DNA of 57,039 bases. It comes from a virus (Duplodnaviria > Caudoviricetes). The stretch's first letter is position 1, and each line of letters begins with the position of its first letter. The DNA lies in IMG/VR virus record IMGVR_UViG_3300037882_003134, positions 1-57,039 of that record, one strand, 5' to 3'. Below are positions 1-57,039 of this stretch, one piece after another. The translations under genes and the position numbers were made by a program. The notes under the pieces were generated by a model. That model had not been told where the DNA came from. It saw nothing but the letters and a program-made list of their open reading frames with translations, and did no database searches.

Positions 1-1
1 C

Positions 2-847
2 GAAAGAAACGGCCACGCGAATCGACTTCCTGCGGATACGAAGCCGGAGATTCCCGACGGTGGATTCGAGCTCACGCCCGAGCTGATCCTGTACTCGACT
101 CCTGCAGGGCATCGGTATCTGCACCTGCCCACGATGACATGGATGAAGGGATTGACCACGTATCTGAACAACCTGCCCAAGGGACCGGGCCTCACGACGT
201 GGATCGCGAACCAAGGGGGATACGAGAAGTATCAGGAAGCTCTCGCCAAAGCTGCCAAACGGGGAACTGCGGTTCACTCTTCGATCCAAGACCTGCTTTC
301 CGGAAAAGTCGGCAGAGTGAAACGCGGTGAAATGGACAAAGAGGCGTACCACCACCTGCGAACATGGGTGCATTGGTTCGAGGACTACAAGCCGACCACT
401 CTCGCGATCGAGCAAGGCGTGTGCGATATCCGCCGCAAGATTGCCACGATGATCGACTGGCGTGGGGGAGTTGCGGAACCGATGGGACGATCCAAAACGC
501 CAGGTGAGCCGATCCACACAGCCCTCAACTGGAAGACCGGCTCTGGAATCTACGAATCTGCGCAGATTCAGGTCAGCGAAGAGGGACGGCTCTACAACGA
601 ATCAACCGAGCACGACGATTACGGCCCCGTGGAGCAGCTCGGGATCGTCCGAACTGGTGACAAGTACCGGAAGCGTGGCTACGAGTATTGGGCGATCGAC
701 GTTACCAAGCCAGAAGACCGGGTGCAGTTCGAGATCAACAACCAGATCGTGGACCACCTGATCGAGATCGAGAATCTGCTCAATCCGACGATGGAAGCAC
801 AGTGGCCTCCGGAGCCTCCGAAATTTCTGGAGCTGCCGCCCGAATAG
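2..847 (+). CDS. PD-(D/E)XK (Cas4/lambda-exo-like) phage exonuclease, 5'-partial
   Basis: Frame open from base 2; PKG..W...RGTAVH..I motif; visibly homologous to 50050..50799. Confidence 0.7.
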   Translation, partial: ERNGHANRLPADTKPEIPDGGFELTPELILYSTPAGHRYLHLPTMTWMKGLTTYLNNLPKGPGLTTWIANQGGYEKYQEALAKAAKRGTAVHSSIQDLLSGKVGRVKRGEMDKEAYHHLRTWVHWFEDYKPTTLAIEQGVCDIRRKIATMIDWRGGVAEPMGRSKTPGEPIHTALNWKTGSGIYESAQIQVSEEGRLYNESTEHDDYGPVEQLGIVRTGDKYRKRGYEYWAIDVTKPEDRVQFEINNQIVDHLIEIENLLNPTMEAQWPPEPPKFLELPPE

Positions 848-907
848 CCCGGAACCCGCTTGCGCTAGAGCACAAACGGGAATAGGCTACGAATGCTTTA
901 CGTTCGT

Positions 908-1345
908 ATGGGGAAGGCTACCACAGACAAGCAACGGCGGTACATGAGCCAGTACCAGAATGCCTGGCTCAAAAGGCGTCGGCAGGAATGGCTGGCAACT
1001 CAAGGTGCCTGCGTCCGGTGTGGATCGTGGAAAAAATTGGAAGTGGATCACATCGATCCGGAGCAGAAGGTCTCGCACCGCATCTGGAGTCTTAGCGAGA
1101 AACGTCGGCTGGCCGAGCTGGAGAAGTGCCAAGTACTCTGCCACGGCTGTCATCTGAAGAAGACAGCCGCAGATCGTGCAGCGAAGGTTCTGCACGCAAC
1201 CCTCACGATGTACCGAAACGGCTGCCGCTGCCGTGCATGCAAGGCGGTTCATGCGATCCGAGAGCGGCTTTATCGCTTGGGAGTTACGGGAAAAGCAATG
1301 CGTCTGCTTGTCACAGAATGCGTCACAGAATCCGAGAAACGGTGA
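908..1345 (+). CDS. HNH endonuclease
   Basis: CxxC..LEVDHIDP..KCQVLCxxCH; C-terminal GCRCxxC. Confidence 0.85.
   Translation: MGKATTDKQRRYMSQYQNAWLKRRRQEWLATQGACVRCGSWKKLEVDHIDPEQKVSHRIWSLSEKRRLAELEKCQVLCHGCHLKKTAADRAAKVLHATLTMYRNGCRCRACKAVHAIRERLYRLGVTGKAMRLLVTECVTESEKR
1310..1331. repeat. 10-bp direct repeat GTCACAGAAT x2 (GC spacer), integrase arm-type-like site
   Basis: Copies at 1310-1319 and 1322-1331, next to tRNA 3' end. Confidence 0.55.
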
Positions 1346-1375
1346 CGGAAAGTGTGGAACTTATGGAAAAAAGAG

Positions 1376-1449
1376 CGTCCCGGGCAGGATTCGAACCTGC
1401 GACCTGAGCTTTAGAAGAGCCCTGCTCTATCCAGCTGAGCTACCGGGAC
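1376..1449 (-). tRNA. trnR: tRNA-Arg (anticodon TCT), CCA not encoded
   Basis: GTCCCGG/CCGGGAC acceptor stem, TAGCTCAGCTGGATAGAGC D arm, GGGCT-CTTCTAA-AGCTC anticodon arm, GGTTCGAATCC T arm. Confidence 0.97.
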
Positions 1450-1575
1450 TTACGTCGTGTTCTGCCTCAGTCATTCTCCGTTAAAAAAATTCTGCGTCCA
1501 CCCCTAGCTTTTGGCTTAGAAGGCCAATACACTTTCCTCTGTACGCCGCGTATTATTGCATGTCAGAGCCGTTCT

Positions 1576-1597
1576 GACAGCTTTCGCGACAGCTTTC
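1576..1597. repeat. 10-bp direct repeat GACAGCTTTC x2 (GC spacer), arm-type-like site upstream of integrase
   Basis: Copies at 1576-1585 and 1588-1597. Confidence 0.55.
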
Positions 1598-1614
1598 AGC
1601 AGAGGAATGGCATC

Positions 1615-2613
1615 ATGCCCCGTAAATCCGCAGTGTGGTTTTGGGCTGCCCGTGGGGAATACTGTACCACGATCGACGGCAAACGGCATCGGCTCGGCAC
1701 CAACAAGAAAGACGCCGAGAAGCGATATCACGAGCTCATGGCGAAGCCCGAGCGGAGGGTGGTCGCTTCGGACACCGTGGTCGCAATCATCGACGCCTTT
1801 CTGGAGCATTGCCAAGCTCACCAAGCTATGGCCACCTACGACTGGTACAAGGATCACTGCCAGTCGTTCATCGAGACGATTCCCGCAACCCTGCGGGTGA
1901 ATGATCTCCGGCCACACCATCTTCAAAAGTGGGTCGATGCGAAAAAGACCTGGGCGAATGCCACGAAGCACGGCGGGCTTCGAGCCGTTCAACGTCCGTT
2001 TCGTTGGGCGGTAAAACAGGGCTACATCGACCACAGCCCGATTGCCATGATCGAAAAGCCGATGCCCGGTCGTAGGGAGCAAATCGTCACCGAGAAGGAA
2101 TTCAAGACGCTCATCAGCCACGTTAAAGACGAGCAGTTCCGCGATCTTCTCTGGGCTTCGTGGGAAACCGGAGCTAGGCCGCAGGAACTCTTGAAGGTCG
2201 AAGCTCGCCACGTCGATTTGGCAAACTCCCGCTGGGTATTCCCGACCGTCGAATCGAAGGGAAAGAAGCGGCAGCGGGTCGTCTATCTGACCGATCGAGT
2301 GTTGAAGATAACCAAGCGGCTGATGAAGAAGTGGCCGGAGGGGAAGCTGTTTCGCAATCGTCGCAACGCTCCTTGGAATCCGATGCAGCTCAACAACCGC
2401 TTCCAGAGACTTCACAAGAAGATCGGCGTCAGGTACTGCCTCTACGTCCTGCGTCACTCGTTCTGCACACGGGCACTGGAAAACGGTGTCGATGCAGTGA
2501 CGCTGGCCGAGCTGATGGGGCACACCGATGCCACGATGATCTCGAAGGTCTACGCCCATCTCACGCACAACCGCACCCGTTTGCTTGACCAGGCGAAGAA
2601 GGCTGCGGGATAA
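1615..2613 (+). CDS. int: Tyrosine recombinase/integrase
   Basis: TGARPQE (R), LRHSF, LMGH, VYAH (Y) catalytic motifs; beside tRNA. Confidence 0.95.
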   Translation: MPRKSAVWFWAARGEYCTTIDGKRHRLGTNKKDAEKRYHELMAKPERRVVASDTVVAIIDAFLEHCQAHQAMATYDWYKDHCQSFIETIPATLRVNDLRPHHLQKWVDAKKTWANATKHGGLRAVQRPFRWAVKQGYIDHSPIAMIEKPMPGRREQIVTEKEFKTLISHVKDEQFRDLLWASWETGARPQELLKVEARHVDLANSRWVFPTVESKGKKRQRVVYLTDRVLKITKRLMKKWPEGKLFRNRRNAPWNPMQLNNRFQRLHKKIGVRYCLYVLRHSFCTRALENGVDAVTLAELMGHTDATMISKVYAHLTHNRTRLLDQAKKAAG

Positions 2614-2820
2614 TATCCGCATGGATGCACTGGCTTTTCTCAAAATGGCATCGGACGGTAAAGGTCGCATCGTTTCTTCTGGCGACTTGACCGTCATTGA
2701 GATTGCGCAGGCACGTGCTTGTGGACGGTTTTTTGTTGAACCAGGTGGCGGACTTGGTTGGGCGCTGATTCCGTGGGAGGTCTCGACAGAAAAAGACCAT
2801 CACCGCGAGACCGTCAATAG

Positions 2821-3171
2821 CTAGATCTTCAGATGTTTCAGCTTACCAGGCGGGGACTGCTTTGGCAGTTTCTCGCCGCGCCTGCATGAATCGATGTAGG
2901 CTTGAAGATCCTCGCGCTTGATCCGCTTCGAGCCTCCCTTCGGTCCGATGTCGTGGCACGGGAGCTTGCCCGAGTCGAGCATCTCATAGACCGAAGAGAG
3001 GCCGAGGCTCAGGATCTCTGCCGCTTCTGCGACAGTGAGGTATTCCTTCCACGGCGGGATGAGCTTCTCTCCGGCAGGACCGGGAGTGCCGCAGCGCGGG
3101 CAGTCGCAGACTTGCAGGTCTGCGAACCACTTTGCATCGCACTGGCCGCAGACGAAGTACCAGTAGTTCAC
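2821..3171 (-). CDS. Zn-ribbon + excisionase-like HTH (HTH_17) protein
   Basis: CxxC..CxxC then YLTVAEAAEILSLGLSSVYEM..GKLP; convergent on integrase. Confidence 0.8.
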   Translation of the reverse strand: MNYWYFVCGQCDAKWFADLQVCDCPRCGTPGPAGEKLIPPWKEYLTVAEAAEILSLGLSSVYEMLDSGKLPCHDIGPKGGSKRIKREDLQAYIDSCRRGEKLPKQSPPGKLKHLKI

Positions 3172-3527
3172 GACTTCTTCTCCTTCATCGCTTCGAGTTG
3201 TCTTCGACGCGTTTCAAGGTGGTACCTCCAGGCCTTCGCTCGAATGATGTGTTCAATCGCGTCGTACACTCGCGCGATAGTCTCAAGATTCCCACGGCAC
3301 AACGGATACTTCTTGGTTACCCGCTCCATGATTAGAGGAGGCATCCATTTCGGCAGTGGCTTGGGATATCCGTGTTTGTCATCAGGCTTCCACCTGCGGC
3401 CACGCCTTAAGCACTCCTCGATGAACAGCCGTGTGTCATCCATGAATTCCTCGGTGCTTTTTTGGTCGCTGTCGAATCCCATCGCGAACCCGAGCACGCT
3501 GTATTGCCAACGATCTTGATTCATCAT
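3168..3527 (-). CDS. Hypothetical protein
   Basis: Coupled to flanking - strand genes. Confidence 0.5.
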   Translation of the reverse strand: MMNQDRWQYSVLGFAMGFDSDQKSTEEFMDDTRLFIEECLRRGRRWKPDDKHGYPKPLPKWMPPLIMERVTKKYPLCRGNLETIARVYDAIEHIIRAKAWRYHLETRRRQLEAMKEKKS

Positions 3528-3528
3528 G

Positions 3529-3711
3529 TCACCCGGTCTTCTTCTCCTCTCCTCCCTTCAGTCGCAGAAGTCCCTTCAGCGTCTGCCAGGTTACGGTGAT
3601 GTTTTTGTAGCTACCGTCCGTGAAGCTGCACTGGATGCACTCGCCCTCTTTGCCGTTCATCTGATCCTTAGCCTTGGGCAGTAGCTTGTGGATCGTCACT
3701 ACGTCGTTCAT
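3529..3711 (-). CDS. Small hypothetical protein
   Basis: AGGAG SD before ATG 3711. Confidence 0.55.
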   Translation of the reverse strand: MNDVVTIHKLLPKAKDQMNGKEGECIQCSFTDGSYKNITVTWQTLKGLLRLKGGEEKKTG

Positions 3712-4046
3712 CGTTCTTCTCCTGATTGAAAGTGATGGGGGCGCAGGGCTCGCCCCCTTGTTTCTCACACCAGCCACTTACGTGCCTTCTTCAAGTGCTT
3801 GATGAATTTGTCTAGCTCATCAGCGTTCATCGACACGCCACATCGCATGGAGGGATGCGAGATGCCGATATCGACCAAGCCGACCCTACAGGGAGGCCAG
3901 TCTGTCTGAGTGATGACAACGCCAAATTCGCCAGCGTCTGCAAAAAGCTCGTTCAACATGGGATTGGGGAGAACAAAGTAAAAACCCACAGACCGCCAAG
4001 TACGCAGGAGCCAACGCCCTGAAAGCTCAAGCGTGAGGGGCGGGGG

Positions 4047-4808
4047 TTACTGTGGTTGCTTCGAATACGTCCGCGAGATCGCTCTCGCAATGTCTTGGTC
4101 ATCCCACGGCGGGATTGCTTTGCCAGATTGGTTCCATTGCAGGAGAAGCACCGTCGCTTCCGATTCCGTCAGTCCACCGTCACGACAGACAGCAGCAGCA
4201 CGAACCAAACCACGACTGCCACCCTGTCCCTGCACTGACTCGATCTTCATCACGTAGCTCTCCACGCGCTTCACCTCTTTGCGGGTGACACTCCGCTCGA
4301 TCCGCTCCTCAATGACTTCCTCGATCCACGAGGGATCAAACTCAGGCACGCGATCCATATTCCACGAACCGCGTCGTTCATATGGCTCCTCTGTGTCGGG
4401 ATGCACGGTCGGAGCGGCAACGCAGTACGATCCTTCGGCCTTCAGATCGACCAGCACGCCAGCGATCCGGATGCGAGTCGGGATCTCCACCTGGTTGATT
4501 CGGTAATACAAATGCCCCTTCCCAGCAGAGCTTCGCGTCATCATTTCCGTTCTCGGAAGTTTGCCGTACAGCTCGCGAGTCTTCTCTTCCGAGTCGCAGT
4601 CCACGGCAATCACTCCTGAAACTTTCCCGCAGATGATCGCGATTCCGTGGCGGGTCTTGGCGAACCACTTGATCAGTTCATCATCGGTGGGGTGCCGTTC
4701 CTGAAGATCTTTCCACGGTACGGACGGCGACTTCGTGCCTGCCTTGATCGGGCAGACCGACAGTCCACGTTCCCGGTAGAACAGAGCTTCTTTCAGCACG
4801 GCGAGCAT
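4047..4808 (-). CDS. Bifunctional DNA primase/polymerase (Prim-Pol) with PriCT-like C-terminus
   Basis: K.P..W, IAIICG, VDCD, GHLYY, DLKAEGSYCVAAPTVH motifs. Confidence 0.9.
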   Translation of the reverse strand: MLAVLKEALFYRERGLSVCPIKAGTKSPSVPWKDLQERHPTDDELIKWFAKTRHGIAIICGKVSGVIAVDCDSEEKTRELYGKLPRTEMMTRSSAGKGHLYYRINQVEIPTRIRIAGVLVDLKAEGSYCVAAPTVHPDTEEPYERRGSWNMDRVPEFDPSWIEEVIEERIERSVTRKEVKRVESYVMKIESVQGQGGSRGLVRAAAVCRDGGLTESEATVLLLQWNQSGKAIPPWDDQDIARAISRTYSKQPQ

Positions 4809-4809
4809 G

Positions 4810-5094
4810 TTAGTCCTCGTTCTCCTCCTTGTCTTCTCTCTCCTTGCACATCCGAGCTATCTCATCCATTTGCTGACACAACTTCGGAAATGCCCATACG
4901 GTGTAGATCAGCAGGCAGACATTGACGAACATCGGGAACACAAAGAAGCCAAAAAGTGCTCCTCCGAGACCTTCCCAGAGATACCCTCCAACTGCACCAG
5001 CAAGGAAAACGCTCACTACAAAACGGCGAGGATCGGCAAGTAGAAACTGGATCATGGCAACCTCCTGAAAGTAGGGAGAGGGTGTGCAGGGCAC
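4810..5094 (-). CDS. Small membrane protein
   Basis: Two hydrophobic segments. Confidence 0.5.
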   Translation of the reverse strand: MPCTPSPYFQEVAMIQFLLADPRRFVVSVFLAGAVGGYLWEGLGGALFGFFVFPMFVNVCLLIYTVWAFPKLCQQMDEIARMCKEREDKEENED

Positions 5095-5371
5095 CCTCTC
5101 CGTGTTATGTCCCGAACAAAAGCTGCTGCCAGAGCGGCTTCTTTGATCCTCCTCCGCTTCCCATCTGCACTTTGCTAATAAAGGCAGAAGGGTTCTTCCT
5201 CATTCGTTCGCAGGCAATCCAATGTGCGTTGCTGGCGCTTCTTGCATCGACCACGATCTGATATGTGAGTTTCACGGTGTAGAGCATCGGTTTCGGGGGT
5301 AACGGATATAGACCGCCAAGGGGCGGTGCCACCGGGCATTCCCACTGCGTCCCTGAACGCAGTACAGGGAT

Positions 5372-5671
5372 TTAGTCCGGGTTATGGCCAAACTTCGTTT
5401 CAGCCCACTGCAAAAGTTGTCCAAACAGAAAGCCAGCACACAAACCGTGAAAGCCGAAGTAGAACGATCCACCGAACAGGCAAGTAATCAGCACTAGCAT
5501 CCGACGACACCCAGTCGTGAAAGTGAGCGGAACATATCCCTGTTTGCGGATCAGTTGCTGTTCCTCCAGATAACCCATTACCGCGAGAATCGCGGCAAGC
5601 AGGCAGAGTATCCCAATCGCAATCTGCAGGAAGAGCTGGTCACCAGAGCTTTTGATACCTGTGAAATCCAT
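5372..5671 (-). CDS. Membrane protein
   Basis: GGAGG SD; 2-3 hydrophobic segments. Confidence 0.55.
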   Translation of the reverse strand: MDFTGIKSSGDQLFLQIAIGILCLLAAILAVMGYLEEQQLIRKQGYVPLTFTTGCRRMLVLITCLFGGSFYFGFHGLCAGFLFGQLLQWAETKFGHNPD

Positions 5672-5719
5672 GATTAGTCCTCCCTTCGTTTTGTTTGCTT
5701 TGCTATATGAGCCAAGGAT

Positions 5720-6334
5720 TTACGCTCCTTCGGCCTGTTCACTCATTCGCGCGTTTCTGTGCAGGTTTTCGATCACCTTATCGAGCGCCCACTGATCCCC
5801 GTCGCAGTCGGTCACAATGACCTTTGAAGGGGGCTGTAGCGCGTTTTCGTACGTGGTAGCTAGTAGGGCAGCCGAAAGGAACGAACAACGCTCTAGGATC
5901 GAATACATGCGTTTCTCGGTTGACGTAATGATCAAAACGGTGTCTTCGCAATCGATGTACGAACGGAGTCGGGCTTCCACACGCGGTAAGCTCATTGATC
6001 CAGTGTCCATTTCCAGATGCAGTTTTCCGATCGTGCCGTCAGGCCGGAGCGTCTTGTCCACATCGTTGCCTCGTAAGCACTGGTATCCCCAGAGACGAAC
6101 AACACGAGTGAGCTTCAACTCATGCTCCACGTTGTCTGTCTTGAATCGCTGGGATGAATACACGGCAGTGGGTCTCCCGTTTGAGTGGACGTAGCCGATC
6201 ACGAAGACGAGCCCTTCTTCTTTGAGCCGTTTGATCCTTCGGTATGCCGACCGTTCGTTCCTTGGGATTTCTTTGACGGTTTGTGGGTGGTAGAGCCGTT
6301 CGAGGAGTTCTTTGTCTGTGGGGGTAATGACCAC
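5720..6334 (-). CDS. Replication-relaxation (Replic_Relax-like) protein
   Basis: N-terminal wHTH; HEL, RPDG, LEMDTGS motifs; downstream of VirD4-like ATPase. Confidence 0.75.
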   Translation of the reverse strand: MVITPTDKELLERLYHPQTVKEIPRNERSAYRRIKRLKEEGLVFVIGYVHSNGRPTAVYSSQRFKTDNVEHELKLTRVVRLWGYQCLRGNDVDKTLRPDGTIGKLHLEMDTGSMSLPRVEARLRSYIDCEDTVLIITSTEKRMYSILERCSFLSAALLATTYENALQPPSKVIVTDCDGDQWALDKVIENLHRNARMSEQAEGA

Positions 6335-8334
6335 TTTTCGACCTCGCCGGGGATGAAGTAACAGGGATGAATGGAGTACATCCAGTCGAGCAACAGATCC
6401 ATGTCACACGGTTCCTGATCGAGGATCGTGTGTGCGCGGAAGATGATCGGCTGCTTATCTGCGTAGCTCAACACGAAGTGCCTTGGCGGGAGAGTTGCGA
6501 GCATTCTCTTGATCGCCCAGAGCTGCGCTTCAATCGGGTACAGCAGACCGGATGCGTACCATTCCTCGCGAGTGATCGGTAGGTGCGTGCTCTTGTTGGA
6601 TTCAGTGAATGTTTCCGACACACTCCCGCCGTTGCTTCCGGTTCTGCCACGGGCGGTCTGTGCATTCACCGAGCGACCGAAGGAGTGATTGTCTGAATGG
6701 CTCCCGTTTTCCCCGCGTGAATAACCACGCGTCTTTCCCCGCGTGCGGCCACTAGATTCGGAACGACCTTCTGACTGACTGCCTGTAGCACTCTCTCGGG
6801 TTTCATTCGCAGAGTACCCATCGCCTTTGGTAAGTGTGCGTCCTGCGTTTTCCGAGTGCCCCTCGCTCTCGCCGAAACTCCAGTTTTCTGAATTGCCCCT
6901 GCTGTCAGAAGAACCATGCGTGAAGGAGCTGGAATTGCCATTGGTATGAACGAGGCTATTCCCGTTAGTCCATGTCTGCTGCGTAGAGACTCCCTTGCTC
7001 GTATCTGTGAGCGTCACTACTTGGTGCCCTGCAGGGCGATCCATCGGCTTCCAGTTCAGCTCGGTGTTCACGACCTTACCGAGAAAATGCTCGGCAATAT
7101 CCTTCGACTCCCACGGTACCGAGCCGATGAGTTTCAGATCGCACTCTGACATCACCGGAGCGAGCATGCTCACGTACTTGTTTTCCAAGCTGGACGGGTC
7201 TTGAGCGGTGATCACCAGGCGGCAATTGTGCTTTCTGCCGGTTCTCAAAATTTCAGCCGTGTCACTGCGAAGCATCTGGCAGGCTTCCTCTATGACGATG
7301 TAGAACGGCTCGGGATCGTGCCAGTTTGCTTCGATGAACTCGTTGTTCAGCATCGCGCCGATAGCGTCGCACTGTTCTCGGGAGATCAGCGGCGTACTGC
7401 CTAGCTTCACCAGAACGACGCCACGATTGCGGACGATCCAGCGGGCATCGATCGAGGGAGCATTCCCGGAAACGATGTCCTTCACTCGTCCCCGAAGGAA
7501 TGAGCGCAGGATGTTCTCCGTGGATTCCACCTCCCGCTGCCGCTGGCCGTAATTCGTATGATGCAGCCGGAAAAGATTCTGCGCCACGTCGTACGGCAGA
7601 TAGTCGGCCACCTCGTTGAACATCCGCTCCCACGGTTTCGATCCGAACTGGATCGCGTCGATTGCGCGACCAAGACCGAAGTGCTTCCCGTTCGCCTTCC
7701 GAGTGCCGAGCATGTAGAGCACGTCGAACAGGACACGTTCGCGGCGCATCTGGTCTTTGAAGTCATCCAGACCTTGCTTGCGAGCCAGAATCTTGCCGAC
7801 GAACTCTACCCGTCCAGCCAGCCAGTCGTCGTACAGTCGCCCAGTCAGGCGTGTGAAGAATGAATCGTAGGCGAACAGCGTGTCGGAACTCGGATCGATC
7901 AGGTAGATGTGCCTCATTCGTTCTTCGCCGATGATGTTTCGCATGTTGCAAAGCCTCACAAACACGTCTTGCGCCGTCTGGTTGTCAGCGTCCATTAGGA
8001 GCATCCCACGGTTTTGTTCGACGAGCTGGACGCACATCGATGTCAACAGCCGACTCTTCCCCTTCCCGGTCGGAGCTATCACGATCGTGTGACGGGCTAG
8101 GCAGTCTTCGCTGATGCTCATTGCTGCGTCCCGGATCATCCCCATATCTAAGCGTGAGCCAGTCTTGCTCAACGACACGCTCTCTTCGTGGTGCTGGACG
8201 AGGTTTGTTCTGTACTGCATCGACGATGTTCTCGATGTCATGGCGATTCCTCCAAAGAAGCCAAAGAAAGACCACAACGACGGTGGTTGTGATGACTGCT
8301 GCGAAATAGCACCACACAGCAATGGCGATCCCAA
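6199..8334 (-). CDS. VirD4/TraD/HerA-like P-loop ATPase (start uncertain)
   Basis: RHTIVIAPTGKGKS Walker A, IVIEEA Walker B, GRK..LVITAQ; long S/G/T-rich insert. Confidence 0.85.
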   Translation of the reverse strand: MGSPLLCGAISQQSSQPPSLWSFFGFFGGIAMTSRTSSMQYRTNLVQHHEESVSLSKTGSRLDMGMIRDAAMSISEDCLARHTIVIAPTGKGKSRLLTSMCVQLVEQNRGMLLMDADNQTAQDVFVRLCNMRNIIGEERMRHIYLIDPSSDTLFAYDSFFTRLTGRLYDDWLAGRVEFVGKILARKQGLDDFKDQMRRERVLFDVLYMLGTRKANGKHFGLGRAIDAIQFGSKPWERMFNEVADYLPYDVAQNLFRLHHTNYGQRQREVESTENILRSFLRGRVKDIVSGNAPSIDARWIVRNRGVVLVKLGSTPLISREQCDAIGAMLNNEFIEANWHDPEPFYIVIEEACQMLRSDTAEILRTGRKHNCRLVITAQDPSSLENKYVSMLAPVMSECDLKLIGSVPWESKDIAEHFLGKVVNTELNWKPMDRPAGHQVVTLTDTSKGVSTQQTWTNGNSLVHTNGNSSSFTHGSSDSRGNSENWSFGESEGHSENAGRTLTKGDGYSANETRESATGSQSEGRSESSGRTRGKTRGYSRGENGSHSDNHSFGRSVNAQTARGRTGSNGGSVSETFTESNKSTHLPITREEWYASGLLYPIEAQLWAIKRMLATLPPRHFVLSYADKQPIIFRAHTILDQEPCDMDLLLDWMYSIHPCYFIPGEVEKWSLPPQTKNSSNGSTTHKPSKKSQGTNGRHTEGSNGSKKKGSSS

Positions 8335-8515
8335 TCACGCAGAGAGAAACGAACGGGTTGTCCTTCGCTTCTCCGGGTCGATCCCGATAGAGCCAGAACA
8401 TCGGAGCAAGTCCGTAGGCGAGGCAGATCACCGCCTTGATCACGATTGCTTCCATCGTCTCCCGCTCCCATTGCCATCCGGCGAGGTTGATGCAAATGAC
8501 ACAACCTTGATACAT
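7985..8515 (-). CDS. Membrane protein overlapping ATPase 5' end (possible split N-terminus)
   Basis: Hydrophobic segments; long overlap with ATPase ORF. Confidence 0.45.
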   Translation of the reverse strand: MYQGCVICINLAGWQWERETMEAIVIKAVICLAYGLAPMFWLYRDRPGEAKDNPFVSLCVIGIAIAVWCYFAAVITTTVVVVFLWLLWRNRHDIENIVDAVQNKPRPAPRRERVVEQDWLTLRYGDDPGRSNEHQRRLPSPSHDRDSSDREGEESAVDIDVRPARRTKPWDAPNGR

Positions 8516-8567
8516 ATGATACTACGGGCGACGATGGGGATTTCAAGAGGGTCAGCGGAGAAAAAAG

Positions 8568-9137
8568 TCAGCTCACGCTTTTTCTGGCGTCCGCAGGAGC
8601 CGGAACCAGGTCGATAGACGGTACTGTTGCCGAGCTGGAATGCACGCTTCGCTTACCATCCACGGTCACTTCAATCACGAACATGCCATGCTTCGCACCA
8701 CCAGCACGGCGATGTCGTAAGTTCCCAGGAAGTCCCGACTTAGGGCATTTTGCCCGGACATTGAGTTGCTGGAAAAGTGCCTGAATTCGTCGTGCAACGT
8801 CTTGGTTCGCCTCAAACGATCCACCGCTGTACCCAACAAGACCACTGAGGACTGCCTGTAGCCGGTTCGCAATGTCCCGCTGGACAGTTTGCAATTCCGT
8901 TTCGATCTTCCCAAGCTGCGTTAGGGGTGTGAGTCCCTCAAGGAACTTCTCAATGTTCTTCTTCGCGGCAGCAGTGTTCTTTTCGATGAATTCCGTAGTT
9001 TTCTTGGCCAGATCGGGAGGGGGAGAAGCGTTTTGTACACTATCACTTTGGGATTCTCCGGCAAAACGATCCGTTGGAATCCGGCGATCGGGCTTCGGAG
9101 TGGATGTCTGTGCTGATTCTGCGGATTTTTTGGCCAT
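8568..9137 (-). CDS. Hypothetical protein
   Basis: 189-aa ORF filling the interval. Confidence 0.55.
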   Translation of the reverse strand: MAKKSAESAQTSTPKPDRRIPTDRFAGESQSDSVQNASPPPDLAKKTTEFIEKNTAAAKKNIEKFLEGLTPLTQLGKIETELQTVQRDIANRLQAVLSGLVGYSGGSFEANQDVARRIQALFQQLNVRAKCPKSGLPGNLRHRRAGGAKHGMFVIEVTVDGKRSVHSSSATVPSIDLVPAPADARKSVS

Positions 9138-9192
9138 TTTCCCGCTCGTTTTCCCCGGTTCATTGCGAAGTAGTCACATTTCATTCTACCTC

Positions 9193-9222
9193 AAAAAGCC
9201 CCAACACCGAAGTGCTGGGGTG
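9193..9222 (-). terminator. Intrinsic terminator
   Basis: CCCCAGCAC-TTCG-GTGTTGGGG then TTTTT on - strand. Confidence 0.75.
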
Positions 9223-9245
9223 CTCATCCGTGAGCGGGCAAAGCG

Positions 9246-9548
9246 TTACCGCTTCGCGTCCTGCTCTGCGATCCAGAGGGCGCAGTCCTGCAGCGCGAGA
9301 GCGAGCGCAGGCAAGTCTTGCGGCCAGAACGAATCCGACCGCTTCCATTCGTCACCGTCCTTGTAGGAACGGGAGACAGTCACCGTGTGTGTGAGTCGTT
9401 TGTCGTCACCGACTTCCTTCTCCCACACAGCAGCTTCGATGCTTCCCGAACCGCCGATATAGAAGCGGCGGGAATACACGGGTGGATCTTTCTTTTCGGC
9501 TCCACCATTGCCGTTGCCGTTTGAACGGCGGTTCTGAAAACGAGACAT
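9246..9548 (-). CDS. Putative ssDNA-binding protein
   Basis: GGAGG SD; IEAAVW..VTVSRSYKDGDEWK.SDSF..DL pattern. Confidence 0.6.
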   Translation of the reverse strand: MSRFQNRRSNGNGNGGAEKKDPPVYSRRFYIGGSGSIEAAVWEKEVGDDKRLTHTVTVSRSYKDGDEWKRSDSFWPQDLPALALALQDCALWIAEQDAKR

Positions 9549-9600
9549 TGAACAACCTCCAAAGTGAAAAGGGAGGCATCCGTGCCAGAGAACGCGGCTC

Positions 9601-10617
9601 CTATGCCGCAACCAGAGACAACAGAGAAGAAGACTTTTGATCCGCTTCCGTGCGGTCGCCAGCGTCGAGTTCACGCGAGAGTTGCGTGAGAGCATCCACA
9701 AGAGACCAAATGGTGAAGGCTCCCTTGTTGGAAGCAATCTCCAGCGCTTGCTTGGCCAGCTTCCGGGTTACCCCTTGGCCTGTCATCAGCGACATCGCTT
9801 CGTCGGCGTCACCCGCCGATTCAGCCATCGCCTTTTTGACGACCTGATAGAAGCCGTCCTTGCGCGCATCTCGCTTTTCGACCAGCTCTTCGATCCGTTG
9901 CCGGATTTCCGAGAGGCCGGAGGAAACGGACGCAGTGTGCTTCCGCTTCCATGAAACAACATCGGTCGCGTCCCACACGAGGTGGTTGGCGCAGACCTTC
10001 TGAAACCAAAACGTTTCGATCCCAAGGCTTCTCCTCCCAACTTCCGAGTTCCAAACGAAGAATCCGGGGGCGAACGCTTCGCCACCGATTTCAACCCAAC
10101 CCAGCGGATCGATCAGGAACACAAACATGTCCTGCTCGCCCGCGTAGAGGCCGGTTGCTCCGTTAAAGCCCTTCTGAGGGGGTGTGAAGTCCACAGCAAA
10201 TTCGCGGATCATTCCGACAAGATCGGCATCCCAAAGACGGGTATATGCCGTGCCGTGAATGGATCGAACGCCCTGCGTATCGGTGAGAAGTTGCAGAGGC
10301 TTGTTGCCCTCGCGGGGCAGGGTCTCAGCGAAGACCTTATCCGCTGTCGTCGGAGTGAGGCGGTTTACTGTTTCTTTCGCCACTCCTGCCAGGCGGCAGA
10401 GTTGGGAGAAAGACCAGTCGTTCATGAAGAACGCCTCCCCATCCATCGCCAGCTTCAGGTCTCCATTGCCGACCGTCTTCAAGTTCTGCGGAGGATGCCA
10501 TCGATCGACTGCGTCCTCTTTCTTCTTCCGGCAGTAGTTCCACAGGTCGGTGAGCGATTCGTACCGCTCGTCCGGTTCCCGTGCGAACAACTGCTTGCTC
10601 GCGCGTGTAAGTAACAT
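9601..10617 (-). CDS. DUF932-family protein
   Basis: GGAGG SD; LYAGEQDMFVFL, WNSEVG, VCANHLVW, RKHT motifs. Confidence 0.8.
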   Translation of the reverse strand: MLLTRASKQLFAREPDERYESLTDLWNYCRKKKEDAVDRWHPPQNLKTVGNGDLKLAMDGEAFFMNDWSFSQLCRLAGVAKETVNRLTPTTADKVFAETLPREGNKPLQLLTDTQGVRSIHGTAYTRLWDADLVGMIREFAVDFTPPQKGFNGATGLYAGEQDMFVFLIDPLGWVEIGGEAFAPGFFVWNSEVGRRSLGIETFWFQKVCANHLVWDATDVVSWKRKHTASVSSGLSEIRQRIEELVEKRDARKDGFYQVVKKAMAESAGDADEAMSLMTGQGVTRKLAKQALEIASNKGAFTIWSLVDALTQLSRELDAGDRTEADQKSSSLLSLVAA

Positions 10618-10673
10618 TGCATACCCTCCAATCATGTGAATGAGCATTCGTGCGCTGGAACATCCAGAACACG

Positions 10674-10975
10674 CTGGGAGGGTACGCCTGCGAGAAAAGA
10701 GGCGCAAACGTGAAGCCGAGGCGAAGCCGGGTGTGCGGCTTCACTGGGCGAAGCGGGAGAGAACTGGGTTCCAGCCCCCCGCGGCGATGGAACCAGGTGT
10801 GTCAGTTCTCTTTCGCGTTGGGGGGCTTCCCTTTGCTGCCGAACCACATCTTGCCAGTGGCGGAGAGGCCTTCGAGAGATCGGTGTGCCGTAGCGACCTT
10901 TCCCCCTACGGCATCCGGCTACGACTTATGAAAGTCACTAGCTTGGCGGCTGGAGGCTTGCTCCCAGGCAGCGAA
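10674..10975 (+). other. Multi-hairpin structured element (candidate ssDNA promoter/origin or ncRNA)
   Basis: Several nested inverted repeats, GCGAAGC mini-hairpins; G-T pairs work on + strand. Confidence 0.55.
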
Positions 10976-10981
10976 GTCATT

Positions 10982-11749
10982 TTACAGCAGTTTCACTCGT
11001 TCCTTTGGACCACCGAACGTCGGCCACCACACGGGATCGTGTGCGAGGTTCACATCCGTGCGATTGAACTCGTTGAGTGTGCAGAAGAGGAAGAGGTTTA
11101 ACTGATTGTGGCCGGCTTCCCGGAGTACTTGTCTGGCAGCCGACCGGATGTACGACATATCCCCGTGTTGGTCGATGATGAAGAGGACGCGGAACGGCCG
11201 CTTGAAGTCCAGGTACAGCCGCAGGTAGTTCTTAAACTTGATCCTCCACTTCGTTTCCACGATGTCGGAGAGCTGCATTTCAATGAAGAACAGATAGCGT
11301 TCCACCCAGAACGTGAAGTCCGGGCGGAATCGATGCCCCATGAACGCCGTTCCCTTTTGCAGCCGTTCTGTCTTGTGACCGTTCACAGCCATATCCCGAG
11401 CGATCCGGGTAAATGTGCGGAACGTGAAGAAATCGTGGTGTGACTGTTCTCTCTCGGTTTGCTTGTACCGCTTGGGGAGTCGGATGTCGGTCAGGTACCG
11501 ATAGACCTGCGAACGCGAACCAGGAATGCCCCACGTCGGAAGAAAATCCTGCATCTGCTCCACGGACATTCCGAGCCGCACGAGCTTCTCCACTTCAAGC
11601 AAGCGTTCTTTCTCTTCCTCGACTATTACGGGTTTCAGAATCGAAGAACGGTTCCGTTTGGGTTCTACGCTGGAAATAACCTGTTCGTAGCGAGTTCGCC
11701 CGTCCCGGTTTTCGTCCCCAGTGCCATTCCTGATACCATCCTCACGCAT
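10982..11749 (-). CDS. Second Replic_Relax-like protein
   Basis: HHD, FRPDF, FFIEMQ, K..NY, FRVLFI motifs. Confidence 0.65.
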   Translation of the reverse strand: MREDGIRNGTGDENRDGRTRYEQVISSVEPKRNRSSILKPVIVEEEKERLLEVEKLVRLGMSVEQMQDFLPTWGIPGSRSQVYRYLTDIRLPKRYKQTEREQSHHDFFTFRTFTRIARDMAVNGHKTERLQKGTAFMGHRFRPDFTFWVERYLFFIEMQLSDIVETKWRIKFKNYLRLYLDFKRPFRVLFIIDQHGDMSYIRSAARQVLREAGHNQLNLFLFCTLNEFNRTDVNLAHDPVWWPTFGGPKERVKLL

Positions 11750-12215
11750 GTCCCAAGGATCGTATCAGGATTATCTGAACGGCGCTCATTGGAAACGGCA
11801 GCGGAGACGCTCTCTTCGGTACCACAACTACACGTGCCAGGGCTGCGGACGATACTTCGGAAAAGCAGGTTCGTGGATGCTCGACGTGCATCACACGCCG
11901 GAAGCATACGGAATGCTCGGCAAAGAGTCTCTCGAATCGATTGTGCCGCTCTGCAGCGGCCGGGGAAAATCAACCAAGTGCCATCCGAAGGGAAAATACA
12001 CCAAAGGCGCGATGAAGATCGATCGCGGGGCGTGGACGTGGATTCGGCTACTGGAGACCGTCTTCTCGCTCCGCACGCTTAAACTGATGTGGAGTATCGC
12101 GTGGTGGACACTGAAGATGCTTTGGAACGTGCTGTGCTACGCATTGTTGTTCCTGAACATGCTTTGGTGTCTTCTACTCGGATTCTGCGGAGTGAAGACC
12201 TACTTCTCCGAATGA
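11748..12215 (+). CDS. HNH-like protein with hydrophobic C-terminus
   Basis: YL...HW..R, CQGCG, LDVHH, VPLC..CH. Confidence 0.7.
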   Translation: MSQGSYQDYLNGAHWKRQRRRSLRYHNYTCQGCGRYFGKAGSWMLDVHHTPEAYGMLGKESLESIVPLCSGRGKSTKCHPKGKYTKGAMKIDRGAWTWIRLLETVFSLRTLKLMWSIAWWTLKMLWNVLCYALLFLNMLWCLLLGFCGVKTYFSE

Positions 12216-12487
12216 GCCCACTGCTCATACGCGATCGTCAGTTGCCTTCGTAGGGCTTCGACTTCCTCCTTTGCTGCCAAGTAAGACGATCGATGCGTGA
12301 GGGCGTACAACGCGAGCATCGCCACACAACGACTCCGCTCGTCACCATCGGGCAAGGCGTTCACCAAACGAACGTGGTGATCCAGCTTCCGCTTTGCTTG
12401 GGCGTAGCTCAATTGTGCTTCTGCCATCTTCCGGTGGCAGATTCGGTCGATCGTTTCTTCCACGTCACTGCGTTCGTTCGATTCCAT
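12200..12487 (-). CDS. Hypothetical helical protein
   Basis: 95-aa ORF. Confidence 0.45.
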   Translation of the reverse strand: MESNERSDVEETIDRICHRKMAEAQLSYAQAKRKLDHHVRLVNALPDGDERSRCVAMLALYALTHRSSYLAAKEEVEALRRQLTIAYEQWAHSEK

Positions 12488-12593
12488 GACCGAATCTCAC
12501 CGTACCACCTGCGGGTTCCGCGACGCAGAACGCGAGCACGAGAAGCAACAGCAAAAGTAGCCGACGAAGGGTGCAGCAGTTCACCAGCATGAG

Positions 12594-12854
12594 CTAGGAC
12601 GTAGCCTTCTCGATCTTGTGGGCGTTGCCAATCAGACCGAGACCGGCGAGAGCCGTGACCACCGGAACGAACGCGATCTGCAGACCATCGAGACAGCCGA
12701 ACAGATCGAGGTTGCCCATCATGCAGTTTCCAGCGACGGTGAACACGTCACCGAGTGCTGTGAGCAGGGCACCGATACCGACAACGATCAGGCCATAGCC
12801 CGCGATCGCTGACTTCTTACCGTTGAGGCCGGGGATGTCGAGGATGCTTCGCAT
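12594..12854 (-). CDS. Holin-like membrane protein
   Basis: LNGKKS..2 TM..GLGLIG.AHKIEK; follows endolysin. Confidence 0.65.
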   Translation of the reverse strand: MRSILDIPGLNGKKSAIAGYGLIVVGIGALLTALGDVFTVAGNCMMGNLDLFGCLDGLQIAFVPVVTALAGLGLIGNAHKIEKATS

Positions 12855-12866
12855 GCGCTCAGTGTA

Positions 12867-13451
12867 CTACTTCGAAATACGCTGAAGTAATCTTTCCCTC
12901 TGTCTGACAAGCGATTCTTTCGTGGAGCCTTCAGCCCTCTCAATGCGGGCTTCCAAGCGATTAAGCCTTGCGGATGCACTTAGCCAAGCGAACGCACCGA
13001 AGAACGTACCTGTCGCCCGAAGGTGATTCGCCAAAAGCTCCGCAAACGGATAGCCAGGACAGGATGTGGAATCGACCGTGCCGTGGTTCACAATGTCCTC
13101 CAGCTTGATGCCCCATCGGTCAACAATCTCTGGACCGAGAACGAACCACTCATCAATCTGCGCCTGCGTTGGATTCTCCTTCGTGAAGTCTCCAGCGAAG
13201 CACACGGCAATACCCGTGGCGTTGAAGTCGATCTTGGCATTGGGGCCTTTATCGACAACCGTGTGCGCTCCACGCTCTCCCTCCCTTCGATACTGCTTCC
13301 GCGTCCCGTCCTTCTCGATGAGGTAGTTGTAACCGCCGCTGTAACCGAGTTCGCTCTTCGGAAAGCCGCGTCGCTTGTGGCTTGCGTCGATCTTCTCGAA
13401 TTGCGGCTTGCTGGAGGCGTCGGCCGAATGGTGTGCAATCAGGTACTTCAT
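12867..13451 (-). CDS. N-acetylmuramoyl-L-alanine amidase endolysin (Amidase_2)
   Basis: IAHHS, GYNYLI, GAH, IAVCFAGDF, HG....TSCPG Zn ligands. Confidence 0.9.
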   Translation of the reverse strand: MKYLIAHHSADASSKPQFEKIDASHKRRGFPKSELGYSGGYNYLIEKDGTRKQYRREGERGAHTVVDKGPNAKIDFNATGIAVCFAGDFTKENPTQAQIDEWFVLGPEIVDRWGIKLEDIVNHGTVDSTSCPGYPFAELLANHLRATGTFFGAFAWLSASARLNRLEARIERAEGSTKESLVRQRERLLQRISK

Positions 13452-13629
13452 CCGCAGCAGGAGCAGGGGGCTAGGATCGCGAGCAGCTTATCACGTTCTT
13501 CGGCACTGATCTCCTCGCACTCGAATTCCACCTGCACCCTGTTTCGTTGGTGCTGCAGATAACCCTCGTTTCGCGTTCCCGCTGCCTCTTGGCACTCCAT
13601 TTCAAGCCGGTGGAAGTATGGGGATTCAC

Positions 13630-13986
13630 TCAAGGGATCAGGGTAAGGGCATCAAGTGCGCTCATTGAAGCACCGCGGGGAGAAGGATTGCACGCCAAGC
13701 GCTCCTGTTCCGTGTCGGCGGTGTTCTGGCAAATTTGCCGGAGGAAATACTGTTCTGTTGCCGCACGAACCTCACCTGTCGCCACTACGGTATCGACTTT
13801 CCCCTCGATCCGCCGAAGTCGCACATCCATGTCTGCATGGGCGGCTTCCGATCGTTGATTGAAGCCGGCGTTCATCCACATGATGAAGGCAACCGCGCAG
13901 ATAGCGATGACCGGAACGGTCCCGAGAGTTTTCACGCTCTCTACGAAGCTCTTGATCGCGGCCGGCGCGGCTAGAGCGGGGATCAT
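13630..13986 (-). CDS. Membrane/coiled-coil protein in lysis module
   Basis: Single TM then amphipathic helix. Confidence 0.55.
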   Translation of the reverse strand: MIPALAAPAAIKSFVESVKTLGTVPVIAICAVAFIMWMNAGFNQRSEAAHADMDVRLRRIEGKVDTVVATGEVRAATEQYFLRQICQNTADTEQERLACNPSPRGASMSALDALTLIP

Positions 13987-14711
13987 GCTGCAGCGGAGAG
14001 TTCAGTAATTGGCTCGGCATCGGCATCACTTGTCGGCGTCTGGGTCATGTGCTCCGTGGTGCCGTCCGTGCGATACGTCTTGCCGGTCGATGCCACGAAT
14101 CGGCTCACAAGTTTGAGACCAGCAGATAGAAGTGAGTGGATGGGGGCTGTGGCCTCCACTTGGTCGAAGTCACGTTTCAAGAGTGCGTCTGCGTTTTCAA
14201 TCGCAGTCGGAATATCGCTTACTGCCGCAGGAGAAGCAGGAATCAGATCGGTTTTGGCTTTGATTGCGGCGACCTCCGTGTCGATGTATCCGGCAATCGC
14301 GTCTGTTGCTGCTGCGATCACCGAAGCGTCTGCCGGGTCACTGGGTAGGTTATCCGTCTTTGTCTTTACCGCTGCAACGCTTTCGTCGGCAAGATATGGG
14401 ATCTCTGCGCTTGCGTGGGCTACAGTGTGGATGAGAACGCCTTGATCCTCCCATTCTTTCGGGTTCGTCTGATCAATGATGCTCAGGCAGATTTGCCGAG
14501 CCTGCATCTCTGTGGCCGTCAGCGGAACGCTGTACCACCCGTGCCCTTCCTCCGTAAAGGTGGCTGTTGTCGTGTTCGCTGCGGCTCCGCCATCCTTAAT
14601 GATCTTGATGTCACCCGACGCAGCGGCTGCCCCAGTCAGAAAATCCGTCGCTCCGAAATCGATAAGCGTGAAGTAGATTGTGGTCGCCACTCCATAGCGT
14701 CGTTGGAGCAT
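13983..14711 (-). CDS. Tail-associated virion protein
   Basis: Repeated KTD.LP..PA motif; position in tail module. Confidence 0.65.
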   Translation of the reverse strand: MLQRRYGVATTIYFTLIDFGATDFLTGAAAASGDIKIIKDGGAAANTTTATFTEEGHGWYSVPLTATEMQARQICLSIIDQTNPKEWEDQGVLIHTVAHASAEIPYLADESVAAVKTKTDNLPSDPADASVIAAATDAIAGYIDTEVAAIKAKTDLIPASPAAVSDIPTAIENADALLKRDFDQVEATAPIHSLLSAGLKLVSRFVASTGKTYRTDGTTEHMTQTPTSDADAEPITELSAAA

Positions 14712-14723
14712 GCGTTCAGTATA

Positions 14724-15512
14724 TCATGGTCGCATTACTCCGCGCATCACCCCGCGAAGGATTGATCGATCACGAAACGCTACAGCGGAAGTCGAACACG
14801 CCAGGCCGTAGATATCATCCAGTTCGGCATCAGTCAGCGCGACATTCCACACGACGAGGTCTTGGATGAGACCATCCCACCCTTCATTCAATCCGATCAA
14901 GTCCGGTCGTGTGCCGATTGCGAACGTTCCTGATCCGTCGCGAAGTCCCGCGGCGGCGCTGCTTCCGAGTGTCATAGACGCAGCAGCAGCCCCGTTAAGT
15001 GATATTTTCGCCGCATCTGACTCTACAGTGCATGAAATCGCAACGTGGTAAATGGAACCAGCGCTTAGAGTTGTGTTGTAGGTCAAGTCAGTAAAATTAC
15101 TGGAGCTATCTCGCCAGCCAACACGGAATTGATTCGTACCGGCAAGATTGCGATATGTGAAGAAGTATTCTTCGTTTGCTCCACCACCAGAACTCCACTT
15201 GGCGAATATATTGCGTCCTTCACCAGACGACGTTGCAGACTCGTTCTTAAGCCACATTGCAGCAGAAAAGTTGCCGTTGAATGACAGGCCACTTTGCGAT
15301 CCGTCAGTGATTGAGAGGTATTCATCGCTTCCCTTCTCGAAGTCGCCCGCAAGTTCGGTGCATTGCAACTCAGCGCTAGTGACAGTGTTGTTGTCTGTTA
15401 GCGTATTGCTCGCAACCGAATCGGCGCGTGACCCGCTTTCTTCATTCAACTTCCACCGTGAAACGATCGATCCACTTTGTGGAAATGCCGAAAGGAGAGG
15501 CAGAAACGACAT
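14724..15512 (-). CDS. LamG/ConA-like lectin domain tail protein
   Basis: WKLNEESG..D, FSAAMW, YHVA, DGLIQDLVVWNVAL. Confidence 0.8.
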   Translation of the reverse strand: MSFLPLLSAFPQSGSIVSRWKLNEESGSRADSVASNTLTDNNTVTSAELQCTELAGDFEKGSDEYLSITDGSQSGLSFNGNFSAAMWLKNESATSSGEGRNIFAKWSSGGGANEEYFFTYRNLAGTNQFRVGWRDSSSNFTDLTYNTTLSAGSIYHVAISCTVESDAAKISLNGAAAASMTLGSSAAAGLRDGSGTFAIGTRPDLIGLNEGWDGLIQDLVVWNVALTDAELDDIYGLACSTSAVAFRDRSILRGVMRGVMRP

Positions 15513-15513
15513 G

Positions 15514-16599
15514 CTAAGCGATTCGAACAACAACAGCTTGCCCCGCTCCAGAAGCAGCTCCGCTCGTTGAATCTGCAACGGCACCCGATCCTGCTGCCGC
15601 TTCATCACTCGTTCCCGGGCTTCCGGCTGTCACATTGTATGTACCAGAGTTCGTGATCGTTCCACGTACAAAAGCCGCGAAGCAACCCGGAGCACCCGGA
15701 GCACCACCACCGGCCGCGAGTGCGTACTTGCTCGCAGAACCAGTGGAAACCGACCCATTACTCGCATTGCTGGTACTCATATTCACTGTGCCGGTGTGCG
15801 AGTAGTCTCCTCCGCAGAACACCAGCATCGATCCGCCTCCATCCGACCCCGCTCCAGACGTAGCCGTAAACGTTCCCGAGGTATATCCGAACACTGCGGC
15901 AGCAGCTCCGCCGCTTGGCCCACCGGCACCGGGAGCCATCGTGATGCCAAACTGTGATGCCAAGTACGCAATCGCAGCGGTGATTGCTGTTCCGGCCGCT
16001 CGACCCACTGCCGAAGCAATGCCGGCTGTAGCAGTGCTCGACGCACTTCCAGAATTCACGGCACTCGCCGATCCGCCTCCACCGCTAGCCGCAGCCTTCG
16101 GGTCGTTGTCGGTCAAGTCTGAATCGGCCAAGCCAGCCTGTCCGCATCGAGTTTGTCCGGCGTTGTTCACCGGCTCTGTTGCGGCGTCCCCGGCCGAGGA
16201 GTCTTGAGTACCAGAAGTGAGGCTCACTACAACAGCATCGCCCTTCGCAGATCCTTCTCCGTTCAGGGAGATCGTTCCAGCCATCGTGTAGTTCCCTTGC
16301 ACGATCGGAATGAAGAGCAGGCCTTCGGCGGGAACATTCGAGAACGCCAATGTGGCTCCCACCGACACGTTAAAGCTCGTGTATTGCTTAATGACGATGC
16401 TTTCATTCTCGCAGTCGATCGTGGTTGTTCCCGAAGTGACGTTCAAGGCTCCGTCCGATCCATCCGCGTAGGCCGGGAAGAAGATTCTTGCCAGAAGATC
16501 GTCCAAATCACTGCGGTTCGTAACTACCTCCGCGCGCAGGTTGTTGTACTGAGCTGCGGTTGCGGTATCGCCGGCGCTGACATCTGACGAGGCTGGCAT
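15514..16599 (-). CDS. Gly/Ala/Ser-rich tail fibre-like protein
   Basis: DGSDGAL, polyglycine-type GGG/GAG runs. Confidence 0.7.
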   Translation of the reverse strand: MPASSDVSAGDTATAAQYNNLRAEVVTNRSDLDDLLARIFFPAYADGSDGALNVTSGTTTIDCENESIVIKQYTSFNVSVGATLAFSNVPAEGLLFIPIVQGNYTMAGTISLNGEGSAKGDAVVVSLTSGTQDSSAGDAATEPVNNAGQTRCGQAGLADSDLTDNDPKAAASGGGGSASAVNSGSASSTATAGIASAVGRAAGTAITAAIAYLASQFGITMAPGAGGPSGGAAAAVFGYTSGTFTATSGAGSDGGGSMLVFCGGDYSHTGTVNMSTSNASNGSVSTGSASKYALAAGGGAPGAPGCFAAFVRGTITNSGTYNVTAGSPGTSDEAAAGSGAVADSTSGAASGAGQAVVVRIA

Positions 16600-17144
16600 T
16601 AAGCGTCGGCGAAGGTGAACGTAGAATCTACCGTTACCGTATTCGGTGCGCTCTTCGACTGCTGTTGAATGTGATGCGAGAGCATCGTTCCGCTATCCGC
16701 ATCAGAAGTTCCATCGATGAAATGTCCCCATTCCTCCCAGGTGACGTTCGCTTCGCTCGCGCCGATGAATGTGCTGATATTGGCAACAGAATCATCATCC
16801 AGACGAGAGGAAACGGCCTTGCGGAACACTTCGTTTCCTAGAGCCGTATCGCCGGCTGTAGCGGCAGTGTTATCGTCCCCAATCGCAAAGTGCGTCACGT
16901 ACTTGGATGACTCCTCTGCCGTATTGCAGAGGATCTTTGCGAGAAAGTTGAGGCCGCTGTCCACAACGATGTTATGGCACACGTGCCTCTGCACTAAAAG
17001 ATGCTGGACTTTCGGCAGCCACAGATGACCTTTTCCGATTTCGTACCACTTCTGCAGCTCGTCAATGAGTCGCTCGTCTGCACGAGTCTTCGGCGCGAAG
17101 TGCCGGAAGATATGCACGCCCTTGACGGTAATCGCCCGATGCAT
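16599..17144 (-). CDS. Tail/baseplate protein
   Basis: NIVV..G, AIG..TA....DT.L.NE.FRK, EAN..W.E.G.F motif. Confidence 0.75.
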   Translation of the reverse strand: MHRAITVKGVHIFRHFAPKTRADERLIDELQKWYEIGKGHLWLPKVQHLLVQRHVCHNIVVDSGLNFLAKILCNTAEESSKYVTHFAIGDDNTAATAGDTALGNEVFRKAVSSRLDDDSVANISTFIGASEANVTWEEWGHFIDGTSDADSGTMLSHHIQQQSKSAPNTVTVDSTFTFADA

Positions 17145-17156
17145 GGAAAGAGTGTA

Positions 17157-19982
17157 TCACGACCAAGCCCCCAAGTCCCAGCGCAGCTTGTCCTCTGTTG
17201 TGCCCTCATCATTCGACCATTTGTAGTCCCCTGTCGCGTTCACATCGACAGTGTGCCCGTCGGCGATCTCAACGGCCTCAGCATGATCGACAGGCGTTGC
17301 AATCACGTAGGCATCAGCGACGCCCACATCCTCGCCATGATCCACGAGATCCTCGATCGTTTCCGTTTCGTTTGGGCTGATCTTCCGCTTCCCCTGCGTG
17401 AACGCATCACGCAAAAAGTCGATCCAGTCTTTTCCGATCACGTTCGTGCATTCGATGGAGTACAGATGGCGAATCGATCCTTGGAGGGTCGGCAGGTAGA
17501 ATTGCGTAGACACCTTCTGAATAATGAAGTCCTGCATCGTGACCCCGAACGATGGAAAGTCGAGTGTGATCACGTCGCCAGCCTTCCGGCCGCTACGGAG
17601 CGTTTGGAACGCTACCGTCGTCGTCGCGGACTTCCGGCGGGAGAGCTCTGCAGCAGCGAGTGAACGAGCGGTCACAAGCGAATCGACGGTCTCGTCGTTT
17701 ATTTCCAATTCACGGCGACCATACGTGCGGATGGACGCTTGATTCGTCCGAACAGCGAGCACCGGCGTGTTCGGGCTTCCGGTCAGGTAGAGAATCACGC
17801 CGTCTGCGGGAGCAGTGTCGAATCGGTACGATTTCTCTTGGAAGTTATAATACCCGTCGAAGCCTTCAGAATTCAGGAAGTCGATTCCACTGCGAAGGAG
17901 CAGGGCACTCTGCGATCCCTCCGTATTCATCAGGTAGATCGATTGCTGTTCTTGGTCGGAGAGGGCGTAGTCGAAGAACGTCACCTCATCAATAAGGCCA
18001 TCGAATACGTTTGATCCGTTGTTTCCACCGATCTCCAATACCCCAGACGAGACATTTGGGGCGGTGATGATCGTCGTGCTGACCAAAGTGCCATCCAGGT
18101 ACAAGCGAAGCGTGGGACCATCCACAACCGAGCTATCGAATGACATCCCAACCAAGTGCCAAGCACCGGAGAGGTCACCAACATCTACGTCCACCGCAAT
18201 CGACCCGCTGAACCGCTGGCGAAGGTAGTACGTTCCGCCCGACTGAATGAGCGATAGCTTGCTGTGTTCGCCAGCGAAGTCTCCAAAACCGCAGATGACC
18301 CGTTCCGTTGTGTCATGCACGTCCGGCCGAATCCACGCTGCCATCGAGTGATTGTCGTCTCCGGTTACATGGGAAGCCGACGTTTTCCGGGCACTGCTCG
18401 TCGAGCCGTTGAAAGAAACCGCATCGGAAAGCTGACCCGTCTGCTGGTATGTCAGGTTTGCAGCGGTCAAGTTGTTGGTTCCCATTGCATCCGTCAGGTT
18501 GCCGCTGGCTTCCTCCATCGTGAACCACGACCGAACGTCACCGCAGAGCCCGACTGTGTCGGTGAACATCTCAAATCCGGTGAATTGATACGGCAGCGGG
18601 TAGAACGTGTTCACGCCGTTTGCTTCGAGGATGTCTTTTCGCCATTGTCCGGGGTACGTCCCGCCGCGGACATAGATCACGTTCCGCACTTGGCTTCGAT
18701 CCGAGATTACTCGCAGAGAGCCCTGAATCACGCTCTGCCCGTCATCCTCTTCGAAAGTGGCTACGGATGCCGCACCGTCGCGGCTGACGAAGTGCAGGAA
18801 CATCTTTTCGTCGATCCACCACGCGAGTTCCAATTCGCGCGCGAGCGCCGAAAAGCAGTCTGCCGGATATTCGTAGAAGAATCCTGCGCTAGCGATCTCG
18901 ATGTCTGCAGAGTCAATAAGGCGGGAGGGGGCTTTCACTTCCAGGATGTCCACATCCCATCGCCTTGCCTCCACTGCTGAAAGCTCTTTCGAATAGGCCG
19001 AGAAGCGATACACCGTGCCTTCAAGGTTGGTTGTCGGCGTGGAATTGCCCGACGGGTGCATCACGCCCTGGAGAGCCAGCACATCGAACAGACCGATTGC
19101 GTACAGCGGTGTGAATTTCTTGCCGATCTTCAGCGCACCTGTTGAAGCCGCGAGCGATGAAGATGTAAGCGTCCCCTCTTTCGTCAGAACCCCATCGACG
19201 TAGATTCTTCCCATGCCTGATCCGAGCGTGCAAACGATCGTGTGGCGTTGACCTGCGGTGATCGGTGACCCCGTCGTTTGGATCGTGTAGTACGTCGATC
19301 CGTCTGACACCGCGAACACGATATTTCCGTTACCAGTGATCTGGATGGCATACGGCGCGTTTCCTGAGTTGTTCTCCTTCAGCACGAGAGTGCGGTTGAG
19401 ATCATCGGTGGAGAAGTCTATGCAGAGCGAAAGTGAACGGACGAAATCAAGGCTTCCGTCATCCTCAATCGACAGCTCCGCATCGTCAGTGCCGTCGAAA
19501 TCCACGGCGTAGTTCACCGTATCCCAGGTCACGCCAGAATCGAGCGTCGCGTCGTTGCCAAACCCTGTCGAGTCTTCCGCCGTCGTTCCAGTTCCTTCTT
19601 CAAACTGAAGCATCACCTTCAAATCGTCGGTCAGCACTTTGTCTCGCACGATATCGCGAATGATGTACCACAGCGTCCGCGCCGAGTACGTTTGCCGAAC
19701 CAGGCCGGCGAGAAGCTCGTCGTACCAGTCGGACACTTGCACTGCTGCCGTTTTCTCTGGCAGGGGCGACTGCTGGTTGATGTTTATTGCCTTGCCCGAA
19801 AACTGCAATGTGTCACCGTCATAGAACTCCACAACATCGTTCTCGCTTGGGATCGTACTGAGATCACGCAGCGAAAATGTCATCTGCGAATTCTTGTTAT
19901 TCACTTCGTTGACGATTGAGAGGGATTCGCGAACCAGGTCGTCTGTCCGTTCAACGCCTTGGATGAATAGGGAAGAAGTCAT
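17157..19982 (-). CDS. Baseplate-hub-like tail protein with two inserted LamG domains
   Basis: Follows tape measure; WWIDE..LHF, RNVIYVRGG hub-like motifs; two LamG repeats. Confidence 0.75.
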   Translation of the reverse strand: MTSSLFIQGVERTDDLVRESLSIVNEVNNKNSQMTFSLRDLSTIPSENDVVEFYDGDTLQFSGKAININQQSPLPEKTAAVQVSDWYDELLAGLVRQTYSARTLWYIIRDIVRDKVLTDDLKVMLQFEEGTGTTAEDSTGFGNDATLDSGVTWDTVNYAVDFDGTDDAELSIEDDGSLDFVRSLSLCIDFSTDDLNRTLVLKENNSGNAPYAIQITGNGNIVFAVSDGSTYYTIQTTGSPITAGQRHTIVCTLGSGMGRIYVDGVLTKEGTLTSSSLAASTGALKIGKKFTPLYAIGLFDVLALQGVMHPSGNSTPTTNLEGTVYRFSAYSKELSAVEARRWDVDILEVKAPSRLIDSADIEIASAGFFYEYPADCFSALARELELAWWIDEKMFLHFVSRDGAASVATFEEDDGQSVIQGSLRVISDRSQVRNVIYVRGGTYPGQWRKDILEANGVNTFYPLPYQFTGFEMFTDTVGLCGDVRSWFTMEEASGNLTDAMGTNNLTAANLTYQQTGQLSDAVSFNGSTSSARKTSASHVTGDDNHSMAAWIRPDVHDTTERVICGFGDFAGEHSKLSLIQSGGTYYLRQRFSGSIAVDVDVGDLSGAWHLVGMSFDSSVVDGPTLRLYLDGTLVSTTIITAPNVSSGVLEIGGNNGSNVFDGLIDEVTFFDYALSDQEQQSIYLMNTEGSQSALLLRSGIDFLNSEGFDGYYNFQEKSYRFDTAPADGVILYLTGSPNTPVLAVRTNQASIRTYGRRELEINDETVDSLVTARSLAAAELSRRKSATTTVAFQTLRSGRKAGDVITLDFPSFGVTMQDFIIQKVSTQFYLPTLQGSIRHLYSIECTNVIGKDWIDFLRDAFTQGKRKISPNETETIEDLVDHGEDVGVADAYVIATPVDHAEAVEIADGHTVDVNATGDYKWSNDEGTTEDKLRWDLGAWS

Positions 19983-21829
19983 TAGGCATGATTCGTGGTC
20001 AGATTGAGCTGGCGCATGACCATCGCTCCGAGAGCATCGACGATTTCACGAGACGAGACACCGATCATTCCACCATGCACGTTCACCTCAACGTGAACCT
20101 GTTTGCCCATCATTCCACGGGATTCCTGTGCGGTATGAACGCGAGACCCTTGCGGAGCGGAGATGATTTCTGGACCGTGCTCGCCTACACGCGTGAATGG
20201 CTCGGCAATAACGCCTCCGCTCGATCGGCCTCGTGAGGAACGACTGCCAGTCGCAGCTGCAGCCACGAACTCCGCAATTTCCTTTGCCTTCTCCCACGCG
20301 GTCTGAAGTGACTCCAGAAGCCATCCGAAGAATCCTGAAAATGCCCCCTTGATCGCATTCAAAGCGCTATCTGCGCTGTTTTTGATCACGTCGAGGAATG
20401 ACTGCCACGACAGTTGAATTTCGATGGACATCGAGTCGAAAATGTTTTTGACCGTATCGAAGAACGACTGGTAATACAGGGTGACGATCTCTACCCACAT
20501 TTTCGTGTTCTCGACCAATGTCTCCGCAAAGAGCTGCGCCTTCCATTTCACTGCCTCCCAGTGCTGGGCGAGTGTGATGAGCAGGGCGATCAGTCCTACG
20601 ATGGCGAGTGCCAATGGACCACCGAGTGCGAGCAGTGGGGCGAGCACCCCTGCAGCGATGCCGATTGCCGCCATAGCGACCTTTACGCTCGCCAGTACGC
20701 TTACGATGGTTGTGAACATCACGAGCGCGCTACCTGCCACAGTGAGGAGTATCCCGAGTGCCGCTACAACGAGAGCAATGCTCTGCGAAATCTTCGGATG
20801 CGCTTCAGCCCATTCGGCCATTTTGCTGATCACCGGCGTGATCGTAAGCAGAATCTTGTTTATCGCGGGTAGGAGCAGGCTAGCGATGACAATTGCCAGG
20901 TCGTTCACCGTGTTTTTGAAGACGATCCACTGGCTTTCTGTTGTTGCAAAGCGCTTGGCGGCTTCTTCTGCAAGGGCGGTGTTCTCTCGGAATGCATCGG
21001 TCGAACTTCGAACGGCGTCTTCCAGTACCCCACCAGCTCCAGCGACCGACAGGAAAGCTCGCTGCAAGCGCGAATCAGCGAAGCCAAGTTCCGTGAGCAC
21101 CTGCCCTGCTTCATTGCCCGAGTCTGCAAGTCGGCGGACGAAACCTTCAAACTCACCGATTCCGCGTTTGCCTTGGTTATTCAGATCCAAAAGGATCTTT
21201 TGCACCGCCGTACCACCAGTTTCCGCCTGAATTCCTGCTGACGAGAACGCAGCGGCGATTCCGAAGATCTCTGCGGTTGTGAGTCCGGCGATCTTTCCTG
21301 CACCTGCGATACGGAGCGCGAATTCCGTAATCTCGCTTTCTGTTGTTGCGAAGTTGTTGCCCAACTCCACGACAGACGACCCCATTCGGTCAATATTCGA
21401 GATCGGCTCCTGTGTGATGTTCGAAATACGAGCGAATGCCGTTGCAGCGCTTTCTTCCGTCAGATCAGTCGTGACAGACAGCTCCGCAATCGACTTCGTG
21501 AAATTCGTGAGGTTCTCGACCCCACGCACACCGAGCTGACCGGCAAGTTCGCCAATGCGGTTTAACTGATTGACATTGACTGGAACCTGCTTTGAGAGGT
21601 TTCGGAAGTTCCTTTCCAGAGCCGCAAACTCTGCTTCAGATGCATCTACTGTCTTCCGAACGCCAGCGAAGGAGCTTTCGAAGGCAATGGCGCTGTTTAC
21701 CGCGACCCCGAGTGAAGCGGTAACGGCCAATCCAACCGCGGTCGCAGCCAAGCCGATCTTATTGAAGTGAGCACTCGCATTGTCGATGACAGTGACGATG
21801 TACTCGATGTTTTTCGTAACATCAGCCAT
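19982..21829 (-). CDS. Tape measure protein (TP901-like core)
   Basis: FESSFAGVRKT, GQLG, GNNFATTE; TM segment; W/F periodic repeats. Confidence 0.93.
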   Translation of the reverse strand: MADVTKNIEYIVTVIDNASAHFNKIGLAATAVGLAVTASLGVAVNSAIAFESSFAGVRKTVDASEAEFAALERNFRNLSKQVPVNVNQLNRIGELAGQLGVRGVENLTNFTKSIAELSVTTDLTEESAATAFARISNITQEPISNIDRMGSSVVELGNNFATTESEITEFALRIAGAGKIAGLTTAEIFGIAAAFSSAGIQAETGGTAVQKILLDLNNQGKRGIGEFEGFVRRLADSGNEAGQVLTELGFADSRLQRAFLSVAGAGGVLEDAVRSSTDAFRENTALAEEAAKRFATTESQWIVFKNTVNDLAIVIASLLLPAINKILLTITPVISKMAEWAEAHPKISQSIALVVAALGILLTVAGSALVMFTTIVSVLASVKVAMAAIGIAAGVLAPLLALGGPLALAIVGLIALLITLAQHWEAVKWKAQLFAETLVENTKMWVEIVTLYYQSFFDTVKNIFDSMSIEIQLSWQSFLDVIKNSADSALNAIKGAFSGFFGWLLESLQTAWEKAKEIAEFVAAAATGSRSSRGRSSGGVIAEPFTRVGEHGPEIISAPQGSRVHTAQESRGMMGKQVHVEVNVHGGMIGVSSREIVDALGAMVMRQLNLTTNHA

Positions 21830-22049
21830 CCTTGGGGCGGGAAGAGCGGGACTTCTTGTCCCTCGTCACCATTATCGCATAATGCGCCGCGACTGTCTTA
21901 CGCGGAAGCGCATCGATCTCCCAAGGCGTGCAGTTGAGCTCCTTCGCCAGATCGTGCCGCATCATTGTTTGTCTGGCAGCCCGTTCGGCTTCGGGGCAAT
22001 CGACGGGGATGCCGTAGATCAAGCAGCCGATTGCCCGTTCGATTTTCCC
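21822..22049 (-). CDS. Tail assembly chaperone -1 frameshift extension (gpGT-like)
   Basis: Reached via G_GGA_AAA at 22043-22049; LAKEL..TPWEIDALP motif. Confidence 0.8.
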   Translation of the reverse strand, partial: GKIERAIGCLIYGIPVDCPEAERAARQTMMRHDLAKELNCTPWEIDALPRKTVAAHYAIMVTRDKKSRSSRPKDG

Positions 22050-22483
22050 AACTCCTCCTCGTCCTTCGCTTCGATCTTCTTCACTTCCTCCTGAATAGCG
22101 GAGTAATCGCGCCGTGAAAGCAATCCAAGGCGTTTCTCGATGTCCGAATCGTCATCGTCGATGGACAACACCATGCCGGCGATCTTCGTGCGTTCTGCAG
22201 CGTGCGTATCCGCGACGCTGATTTCCGCATTGACGTGCTTCATGATGATTTCCTTTCGGGCTTCGTCCATGAGCAGCTTTCGCTGTCCCTCCTCAGCATT
22301 CTGAATGGCAAACGCGCGATCTGGTCCCAACTCCTCCGCAACGCGTGTGATGTCCACGTTGGCGATCTTCATGTCGAACTTGATGTTCTTGGAGATCATC
22401 TCCTGGAATCGCTCGAAAACGATCTGCGGGACGAAATCGTGGAGTTCTACGACCGATCCTGATTGAGGGAGCGTGAGCTTCAT
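22019..22483 (-). CDS. Tail assembly chaperone (gpG-like)
   Basis: Between tail tube and tape measure, ends at slippery site. Confidence 0.8.
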   Translation of the reverse strand: MKLTLPQSGSVVELHDFVPQIVFERFQEMISKNIKFDMKIANVDITRVAEELGPDRAFAIQNAEEGQRKLLMDEARKEIIMKHVNAEISVADTHAAERTKIAGMVLSIDDDDSDIEKRLGLLSRRDYSAIQEEVKKIEAKDEEELGKSNGQSAA

Positions 22484-22532
22484 ACAACTGGGGGAAGATG
22501 CAGCAGCACGCTACGACGACTTGCCAGAGAAA

Positions 22533-23534
22533 TCAACTCGGCTCCGTGTATGCAGTAGCAGCCTCTTCGTTTGTCAGCACGGCTGCGATCATCTGCGGCG
22601 TACCTTCATCAAGGTCGTAAACGGCGCGGAAGTCGATGCTCTCAATCACTTTGTCATCCGGCCCATCGCTGATCTCGTGCCCTGTGAAGTACACCTTCGC
22701 GAGGTCTATCTGAATTTCTGGCTTCTCGGCTTCACCGATCGTTGTCGGGTTCTGGAAGGCGATGCGCATTGCCCGTTCGGTTGCATCCGTGAAGTAGTCA
22801 CGGTACGTCATGGCCTCATGGAGAATTTCTAGCTTGCCAGAAACACGAATTGATCCAGGAACAAACTTGTTTGGTTCCGTGCTGCCGAAAACGTGATGTG
22901 GCTGCGTATCCCGATCGATCGACAGCTCCACCATGTGGAAACCGACCGCGCTCGCCGCACCCAGACCACTCAAGTCCGTAGCCAGCTTCACCGATCCATG
23001 CGAACCCTGGAAGTGATGATCCGATGCAAACGCCACAGTTCCGGTGCCGGATTCCACCGCCTGAGCGAGGATCTCCACATCGGCCATCAGGGCTTTGTCT
23101 GCTTCGCACGACAGTTTCAGGCTCTTGAACGTGCCATAGGTGGCCTTCTCACTCTGCACACCACCCAGCATGAAGATGGTGTAGGCCGGAGCCGAGGCTG
23201 CACTGTTGACGGTGATCGTGTGCTCGCGGACTTCTGTTTCTCCAGCAGCGTTCGCCGAAGACACAGTGCCGAGCAGACCCGTGAGAACGTGGCCGATCCA
23301 GTCAGATTTCACCAGTCCGGAGAACGAAAGTACGCTTCGCTCAGCAACGACATAGTTCTCGATGCCGGCCTCAATGCGAGCAACCGAGGAATTGTTCTCG
23401 ACGTGCTCTGCTTCGGCTTTCAGATAGCCGCTTTCGATCCCGATGAAGTGGCCGGTAGAGACCGCCACAGCGGTGCCTTTGGATGCGTCGTCCTCACGCG
23501 CAACGGCGATGGAACGTAGACGGCCTACGGTCAT
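22533..23534 (-). CDS. Tail tube (major tail) protein
   Basis: Size, beta-rich composition, position. Confidence 0.8.
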   Translation of the reverse strand: MTVGRLRSIAVAREDDASKGTAVAVSTGHFIGIESGYLKAEAEHVENNSSVARIEAGIENYVVAERSVLSFSGLVKSDWIGHVLTGLLGTVSSANAAGETEVREHTITVNSAASAPAYTIFMLGGVQSEKATYGTFKSLKLSCEADKALMADVEILAQAVESGTGTVAFASDHHFQGSHGSVKLATDLSGLGAASAVGFHMVELSIDRDTQPHHVFGSTEPNKFVPGSIRVSGKLEILHEAMTYRDYFTDATERAMRIAFQNPTTIGEAEKPEIQIDLAKVYFTGHEISDGPDDKVIESIDFRAVYDLDEGTPQMIAAVLTNEEAATAYTEPS

Positions 23535-23749
23535 TTAGAAGGGGTGGAAGATTTAACTTTCTTGGGCTTCTCCTCTTGGGTTTTCTCAAACTCCGGATGC
23601 TCCGCTTCAAGTTTCGGGTCACTGCGAAGTGCCGCTGCCAATTTCTTCGTGGCGTCAGCAAGTGACTCCCCATACACGCGAACAGCGCGAGGAACGGCAG
23701 GGCATTCGTCGGATGCTTTCTGTGAGGGGAATGCGTGGAACTTCGCCAT
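23531..23749 (-). CDS. Small hypothetical protein
   Basis: Coupled to tail tube start. Confidence 0.5.
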   Translation of the reverse strand: MAKFHAFPSQKASDECPAVPRAVRVYGESLADATKKLAAALRSDPKLEAEHPEFEKTQEEKPKKVKSSTPSK

Positions 23750-23764
23750 ACGCGAGGGAGTATA

Positions 23765-24184
23765 TCACGAGATCAAAGTGCGCGCAGCAAACTGAAACGT
23801 CATGACCAGGCATGGGCCGGCGTTGATCTCCCGTAGCTCCACGCTTCCGGTCTGGACGCTGGAAACATCGACGTTATCGTCGAGAAGCCACTCCGCATTC
23901 AGCTTGTCCATCACCGCATCGATGGCGTCTTGGAAGTTTGCTTCTGCGGTATCGTTTGCCTTCTGTGACGTTTCCTGAAAGATGTCAATCGCAAATGTGT
24001 ACGTTCGCCAGTAGTCCGGGGCGTTCGTCTTCAACTCGTTCTCAGTAGAGATCAGATAGAAACGACAGGCAGGGAATCCGGAGAATTCGATAATACGGCC
24101 AGACTTCACGTCCTGCAGCTCGGTCACCGCGGAGAGCTGCGTGTTGAGTGCCGACCGAATGGAAGAGAGCGAATTGTTCGCCAC
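23765..24184 (-). CDS. Tail terminator/completion protein
   Basis: Position; FPA, acidic beta-rich pattern. Confidence 0.65.
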   Translation of the reverse strand: MANNSLSSIRSALNTQLSAVTELQDVKSGRIIEFSGFPACRFYLISTENELKTNAPDYWRTYTFAIDIFQETSQKANDTAEANFQDAIDAVMDKLNAEWLLDDNVDVSSVQTGSVELREINAGPCLVMTFQFAARTLIS

Positions 24185-24196
24185 GGCGCGAGTATA

Positions 24197-24604
24197 TCAC
24201 GTCACCTCAATCGCAATCCTGTGACTTGCCTCCGCGAATAGATCGTCGATCTTCTTCTGCACCCCGAAGTCCTTCAGCGCCCATTCGAAGAACGGGCGAG
24301 CCTTCATCTTCTTTGTGCCCTCGTGGACGAATACACCGTACTTTGTGTTTGTCCGCACGCCGGCCGCAAGTAAGGCGATCTTCCGCTTGTTGATCGACGT
24401 ACGCATGCGGCTCGTGTCCACTGGGATTCCTTTTGCGTCGTATCCCGTCCGGCTCGCGCTCACAGCGGGCATCTTCTTTGTGTCGTCACGGAGAATCTGT
24501 GCTCCTACATCCACTGCCCGAGCGTAATGCCTCTTCGCGACCTCCGGATACTTCATCAGGTTCTTCAGCACGTCTTTGCCACCCTTGATCTGGATGGTCA
24601 TCAT
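24197..24604 (-). CDS. HK97 gp10-like neck protein
   Basis: PVDTSRMRTSI, YGVFVHEGTKKMKARPFF. Confidence 0.85.
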   Translation of the reverse strand: MMTIQIKGGKDVLKNLMKYPEVAKRHYARAVDVGAQILRDDTKKMPAVSASRTGYDAKGIPVDTSRMRTSINKRKIALLAAGVRTNTKYGVFVHEGTKKMKARPFFEWALKDFGVQKKIDDLFAEASHRIAIEVT

Positions 24605-24912
24605 CAGCGCTGTTTGGAAATGCTGAGGCGCTTGTGTGGCAGACCTCCGAAATTCGCGGAGAAGATCCGCCGTACAAAGTAGTTCGTGCTATCGATCACG
24701 AGCTTATCCGTCTCGCGAACGTCCTCCGCCCCGCCGACGTACACTTCGAACGGTTCAATCGACTCATCGAGCTCCAGCGCCATTGCCTGGCGATCAAGCG
24801 GCAGGAACGCGCCGAGGATCGTTGCATCTGCAGAACCGGGGTACGCCTGCTTTCCCGACGCGGTTGGAAGGTGATAGACGCCGATCTCTTTGGTGATCTC
24901 GGGCGGAAACAC
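24604..24912 (-). CDS. Head closure/adaptor protein
   Basis: GTG start right after connector stop; DVRETDKLVID..Y.V. Confidence 0.65.
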   Translation of the reverse strand: MFPPEITKEIGVYHLPTASGKQAYPGSADATILGAFLPLDRQAMALELDESIEPFEVYVGGAEDVRETDKLVIDSTNYFVRRIFSANFGGLPHKRLSISKQR

Positions 24913-24913
24913 G

Positions 24914-25588
24914 CTAAAGGCGGTAACGGGTGAAGAGCGCGACCTTCTCGTCGATCGCCTCTTTTGCCTTCTCCGCATCAAATGTGCGGCTCCACGTTCC
25001 AATGCGTTCGCTCGTGACGCCGTCTTTGTCGTACAAGCGTCGCTTGCATTCGAGGATGCACAGTTCTTCCAGCGCATCCGGGACATAGGGCTGCGCAGCA
25101 CCGACGAAGAAGCCGGCCGTGCAGGTGATCCGGTAGTTCTTCACACCCGACGTAAACCGGCCAGCGAGGAGACGAACAATGCCTTTCTCGTAATCAACCA
25201 CATAATCTTCGTTCTCGACCAGCGCAGTGAAGGTGTCACCGTCACTCCCTCGGTTTGACAGGTAAGATAGCTCGAAAGCTAGAGCATCAGTGACACTGCT
25301 TCGCTGCACCGGAAACTGGGGCAGGATGTACTCTCCCAGTCCCTTTTCGTTCACGACCTGCGCGTCGCCATCGAAGTAAAGGTAGTCCTCAGACAGGACA
25401 CCAGGGGTGAACGCGGCTTCATCCAGCTTGTAGTGCCGGGCTTTGAGCTTCCGTCCCGTCTTTCCCTCGATCCAATCAGTTGCACGATCAATCAGCTTAT
25501 CCAAACGGGTGTCTTGGCTGCTGCCCGAGATACCGAGCTCAGTCTTCAGGTTCGCCGTTGTCGTGAGCGCATCGGCAGCTACAGCCAC
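24914..25588 (-). CDS. Head-tail connector (gp6/gp15-like)
   Basis: LTT..LK.EL, D..L..LI..A..IE..TGR, TAG, VP..L, SERIG.WS. Confidence 0.85.
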   Translation of the reverse strand: MAVAADALTTTANLKTELGISGSSQDTRLDKLIDRATDWIEGKTGRKLKARHYKLDEAAFTPGVLSEDYLYFDGDAQVVNEKGLGEYILPQFPVQRSSVTDALAFELSYLSNRGSDGDTFTALVENEDYVVDYEKGIVRLLAGRFTSGVKNYRITCTAGFFVGAAQPYVPDALEELCILECKRRLYDKDGVTSERIGTWSRTFDAEKAKEAIDEKVALFTRYRL

Positions 25589-25604
25589 AGGCAAAGGATA
25601 GCGC

Positions 25605-25636
25605 AAAAAAGAGCCCCGCGCTATGCAGGGCTCTTC
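25605..25636 (-). terminator. Intrinsic terminator after capsid cluster
   Basis: AGAGCCC...GGGCTCT stem then T-run on - strand. Confidence 0.7.
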
Positions 25637-25655
25637 TCACTTCGTTTCCCCGTCG

Positions 25656-26180
25656 TTATTCGCCGAGAATGTCCTCGTACCAGAGAGTAACCTTTCCATC
25701 GAAGTCCGCCGTGGGATCTTCAGTAATCACGACCTTGATGTACTGGTCGCCCGGCCATGTAACGTCTTCCGTGTTGAAGGCAGCGGTACAACCTGTGGAA
25801 TTACAGCTTGATCCAAGAGCGAGCAGATCGGCACCGCTACTTGTTAGATCATCACAGCTATCCACGAATCCGATGTAGACGCTCGCTGCAGTCGGGTTGG
25901 CAATGTTGTGGTACCGCCCGTGCATGATGGCGCCAGTGCCGTGGGGGTTCGGGATACACGCAGCGTCGTATGCCGTTCCATTCTGTGCTGAAGTCGAACC
26001 AGTACCCGAAATATCGAATACGTGGGCTACAAATGCCGCGAAGCTGTCCTGCTTCTGAATCGTGCCGTCGGTACTGAGGCTGTTGAGATACACGCCGCCG
26101 CCCACGAGGCCAGAGACAATGAGGCCGCCGAAGACGACTTTGCCAGCTTGAAGGATTTTCCGATTGAGTACGTTACCCAT
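25656..26180 (-). CDS. Membrane-anchored beta-rich protein in head module
   Basis: N-terminal TM; paired Cys. Confidence 0.6.
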   Translation of the reverse strand: MGNVLNRKILQAGKVVFGGLIVSGLVGGGVYLNSLSTDGTIQKQDSFAAFVAHVFDISGTGSTSAQNGTAYDAACIPNPHGTGAIMHGRYHNIANPTAASVYIGFVDSCDDLTSSGADLLALGSSCNSTGCTAAFNTEDVTWPGDQYIKVVITEDPTADFDGKVTLWYEDILGE

Positions 26181-26220
26181 GAGCGTGGAGAAGAAAAATA
26201 CAAAGAGAGTGTATCACAGG

Positions 26221-26445
26221 CTATTTCTTGGCGCGAGTTCGCTTCGGCTTGCTCTCCACTGGCTTCGTGTCCCGAACAACAGTCGGATGAGCTTGCGTTG
26301 TCTGGCGGACTGGCTTGAGGAGCCCAGGGTGAGCTGCGTTCCTTTCAGCCGCCTGCTCTTCGGTGAGCTCGATCGTACCGCCAGCCTCGACCTTCTGGCC
26401 GTTTTCTCGGAAGTAATATGTGGAGGAGACTTCGTATTTTGGCAT
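26221..26445 (-). CDS. Small capsid-associated protein
   Basis: G..IELTEEQA motif, basic tail. Confidence 0.55.
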   Translation of the reverse strand: MPKYEVSSTYYFRENGQKVEAGGTIELTEEQAAERNAAHPGLLKPVRQTTQAHPTVVRDTKPVESKPKRTRAKK

Positions 26446-26456
26446 CGGAAAAGTGG

Positions 26457-26768
26457 TTAAGAATAAAGCCGATAGAAGACGGTTGCTGTTTCTGCCGTGT
26501 GGCAGAGGAATTTCACATCGGTAATCTTCGCCTTTTCGATCGTCACACGACCGCCTGAGGCGATCTGGTCTCCGTTTCCCGATGCTTGTGCGGTTGGAGT
26601 CGTGCCATCTGCCCGGAAATAGACCGTATTTGGTCCCTTGTTCACGAGTTCGATCTTCTCCGCCCCTTCCGTTTCAAGATTCACAACAGGATCGTTGTCT
26701 ACGCTCAGAATCCCTTCCGTAATGCGGTGGAGAACGACGCCGGTGACTTTGTCTGCTGGATCAGCCAT
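26457..26768 (-). CDS. Putative head decoration protein
   Basis: Beta-rich ~100 aa directly after major capsid. Confidence 0.5.
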   Translation of the reverse strand: MADPADKVTGVVLHRITEGILSVDNDPVVNLETEGAEKIELVNKGPNTVYFRADGTTPTAQASGNGDQIASGGRVTIEKAKITDVKFLCHTAETATVFYRLYS

Positions 26769-26830
26769 AGGAGTGTGGGGGAAGCCCTCACGCCTGGCCT
26801 CGTAGGGAGGCCAGAGCGTCAAGGCTGCGA

Positions 26831-28189
26831 TTAGGACGCAGTACCTGTCTTCAGGATCGACATTGCTTCGTCATCGATCGTGTCGGAATCGAAGAACTCC
26901 GTGACGCGCAGCGCGTAGCTGTTCGTCTCGTTCAAGTTCACCGAATCGACCGTACCTTGACTCTGCAGCTCGATGCGGTAGCCCGGACGTACGCCACAGA
27001 TGTGGTAGCCGAGGTTACCGAACAGACCGAACTTCGTCTCTGCGGCAGGAGCCTGCTCCATCGAGACCACACGCTTCAATTCGAAGCCGTGGACACGCTT
27101 GTCAGACTTCAGCTCTTGGACGTTCGCCCAGTGGTAGTTGTCGTTGCCCTTGGACTTCGCGAGCACGTTGATCACCTTGCGGGGCATCCAGAAGCGAGCT
27201 TCGCCACCGATCATGCCAGAGCCCTTGATGTCCTCGTCAGGGAGGTACTGCTCATCGAGCTCGTTGATGAGATCGGCCATGTGATCGAACGTGAGGTCGG
27301 TGATCGCTGACTCACCTGCCGCCATATCCACGACGTTTGCGGTCTGGGCGAGGATATTTGCGAACACGATCGAGTCCTCCTTCTTCGCCAATTCGATCGT
27401 CGCGAAGTTGATCAGCGTCTGGACGAGCGCTGGATCGGCAGTCTCCAAGAGTTCTACCGAGAAGGGCTTGCTCAGCACGTTGATCTTCTTCGTTGTGAGA
27501 GTGAACTGCGCGAACACCGGCTGGCTCGACGTAGCGCCCGTGGCTTCTGCAGTCTGCTCTGCCGTGAAGGTGGACGTGAGCTTCGGCAGGCGAAGAATCT
27601 CGCGTTCCATCGTGATCTGCGTGCAGTACTTGCGAGCCTGCGACACACGAGCGACGTTGTCGTACAGCATCGTGCTGAAGATTTCACCGCCCAGGTAACC
27701 GCCCGTGGTATCCGTCGTGAGGCTCATGGCACGCTCTGCGCGGCCGGTCTCCTTCAGGTACTGACGTTCGGCTTCGTAGGCCTTTTCCACGCCTCCAGCT
27801 TCGCCCTTCCCTACGGAAGCGCGACTGACGGCACGGATCACCTTCGCGGCCTCGTGGAGATCGCGCTGGCGGTGCTTCTGCTGTTCATAGGCGGATTCTG
27901 CGGTTTCCTGCACCAGTGCTCGGGACTGCCCGGCGTTGAGGTTGTACTTCCGCTCGATTTCGCTGCCGACTGTCTCGGCGATCTTCTGTGCATCCTGTGA
28001 TGCACCATCGACGATCATGCGAACCTGATCGTCAGAGAGCTGTACCATCGGCTTGTCTTCGACGGCTACGCCCATGTGTTCCTGCATGTAGGATCGCAGG
28101 ATTTCAGCCTGTTCGGCCTTCTCCTTGCCCTGCATGCGATTGTGGAGGTCAGCAAGCTGCTGTTCCTCCTTTGTGGGAGTGGGACTCAT
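26831..28189 (-). CDS. HK97-fold major capsid protein with delta domain
   Basis: TAATG coupling; RAMS..T.TTGGYL, SVELL, FGNL motifs. Confidence 0.9.
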   Translation of the reverse strand: MSPTPTKEEQQLADLHNRMQGKEKAEQAEILRSYMQEHMGVAVEDKPMVQLSDDQVRMIVDGASQDAQKIAETVGSEIERKYNLNAGQSRALVQETAESAYEQQKHRQRDLHEAAKVIRAVSRASVGKGEAGGVEKAYEAERQYLKETGRAERAMSLTTDTTGGYLGGEIFSTMLYDNVARVSQARKYCTQITMEREILRLPKLTSTFTAEQTAEATGATSSQPVFAQFTLTTKKINVLSKPFSVELLETADPALVQTLINFATIELAKKEDSIVFANILAQTANVVDMAAGESAITDLTFDHMADLINELDEQYLPDEDIKGSGMIGGEARFWMPRKVINVLAKSKGNDNYHWANVQELKSDKRVHGFELKRVVSMEQAPAAETKFGLFGNLGYHICGVRPGYRIELQSQGTVDSVNLNETNSYALRVTEFFDSDTIDDEAMSILKTGTAS

Positions 28190-30534
28190 TAGAGAGATTG
28201 GGAAAGAATCGTCCGCTCGAACTGTTGTGCGGCGGACTTTGCGACTTCCCCGAGATCCTTTGCAGGAACCCCGCGTCGTGAGGCTTCCACGGACGCTTCT
28301 ACACACGCCTTGCGGATGGTTTCACCCAGCCGCGGAAGCGCATCGATAGGGATTTGAACGAAGGCTTTTCGTTCGGGTGCAGGGGCTTCCTGCACCGGAG
28401 GATTTGGGGCGGGTTCGGGCTCCTCCACAACCGGCGTTTCCGGTTCCTCTGGTGTTTCTACTGGCGTTTCCGGCGTCTCGGGCTCTTCGGGCGTCTTCGC
28501 CTCTTCCTCGATTATCTCCTCCATCTGCTCGAACGCTTCCTTCTCATCGGCCGGCTGTTCGATGCCGCGAGCCTTGAAGAACTTCTCCATGGCGCGGCTG
28601 GCTACTTTGTTTACCGGCTGCTTTTGCTCGAAATACCTGCGGTACTTTTCCGATTCGGAAGGTGTGGGTGGCATGGTGCTCGCAAGTATACACCCGTTCG
28701 CATTTGTCTCATTCTCAATTTGGCGACGTGGGCGATAGTTACTTCCTTGGAGCTGAATGCTTGTGATCAGATCCTTCTGCTCTTCCACCTTCTTGACCGC
28801 TTCACGCAGTGCATCGCTGATACTGAGGCCGTCCGAATCGTGAATGTTTCGGGCGAAGCTGGCGAGTTCGTACACGTGAGCCCCGGAGTAACCCTTCGTC
28901 TTTTTCACAGCCTCCTGCACGTCCTCATCGGAAACGCCATCGATCCATTTACGCAGCATCGCAGCGCGTTTCTCGTCAGTCGGCAGATTGAAATTGAGCA
29001 CGTCATGGAAGCGACCGGGACGATCGATCAATGCTTCCGGCAAACGCTCGGGGAAGTTCGTGGTCATGATTGTGACAACCCCGGAACTCCGTGCGATGCC
29101 GTCCATTTCCGTCTTTAAGAGATCGATATTTCCAGCAACCCAGTTGTCGATGTCCTCAAAGAACAATACGGAAGGTGCAATCTCTCTCGCGAGTTCGAAA
29201 GCTTGCTCGAATCCGCCACCGCGGTAGAAGTCCCTTGTCGATACCCAAACAAAGCTGCAGTCCTGTAGTGTGTTTCGGATAATACGACCCGATAGCGTCT
29301 TGCCCGTGCCAGGAGGACCGAGCATCAGCACGCCGCGGTTCGGCGTTGATTTTCCCTTGGCGTTGAGCCGCTCAACGACCCGCGAAAGTGCCTTTGCATT
29401 CTTCTCTTCGAGGAAGCAATCGTCCCAGGTCTCGTCGGTCGTCCGAATGAATTCACCTGAAAGGGCGAACGCTTCGCCTTTCAGCGGATTCTGCTCCCTC
29501 GCGAACTTCCATGCCTCATCAACCACACGTCGATTGAATTCCTTGGCCTCCCGGTGAGTAAAGAAGTTGACCTGCAACCCTCCCCACACAGGAGTTACCG
29601 AGTAGGCGAAATTGCCTTCGCTGCTTCGGTAGAAAGCGATCCCATCAACAAGGAAGTCCTCGCTCTGCCGTGAGTTGAGTTGAATGACGTTGTGAACGGG
29701 CGGGAGTTCAGTCCCCTGCCACGTCAGGTTCCGTACTTCGGCCAGGGTGCTACCCATCAAAGCGTGTCGGAGCCCGGACAGCACTCCACCGATCCGGAAT
29801 GAGGGGATGCGGAAGGTATTCTGGAATATCTCCTTCACTTCGCAGTCGATATGCTTCGCCACCCAATCGTACTGAAGCTCTGCGGGGCTGATGGATTCAT
29901 GTGTTACGTCGAAAGCTCGGCTCAATGACCGATTCCAGCGAATCGGCTCAGATTCATCCGTAAAGCTCTCGATGCGCGAGGCAAGCTCGCGGTATGTCTC
30001 AATCTCGTCTTCCCGGCCGAGCTTTCTAGCTCGCTGCACCAGCGCGTTGCTGTTGCTTGGGATTGTGACGATCGATACTTCGAGCAGTCGTTGCTTGCGA
30101 TACACACGCACCGGCACTCTTGCGCCGGCAGCGTCTTCCTCCTCCATGTCTTCCCAATCGAGTGGTTCGAAGCCGACCGAAACGGCATTGATGAAACCGC
30201 CGCGTGCGAGCTCCCAAACGGTGTCAGCGAGTGGGAAGACTCCCTCTTCAGGGAACTCGATTGTGAGATAGGTTTGCTGGTTGTGTACACGAAGAGTGTC
30301 CGGCAAACCCTTTGCTACTGGCAGGCCATTGCTTCCCGTTCGCCCCCTGTCATCGTGAGCGAGTGGAATGACAGGATTCTTGCGGAACGTCTCAAAGTCC
30401 CAGCCGGCTTGATCGATTCTCGTTCCGTAGCTGTCGATGTCGAACGTCGAAATGATGACGGTCAGACGCCGATTCGCAATGTCGATGTCTCTTGCCTGTT
30501 CGGCCGTGGCTTGCCGGATCTCCTTTTCTGGCAT
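28189..30534 (-). CDS. HK97 prohead protease fused to AAA+ ATPase plus acidic scaffold-like tail (781 aa)
   Basis: DSYG, NPVIPLAHD, AVSVGF, LLEVSIVTIPSN; GPPGTGKT, FFEDID, TTNFPERLPEALIDRPGRF. Confidence 0.9.
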   Translation of the reverse strand: MPEKEIRQATAEQARDIDIANRRLTVIISTFDIDSYGTRIDQAGWDFETFRKNPVIPLAHDDRGRTGSNGLPVAKGLPDTLRVHNQQTYLTIEFPEEGVFPLADTVWELARGGFINAVSVGFEPLDWEDMEEEDAAGARVPVRVYRKQRLLEVSIVTIPSNSNALVQRARKLGREDEIETYRELASRIESFTDESEPIRWNRSLSRAFDVTHESISPAELQYDWVAKHIDCEVKEIFQNTFRIPSFRIGGVLSGLRHALMGSTLAEVRNLTWQGTELPPVHNVIQLNSRQSEDFLVDGIAFYRSSEGNFAYSVTPVWGGLQVNFFTHREAKEFNRRVVDEAWKFAREQNPLKGEAFALSGEFIRTTDETWDDCFLEEKNAKALSRVVERLNAKGKSTPNRGVLMLGPPGTGKTLSGRIIRNTLQDCSFVWVSTRDFYRGGGFEQAFELAREIAPSVLFFEDIDNWVAGNIDLLKTEMDGIARSSGVVTIMTTNFPERLPEALIDRPGRFHDVLNFNLPTDEKRAAMLRKWIDGVSDEDVQEAVKKTKGYSGAHVYELASFARNIHDSDGLSISDALREAVKKVEEQKDLITSIQLQGSNYRPRRQIENETNANGCILASTMPPTPSESEKYRRYFEQKQPVNKVASRAMEKFFKARGIEQPADEKEAFEQMEEIIEEEAKTPEEPETPETPVETPEEPETPVVEEPEPAPNPPVQEAPAPERKAFVQIPIDALPRLGETIRKACVEASVEASRRGVPAKDLGEVAKSAAQQFERTILSQSL

Positions 30535-31310
30535 TACTGGGAGGGGAAGTGGGACAGAACGCGATCGCGTTGACCGCGGAATGCACGGCGCAAGTGTATC
30601 ACGAAGTCCCGTTCGAGCGCACCATGTGCTCTGAGGAACACTCGACCGAGTTGGTGTTTTCTGTCGAAGGTAAGCCCTGCACCGACAACTGCGCATCTGC
30701 AGTTTGCTCGTTCTGACATTGGCAAAGTCGAGTCGCCGGGGAACATTCCCGAACTTCCGCCCACCATGAACGGCTGGTGAATTCCGACCACCTGCCCGTC
30801 GGCCGCAGCGTGTGAAGCCCGCTCCCGGCCATCGATCACCGTAGACCATTCTTTGTTCTGGTATCCCTCTCGCCGAAGAGTCTCTGTCGATCCGTCGTTG
30901 ATCACATCCGTCAGCTCCGTGCGAGCAATCAGCTTGTTTCGTACCTTTTCATGTTGTCCGAATAGCTTATCGATGCGCTTCGAGAGTTGCTGAATCCCCT
31001 CTCCCTGCTCGATCGCAGCGGCGAGCTCTACCTGCAGAGCCTCCTTCGTTGTGCCGATTGCGATAGCCGCGTGATCAAAAGACTTCTGCTCAAGCGCAAT
31101 TCGCACGGCTTGGGTGAAGAGATCATCTTCCGAGAACTCCCCGTCGCCCTGCATCAAGCCGATCCCGATACCACGCTTGAACCCACGAAAGAGGAACGGC
31201 TGGTAGATGGCCTGCCACCGAGTCCGCTCTGCACCCTCGTCAAAGATGTCCCCGATGCCGGGGAGATTTGTTTGTCGTTTCTGTGTGGGTGTTGCTACGC
31301 GGCTAAATTT
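30534..31310 (-). CDS. MuF/SPP1 gp7-like head morphogenesis protein (probably entered by -1 frameshift from portal; alternative start 31157/31154)
   Basis: IARTE, KEW, R.SH..ADGQ, PGD, NCRC; frame open and protein-like up to the slippery site. Confidence 0.85.
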   Translation of the reverse strand, partial: KFSRVATPTQKRQTNLPGIGDIFDEGAERTRWQAIYQPFLFRGFKRGIGIGLMQGDGEFSEDDLFTQAVRIALEQKSFDHAAIAIGTTKEALQVELAAAIEQGEGIQQLSKRIDKLFGQHEKVRNKLIARTELTDVINDGSTETLRREGYQNKEWSTVIDGRERASHAAADGQVVGIHQPFMVGGSSGMFPGDSTLPMSERANCRCAVVGAGLTFDRKHQLGRVFLRAHGALERDFVIHLRRAFRGQRDRVLSHFPSQ

Positions 31311-32557
31311 GCCGGAGGTTCGGGAGAAGCACCGGCAGGCACTTTGTTGAAGTTCACGTATGGGATGTCGGTCACTCCGGGGAGATCCAGTGGTTCGAGT
31401 CCCATCATCTGGCGGGCTTCATCGGGCAGCAGCGAGGCGTTTTCCATCAGCGTCGCGATCGTCTGCCGTTTCTCCTCAGTGTTCTCCGGCACCGGATCGG
31501 GGAAGTTGAACCGCATGCCCTCGTGACCGGGGAACTGTGGCAGGTAGTCGTTATTCAGGGTATCCGTGATCATTTCTAATAGCGGCAGGACAGTGAACCG
31601 TTGGAACACGTAGATTGCCGCATCTGCGTTCGCCCTTGTCTGCGATTCTGTCCGGCCGAGCATTTCGAGACCGATGCGCATGTTTGCAAGGATCTCGTCG
31701 CGGTTCATCTTCTTGCTCTCGGCGTACTGCATGTCTGCGTTTGATTCCTGCACCTTCGTGAACGTAAGCCCCTTGGGAAGCATTGCTGTCTTCCCTTTCT
31801 GGCCAGAGTATTTATGCATCCATTCGGACAGAATCTTTTGTCGCTCTTCGGGAGTGAGGTTCTGCTCGGTACTCAGCACGCCGGATGGGATGGCGTTGTT
31901 CTCCATCCGATCGAGGTTCATCTGATCCGCTTTCTTGTGCGCATCGAGAGCGTACCGTGCAGACTTCACCGGCGAGTGCCCGCGGAACATATCCATTGGG
32001 TTGGGCATCTTGAAGTGAACGACATCTTCCGGTGCAAGTCGGAGGCGATGTTCGATCGTTTGGTACTCGTAGTGATCGATGCTGTTATCCGCACCGAAGT
32101 GCAATGTCATGCTGCCAGGTAACAGCGGGTGAATGATCGTCGGCGCGCCGTTTAGCTTCCGCCGGCCATCGAGCATCCAGAACGCTTCGCCGTTCAGTTC
32201 ATGGTGCAGGCCGAGCAGGTGGAAGAGCTGGCGCTGCGTGAGCGGGCTCTTGCCCGTCTTCCCAGGCATTGGGTTGTGCAGTGTTTCGAGAGACTCATGC
32301 TTCTCCACCCGATCCCAATCGTCGCCCTTCTTCTCTTCGAGGAAGAACGGAGTACGGGAGACTTCAAAGCAGATAACGTCGATACCCGCGTGGAACCACG
32401 GGTTTTCACCGTAGAATTCGAGCGAGGCTTCGGGTTGGAAGTGATGCGGCTGTCCGGCGTACCGGAACATGGCGCTCAGGTCGGTACCAACAAGACGTTC
32501 CTCCCGCCCGAGGAAAGCATCTGCTGCGTTGCGGAGGCGCGTAAGAATCGACGGCAC
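31295..32557 (-). CDS. HK97-family portal protein
   Basis: LNGEAFW, VVHFK.PNP..GHSP, N.A.PSGVL, DMQY.E. Confidence 0.93.
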   Translation of the reverse strand: MPSILTRLRNAADAFLGREERLVGTDLSAMFRYAGQPHHFQPEASLEFYGENPWFHAGIDVICFEVSRTPFFLEEKKGDDWDRVEKHESLETLHNPMPGKTGKSPLTQRQLFHLLGLHHELNGEAFWMLDGRRKLNGAPTIIHPLLPGSMTLHFGADNSIDHYEYQTIEHRLRLAPEDVVHFKMPNPMDMFRGHSPVKSARYALDAHKKADQMNLDRMENNAIPSGVLSTEQNLTPEERQKILSEWMHKYSGQKGKTAMLPKGLTFTKVQESNADMQYAESKKMNRDEILANMRIGLEMLGRTESQTRANADAAIYVFQRFTVLPLLEMITDTLNNDYLPQFPGHEGMRFNFPDPVPENTEEKRQTIATLMENASLLPDEARQMMGLEPLDLPGVTDIPYVNFNKVPAGASPEPPANLAA

Positions 32558-32591
32558 GGGGACAGTGTACAACTATCCCCAAAGAAGCGCA

Positions 32592-33230
32592 TTAGGTTTT
32601 GGGTAGCGTCAAATATGCGTAGATGAAGCTGGCAATGACACTGGCAGCGATACCCAAAAGGAAGCCGACCAAGAGCACCTTCCACTGACCACGCAGGCTT
32701 TGCGCGTACCGAAGATCCTCGCGCATCCCTTCAAGAGTAGCGCTAAGGGTCGCAATGCCTTCGGCAAGATGCTCGTTGGTTACCTGCGCTTGCTGGGGCG
32801 TCTCCTCACGTGGAAGCCTTTGACGAATTTCGTCGGCTTCCATAACACGGATCGCCTCGCCTCGCCGAACAAACGCTCCAGCGTCCGAGATCGCAATCTC
32901 TCCCGCCACAGGCTTGAAGACAACAACACCGACTTGCTGCCCTTGGTATGTGACCGGATGAAGGCGAGTTTCTGGCATCGGGCGGATACGGCCACCAAGC
33001 TGATCGACTAGGTGCCCCAGCCGACGAACATCCGTCCCGACCACAACGTCAGGCTCCCGCACTCCAACGAGCAAGACACCACCCTGCGTATTCCCGAATG
33101 CAGAAGCGATCTTCGCAAGATCGAGGATCGTGCGCATGTTCTCTTTGAACTCGACCTGCTGCGTTTCGCCGCCAGCAATAAGCCGTGCAACGTCGTCGGG
33201 CGTCACGTTCTCAAAAAGTCGGTCGATCAA
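32592..33230 (-). CDS. Schlafen/AlbA_2-domain protein with C-terminal coiled coil and TM helix (moron)
   Basis: GE...VEFKE, ASAFGNTQGGVLLVGV, FVRRG; TTG start after GGGGA. Confidence 0.8.
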   Translation of the reverse strand: MIDRLFENVTPDDVARLIAGGETQQVEFKENMRTILDLAKIASAFGNTQGGVLLVGVREPDVVVGTDVRRLGHLVDQLGGRIRPMPETRLHPVTYQGQQVGVVVFKPVAGEIAISDAGAFVRRGEAIRVMEADEIRQRLPREETPQQAQVTNEHLAEGIATLSATLEGMREDLRYAQSLRGQWKVLLVGFLLGIAASVIASFIYAYLTLPKT

Positions 33231-33241
33231 GTTTCTGTCCC

Positions 33242-34717
33242 CTATGCAATCAGTAGTTCGCCAATATCCCCGCTCTTCGCGGCCATCAACATCAAAGCTG
33301 TCGCGTCTGGCGCGTCGTCCTTCGCACCCGGTTCGTCCGGATGGTGGACGCTCAGGTATTCGCCGTCTCCCTTGTACTCGCGCACGAGCTGCGTCATCTG
33401 CTCTTCGAACTCTGCGGCCAGCGGATGATCTGCGGGATAGCTGAACCGCAACGGATCGCCAGCATCGCGGAAGATCGCCTCTTCGAACAGCAAGTACATC
33501 TCGTTCTTGCTTTGAAGGGTGAATTTTACATGACTGGTGGTATCGACTGGAAGGCGCGTTTGGCGCTCCAGCGTTTCCATCGGCATGTCGCCCTGTCCCG
33601 TGGAGTCGCCGCGTACGCCCAGAATCCGCTGCATGTACGTGAATTCGCCCGAAGAATCTTTGCGCGGTTCGTTGAGCCAAGCCGTCAGCAGCTCGATCTG
33701 CTCCTCGTAGGCCACGCTCGGCAGCTTCAGCATGTCCACGATGTCGTTCTGATCGTTGCCCACGATGGCCCACGTCGCATCACTGACCCGTCCCCAGTCC
33801 ACACCGAGGAACAGCTTACCAGCGGGGGCAGGCGTGCTCCTGCCGCACGAAAGCAGGCGCTCGCGTGCGACGAAGTTGCCTTCCTCGATCAGATCATCCA
33901 GGTAGAAGTTGACCCGTATTTCAGGATTCTCGCGGCCTTTCTCCTTCAGCAGGCGGGCGAACGTCTTCTCGTAATCCAGGTGCTTGGCGTCCCCGGTCTC
34001 TTCGTATTTCTTTCGCCGATCCGCGATCACCGCGTCCACATCGACCACGATCGACTTGCTGTTCGGGAAATCCCCGTCACATCCGCGTTTGAAGTCGCAC
34101 GTCCGCCGCGCACCAACCCCGATCATCCACCGCACGCCGTTGGTGGACGCGAGCATCGGATCAAGCTGATCCGCCCGCTTCTGGTCATCGGCCTTGTGGG
34201 CTTCCTCGACGATGAGGACGTTGAGTGTCTTCGATTCGTTTGTCGTCGTAGGTGCGAGAGAGAAACGGTAGACCTCCGCAGAGAGTTGATCGAGCCGATA
34301 CGCGCGAACCGTGTGCGCGTTGAACTCCCGATCCTCGACCTGCCACGAGTCCCGCATGGTCCCGATCGACTTCTTGATGCGGTCTACGTCCGTCTTCGCC
34401 TGCTCGCCCTTGGGTGAGGCGATGCCGGCCATGAGCGGATCACCGACGAGTAAGCGGTAGAAGATAATCAGAAAACGCAGCAGCAGCGTGATCGTTTCCG
34501 TCTTCCCAGCTTGGCGGGAAATCTTGATGTAGATGTCGATCGGCTCGACGAAGAGCGAGTAGAGGCACCAGTACGCGATCTTCACCTGATACGCGTACAG
34601 CTCGAATCCGAACAGTTTGCAGAATCCGACAAAGGCTTTAAGCGTCCGCTTCAGCGTCGCTTTCTTTTGTGCCGGCGTCTGGTTCCGGACCGTCACTGTC
34701 GAGCAGCATACCAGCAA
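33242..34717 (-). CDS. terL: Terminase large subunit (start uncertain)
   Basis: SRQAGKT, LIVEEAH, LGVDWG..D, DSTG.G, HHP....DDAPDA. Confidence 0.92.
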   Translation of the reverse strand: MLVCCSTVTVRNQTPAQKKATLKRTLKAFVGFCKLFGFELYAYQVKIAYWCLYSLFVEPIDIYIKISRQAGKTETITLLLRFLIIFYRLLVGDPLMAGIASPKGEQAKTDVDRIKKSIGTMRDSWQVEDREFNAHTVRAYRLDQLSAEVYRFSLAPTTTNESKTLNVLIVEEAHKADDQKRADQLDPMLASTNGVRWMIGVGARRTCDFKRGCDGDFPNSKSIVVDVDAVIADRRKKYEETGDAKHLDYEKTFARLLKEKGRENPEIRVNFYLDDLIEEGNFVARERLLSCGRSTPAPAGKLFLGVDWGRVSDATWAIVGNDQNDIVDMLKLPSVAYEEQIELLTAWLNEPRKDSSGEFTYMQRILGVRGDSTGQGDMPMETLERQTRLPVDTTSHVKFTLQSKNEMYLLFEEAIFRDAGDPLRFSYPADHPLAAEFEEQMTQLVREYKGDGEYLSVHHPDEPGAKDDAPDATALMLMAAKSGDIGELLIA

Positions 34718-35141
34718 GTGCTGCGGCGGAATCCTTTGGAACGGTCAGCTCGCGCTCGCTCCGCTCCCGCATGCCGTGATCCGAGGAGAGCACCAGCTTT
34801 GCGATCGTGCTGTTGTACGTCCCTGCCAGGCCGTAATCGATGAGGCGGGACTTCTGTTCGTTCTTGATGAGCTCCAAAGCGTCAACAAACTCCGGGTGCG
34901 CTTCAGACCAGTTGTGCAGCGTTTGCTTCGATACGCCCAGGAATTTGGCGAAGCCTTCGATCTTCGGGAGATCGACGAGCAGGGCTCCATCCTCCTTCCT
35001 GATCGTTTTGCACTGCGCAACATACTCGGCGGCACGATCGCAGAACGCCGGGTCGTATTCGCTCGGCCTTCCACACCGGCAGCAGCCGTCTTCGTCGCCC
35101 TTTGGTTTCTGGCACTTTCCGCAGAGATTCTGATCCGTCAT
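34638..35141 (-). CDS. terS: Terminase small subunit
   Basis: GRPSEY, P.IEGFA.FLGVSKQTLHNW...HPEF, GL.G.YN. Confidence 0.85.
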   Translation of the reverse strand: MTDQNLCGKCQKPKGDEDGCCRCGRPSEYDPAFCDRAAEYVAQCKTIRKEDGALLVDLPKIEGFAKFLGVSKQTLHNWSEAHPEFVDALELIKNEQKSRLIDYGLAGTYNSTIAKLVLSSDHGMRERSERELTVPKDSAAALAGMLLDSDGPEPDAGTKESDAEADA

Positions 35142-35413
35142 GCCGACACAGTAACACATTTCACGGGAACCTGATTCAAGTACGTCCCCACTCCGTGAGT
35201 GTTCCAAGCCCAGCGGTTGTATGCGATTGCCGCTTCCCACTGGGTTGCGAAGTACCCGAGGAGAATCTGTTGACCATGCCGGCGAGCATAGGCCTTCCAC
35301 GGCTTTTGCAGCCCTGCCAGGTTCTTCATGAAGTAGACGCCCTTGAGCTTCGCCTGATTCTTCGGGGGATGCTTGTGCTTGTGCCGATGGTTCCAAACAT
35401 TCGAGCTACGCAT
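35138..35413 (-). CDS. Stand-alone AP2 DNA-binding domain protein
   Basis: KGV, W.A, LGYFAT..EAAIAYN. Confidence 0.75.
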   Translation of the reverse strand: MRSSNVWNHRHKHKHPPKNQAKLKGVYFMKNLAGLQKPWKAYARRHGQQILLGYFATQWEAAIAYNRWAWNTHGVGTYLNQVPVKCVTVSA

Positions 35414-35834
35414 CCTTCGTCAGCTCGTGAACGATGTCGATGCCCTCCGGGGGGATGTCGTGGACCTGGACCTGCGCGACGATCCTGTCCTGCGGCAACC
35501 ACTCAACTCCCTCCTTCTCGCAAACGTCCTGAAGGAATGCAGCGCGAGTGAGGAGCAGAAGGGCTTCGGTCGTAATGCCTTGCAGGTTCCAACTGTACGT
35601 CCTTGAAGGCAACCGCAACTCGTAATGCGTATCGTTCAACCTGATACGCTTGTCGGCCGACGCTAGCTCCTGCAGCTTATCCCGCTCGAAAACGGCGTAT
35701 GGATGCCACGTTCCCACTGGTCGCATGACCAAGTTGTTCATGCCGAGACGGTACGGGCCGGTTTCATCGACCTCGTACCACTTAATTTCGCCCTGCAGTT
35801 CGCCTTTGATACAGATGTACGGCTCGGCGATCAT
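35406..35834 (-). CDS. Hypothetical phage protein
   Basis: ATGA-coupled ORF. Confidence 0.55.
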   Translation of the reverse strand: MIAEPYICIKGELQGEIKWYEVDETGPYRLGMNNLVMRPVGTWHPYAVFERDKLQELASADKRIRLNDTHYELRLPSRTYSWNLQGITTEALLLLTRAAFLQDVCEKEGVEWLPQDRIVAQVQVHDIPPEGIDIVHELTKDA

Positions 35835-36445
35835 GCGGAGAGCATAGAACCGACCACGATCATCGTCATCCCGAAGAGCACGACCGCGAAAATGAATTCC
35901 CTCGCACACCGCCTGCGATGGGATTCTTTCGTGGCAACCGCTAGGTCTTCTAACTCCTTCACGCGATTCGTCAGCGCAGCCCGCTCCTTGTAGTCTTCAA
36001 GATCGTGCTTGCTGATCCTATCCTCGATGGCTTTGCAGCGCTCTCGCTGATATGCGTCCATCAGGTCGCAGGCGATCCGCTCTAAAGTCCTTTCTCGATT
36101 GCCCTCGTCGTCTGTGATCTGCACTTCCAAATGCTTGCCGCGTTGGTGGAGTGCCCACTCCTCGCATAGCTTCTCCTTCTCGCTACGGGAGAGGGGCTTG
36201 GGGAAGAGTGTTGGCGTTGCGCGAAACTCAATGCGTCCTCCGGCATTCAATTCTCCGGCAGGGATCGTGTACTCATGCGGAAACTGCTTCATCCACCTCC
36301 GAATCGTCCTTGAATCAACTCCGATGCGTTGGCATGCGGCGTGATCGCTTTCTCCTTCATCACGGAGCTTGCGATAGGAGGCGAGCTTGTTCTTCTTCTG
36401 TTCTTCGGTGTAGCGGCCTGTGGTGGGTTTGCGTGAGCGGGTCAC
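35831..36445 (-). CDS. HTH protein with C-terminal TM
   Basis: ACQRIGVDSRTIRRW; hydrophobic C-terminus. Confidence 0.65.
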   Translation of the reverse strand: MTRSRKPTTGRYTEEQKKNKLASYRKLRDEGESDHAACQRIGVDSRTIRRWMKQFPHEYTIPAGELNAGGRIEFRATPTLFPKPLSRSEKEKLCEEWALHQRGKHLEVQITDDEGNRERTLERIACDLMDAYQRERCKAIEDRISKHDLEDYKERAALTNRVKELEDLAVATKESHRRRCAREFIFAVVLFGMTMIVVGSMLSA

Positions 36446-37049
36446 AGGTGGTAATGGGAAGAAGGATAAAGCCTATTGCACACTTCCGTGGCTATATGAG
36501 CACCGCTTCCTGCCATCTTCCACAAGCAGTCACGCCTATTGCTGTCTGTTCGCCACCGAGTCCAAACCGGAGCAGTAACAACAAACCAGATGAACGCCCA
36601 GCATAAAAGCATGAACACCATTAGCTTGTAGAAATCTGCGTAGCGGTCACTCATTCGTAGAGGGGGAATCAATTACAGCTCGTGTCTCTGGGGAGAGGGC
36701 AGGAAGACAATCGTAGCAATCTTCTCTTCTGCAAATTCCATTTTCACAATGCCTACACAGGAACCCCTTCAGCTTTCCACCATTACAAACGCAGCATTCG
36801 CAGTTATCGCGGTTTGCCTTTGCTGGTGATGGTGAGGGGGTCATAGGCCAAAAAAGGAGAGAAGAGAATGACGCACGGATTCCCGTGGAACCTTTAGTGA
36901 CCTTAGTTCTTCCATTGTCACTTCCAGAAGAGATTGCGACTCTTCGGCCTGTTTCTTGAAAGTCATTGCAAGATTGTAAAGACAATCAATCTGCTCCCCG
37001 TGGGACATTTCACTGAATTTCTTGCCATCCGATGATGCAGAGCGAGGGG

Positions 37050-37247
37050 TCATAGGCAGCCGTGGTAAGGGCAATTACAAAGCTCTTCGCATTTCGCAAC
37101 GTCGCCAAAGATTTCTGGGCAACGCATTGTGCATCTCCAGTCCGGCCAACAGGCTTCGGGATATTCATACTCGGGATATTCATACTTCGGTTGTGCAGAG
37201 CACCCCGCCAGCGTAAGAGCCAAGAGGATGGAGAGGAGGCGGGTCAT
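37050..37247 (-). CDS. Small Cys-rich lipoprotein
   Basis: Signal peptide with LAGC lipobox. Confidence 0.6.
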   Translation of the reverse strand: MTRLLSILLALTLAGCSAQPKYEYPEYEYPEACWPDWRCTMRCPEIFGDVAKCEELCNCPYHGCL

Positions 37248-37951
37248 TTCTTCAAGAGATAAATAGCGCACAAAGCCCACAAGCACATGCCGATGGCGAT
37301 AGCGAGGGGACTCATGCGGGGAGAGCGGAGAATACTGCTGGAAGTGAAATGGCAGCGATCACCAGAGCGATTCCCAGGAGCCGCCAGAAGTCTTCGGTTG
37401 GCATCAGTCGCGAGAAAGAACATCAGCGTACTGCCGACCAAGGGCAAGCAGCTTCCGGAAGTACTTCCAGCGCGAGCGCGGGGCATCGATACGACGAGAG
37501 GGAAAGCCGGCAGCTTTCGCGTCGCGCTCGAATTCTTCGAGGATCTCCGGTGGCATGAGAGTGAGCATATTCGTGCTCATGTTTCCACTTCCATCGTCGG
37601 AAGTAAAGGCATTCCCCGGAATATCACGTTGACGGCGTTCGCAGAATCCGGAGAAGCATCGCCCGAAGCTCCGCGGTGATCTCGCCCCGCGCCTCTCGCT
37701 CCTGCAGCATCTCTTCAGCGATCTGCTTCATCGATTCTTTGTCCGGCCCTTCCGGCATGCGTGCCAGGTTGCGGCATTGGTGGACGAGGGCGTCAGGATT
37801 CTCCATTCGGTTGAACATCGGGAGCGGCGATCGGGAGCTTGCCAGTTCCTTGGCAGAAGTCGCAGGTCAGCTTGCTCTTCTTTGGACCTGGCACCCAGCC
37901 GAGGCCGTCGCACGATGGGCATTCATCGAAAACTAGATTCACGGTCCCACT

Positions 37952-38638
37952 CTACGGCGAACCCTGATCCAAAGGAAAGTTCAAGTAGGCGAATGGTCCG
38001 TGCAGCCGACGAGCTGCTTCGTCGTAGGCTCGGGCAGCGTCTTCCTCCGTTGCAAAGTAGCCTAGATTCTTAATCCGATAGTCGCACATTATCGACGCAG
38101 CCCACGGCTTCCGTAATTCAAAGTCGCGGCGAACGAACTTCACGCCCTTGTAGCGGGATGATGTACGTGACTTATCGAATACCTGGTTTCGCTTGTTCTG
38201 AGCTCTGGTGCAAATACGGAGGTTTTCCTTTCGATTGTCCCACGGGCAACGATTTACGTGGTCAGTTTCAAATCCAAGCGGAGTGTCCATCACCACTCGA
38301 TGCATGAATATCATTCGATCCTCTGGCTTGCAGACCACGTGCCCAGAATGAGCGAAGTACCAATTGAACTGAATCAATCGATCGTAATCGTCACGGTCAA
38401 CGATTGTGTATCCGTTCGGAGCAACCGGGATGTAGCACACACTTCGAACAGGCGGATGAGCGCGAACAAACAAGTCGCGATAGTTGTAGACGCATCCTGT
38501 CTTCGCCTTCCGCTTCGAATGCATGCCACATAGACCGCTCGTCATCGGCAGTCGCGGACATCCTTTCACACGGCAACGCCTGCGGTGTACGGATGCTGCA
38601 GAGCCCATCAGCGCAATGTCTTGTGATAGTGGATGCAC
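37952..38638 (-). CDS. HNH-AP2 homing endonuclease (start uncertain)
   Basis: MHRVVM..DHVN...DNRKENLR; SRYKGV..W.A.I..LGYF. Confidence 0.9.
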
Positions 38639-39228
38639 CGTGAGAAGAACTGGCTAGGTGATTCGATGCCCACACCGCGTTTCCAATCCGACCAAGCTTT
38701 GCGGATCGCCCTCGTATCGTTGTTCACTTCCCGCATGAGCTTCTGTAGGTAGGCGCGTGGATTCTCTATCTGCTGTTTGCCGAGGAACGTTACCAACTCA
38801 TTTTCAAACCCGCCGTCGTTTGTTTCTTTCTTTTCTTTCTTCTCTTTTACTTTCATTGTCTGCGGTACCTGCTGCGGTACCTGCTGCGAAGGCCGCTGCG
38901 GTACACCCTGATACTTGGCATAGTTGACCACAAAAAGCCGCTGCGGTACCTGCTGCGATTGGTGCTGCACTAGCCGCTGCACTTGACCACTCTTCTCCCA
39001 GTGTTCTAACCAACGATGGACGGTGCCACGATTCTGCCGCCAACGCTTCGCGAGGAAAGTTTCACTGGCGATTACTTCACCGCGTCGGATCAGCTTCCCT
39101 GCCGTATCCGTGTAGTCGTCCCATGCGACGAGCGTGAGTAGATCAATCCATGCGAGAGATCGGAGCGGGTGCTTCCACTCGTCCTCCGTGATGCCCTTGC
39201 GGTGAAGGAGGATGTAGCCGTTACGCAT
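38608..39228 (-). CDS. Phage replication initiator (lambda O/DnaD-like)
   Basis: [12 protein letters not shown] w[11 protein letters not shown], repetitive linker. Confidence 0.85.
38818..38983. repeat. Iteron-like repeats plus AT-rich tract: putative replication origin
   Basis: CTGCGGTAC at 38860, 38872, 38896, 38941; T/C-rich run 38818-38855. Confidence 0.65.
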
Positions 39229-39373
39229 ACCTCGTCTCAGAACGGGAACCAGAGCACGCGCAAAAAGCCATCACGCCCGAGCGCGCGGTAGTTCCCGATC
39301 TAAAACGAAGGGGTGATGGCACGACGCAAAGCTACCTCTGCTCTTACAGAGATGCACTTGCAGCACTGTCAAA

Positions 39374-39736
39374 TTATTGCAGTTTCTTCATCCGATGAAT
39401 CCCAATCGACAGCCTGTCACAAATATCCTCCTCTGCATCGTTGAATAGCTTGTCGTGAGAAAGGCGGTGCTGATCGAGCGGTTCCAGAAGAACGTGCATC
39501 ACCTCATGGAGTAATGCTTCCTCCTGCGCGTCTTGCTCCTGATTCCAAAACTCCGGGAAGATCCCAAGTGTAATTGCTCTGTACGGATACGACGTGCTCA
39601 CTTCGGCCAAAGTTTCATCTTCAACCTGCTTTACTTTCCATTCGTAGCGCACTCGCGCAGGCTGCAATCCGAATCGATCACAGGCATCCTCGAAATACTG
39701 CTGAACGCCGGCTTTGTCTTTCTCAGTGGGCATCAT
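39374..39736 (-). CDS. Zincin-like metallopeptidase domain protein
   Basis: LLHEVMH..L, downstream EE. Confidence 0.7.
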   Translation of the reverse strand: MMPTEKDKAGVQQYFEDACDRFGLQPARVRYEWKVKQVEDETLAEVSTSYPYRAITLGIFPEFWNQEQDAQEEALLHEVMHVLLEPLDQHRLSHDKLFNDAEEDICDRLSIGIHRMKKLQ

Positions 39737-40530
39737 CCAGTGTAGAGAACACCATCGTGGATCGTGGAGTAATTGACGACCTCGTGCGGGATGCAGAAGA
39801 ACAGCCCGGACTTTGCGATATGCAGCTCAAGATAGGCGTGCGACCAATCCGGCTTCGATCCGATGGGCAAGTATTCAACTTTCTCTTTCGTCCGCATACA
39901 CCCCGATTCCCACCAGCCTTGGAGCTTACCGTGCATCGTTTGCTTGAATGAGTTTGCCCTGTGCGTGTGGCCGCTCGTGCCCGATCCAAACGTCAGAAGA
40001 TTGGTTTTGGCCGCATTCTGGCTAGTTTTCACCCCGTGAATGATCGTGAACGTGTCATAGAGAACGTCGATGTCGTTGTAGCTCAGTTCGATATTCCAGC
40101 GGTTGAGCTGGGCTACGTCTTCCAGATAGACGGACTTGCGCTTCCGCATGGTCTTGAGGAGCTGCATCAGGGCGTCCGGTGACGACATGCTCGCCTTGAT
40201 AAATCGAGCGTCATGATTCCCGAGCCGCATCTGGATCTTCGTTTTGTTCCCCACCGCTTTTCGCAGTGGCGCGAAGAGTTCTGTCTGCACATGAAACAGC
40301 TCATCTTCGATCGTGAAGTCGTCGTGATAGTCCCTGTCGAAGTTCCGCTGGCTCTTACGGTCGTGCACGGAGAGCTGCGCGAAATCGAATACGTCCCCGT
40401 TGAGGATTACTCGATCCCACTGCTTCTCTGTCGCGACACTGAGGAAAACTCGCCACGCACGCCTGTCGAGATAACAACCGTGATGGTCGCTGCAGATCAG
40501 GATGCGCTCAAATGCTTCCTTCTTCATCAC
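39733..40530 (-). CDS. Calcineurin-like metallophosphoesterase
   Basis: SDHH, NGDVFD, GNHD, HG, GHTH. Confidence 0.9.
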   Translation of the reverse strand: MMKKEAFERILICSDHHGCYLDRRAWRVFLSVATEKQWDRVILNGDVFDFAQLSVHDRKSQRNFDRDYHDDFTIEDELFHVQTELFAPLRKAVGNKTKIQMRLGNHDARFIKASMSSPDALMQLLKTMRKRKSVYLEDVAQLNRWNIELSYNDIDVLYDTFTIIHGVKTSQNAAKTNLLTFGSGTSGHTHRANSFKQTMHGKLQGWWESGCMRTKEKVEYLPIGSKPDWSHAYLELHIAKSGLFFCIPHEVVNYSTIHDGVLYTG

Positions 40531-40846
40531 GAACGGCGGGGGGAAGGAAAGCCCTGTCGTCTTTTTCGGGATGCGTTCGCATGTACTCCAAAAGGAACAT
40601 GCAATTCACTGCGGCGTGAGCCAGGTGAAAGCATCCACTCTCTTGATCGGTGAGCTCGCCACGGCGGAATGCTTCTATGTGTCGCTGAAGAGAATTGAGG
40701 CACCGGCTCCAATCCATGCCCTTCTGCCAGTTTCCGCGATCGTACTTCTTTGCTCCGTAGGTAAGTACCTGGGAGATGTCTTCCAGCGGACGTGGCGGAA
40801 TGAGATCGTATTCCGGTTTCCCTGCGTCGAATCGCAGTGCGTCCAT
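40508..40846 (-). CDS. dATP/dGTP diphosphohydrolase-like domain (DUF5664)
   Basis: D.GK, YGAKKY...NW.KG, RH, D.ESG..HLAHA. Confidence 0.85.
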   Translation of the reverse strand: MDALRFDAGKPEYDLIPPRPLEDISQVLTYGAKKYDRGNWQKGMDWSRCLNSLQRHIEAFRRGELTDQESGCFHLAHAAVNCMFLLEYMRTHPEKDDRAFLPPAVRDEEGSI

Positions 40847-40896
40847 GCAGGGGTACAGTCTACGGCTCGATCACATTTATTGCGCGGAATCGCCTT

Positions 40897-40935
40897 GCCA
40901 AAAATGCCCCTTCCTTTCGGAAGAGGCTTGTTGGA
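40897..40935 (-). terminator. Intrinsic terminator
   Basis: GCCTCTTCC-GAAA-GGAAGGGGC then ATTTTT on - strand. Confidence 0.7.
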
Positions 40936-40967
40936 GAGGGGCCGAGACTCCTCTCCGTGGTCACCGA

Positions 40968-41399
40968 TCAGTGAACCCGGCCGGTCATCACATGCATGTT
41001 CCGATCGCCCGCGGTCCCGCCGTAAGCTAAGCGGCGGAGAGGCCCGTGGGCCTCCTTCACCGCTTGAAGACGATCAGCGTCGTCGTTGGGCTCGACGCCA
41101 AAGAGCGTTTCGCCCTTGCGCCAGACCTCCGTGCATCCATGTTCAAGGAGGCAGAAGATCCCGACCGCTGGCAACATCTCTGGAGCAAGCATGATCGAAC
41201 CGACATGCGGCTCGTCCTCAGTGCCCCTGTTCCAGGGGTCATCCAGTTCAAGCTGCATCAGGCCGAAGCACTTCTGCAGAATGCCGCGCCCTTTCGCGGT
41301 AACATCGAAGAGCACGCGGTACATTAGCCCACAGGCTTCGCCAGTGAGCGGAACGATTCCGAACCGTTCAAGGTCATTCAGGCATTGAATCGTCTGCAT
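40968..41399 (-). CDS. Hypothetical protein (mobile-element type)
   Basis: AAGGAG SD; own terminator. Confidence 0.6.
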   Translation of the reverse strand: MQTIQCLNDLERFGIVPLTGEACGLMYRVLFDVTAKGRGILQKCFGLMQLELDDPWNRGTEDEPHVGSIMLAPEMLPAVGIFCLLEHGCTEVWRKGETLFGVEPNDDADRLQAVKEAHGPLRRLAYGGTAGDRNMHVMTGRVH

Positions 41400-41587
41400 G
41401 GGAAAACTCCTTTTTGAAAGAACCGTGACCGTGGCGGAGCCTGCCAGACCTCACCGCATAGCGCAACATATGTAGAGACAACGAGTTAGAGCTCCTCTGC
41501 GTTCGTCTGTAGCGTCTTCCTCACGACTTGTGTAGAATCCAGCGATTCGCGTTGTTCAGCAAAAAGTCGTGAAGTGGAGGTAATAGA

Positions 41588-43600
41588 ATGCCCGTTACAC
41601 GTCCGCACCTTCGTCGCGGAAAGAACGGGGGCGCAGCAGCGGCAAAGAATGAGGCGTCGGACTACGACAACCTCAGTCGCGATGACCTGGTGCAGCTCCT
41701 GACGCAGCGCGATAAAGAGGAGGAAGGCGGCCTCCGACTAATGTATACGGGGCAGACGCCCCCCTGGCATATCGTTCGCCGAGTGCGTCCCCGTCGCCAG
41801 AAGATCGAGAAGAAGTTGTCAGTTGGCTCAGAAGAGGATCAATCCTCAAGCATCATCATGGAGGGCGAGAACCTCCAGGCGATGGTCTCACTGTATAAAT
41901 ACCGTGGCCAAGTCGATCTCATCCTGACCGATCCGCCGTACAACACCGGCGGCGACTTCCGCTACAACGACAAGTGGGACGAAGACCCAAACGACCCGGA
42001 TCTTGGCAAGATCGTTCCGGCGGACGATGGATCGCGTCACTGTAAGTGGCTCAAGCTGATGACGCCTCGCGTCTGGATGATGAAGGAGATGCTGAAACCC
42101 GGCGGCGTACTCGCCATCTGCATCGACCAGCGGGAGATGTTCCGCTTGGGCATGATCCTGGACCAAGTCTTCGGCGAGGAAAACCGGATCGCCATCATCA
42201 ATTGGCAAAAGACAACGCCGAAGAACCAAGCCACGCACGTCAGCAATATCACTGAGTACGTGCTCGTGTACGCCAAAGACTTGAACCAAGCGAAGAGCGG
42301 GCTGCTGGAGCGAAAGGAGTCCACCAACCGCCGCTTCAACAATCCCGACAACGACCCTCTTGGCCCTTGGCAGTGGGGTGATCTCACCGGCAAGGACTAC
42401 CAAAAGTCGGCCAGCTATCATGTCCAGTCTCCCTTCACAGGAAAGCTGTACGATCCCGGCCGTCGCCACTGGGCGAACAAAAAGACGCAGATGAAGAAGT
42501 GGCTGGAGGAGTGGGGCATCAAGTACGAAGAGGTGGAGACGGATGCAGACCGCCCTGCTGCACTCGTGGTGAAAGGCTGGTCTCCGAAGAATTCTGACAA
42601 GCAAAACGATAAGGTTATCGCCGCTAGTCGCAAGAAGGCTCTCACCATTCTAGAACGCGGTCAGTGGCCAATCTTGTATTGGGGCCAGGACGGCAATGGC
42701 GGTCCCGCCAAAAAACACCGTTTGGAAGCCGTCAAAGCAGGGCTCGTTCCTTCCACGTTTTGGCTCGAACCCGACGACCACCCCCTACAGCTCGATTCCG
42801 TCTCCTGGCCTTACGAGCAAAGCGGCCGAAGCCGCGATGGGCTGGAAGAACTCGACGAGATCGTTGGAAAGGGCCACGGCTTTGACACGGTGAAACCGCT
42901 GAAACTGTTCACCAAAATCATACAAATTTGGTGCCCTGACGACGGTATCGTTCTCGACCCGTTCGCCGGTTCCGGCACTACCGCCCACGCACTCTTGGAA
43001 CTGAACGCCAAGAATGAAGTAAACCGCCGGTTCGTGCTCATTGAGCAGGGGCGTCCGGAAAATGGTGACAACTTTGCCAGCACTCTTACCCGCGTGCGGG
43101 TAGCGCGAGCTATTTCCGGTGAGCGTGTGAACGATGCGGGGAAGGTAGTCAAAACTGCTGATCCACTACCCGGCGGTTTCCGCTACATCAAGCTTCTGGA
43201 CAAGATCGACGGTGATGCTGTCCTCGCCCTGGAGCGCGAGGAGATGATTGACCTGCTGCTGACCAGCCATTGGGATCAAGCGGAACGATCAGGTTGCCAC
43301 CTGCAGCGCCTCCCAGCCGGGAAACACCAGTACCTCATTGCTATTGGCGGTCGGGGAGAGGGATATTTCCTGGTCTGGAATGGACCCGAAAAGGCCGCCG
43401 TTCTTGATCGTTCGGCATTCAAGGCCATTGTCGAAGAGGCAAAGGCTGCCGACATAAAACAGCCTTACCACGTCTATGCCCGTATCTCCGCTTACGCTGG
43501 GCCGAATATTGAGTTCTACCAGATTCCGCAACGAATCCTGGAGAAGCTCGGGTTCAACGAAGCGACGGAACCGCTTTCTTCGTCGGAAGGTGAAACATGA
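41588..43600 (+). CDS. mod: Type III R-M DNA methyltransferase
   Basis: DPPYNTG motif IV, KP..L, DPFAGSGTT motif I. Confidence 0.92.
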   Translation: MPVTRPHLRRGKNGGAAAAKNEASDYDNLSRDDLVQLLTQRDKEEEGGLRLMYTGQTPPWHIVRRVRPRRQKIEKKLSVGSEEDQSSSIIMEGENLQAMVSLYKYRGQVDLILTDPPYNTGGDFRYNDKWDEDPNDPDLGKIVPADDGSRHCKWLKLMTPRVWMMKEMLKPGGVLAICIDQREMFRLGMILDQVFGEENRIAIINWQKTTPKNQATHVSNITEYVLVYAKDLNQAKSGLLERKESTNRRFNNPDNDPLGPWQWGDLTGKDYQKSASYHVQSPFTGKLYDPGRRHWANKKTQMKKWLEEWGIKYEEVETDADRPAALVVKGWSPKNSDKQNDKVIAASRKKALTILERGQWPILYWGQDGNGGPAKKHRLEAVKAGLVPSTFWLEPDDHPLQLDSVSWPYEQSGRSRDGLEELDEIVGKGHGFDTVKPLKLFTKIIQIWCPDDGIVLDPFAGSGTTAHALLELNAKNEVNRRFVLIEQGRPENGDNFASTLTRVRVARAISGERVNDAGKVVKTADPLPGGFRYIKLLDKIDGDAVLALEREEMIDLLLTSHWDQAERSGCHLQRLPAGKHQYLIAIGGRGEGYFLVWNGPEKAAVLDRSAFKAIVEEAKAADIKQPYHVYARISAYAGPNIEFYQIPQRILEKLGFNEATEPLSSSEGET

Positions 43601-45915
43601 GCAACATCGAACTCTTTCCATTCCAGACCGGCGCTTCAGACAAGATCCTGGAGCGCTTTGTTGAATTGACGGACGACCCTGACCGCCCCATGCAGACGGC
43701 GCGGTGGGCGACACCATACTATCAAGCGCTGGCGGCGCTTACCGGTGCTGGCAAGACGCCGATACTGGCTGACGCCGCATCGCAGCTGCGCGCGGCGATG
43801 TCCGTCGAGCCGATCGTTTTCTGGATTTCCAAGGCCAAAGCGGTAGTCGATCAAACCACTGCCAACTTCGAGAGCGGAGGGAAATACAGTCACCTCATTC
43901 CGGATTTCATCGTCGTCCCGCTGCCTGAACTGCGTGAGGATCACATCCGCGACGGCGACACTCCAATACTGGTGCTCGCCACGGTGGGGTCCTTCAACCA
44001 GAAAAGCAAGGAAGACGGCAGTCTCAAAGTTCACAAGCCAAGCCACGATAAAAACCGTGATGCCCTTTGGCGCGTCCTGCGCGAGCGTCCCAACTCTGAC
44101 GTGGAACGCCGGCCGCTGGTGATCGTATACGACGAGGCGCAAAACCTTTCCGATCAGCAGACGGACCTCCTACTGGAGCTCGAACCCGACGCGTTTCTTG
44201 CCGCAAGCGCCACGATGCGCACCCCAACAAGGCTTGCCAAGCTCATCGAGCGTCTCCGGGACTGCGGTTGGACGGATGAAAGGCTCGTCACCACCGTGAA
44301 GAGCCTTGATGTGGTCAATATGGGCCTGGTGAAACGTCAGCTCATCTTGGGCGGCTATGCCACGGACATGGAGCTCGCTCTCGATGACATGCTCGCCGCG
44401 ATGAAGTCATATGCCAAGAAGGCGAAGCGACTCAACGTCGGGTTCCAGCCGAAGGCGATCTATGTCTGTCGCACCAACATTTCTCAGATCGACGGCACGA
44501 AGGACATTGCGTCGCGCCCCTTCGCGGAGCGCCAGGCTCCTCCCATACTGATTTGGCGGTACTTGGTGGAAAAGCACGGGATCAACCCCGATGATATCGC
44601 CCTCTACTGTGATCTGAAAATGGATCACAAGCACAATCCGCCGCCCGAAGGCTTCCACCTTTTCAACGGCGGCGAGGATGACTTCGCATCATTTAGCGCG
44701 GGCAACTTCCATCACATCATTTTCAATCAGTCCCTCCAGGAGGGCTGGGATGATCCAGAGTGCTGCTTCGCGTATATCGACAAGAGTATGGGGTCCGCTG
44801 TCCAGGTGGAACAGGTGATCGGCCGTGTCCTCCGCCAGCCTGGTGCCCGCCACTACCCAGACGCAGACCTCAACAGCGCTCACTTTTACATTCGCATTGA
44901 CGACAAGCAGGTGTTCCCTCAGATCCTCAAAGCCGTTCGCAAAGAGATCGGCGGCGAGATCCCGGACATCGCCATTTCCGGTTTCACTGATCGAAAAGAC
45001 CGGAACCGAATTCACCTGGAACCGCGACGAGAAGTAACCGTCCCGGAGATCCACATTCTCTGTGACCTCGAACCGATCTATGAAGAGATAGAGAACGTAG
45101 TGGACTACCGCAATGACAATGGCGACAACATCATTGGAAAGGGTGAGCGTTACCGAGCTGTACAGGGAATCGGCGACGGCTCCACTGCCGAGGTCGTGGT
45201 CACCACGATGAAGCACTCCAACCGAGTCACCGCTCGCTGGATTGTTCGCCGCGGAATCCAGTCCCTCTACCCGAGGGCCACCATGAGCATTGATCTCACT
45301 GGCGGGAAGTTCGACGCCCGCGTCGAAGTTACAAGTCGTGCTGCAAACGATCTCAAAGATGCGGCCGAGAAGCTTGTTGACGCCTATCTGCAGCACAGCA
45401 GCTTGGCTTTCGAGGATGAGAACCTGTACACGGTCGGCCCCGTTGTTGTGAACCCTGCAAAGGTTAAGAACTTCACCCACTCAATCCATGAAGGTTATAG
45501 CGATATCAGCAATTCCGAGATGCCTTATGCCGACGCATTGGATTCGCTCGGCCATCCTTGGGCGCGCAATCCGGTCAACGGCGGCTTCGCAATTCCGCTG
45601 CTACAAACCGGCGGCACGTACAACTTTTACCCCGACTTCCTCGTGTGGAAGGACGACGTGATTTTCGCTCTGGACCCCAAGGGCGCTCACCTGCTCGTTG
45701 ACGCTGCCGGTCGCAAGATGCTCGATATACGCGACGAGGATGGAAAGCAAAAGGTAGTCGTCCGCATGTTCACGGAAGGCAAGTGGGAAGAGCCGGGCAA
45801 AAAGAAATCAAATCAGGGAATTACCGTGTGGGTTCTCGCTTCCGGTGGAACTGTCCGTCCGAAGCACTACCCGACAATTGAGCAGGCCGTGGAAGGGGCC
45901 TTGCGTCTACGGTAG
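43597..45915 (+). CDS. res: Type III R-M restriction helicase-nuclease
   Basis: TGAGKT, DEAQ, SAT, EGWD, QVIGRVLR, YPDF..DPKG; ATGA overlap with mod. Confidence 0.88.
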   Translation: MSNIELFPFQTGASDKILERFVELTDDPDRPMQTARWATPYYQALAALTGAGKTPILADAASQLRAAMSVEPIVFWISKAKAVVDQTTANFESGGKYSHLIPDFIVVPLPELREDHIRDGDTPILVLATVGSFNQKSKEDGSLKVHKPSHDKNRDALWRVLRERPNSDVERRPLVIVYDEAQNLSDQQTDLLLELEPDAFLAASATMRTPTRLAKLIERLRDCGWTDERLVTTVKSLDVVNMGLVKRQLILGGYATDMELALDDMLAAMKSYAKKAKRLNVGFQPKAIYVCRTNISQIDGTKDIASRPFAERQAPPILIWRYLVEKHGINPDDIALYCDLKMDHKHNPPPEGFHLFNGGEDDFASFSAGNFHHIIFNQSLQEGWDDPECCFAYIDKSMGSAVQVEQVIGRVLRQPGARHYPDADLNSAHFYIRIDDKQVFPQILKAVRKEIGGEIPDIAISGFTDRKDRNRIHLEPRREVTVPEIHILCDLEPIYEEIENVVDYRNDNGDNIIGKGERYRAVQGIGDGSTAEVVVTTMKHSNRVTARWIVRRGIQSLYPRATMSIDLTGGKFDARVEVTSRAANDLKDAAEKLVDAYLQHSSLAFEDENLYTVGPVVVNPAKVKNFTHSIHEGYSDISNSEMPYADALDSLGHPWARNPVNGGFAIPLLQTGGTYNFYPDFLVWKDDVIFALDPKGAHLLVDAAGRKMLDIRDEDGKQKVVVRMFTEGKWEEPGKKKSNQGITVWVLASGGTVRPKHYPTIEQAVEGALRLR

Positions 45916-45951
45916 TACCGATTTCCTCCCGCTACTGCTATCCTCCGTTCT

Positions 45952-46323
45952 GTGTCGGAGACCGACGTCGTCAGAGGCTGCCTGGATCTTCTGGCGCTTC
46001 GGGGAATCCTCGCTTGGAGGAACAACACAACCGGCGTCTACGATCCCTCGCGGAGAGTCTTCCGCAAATTCTCTGGCCGGAAAGGAGTGAGCGACATTCT
46101 TGCAGTTCTACCAGGCGGTCGGTTCCTCGCAGTGGAGTGCAAGATGCCGGGGAAGAAGCCGTCACCCGAACAGCAGTCGTTTCTCGATGAAGTCACCGAG
46201 CAGGGAGGGGTGGGAATCTGGGTCACGTCGCTAGATGAGCTGCAGCACGATCTGGACTGCATTCTTCACAGCGATCCTTCTGCCAACCAGTCACCCGAGA
46301 GCATGTCGAGCAGAACTTATTGA
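45952..46323 (+). CDS. VRR-NUC domain nuclease
   Basis: GVSDI, AVECK, EQ..FL. Confidence 0.88.
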   Translation: MSETDVVRGCLDLLALRGILAWRNNTTGVYDPSRRVFRKFSGRKGVSDILAVLPGGRFLAVECKMPGKKPSPEQQSFLDEVTEQGGVGIWVTSLDELQHDLDCILHSDPSANQSPESMSSRTY

Positions 46324-46392
46324 TGAACAGCTTGTCGCTCGGCTTGTGCATGATCACCGTTTCGGAAAAGCTGCGTACGGTTACGTGGTGAG

Positions 46393-46557
46393 TCATAGCT
46401 TGATGTCGATGTCCTGCTTCTGCGTCGGGATCGGACGCACGCCATCCATCGCGAGGAAGTAATCACCGAGACTGTGGAAGCCCAAACGCTTGGCGTTGTT
46501 CTTGGCTTCGCGTTTCTCTTGCTTCGAGCACCGAAATCGGATCACATCGTCGAGCAT
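46393..46557 (-). CDS. Ribbon-helix-helix regulator, 54 aa (not in ORF track)
   Basis: MLDDVIRFRCSKQEKREAKNNAKRLGFHSLGDYF; TACTCT-N6-ATG. Confidence 0.65.
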   Translation of the reverse strand: MLDDVIRFRCSKQEKREAKNNAKRLGFHSLGDYFLAMDGVRPIPTQKQDIDIKL

Positions 46558-46578
46558 GGGCAGAGAGTAGCGCAGTAC

Positions 46579-46651
46579 CTACGTTGTGGCAACACATTTT
46601 GAAAGAGTGCTCCGCGATTTGCTTGACGAGCGTGGCTACGTTGTGGCACTC
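46579..46651. promoter_or_regulatory. Divergent promoter region with operator repeat CTACGTTGTGGCA x2
   Basis: Copies at 46579-46591 and 46636-46648; TTGACG at 46623. Confidence 0.6.
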
Positions 46652-46684
46652 TTCCCGCGTTGAACCATTTTCCCCCTTCATTCC

Positions 46685-47008
46685 ATGTTCACCCTTCTCC
46701 TCGCCGCTGTAGTGGAAACCACTCCGCTCCCGGCAACTCTTCCTCCATCGACCGTTCGCGTAGAGACAGTCGCACGCCCTCCGGCGAATAGCGTGCAGTT
46801 CTACGACAACCTGCGGAACGTCACGAACCGCGTGCTAGATCGTTCGATCTACCAGGACGTTCGTCGCGTCCACACCGATCGTGCAGGAAAGCTCCACGCT
46901 CTGCGTGAGAAGCAGAACCGTGCAGCAGTCGAAGAGCACTGCAAGACGCGTCTCCGTGCCGAGACTCTGCCTGAGGCGGAGTGCGGACGCGGGTTCAATC
47001 GTGACTAA
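46685..47008 (+). CDS. Hypothetical protein
   Basis: First gene of + arm. Confidence 0.5.
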   Translation: MFTLLLAAVVETTPLPATLPPSTVRVETVARPPANSVQFYDNLRNVTNRVLDRSIYQDVRRVHTDRAGKLHALREKQNRAAVEEHCKTRLRAETLPEAECGRGFNRD

Positions 47009-47479
47009 GCCGAAGTCCAGCTATCCAGTCCTCCACGGAGGATTGGTAGATGTACTTCCCTGAAGAGCACCAACGGCTTGAAAACGAGATCACAGCAGTC
47101 GGCTCCATGCAGCCCGAAGATGTAAGAAGAACTGATGAGTTGGAATGGATTGAAGAAGAGGTAAGCGACGCAGATAGTTGCGGTGATATAACCGAGGATC
47201 AGGCGCACCAGCTAAGGAAGCGTATTTACTCCCTCATGCGCTCTTGATGCGAGAACTGACCATAGAGCAGGCTGTTGAACTCGCTCGCGATGATCGGCAG
47301 AGGGAGACAGGGTACTTCCTCAAATTCAACCGTTTCCGGTTCGTTGCACAACCGAATCGGAGAATGATCGCCTCATATGTGAGGCTGGTAGCCAAGCAGT
47401 GACCGTTGCGCTTTTATCTGCTTTCCTGTAGAATAGTATGCAGATCAAACAATTACTTACTTCATACCAATACATACTT

Positions 47480-47779
47480 ATGCGTCTCGCACGCAAAAAC
47501 ATCATCGGCGGTCTTGGCATTCTCTCTATCCTCTTCCTCGTCGGGGTTCTATTCGGCTTCACTCGCGGAGCACTTGCTGACGAGCCGATGCCCGAGCCTG
47601 TACTCTTCGCCCTGAAGGCGATCCAGAACAACCAGGCATACATTGCCGAGAACCGGGCAATCGTAGAAGAGTTCGAGCGAAGGAAGTCAAATAACGCCAC
47701 GCAAATTGGCGTGCTGCAAGCCTACGGATACGCCTACAGTTGGGACACTGGCACCGCAGACAAGGTGGATTTTCAGTAG
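47480..47779 (+). CDS. Membrane-anchored coiled-coil protein (upstream part of frameshift fusion)
   Basis: N-terminal TM; ends G_GAT_TTT CAG TAG. Confidence 0.65.
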   Translation: MRLARKNIIGGLGILSILFLVGVLFGFTRGALADEPMPEPVLFALKAIQNNQAYIAENRAIVEEFERRKSNNATQIGVLQAYGYAYSWDTGTADKVDFQ

Positions 47780-48096
47780 CACCAGCCCCGCAGCCGCAGG
47801 TTTCTGGTGATCTTGACCTCGACAGGTTAGCGCACGCCGTATCCGTTGCTGAAACGGGTGGCTGCACTGACGGCACCGCGATCAAGCGAAAGAACTGTTT
47901 CGGAATAATGACGTGGGAGAAGGGCTACCGTGAACCGAAGTGGTACGGCTCCCATGAGGAGAGCTTTGCAGACTTCAAACGCATCTGGTCAACGTACTAC
48001 AAGCGCTTTCCAGACATGGCACTTGCGAAGAAGTGGACTGGCGATGACAACGCCGAGAGCTGGCTCCGCAACGTTCATGCAGCATACGAAAGTTGA
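47767..48096 (+). CDS. Lysozyme-like (GH73/transglycosylase fold) domain, probably via -1 frameshift
   Basis: AVSVAET, NCFGI, W..NV; no credible own start. Confidence 0.65.
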   Translation, partial: GFSVAPAPQPQVSGDLDLDRLAHAVSVAETGGCTDGTAIKRKNCFGIMTWEKGYREPKWYGSHEESFADFKRIWSTYYKRFPDMALAKKWTGDDNAESWLRNVHAAYES

Positions 48097-48355
48097 CACT
48101 GCCTGCACCGAGGAGCAACATGCAGGCACTCTTTCCCAACTCTTCCATGCAAGCCAAATCCAAGCTGCGTCGTCGCCCACCGGCCTCTGCACCAAAGCCG
48201 CGGGTGATGCCCAACTACGAAAAGAGGATTGCCCAGGAGATGCCTCGCTTCGAAAAGGCTGTCACAAATCTGCGGAACTACGGCGTGTCGAAGCGTGAAA
48301 TGCACCGCAGAATCGACGCCCAGAAGTAGGGCAGCTACAATACCGCCGGACGATC

Positions 48356-48382
48356 AGGGGTCGCAATCGCGACCCCTTTCTT
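48356..48382 (+). terminator. Intrinsic terminator-like hairpin
   Basis: AGGGGTCGC-AATC-GCGACCCCT then TTCTT. Confidence 0.6.
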
Positions 48383-48812
48383 GAACGGGCATGGCGATGG
48401 ATGACGCAGAAGCGGACAAGCTCTGGCAGCGATACCAAGAGTGCGAGCAGATCATTCTCGCGATCTATGAAGGCAAGGTCGTGGATGGATCACCAGCCGA
48501 GCTGGAAGGCCGGATGCTGGAAGAGCAGGACGAAATTGAATTCAAACTAGGCGAGAAGTATTTCGAGGATCGTGACCGGCAACAATAATGAGGAACCAAT
48601 GGCAAAGAAACGACACAAGGGTGACACAAAGACTTTTGCGGAACTCACGTTCGAGGAGCAGGCCAAGTCAATCACGGCCATGCTCAACAACGTAAAGAAC
48701 GCGATCGAGCACCACATCGACCACGCACCCAATCGACAGACAACACGCCAGAAGTGCATCGACCAAGCGATCCGTTTTTCTGCCCGCGTCAATCAGATTC
48801 CTTGAGGATGTC

Positions 48813-49274
48813 ATGCGCTACATCCTTGGAATGGCAAAGTCTTCCGAAAATGGCAGTGGCGCGAAGGCTCGGAACTTGGAACTCGATTGCCTGCGCCTCA
48901 TCTACGCGGTAGCGCATCTGCGTAGGGAGGGGCATCAGGCGATCGGGTATCTGACCGTTCTGAGCGAGCCGTTGCGCCAGACAATCAATGGATGGGTGCG
49001 GAAGTATGACGCAGCCGGACTCGTCCAAATCATCGTCCCCACTCTGACCGAGGAGCAGTTGCAGCTCTATCTTGCGGAGAAGGATCGCAATCGGTTGGGG
49101 AATGTACCTGGTTCCGACAAATCTCTGGCCGCTGCAGGATATGCACGGGACTTGGGCGAACAGGCGTTACGCACTCACATTTTGGCAACGGAGAATGGTG
49201 TGCGAGAGCTTGATCTAAAGGACGCTCCGCATGAAGTCAGATGGGACTTCTACGGAGTCGCCGAGGAGGCGTGA
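48813..49274 (+). CDS. Hypothetical protein
   Basis: GAGG SD; 153-aa ORF. Confidence 0.55.
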   Translation: MRYILGMAKSSENGSGAKARNLELDCLRLIYAVAHLRREGHQAIGYLTVLSEPLRQTINGWVRKYDAAGLVQIIVPTLTEEQLQLYLAEKDRNRLGNVPGSDKSLAAAGYARDLGEQALRTHILATENGVRELDLKDAPHEVRWDFYGVAEEA

Positions 49275-49289
49275 GGCCGCGAGTCCCTT

Positions 49290-49448
49290 CTAAGACTCGC
49301 TTGGCCGAACACTAGGCTGGACGCGCAGCTTCTTGATCGCGTAGCGGATGACTCCGGCCAAAGTACGGATTCCAAGCTCTTCACCCTTGGCGAGAGCTTC
49401 CTGCTTTTCTTCATCTGTTAGGCGAATGCTAATTGCTGTGATTGGCAT
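49290..49448 (-). CDS. Ribbon-helix-helix regulator, 52 aa
   Basis: ISIRLTDEEKQEALAKGEELGIRTLAGVIRYAI. Confidence 0.7.
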   Translation of the reverse strand: MPITAISIRLTDEEKQEALAKGEELGIRTLAGVIRYAIKKLRVQPSVRPSES

Positions 49449-49521
49449 ACGCGCAGCATACATGGGTCTGCACAATTGGCAAGACTTTCCCCTTGCGCGC
49501 GGCATACTATTGGCATACAGT
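49441..49521 (+). promoter_or_regulatory. sigma70-like promoter overlapped by (ATT)GGCATAC repeats
   Basis: TTGCGC-N17-TACAGT (49493-49521); repeats at 49441, 49501, 49509. Confidence 0.6.
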
Positions 49522-49550
49522 TGTCGCATCACTTCTTTCCCTCCTCGCAC

Positions 49551-49769
49551 ATGTTGGAAGCACTCGCAAAGATCGAAGAAGCCATGCTGGCTCTCTCTCC
49601 AGAGATCCGCGTCGAGGTAAACATCCGTCTGAAGATTCACGACGATGTTCCAGCGGACTTCGTTGAGCAATCCACCACGGTCATGAGTGACAGCACCGAC
49701 TACCGCAAGGTAGTTCAGGCATTCGATGGAATGGTGCATAAGGAAATCACCCTCTCCATTCCCGATTGA
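49551..49769 (+). CDS. Hypothetical protein
   Basis: Downstream of predicted promoter. Confidence 0.5.
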   Translation: MLEALAKIEEAMLALSPEIRVEVNIRLKIHDDVPADFVEQSTTVMSDSTDYRKVVQAFDGMVHKEITLSIPD

Positions 49770-49842
49770 TGCTCCGCTTCTTCCTCATTGCTCTGGCCTT
49801 CTACGTTCTCCTTCTTTCTGAAGGCTTTCTCCCCGCCATCTA

Positions 49843-50031
49843 ATGTTCTGCCCAATCTGCTCCGACAACGGCCACGAAATCGAAATGGAAGTCCGCGACA
49901 CGGTTCACAACTTCCACGATCCCGCCTCTTCTCACGGCCACGGCCAGACCGAAGGCAAGCTCGCAGTCTGCCCTACATGCGGACACGAGGAGGAGGTGGA
50001 GCCGAACGATCCGGAGCCGCTTGAAATCTAG
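49843..50031 (+). CDS. Small Zn-ribbon protein
   Basis: CPIC...CPTCG. Confidence 0.6.
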   Translation: MFCPICSDNGHEIEMEVRDTVHNFHDPASSHGHGQTEGKLAVCPTCGHEEEVEPNDPEPLEI

Positions 50032-50049
50032 TTTCTTCCCCTCTCTTCG

Positions 50050-50799
50050 ATGAAAAAGGAAATCCGCAAAGTATCAGACGACGGAAAGACCGTTCAAATC
50101 ACAATCGCTGATGAACGGTTCTACGTGAAAACGGAGACCGACGAAAAAGGGAACATTCTCTCGATTCGAGAATACCCCTCTGTTACGTGGAAATGCGGTT
50201 GTTATCCAAAAGGCGTTGGCTACTACATGTGGCTCGCAAAGAACGGCTGGGATGAATCTCAGGAAATCATGCGCGAAGCAGGTCACCGTGGTTCCAAGGT
50301 TCACAATGCAGTTGAATCACTGCTGCTTGGGAATACGGTCAGAATGGAAGACGCGTTCCAAGACGGCGACGGCAATGTGTCAGACCTTACCCTTGAAGAG
50401 TACGAGGCACTGCTTTCCTTCGCCGACTGGCACAAAGAATTCAAGCCCGAAACGATTGCCATCGAAACGACAGTGTTCAACGACGAATACAACTACGCGG
50501 GTACAGTCGATTACATCTGCAAGATCGACGGCAAAGTGTGGATCATCGACTTCAAGACTTCCGCAGACGTATGGCCTTCCTACGAATTGCAGGTGTCCGC
50601 ATACAAGCACGCACTCGACATGAAGGTAGACCAGCTCGGCATTCTCCAGCTTGGCTACAAGCGAAACAAGAGGAAGTGGAAGATGAATGAAATCGAAGAT
50701 CAATTCGAGCTATTCAAAGCAGCCGACCTTATTTGGCAGAAGGAACACGGCAAGACAGAAATATTCGTGAAAGATTATCCCACTTCCATCTCTCTCTAA
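50050..50799 (+). CDS. PD-(D/E)XK phage exonuclease
   Basis: PSVT, RGSKVH, IE, YAGTVD, IDFKTS, LQVSAY. Confidence 0.9.
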   Translation: MKKEIRKVSDDGKTVQITIADERFYVKTETDEKGNILSIREYPSVTWKCGCYPKGVGYYMWLAKNGWDESQEIMREAGHRGSKVHNAVESLLLGNTVRMEDAFQDGDGNVSDLTLEEYEALLSFADWHKEFKPETIAIETTVFNDEYNYAGTVDYICKIDGKVWIIDFKTSADVWPSYELQVSAYKHALDMKVDQLGILQLGYKRNKRKWKMNEIEDQFELFKAADLIWQKEHGKTEIFVKDYPTSISL

Positions 50800-51209
50800 T
50801 GGGCTTCTCTGTCAAAAACGAATTTCCCTCTCGCTTCTTGAAGGGCGAAGAAATCACCGGCAAGGAAGTCCCTGTCACGATTCGCGAAGTGCGACGGGAA
50901 AACGTCTTCTCCCCACAGAAGAACAAAAAGGAAGCGGTGCTCGTGGTGTATTTTCAGGGCAAAGAGAAGGGCGTGATCCTCAAAAAGCAACGTGCCCTCG
51001 ATCTGAAGACTTTATCCGGAAGCGACGATACCGACGGCTGGATCGGACAGACGTTCCGTATGTTCACAGAGAAGAAGAAAACCGGCGAAGGCGTTGTAGA
51101 TGTCATTCGTTTCAAAGATGCCAGTCCCGACGACCTACCTCCGGATCAAAAGAAAGCGCTTGGCGATCAGCTCGACGCAAAGTCTGATTCTTCTTCTCTC
51201 CCTGCCTAA
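50799..51209 (+). CDS. Putative ssDNA-binding/recombination partner
   Basis: FPSRFLK, VTI..V, G.DTD.WIG; TAATG-coupled to exonuclease. Confidence 0.6.
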   Translation: MGFSVKNEFPSRFLKGEEITGKEVPVTIREVRRENVFSPQKNKKEAVLVVYFQGKEKGVILKKQRALDLKTLSGSDDTDGWIGQTFRMFTEKKKTGEGVVDVIRFKDASPDDLPPDQKKALGDQLDAKSDSSSLPA

Positions 51210-51634
51210 TGACTCCTCCTACTCACCAGCAACGGCCACTGCGGTTCAGGGCGTGGCATAAGGGCACAAAGCAAATGGCGACTGTCCGCGAAATGTACGA
51301 TGCCTGCCTGAATCCGAACGACGAAAATAGGCATGATTCAGCGTTTGCACTCCTAAAAGGAGTGGGCGATGTGAAAGACATCATCATCATGCAGTCCACC
51401 GGACTCCGTGACCGGAACGGAGTGGAGATATTCGAGGGGGACATCGTGCGAGGAGAGAAACGCTACGCGGACGACTTTGGCAATACGACCGAACCAGAGT
51501 TGTGCGTCGCTGAGGTGAAGTACGGCGAGCGGCTGGGCGCGGTGGGACTGTATGTCGGAAGCGGTATGAACTTCGGGGAATTCCCCTTGGAAGTCATCGG
51601 AAATGTTTGGCAGCATCCCCACCTGCTGAAGTGA
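51209..51634 (+). CDS. YopX-family protein
   Basis: FRAW, MQSTGLRDRNGVEIFEGDIV, EVIGNV..HP.LL. Confidence 0.92.
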   Translation: MTPPTHQQRPLRFRAWHKGTKQMATVREMYDACLNPNDENRHDSAFALLKGVGDVKDIIIMQSTGLRDRNGVEIFEGDIVRGEKRYADDFGNTTEPELCVAEVKYGERLGAVGLYVGSGMNFGEFPLEVIGNVWQHPHLLK

Positions 51635-52020
51635 TCCTCTCCGCTGTCGTCACCAACGGCAAAGCCTGCTTCGATCCCCGCGACGAGGACAATCTCAAAG
51701 CGTTCATCCGCAGCCACGAAGGCAAGCGGCTCTGGTTCGTGATCCAGAAGGAGCGGCCACCGCGCACGCTGACGCAGAACGCCTACTATCACGCCGCCGT
51801 GATCCAAACGATTTCGGACTACACCGGCGACGATGCAAAGAGCACGCACGAGAACCTCAAGCAGATGTTCCTGCCGCAGTTCTTCGACGATAAAGGCCAG
51901 CCGATCGAGAAGAGCACAACGAGGCTCACCACCAAGGAGTTCGCCCAGTACATCGATCGGATCATTGCATGGGCGGGTACGGAGCACGGCCTTGCGATTC
52001 CTTCACCCAACGAGGCATGA
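51631..52020 (+). CDS. NinB-like recombination protein
   Basis: RTLTQNAYYH, STTRLT..EF..YI..I. Confidence 0.8.
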   Translation: MILSAVVTNGKACFDPRDEDNLKAFIRSHEGKRLWFVIQKERPPRTLTQNAYYHAAVIQTISDYTGDDAKSTHENLKQMFLPQFFDDKGQPIEKSTTRLTTKEFAQYIDRIIAWAGTEHGLAIPSPNEA

Positions 52021-52457
52021 ACGCACTCTACGGCTACACCACGCCGCGCTACATTATCGACTGGCTCTTGAACCACCACGACTTCCCCGCACCGGCTATC
52101 GCTCGCGAGGATCACAACTGCGATCTCTGCCAAGCCCCTTCCGGCTGGAGCCTTGTGTGTGAGGACTGCCGACGGCGACTCACTCCTTCGCAGGAGCGTC
52201 GGATAATGGGTATTTGGCATGCATTGATGCGTGAGAAGGGGCGTGACCCCATCGATCCGTCCAGCTTCTGGTGCTTCCACTGCGAGCAGCAATTCTCCGA
52301 GGATGAAGTGTGCGGCGACCACTGGCCGCATTCGCGTGGAGCCCGTATTGGCTTGCGATTCGACACACGCAATGGCGTTCCATGCTGCAAAGCGTGTAAT
52401 ACTTCCGGCTCGCCGCACCGCAAGCGACCGGGAGCCGCTGACTTCTTCGCTATCTAA
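52017..52457 (+). CDS. NinG/Rap-like HNH nuclease
   Basis: CFHC, GDH..SRG...LRFD..N..PCCKACN. Confidence 0.7.
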   Translation: MNALYGYTTPRYIIDWLLNHHDFPAPAIAREDHNCDLCQAPSGWSLVCEDCRRRLTPSQERRIMGIWHALMREKGRDPIDPSSFWCFHCEQQFSEDEVCGDHWPHSRGARIGLRFDTRNGVPCCKACNTSGSPHRKRPGAADFFAI

Positions 52458-52475
52458 TTTCTTCCCCTCAACCCA

Positions 52476-53006
52476 ATGAAGACACCAGAGTTCAACACTG
52501 AAACAGCTCGTCACGAATTGGATGGCATTCCATTCGCTGGTCATTTTCTGGAATGGAAGCTGGAATATGTGCCAGAAACCTATCTTAAAGAAAGCGAGCT
52601 AAGTGGCGAAGAATGGCGGAAGGGTGGATTCGTCCGTATCTATTTGAATGGCGATTGCGTGCTGGAAAAATTCTGCCGTGAGCCAGAAAGGGCTCTGATG
52701 CTTCTATCAAAGGGGCTGCATGAACTGAAATGCTTTTTTGAGGGGTATGGTGTGCAGATAGGCAAGTGGCAAAAAGATTTGATTGGCAGAAAAGTCCGTC
52801 ATGGATGTATTCCGAGTACTGTAGTGCGATATGTGGGCAACGGCGAAGTAATTATCAAGCGTGACGACGGAAAGGATTACCTGCCAGACCTTTATCCGTC
52901 ATTGATGGAAGAAGACGGAACTTATGAAACAGAATGGAAAGATGAAGACAGAGTGCATATTACAGACAAGCGTATTAACTGGCATGTCGCCCCATCCCTC
53001 TCATGA
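52476..53006 (+). CDS. Hypothetical protein (AT-richer)
   Basis: 176-aa ORF. Confidence 0.6.
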   Translation: MKTPEFNTETARHELDGIPFAGHFLEWKLEYVPETYLKESELSGEEWRKGGFVRIYLNGDCVLEKFCREPERALMLLSKGLHELKCFFEGYGVQIGKWQKDLIGRKVRHGCIPSTVVRYVGNGEVIIKRDDGKDYLPDLYPSLMEEDGTYETEWKDEDRVHITDKRINWHVAPSLS

Positions 53007-53178
53007 CCCATCAGCAGGACAAAGCAGCGGCAAAGAAATGCGGAAGGCACAACTATGTTGAAACGTTTGACCTTCACGGATGCAAATGGCTTTACTGCAA
53101 ATATTGCGGAGACAAAAAGCTACTGTCAGATGGGCGATCGAGACGAGATCGCATGTTCCAAGCAGTTCACCCGTAGAT

Positions 53179-53736
53179 ATGACCGACCAGCAGCAAATCC
53201 TCGCCGTGCTACGTCGCCACTTGTTCGACCGTCCTCCAATGGTCGCCTACGAGCTGAACCTCACGCAGATGGCAGAGGAGATCGAGAAGGAGCTTCGCCC
53301 GTCGTTTTCAGAAGTCGTGATTCAGCAGAGCGAGTGCGCGATGCGATGCCCGACCTGCAAGGAAACGCGGAACATCTACAGACGTTCATGGAGGCACGAG
53401 TCCACCGATGCCCTCAAAATGCTCCAAGATCGCGATATGACAACGCCGGAGTTCGGCAGCGTGGTGAAGACCCAAGGGGCACGAAAGACGCTCTCAGAGC
53501 TTGCAGAAAGCGACCTCGTAGAAATCTGCGGCACACGCAAGGGGAGTCGCCTCTATCGGATAACACAAAAGGGACGGGACTTCCTTGCAGGCAAGATACC
53601 CGCCCAGTGCAGTTGGTGGCCTCCCGATTCGCCAAAAGAATGCGAAGCAGGAGAGCTGCGGTACGTTCACGAGATGCCGCACTCCCATCCGCTGAATCAG
53701 CCGGAGAAACATGCCGAGATGGCGGTTGCAATGTGA
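53179..53736 (+). CDS. Zn-ribbon + winged-helix protein
   Basis: CPTC; LVE....G..YRITQKGRDFL. Confidence 0.6.
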   Translation: MTDQQQILAVLRRHLFDRPPMVAYELNLTQMAEEIEKELRPSFSEVVIQQSECAMRCPTCKETRNIYRRSWRHESTDALKMLQDRDMTTPEFGSVVKTQGARKTLSELAESDLVEICGTRKGSRLYRITQKGRDFLAGKIPAQCSWWPPDSPKECEAGELRYVHEMPHSHPLNQPEKHAEMAVAM

Positions 53737-53950
53737 AGCCCAGAGGAGATCACGGAACTGCTCCTGTCGGTCTATGCTCGGCGGGATCTGGTGAGGCCGG
53801 AATCTACGTATTTGTTCGAGAGCGGCCGTTCTGCAACTTTGGGAAGCACAGGATATTGCCCTAGCTCGCCGAATCCCGATAATGGGGGGAATGACAAAAC
53901 GTGAACTTCGCCATGGATGGGCGACGGCGGTGAGAAAATGAAAGCGCACC

Positions 53951-54832
53951 ATGGGATTAGCAGACTGGTTCAGTACGTTCTGCTCGAATTTGAAAGTCGA
54001 TAATGGAGACACTATTTCCACTCGATACAAGGCTATTACGCGCCGGTTAAATACGGACTACTGGAGCACGACGTCTGACACCGCCCACAGCCTTTATGTT
54101 GGCTCCTATGGTCGCAATACAGCGGTTCGAGGATTTAGTGACTTAGACATGATCTTTCAATTGCCGTATTCCGTCTACGAGCAGTACGATGCATACACTG
54201 GAAATGGTCAGTCAGCACTGCTGCAGGCTGTGAAAACCTCTATCGAGAAGACGTACTCTAAGACCAATATCCGTGGCGATGGTCAGGTAATCCAGGTGCC
54301 GTTCACCGACGGAGTAACGTTTGAAGTCGTGCCGGGCTTTATCAACAAGGATGACAGTTACACGTACCCAGATGCGAACAGCGGTGGAAGTTGGCGTACA
54401 ACTGATCCGAGGCCGGAGATTGCTGCAATCAGGACAAGAAACACTGACTGCAATGGTAATCTCGTCTGGCTATGTCGAATGATGAGGGCTTGGAAGAACA
54501 AATGGGATGTCCCAATCGGCGGGTTGCTAATAGATACCCTCGCGTACCAATTCATGGAAGACTACGTCTCTAGGGCTAAATCGTACATTTACTACGATTG
54601 GATATGTCGAGATTTCTTCCGATTTATGGCCGACCAGGATAAGGAGAAGGAGTACTGGAAGGCACCTGGAAGTGGCCGATATGTCTACGGCAAGGGGCTG
54701 TTTCAATATAAAGCCACGCGGTGCTATAACATCTCGCTTGAGGCAATTGAAAACGAAACCGCAACTCCCAAGCGAGAGTGGACTGCCAAGCAAAAATGGA
54801 GGGAGATTTTTGGAACCTCATTCCCAGACTGA
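53951..54832 (+). CDS. SMODS/CD-NTase (cGAS/DncV-like) nucleotidyltransferase
   Basis: GSYGRNTA...SDLD, FEVVP, W..TDP, R..RAW. Confidence 0.9.
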   Translation: MGLADWFSTFCSNLKVDNGDTISTRYKAITRRLNTDYWSTTSDTAHSLYVGSYGRNTAVRGFSDLDMIFQLPYSVYEQYDAYTGNGQSALLQAVKTSIEKTYSKTNIRGDGQVIQVPFTDGVTFEVVPGFINKDDSYTYPDANSGGSWRTTDPRPEIAAIRTRNTDCNGNLVWLCRMMRAWKNKWDVPIGGLLIDTLAYQFMEDYVSRAKSYIYYDWICRDFFRFMADQDKEKEYWKAPGSGRYVYGKGLFQYKATRCYNISLEAIENETATPKREWTAKQKWREIFGTSFPD

Positions 54833-55418
54833 CGACACTCCGAGCTCTAGGGCAATTTTGGAGGGACAACTTCGCGAATGCTTCGGCCGCGTCGTCTATT
54901 CGCACAAAACCCATGAGAAGTGCGCAGACATCCTTCTGTCGCGTTTGTCGTGCATAAAGCTCTGGCAAATCATTTTGGCGGCAATCACGACCGGTGGCTT
55001 CATTGCCGCCGTTTTCGGTGGAGGTACAACTGCCGCCGTGATTGGCGTGGTGGTGTCCACGCTCTTACTGGTCATTAATGCCTATACCAAAGACTACGAT
55101 CTCGGGGAACTCGCGCAGAAGCACCGGCAGGCTGGTGCAGACTTATGGATGATTCGTGAGAAGTACCTGTCGCTTTTGACAGATCTCCGGATGGGTGAGA
55201 GGCCGATAGAAGCCCTTCAAGCCGAGCGGGACGCACTGCTTAAAGAGCTTCATGCCGTATACTCCGGCGCGCCGAGCACGACATACAAGGCGTACAAGAA
55301 GGCACAGGAAGCTTTGCAGACGCTTGAGGACATGACGTTCTCGAACGAGGAAATCGACGCCTTTCTGCCGAGCGAGCTGAAGAGGTCCAAGCCCCAATCT
55401 GCAGACTCCGCCAGGTGA
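54810..55418 (+). CDS. SLATT-domain 2TM effector
   Basis: GGAGG SD + TTG; YSHKTHEK, two TM helices, H...W..RE.Y. Confidence 0.85.
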   Translation: MEPHSQTDDTPSSRAILEGQLRECFGRVVYSHKTHEKCADILLSRLSCIKLWQIILAAITTGGFIAAVFGGGTTAAVIGVVVSTLLLVINAYTKDYDLGELAQKHRQAGADLWMIREKYLSLLTDLRMGERPIEALQAERDALLKELHAVYSGAPSTTYKAYKKAQEALQTLEDMTFSNEEIDAFLPSELKRSKPQSADSAR

Positions 55419-55422
55419 AAGA

Positions 55423-55710
55423 TCAATAGTCGTCAGGCAGTAGCGCGGTGATCGCTCCGCCGTCGCCGTCTTCGATGATCCAGAGATCCGGCTTGTTCGG
55501 ATCAACGTTCTTGAATATCTGCAGGTAGTCGATACCGCCGTATCGCTTTGCCTGTTCCTGCAGGACGGCGAGGCATCGCTGGATCGTTTCCATCTGATGG
55601 GCTTCGATCGCCGCGGCTGTTGCGAGGAACGGCTTTTCTGGTGATGGCTGGAATCGGTTGCACGATTCCGGGGAGTCCAGAGGGACTTCCTGTTGTTTGA
55701 GGATGAGCAA
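55423..55710 (-). CDS. Plasmid/ICE-type hypothetical protein
   Basis: DYLQ.F, W.I.D, TALLPDDY C-terminus. Confidence 0.65.
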   Translation of the reverse strand: MLILKQQEVPLDSPESCNRFQPSPEKPFLATAAAIEAHQMETIQRCLAVLQEQAKRYGGIDYLQIFKNVDPNKPDLWIIEDGDGGAITALLPDDY

Positions 55711-55731
55711 GGGAGAGAGGGGAAGAAATTA

Positions 55732-56346
55732 TCAATCATCGTCGTCTTCACATTCGCCTTCTTCATCGCAGTCGTCATTCCAAGTGTCTTTGACGCCGGG
55801 AGGAAGAGGGATGTCGAAGAATGAACCTGATTTGCTGATCGGCTTATAGTTCCCGCCACGAACGATATCGACAATGTCGAAGTTCTGGGATCGCATCATT
55901 GAACCGATCTGCCACGTGATCATCGCTGGATACCACTCTTCGCGCGGAAGTGGGTCAGGTTCTTCAAAGCCGAAGAGTGAATTGTTGCTCAGCCGTTCAA
56001 GCATTTTCGGCCCCGACACGAGATCGGTGTTCGTTACACATCCTCCAGAATTGGACATGTCGTACGACTTTCGAGCCTCTGTCAGTACATGCTCCAACGC
56101 CTCTGCGCGTGACGGAAATGCTTTCCAGGGAGAGCCGCCGCCAGAATTATCCGTTTGTCTATCGGATCGCGCTGCGTAACGACCGTCTGGCAACGGTGCC
56201 AATTGATACTCAAAGCGGCACGAACCGATCTTGATTACGCGAGGGCCTTCGCTGTTATAGGTCGCTGGGTTACGAACGGTGCGAACCCACTCGTCAAAGT
56301 CGTCATGCCGCTGCTTGAGCTCAGCGGGGATTGCTTTTGATGGCAT
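55732..56346 (-). CDS. Hypothetical protein with acidic tail
   Basis: 204-aa ORF. Confidence 0.55.
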   Translation of the reverse strand: MPSKAIPAELKQRHDDFDEWVRTVRNPATYNSEGPRVIKIGSCRFEYQLAPLPDGRYAARSDRQTDNSGGGSPWKAFPSRAEALEHVLTEARKSYDMSNSGGCVTNTDLVSGPKMLERLSNNSLFGFEEPDPLPREEWYPAMITWQIGSMMRSQNFDIVDIVRGGNYKPISKSGSFFDIPLPPGVKDTWNDDCDEEGECEDDDD

Positions 56347-56480
56347 CGGAAAGAGGGGAAACGGATAAGAAATCCGCTCTTGCGCTGCAGCCGATGAGAA
56401 GTGCTATTCTCTCCATAGCTTTGTCGCAAAAGCCAGAGTACCCCGCCCCGAATGCTTTCGCAAACGGGACGGGGATTTCT

Positions 56481-56669
56481 CTACATATCGATCATTTCGA
56501 ACGTCCGCATGTTCCGGTACTTGCGAAGGTAGGCGTCTTCGAAGAACCATTCTTTGCCGATTCGAACGATCGGTTGAACGCGTGGTCCTGACATATCGCC
56601 TTTCGCCAGGCGTTTTAGGAAGCTCTCGCGTTCATTGAGCCAGTGCTGTACGTCTTTGGGTACTCGCAT
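56481..56669 (-). CDS. Small hypothetical protein
   Basis: 62-aa ORF. Confidence 0.45.
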   Translation of the reverse strand: MRVPKDVQHWLNERESFLKRLAKGDMSGPRVQPIVRIGKEWFFEDAYLRKYRNMRTFEMIDM

Positions 56670-56811
56670 GGCTATTCTTCGGAATCGTCACCGTCGTGAA
56701 GTCGTTTCTGGACTTCGTCTTCTACGAGCTGGACTATTCGAGCGAAGTAGTCAAGTTGCGCGTCGAAGTGAACGTCTTTAATCTTGGCCATAGAAGTGAG
56801 CGGTAAGAACT

Positions 56812-57039
56812 AAGGAAGGGCGGTTCTCTGCGAGAGGGAGCCGCTTTTCCTCACGATTGGCGGTTGCCCTGTCTCCGGTCGCAGTTGCCTGTAGGTGAAG
56901 GATCAAGGTGTCTTCGCGAAAGACGCCCGGTAAGCCGCACGGCAAGGCTCGCGGTCTAGGTGGAGACGCGAAGCGTACTACCTAGAACGCATAGAGCCGC
57001 CAGCCGTGCGAGAAAGGTGGCGTCTGAGCGGAACACCGA
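56812..57039 (+). other. Second multi-hairpin structured element, truncated by window end
   Basis: Nested stems, GCGAAGC loop, G-T pairs on + strand. Confidence 0.55.

Follow-up and report, generated by a model that had tools for sequence, protein, structure and literature searches.

A conserved, low-efficiency programmed −1 frameshift probably joins the portal gene to a MuF/gp7-like frame in the window, i.e., the whole 57,039-nt stretch of DNA analyzed, in which both lie on the minus strand. From the comparison of sequences, a probability of about three in four was given to this reading, in which the frameshift makes a minor portal–MuF fusion of 679 aa. The candidate had been put forward in an earlier note on this DNA, and it is now supported by selection on the part of the MuF frame that lacks a start codon, by a folded N-terminus in the structural model, by slippery heptamers in 7 of 9 startless junctions and by fused members of the same family.

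The portal gene (31295..32572, ORF limits) has 425 codons, from TTG 32572 to the stop TAG at 31297-31295. Its ORF gave a full-length match to PF04860 (E 7e-56, profile positions 3-321 of 321), and it also matched phrog_2662 and phrog_12 (portal). The minus-strand 3' end of the gene reads ...CCG GCA AAT TTA GCC GCG TAG. As the earlier note had it, the heptamer A_AAT_TTA (31310-31304), read directly off the sequence, is in the X_XXY_YYZ phase of the portal frame, with AAU (Asn422) in the P-site, UUA (Leu423) in the A-site and a distance of 13 nt to the portal stop. In-phase heptamers occupy 19 of 10760 codon positions in the 28 long ORFs of the window, where AAATTTA is in phase at the junction only, and 11 of 4962 codon positions at 13 loci when counted outside the last 15 nt of the portal ORFs. 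The heptamer at the portal end is more than chance. TTA is, in addition, the rarest Leu codon of the window, with 22 of 905 Leu codons (2.4%). Transcriptional slippage was ruled out because the longest homopolymer run at the slip site is 3.

Elsewhere in the window, a G_GGA_AAA at 22049 lies ahead of the tape measure gene, where tail chaperones canonically have their slip site; by location, the portal/MuF site is not of the G/GT type. The next gene after MuF is a prohead protease fused to an AAA ATPase (28189..30534, minus strand; PF04586 + PF00004). Its ATG at 30534 overlaps the MuF stop (TAATG), indicating ordinary coupling at this junction.

The −1 frame of the portal is the MuF frame, and it is open over 294 codons, from 31418 to the stop at 30534-30536. 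Counted from the slip site to this TAA, the MuF/gp7-like frame covers 30534..31310 (minus strand). The Phage_Mu_F domain (PF04233) was found at 30687..31037, residues 128-244 of the open frame, with an E of 5e-17 and 63.1 bits against a cut-off of 29.6. As had been claimed, the frame contains no ATG, GTG or TTG from 31418 until TTG 31157, which is followed by ATG 31154; this pair (31154..31159) stands at the end of the predicted N-terminal helix. It leaves 87 startless codons, and 51 of these lie past the heptamer. Beyond the portal stop, the window has a single near-cognate codon, an ATC at +41, which is not conserved.

Downstream of the heptamer, the frame first encodes a linker, S-R-V-A-T-P-T-Q-K-R-Q-T-N-L-P-G (31257..31303), whose C/A-rich coding stretch spans the portal stop and which is predicted to be disordered (pLDDT 63-80 for residues 1-20 of the MuF model). 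The startless part of the conserved MuF N-terminus follows at 31158..31256 (DIFDE...PFLFRGFKRG, a long helix free of ATG, GTG and TTG). In an alignment of 36 homologs, the startless stretch fits the family consensus P..D..E..PF...GF..G, and the match to the family HMM begins inside it, at ORF residue 52 (about 31265). The stretch was modelled as a helix at residues 25-54 with pLDDT 97-98, while the first start codon comes at residue 52/53. The Met chosen by the gene caller (P0001, 206 aa) is not conserved in the alignment, and the conserved N-terminus is missing from about 12 of the 36 aligned sequences, including the window's own gene call. A PDB fold search with the MuF model gave 0 matches at E ≤ 0.001.

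Selection on the startless stretch could be read from a 93%-alike soil-metagenome contig (X4 record 5; 237 nt compared, 17 differences, 0 gaps). The nine differences listed between 31170 and 31239 all fall at third codon positions, are synonymous in the MuF frame and are non-synonymous in the other two frames; none of the differences listed lies in 31240-31333. Coding conservation was found within 31158-31303, where the earlier note had seen about 50 protein-like codons. Together with the family consensus and the helix model, these 9/9 synonymous changes show that the startless stretch does code for protein, with purifying selection acting on it in the frame of MuF.

Since the conserved first part of MuF has no start codon, it is proposed that MuF is made as a tail on some of the portal subunits. 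The majority of ribosomes would read GCA AAU UUA GCC GCG UAG and release the 425-aa portal, while a minority would slip back one base on A_AAU_UUA. In this slip, the P-site tRNA-Asn would leave AAU and re-pair with AAA, the A-site tRNA-Leu would do likewise on UUA and UUU, and reading would resume with AGC in the MuF frame. The predicted product comprises portal residues 1-423 plus 256 residues (679 aa), in which a flexible, basic linker some 16 residues long would connect the portal with the complete MuF/gp7-like protein. Slipping is probably infrequent, although the very rare UUA may be decoded slowly and so raise its frequency, which would set the number of portal subunits bearing MuF; we infer these to be few per portal ring. 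Given the topology of portal proteins, a tail on their C-terminus would place MuF inside the capsid.

The junction was then compared among relatives. The sample was small and consisted of 13 distinct junctions on a star-like tree, 9 startless and 4 with an ATG at the portal stop, "startless" meaning that no start lies between the portal stop and the conserved motif (L010 has a GTG on the stop itself); P0002, the closest relative at 78% identity, and the other short-called homologs are not part of it. A conserved heptamer with the −1 relation in homologous portal/MuF pairs was the check that the earlier note had asked for. An in-phase heptamer was found 10 or 13 nt before the portal stop in 7 of the 9 startless junctions, and L003, L004, L005 and L011, the 4 whose portal stop comes with an ATG, all lack one; the difference has a one-sided Fisher p of 0.021. 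The −1 relation by itself is what an ancestral ATGA overlap leaves behind. A_AAT_TTA occurs at the same place in the window, L010 and L027, retained over tree paths of 1.07-1.55 changes per column, and the slip position holds C_CCT_TTA in L017, L018 and L019 and C_CCA_AAA in L013. Wherever the slip site has a Leu codon, it is TTA (7/7 junctions), and TTA makes up 1.4-3.2% of the Leu codons of the portal and MuF genes in six of these junctions and 10% in L002. The −1 frame opens just 19, 16 and 31 nt before the stop in L010, L017 and L027, respectively, with the heptamer inside that gap. In L018, the MuF frame is free of ATG, GTG, TTG, CTG, ATT, ATC and ATA from −103 nt to the conserved motif. 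A CA-rich segment, "TQKQ(K/R)R", is common to the junctions of the window, L002, L010, L013, L017-L019 and L027 and absent from those with an ATG at the stop.

Two startless junctions are exceptions. L002 (same junction as L008 and L009) has A_TCT_TTA, on which only the A-site tRNA can re-pair, and L015 (like L014) has no heptamer at all. Since both are startless and lack a canonical heptamer, some other route of MuF expression must exist there, and this route could also act in the window.

Further relatives were looked for in several collections. Searching genome contigs yielded 3 Planctomycetota MAG prophages, and of 401 genomes of the host phylum, 1 had a match at E ≤ 1e-30, a genome already known. 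Among known phages, the 781 records found by tblastn all had less than 60% identity, and in none did the match extend over 80% or more of the query. When viral contigs were scanned twice with DNA patterns for more junctions, known loci or chance matches alone came up; 11 of the 12 matches of the second scan were unrelated, and L062 is unrelated as well.

In-frame portal–MuF fusions exist in the same family, in agreement with the earlier note. The profile phrog_2662 matches both halves of the window, the portal at profile positions 58-434 and the MuF frame at 559-706. Portal and MuF share one open frame in 14 of 60 screened sequences, P0038 and P0039 each carry both Pfam domains, and P0039, a fused homolog of 674 aa, is colinear with both window halves. 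The window itself is not an in-frame fusion. Its halves are split by a −1 offset and by the TAG at 31297-31295, so that the fused product would come from frameshifted ribosomes alone.

Alternatively, MuF could be made separately, by termination–reinitiation or from a non-canonical start just past the portal stop, with the heptamer incidental and the unstructured C/A-rich leader helping initiation. This was judged to be unlikely. MuF is coupled to the portal stop via ATGA or TAATG in L003, L004, L005 and L011, and GTGA in L010 and CTGA in L019 have their GTG and CTG overlapping that stop, but the −1 codon overlapping TAG is GTA in the window, L002, L013, L017 and L018, and ATA in L027. In 8/8 aligned junctions, the sequence past the stop is rich in C and A and has no structure, as would suit initiation there, whereas L018 offers neither a canonical nor a near-cognate start over the interval given above, and the scattered ATC codons found elsewhere fall in different alignment columns. 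L002 and L015 need another mechanism for want of a canonical heptamer; separate synthesis, however, leaves unexplained why heptamers on the rare TTA occur in 7/9 startless junctions and in 0/4 with an ATG.

It is very improbable that the gene caller is right, with a MuF of 206-207 aa starting at TTG 31157 or ATG 31154 and 31158-31303 an untranslated spacer. The supposed spacer shows 9/9 synonymous third-position changes in the MuF frame and fits the family consensus, and the start would delete a helix modelled at pLDDT 97-98. Although these are the first canonical starts, at which both P0001 (206 aa) and its closest relative P0002 (205 aa, 78% identical) begin, the Met is not conserved, and the other startless relatives have their first start at widely differing distances past the stop, between +50 and +248 nt. 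Hardly any weight was given to an assembly or sequencing indel, which would hide a plain in-frame fusion in the true phage, or to a decaying gene with a dead MuF, even though in-frame fusions do occur in the family and the window comes from a virus record of the metagenome type. Two contigs from other runs make an assembly indel unlikely, as they span the junction with 0 gaps (X1 at 31240-31383, with 1 difference, and X4 at 31133-31369). In addition, eight further distinct junctions from independent assemblies have the same stop and −1 offset, and against decay, MuF is intact and under purifying selection.

Stimulators of the preferred reading, programmed frameshifting at the portal end, were also studied. 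A stimulatory element (hairpin, pseudoknot or Shine–Dalgarno-like sequence) is common at −1 sites and not obligatory. Folding of 107 nt from the heptamer in 8 junctions gave z-scores between −1.28 and +0.37, and the consensus fold of these junctions was −0.03 kcal/mol; no conserved or significant stimulatory structure was found, confirming that no obvious hairpin follows the heptamer, as noted before. No conserved upstream Shine–Dalgarno-like element (GGAGG) was seen by eye in the aligned junctions. The phage has one tRNA gene, Arg-TCT, and none for tRNA-Leu(UAA). The sequencing runs listed as containing the sequence did so in a small share only, and no RNA run was among them. As for efficiency, PMC4066793 gives more than 0.10% frameshifting in E. 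coli without stimulators for C_CCU_UUA and C_CCA_AAA. A_AAU_UUA lies outside the list of 18 heptamers of Sharma et al. that combine an efficiency of >0.10% with under-representation, and the U_UUA tetramer reached just 1.8-3.6 times background even with a pseudoknot.

According to PMC6316719 and PMC7302621, MuF/gp7 proteins are located inside the capsid in few copies and take part in the onset of infection, and many of them bear a toxin or an enzyme as cargo. No published report of a portal–MuF frameshift was found in the literature searches and paper passages covered. In the recoding review of 2016 (PMC5009743), "portal", "MuF", "head morphogenesis" and "minor capsid" are all absent from the first 300,000 characters, and the covered part of the PRFect paper (PMC10885494) names MuF only beside VIP2 fusions. 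If the proposal is true, the frameshift would offer a simple means of dosing, with MuF tethered to a fixed fraction of the portal subunits. It would also be a second conserved recoding site in phage head and tail morphogenesis, and it would explain why gene callers trim these MuF genes. In annotation, when a startless MuF lies in the −1 frame of a portal, the two should be joined instead of trimming MuF to the first ATG. A broader reading is held only tentatively, at somewhat less than even odds: portal–MuF −1 frameshifting would be widespread in tailed phages, unpublished and comparable in logic to G/GT, with one family repeatedly switching among three modes of dosing MuF onto the portal, namely separate genes coupled by ATGA, a minority fusion produced by frameshifting and a fusion that is hard-wired, and with rare UUA instead of RNA structure tuning the site in this planctomycete-phage lineage. 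Were this so, the host supply of tRNA-Leu(UAA) would govern how many MuF cargo carriers each capsid receives.

The −1 frameshift of the gpG/gpGT tail chaperones was reportedly described by Xu, Hendrix and Duda in 2004 for lambda and most long-tailed phages. Both there and in the window, an X_XXY_YYZ slip site lies within a few codons of the end of the upstream morphogenesis gene, and gpGT, like the proposed portal–MuF, is a minor product that carries a C-terminal extension and is made at a fixed ratio. The site is also conserved by position and not by sequence in both systems. The window differs in its gene pair, portal and MuF instead of G and T, in its slippery A-site codon, the rare UUA, and in its downstream frame, which encodes a complete protein that in relatives is either separate (ATGA coupling) or part of a hard-wired fusion.

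In E. coli dnaX, a −1 slip on A_AAA_AAG, with Shine–Dalgarno and hairpin stimulators, gives tau and gamma. As proposed for portal–MuF, a −1 slip lets one gene region give rise to two products whose ratio is set, but the dnaX slip shortens the protein whereas that of the window would lengthen the portal. The fused relative L007 has an A10 run from which the −1 frame meets a stop after 3 codons, and it may be closer to dnaX. The Rous sarcoma virus gag-pol slippery site is the identical heptamer A_AAU_UUA. It depends on a downstream structure and works on eukaryotic ribosomes, while no conserved structure was seen in the window. A study of the RSV motif is mentioned in the covered portion of PMC4066793, where its letters are not given.

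SPP1 gp6 and gp7 have the same domains (PF04860 and PF04233) in the same gene order as the window. In the accessible part of PMC6316719, gp7 enters the procapsid in few copies by binding the portal gp6; the two SPP1 frameshifts named there are in tail genes, and none is described for genes 6 and 7. Unlike the proposed product of the window, gp7 is separately initiated and binds the portal non-covalently. In-frame portal–MuF fusion genes are reported, in the part of PMC7302621 covered, for Microbacterium phage subclusters EA3, EA5 and EA8 and cluster EB. These hard-wired fusions, like those of phrog_2662, share with the window the same two domains in the same order, but they put MuF on every portal subunit.

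The portal ORF lies on the minus strand at 32572-31295 (PF04860, E 7e-56), and its 3' end reads ...CCG GCA AAT TTA GCC GCG TAG. The earlier note had proposed a -1 frameshift joining portal to MuF at the slippery heptamer A_AAT_TTA, and the minus-strand sequence confirms this heptamer at 31310-31304 in X_XXY_YYZ phase. As also claimed, the -1 frame is the MuF frame. It is open on the minus strand from 31418 to the TAA at 30536-30534, matches PF04233 (Phage_Mu_F, E 5e-17) and contains no start before TTG 31157, its first ATG/GTG/TTG, followed by ATG 31154. A canonical start is thereby absent from the 51 MuF-frame codons after the heptamer. RNA folding agreed with the note that no obvious hairpin follows the heptamer, and no frameshift stimulator was found at the portal–MuF junction.

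The window, a complete virus record of 57,039 bases, has about 55% G+C, and its minus-strand head genes are ordered small terminase, large terminase, Schlafen/AlbA_2-domain ORF, portal, MuF, prohead protease-AAA ATPase and HK97-type capsid protein. Since the MuF stop and the protease ATG overlap as TAATG, the MuF–protease junction uses ordinary coupling, which the portal–MuF junction does not. The protease-ATPase gene (28189-30534, minus; 781 codons) is an unusual head-maturation fusion of a prohead serine protease S78 (PF04586) with an AAA ATPase (PF00004), with a C-terminal acidic Pro/Glu-rich tail directly before the capsid gene. The Schlafen/AlbA_2 ORF (PF04326, E 7.5e-14) lies at 32595-33773 (minus) between large terminase and portal; its true start is probably further downstream, since the listed one overlaps the terminase ORF. 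Among cellular sequences, prophages of three Planctomycetota MAGs, two from Pirellulales and one from Planctomycetaceae, are the closest relatives, therefore the host is probably a planctomycete.

The startless stretch of the MuF frame is translated, according to family conservation, a structure model and the substitution pattern. Alignment of the window frame with 35 homologs gave a common N-terminal motif (consensus P..D...E.........PF...GF..G), matched in the window by LPGIGDIFDEGAERTRWQAIYQPFLFRGFKRG, and the profile built from this alignment begins to match at open-frame residue 52 (about 31265), 36 codons ahead of TTG 31157. AlphaFold2 modelling of the 258-residue sequence that starts at the heptamer (mean pLDDT 93.2) left residues 1-18 unstructured (block mean pLDDT 63 and 80) and gave a helix at residues 25-54 (pLDDT 97-98). 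Since the first start codon of the MuF frame corresponds to model residue 52/53, initiation there would remove this helix; an internal start for MuF is poorly supported and very improbable. A soil-metagenome contig (sequencing run X4; 242 nt) aligned to 31133-31369 with 17 differences and no gaps. Nine of its ten listed differences fall within 31170-31239, all nine at third positions; they are silent in the MuF frame but would alter the amino acid in either of the other frames. None of those listed falls at 31240-31333, which holds the linker, stop and heptamer. Another contig (run X1) spans 31240-31383 with one difference and no gaps. Since both contigs cover the junction without gaps, an assembly indel is unlikely there, and the explanation by an indel or pseudogene is likewise poorly supported and extremely improbable.

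Related junctions were gathered from viral, metagenome and genome contigs, and removing duplicates left 13 distinct ones in the close family, whose portals share 43-55% identity with that of the window. In four of these loci MuF has an ATG of its own at the portal stop, as ATGA (L003, L004, L005) or TAATG (L011); their portal tails are acidic, the linker segment is missing, and no heptamer lies 15 nt or less from the stop. The other nine, window included, lack ATG/GTG/TTG between portal stop and motif, with a GTG overlapping the portal stop in L010. An in-phase heptamer begins 10 or 13 nt ahead of the stop in seven of these nine: A_AAT_TTA in the window, L010 and L027, C_CCT_TTA in L017, L018 and L019, and C_CCA_AAA in L013 (L012 being nearly identical). 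Background in the same portal genes was 11 in-phase heptamers at 4962 codon positions, and the difference between junctions without (7/9) and with their own start (0/4) gave a one-sided Fisher p of 0.021. The -1 frame opens only 19 (L010), 16 (L017) and 31 nt (L027) before the stop, and the heptamer lies within that narrow gap. Since a -1 offset follows automatically from an ATGA overlap, the frame relation alone is no evidence for frameshifting; the evidence is the heptamers together with the missing starts. The portal tree has a star-like shape, with the C_CCT_TTA loci as a single clade and L010 grouped with the ATG-bearing L011 (support 83/87). Three lineages retain A_AAT_TTA, and the paths between them measure 1.07-1.55 changes per column.

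Reinitiation or non-canonical initiation of MuF, although unlikely, stays a rival because two loci misfit, no stimulator was found and the fusion protein is a prediction. L002 (2498-2512; same junction in L008 and L009) has a startless MuF in -1 to portal without a canonical heptamer; it offers only A_TCT_TTA, whose P-site codon is unable to re-pair, therefore only the A-site tRNA could do so. L015 (2495-2512), like L014, has a startless MuF in the -1 frame and no heptamer, and its motif starts right at the portal stop. Against such initiation, no canonical or near-cognate start codon occurs in L018 between -103 nt and the motif.

Overall, the portal–MuF junction is probably (about 75%) a conserved programmed -1 frameshift yielding a predicted minor fusion. 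After a tandem -1 slip on A_AAU_UUA, translation would pass from portal Leu423 into the MuF frame at Ser-Arg-Val..., and the two parts would be connected by a basic, disordered linker whose coding sequence is the C/A-rich stretch that contains the portal stop. The predicted trans-frame product has 423 + 256 = 679 residues. In E. coli, PMC4066793 gives frameshifting >0.10% on C_CCU_UUA and C_CCA_AAA without stimulators, with UUN and AAN A-site codons more shift-prone and the U_UUA tetramer alone weak. The Leu codon at the slip site is TTA in all seven junctions with Leu there, L002 included. No Leu codon of the window is rarer than TTA (22/905, 2.4%), whose share of Leu codons in the portal and MuF genes is 1.4-3.2% in six of the seven junctions and 10% in L002. 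A tRNA-Leu gene is absent from the phage; its only tRNA gene is a tRNA-Arg (anticodon TCT) at 1375-1449 (minus). Slow UUA decoding is a plausible pause signal replacing RNA structure.

Portal and MuF occur in a single open frame in 14 of 60 screened sequences, and in-frame fusions are described for Microbacterium phages (PMC7302621). The homologous protein P0039 (674 aa) carries both Pfam domains and is colinear with the window portal as far as residue 418 and, from residue 22 onward, with the MuF frame. Similarly, phrog_2662, a 'portal' family of 717 positions, matches the window portal at profile positions 58-434 and the MuF frame at 559-706. Among the fused sequences, L007 (797-codon open frame) has a run of ten A's at about 2417-2431 in an acidic/lysine linker, with a stop in the -1 frame 3 codons later; this locus may work the other way round, with a slip giving portal without MuF.

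In SPP1, a few copies of the MuF homolog gp7 bind the portal and are taken into the procapsid (PMC6316719), and a low-frequency covalent tether would match the effect of this binding. No report of a portal–MuF frameshift was found in the literature searched. Judged by its position, G_GGA_AAA at 22043-22049 (minus) is the phage's own canonical tail assembly chaperone G/GT frameshift: it is in phase with a 163-codon ORF (22022-22510), 9 codons short of the stop, and its -1 frame, ORF 21825-22049 (75 codons), stops where the tape measure gene begins (19988-21832; phrog_13339, E 1e-77). Neither ORF had a PHROG match. The proposed portal–MuF shift follows the same logic as the lambda G/GT tail-chaperone shift, but differs from it in the gene pair and in its interchange with coupled and fused forms.
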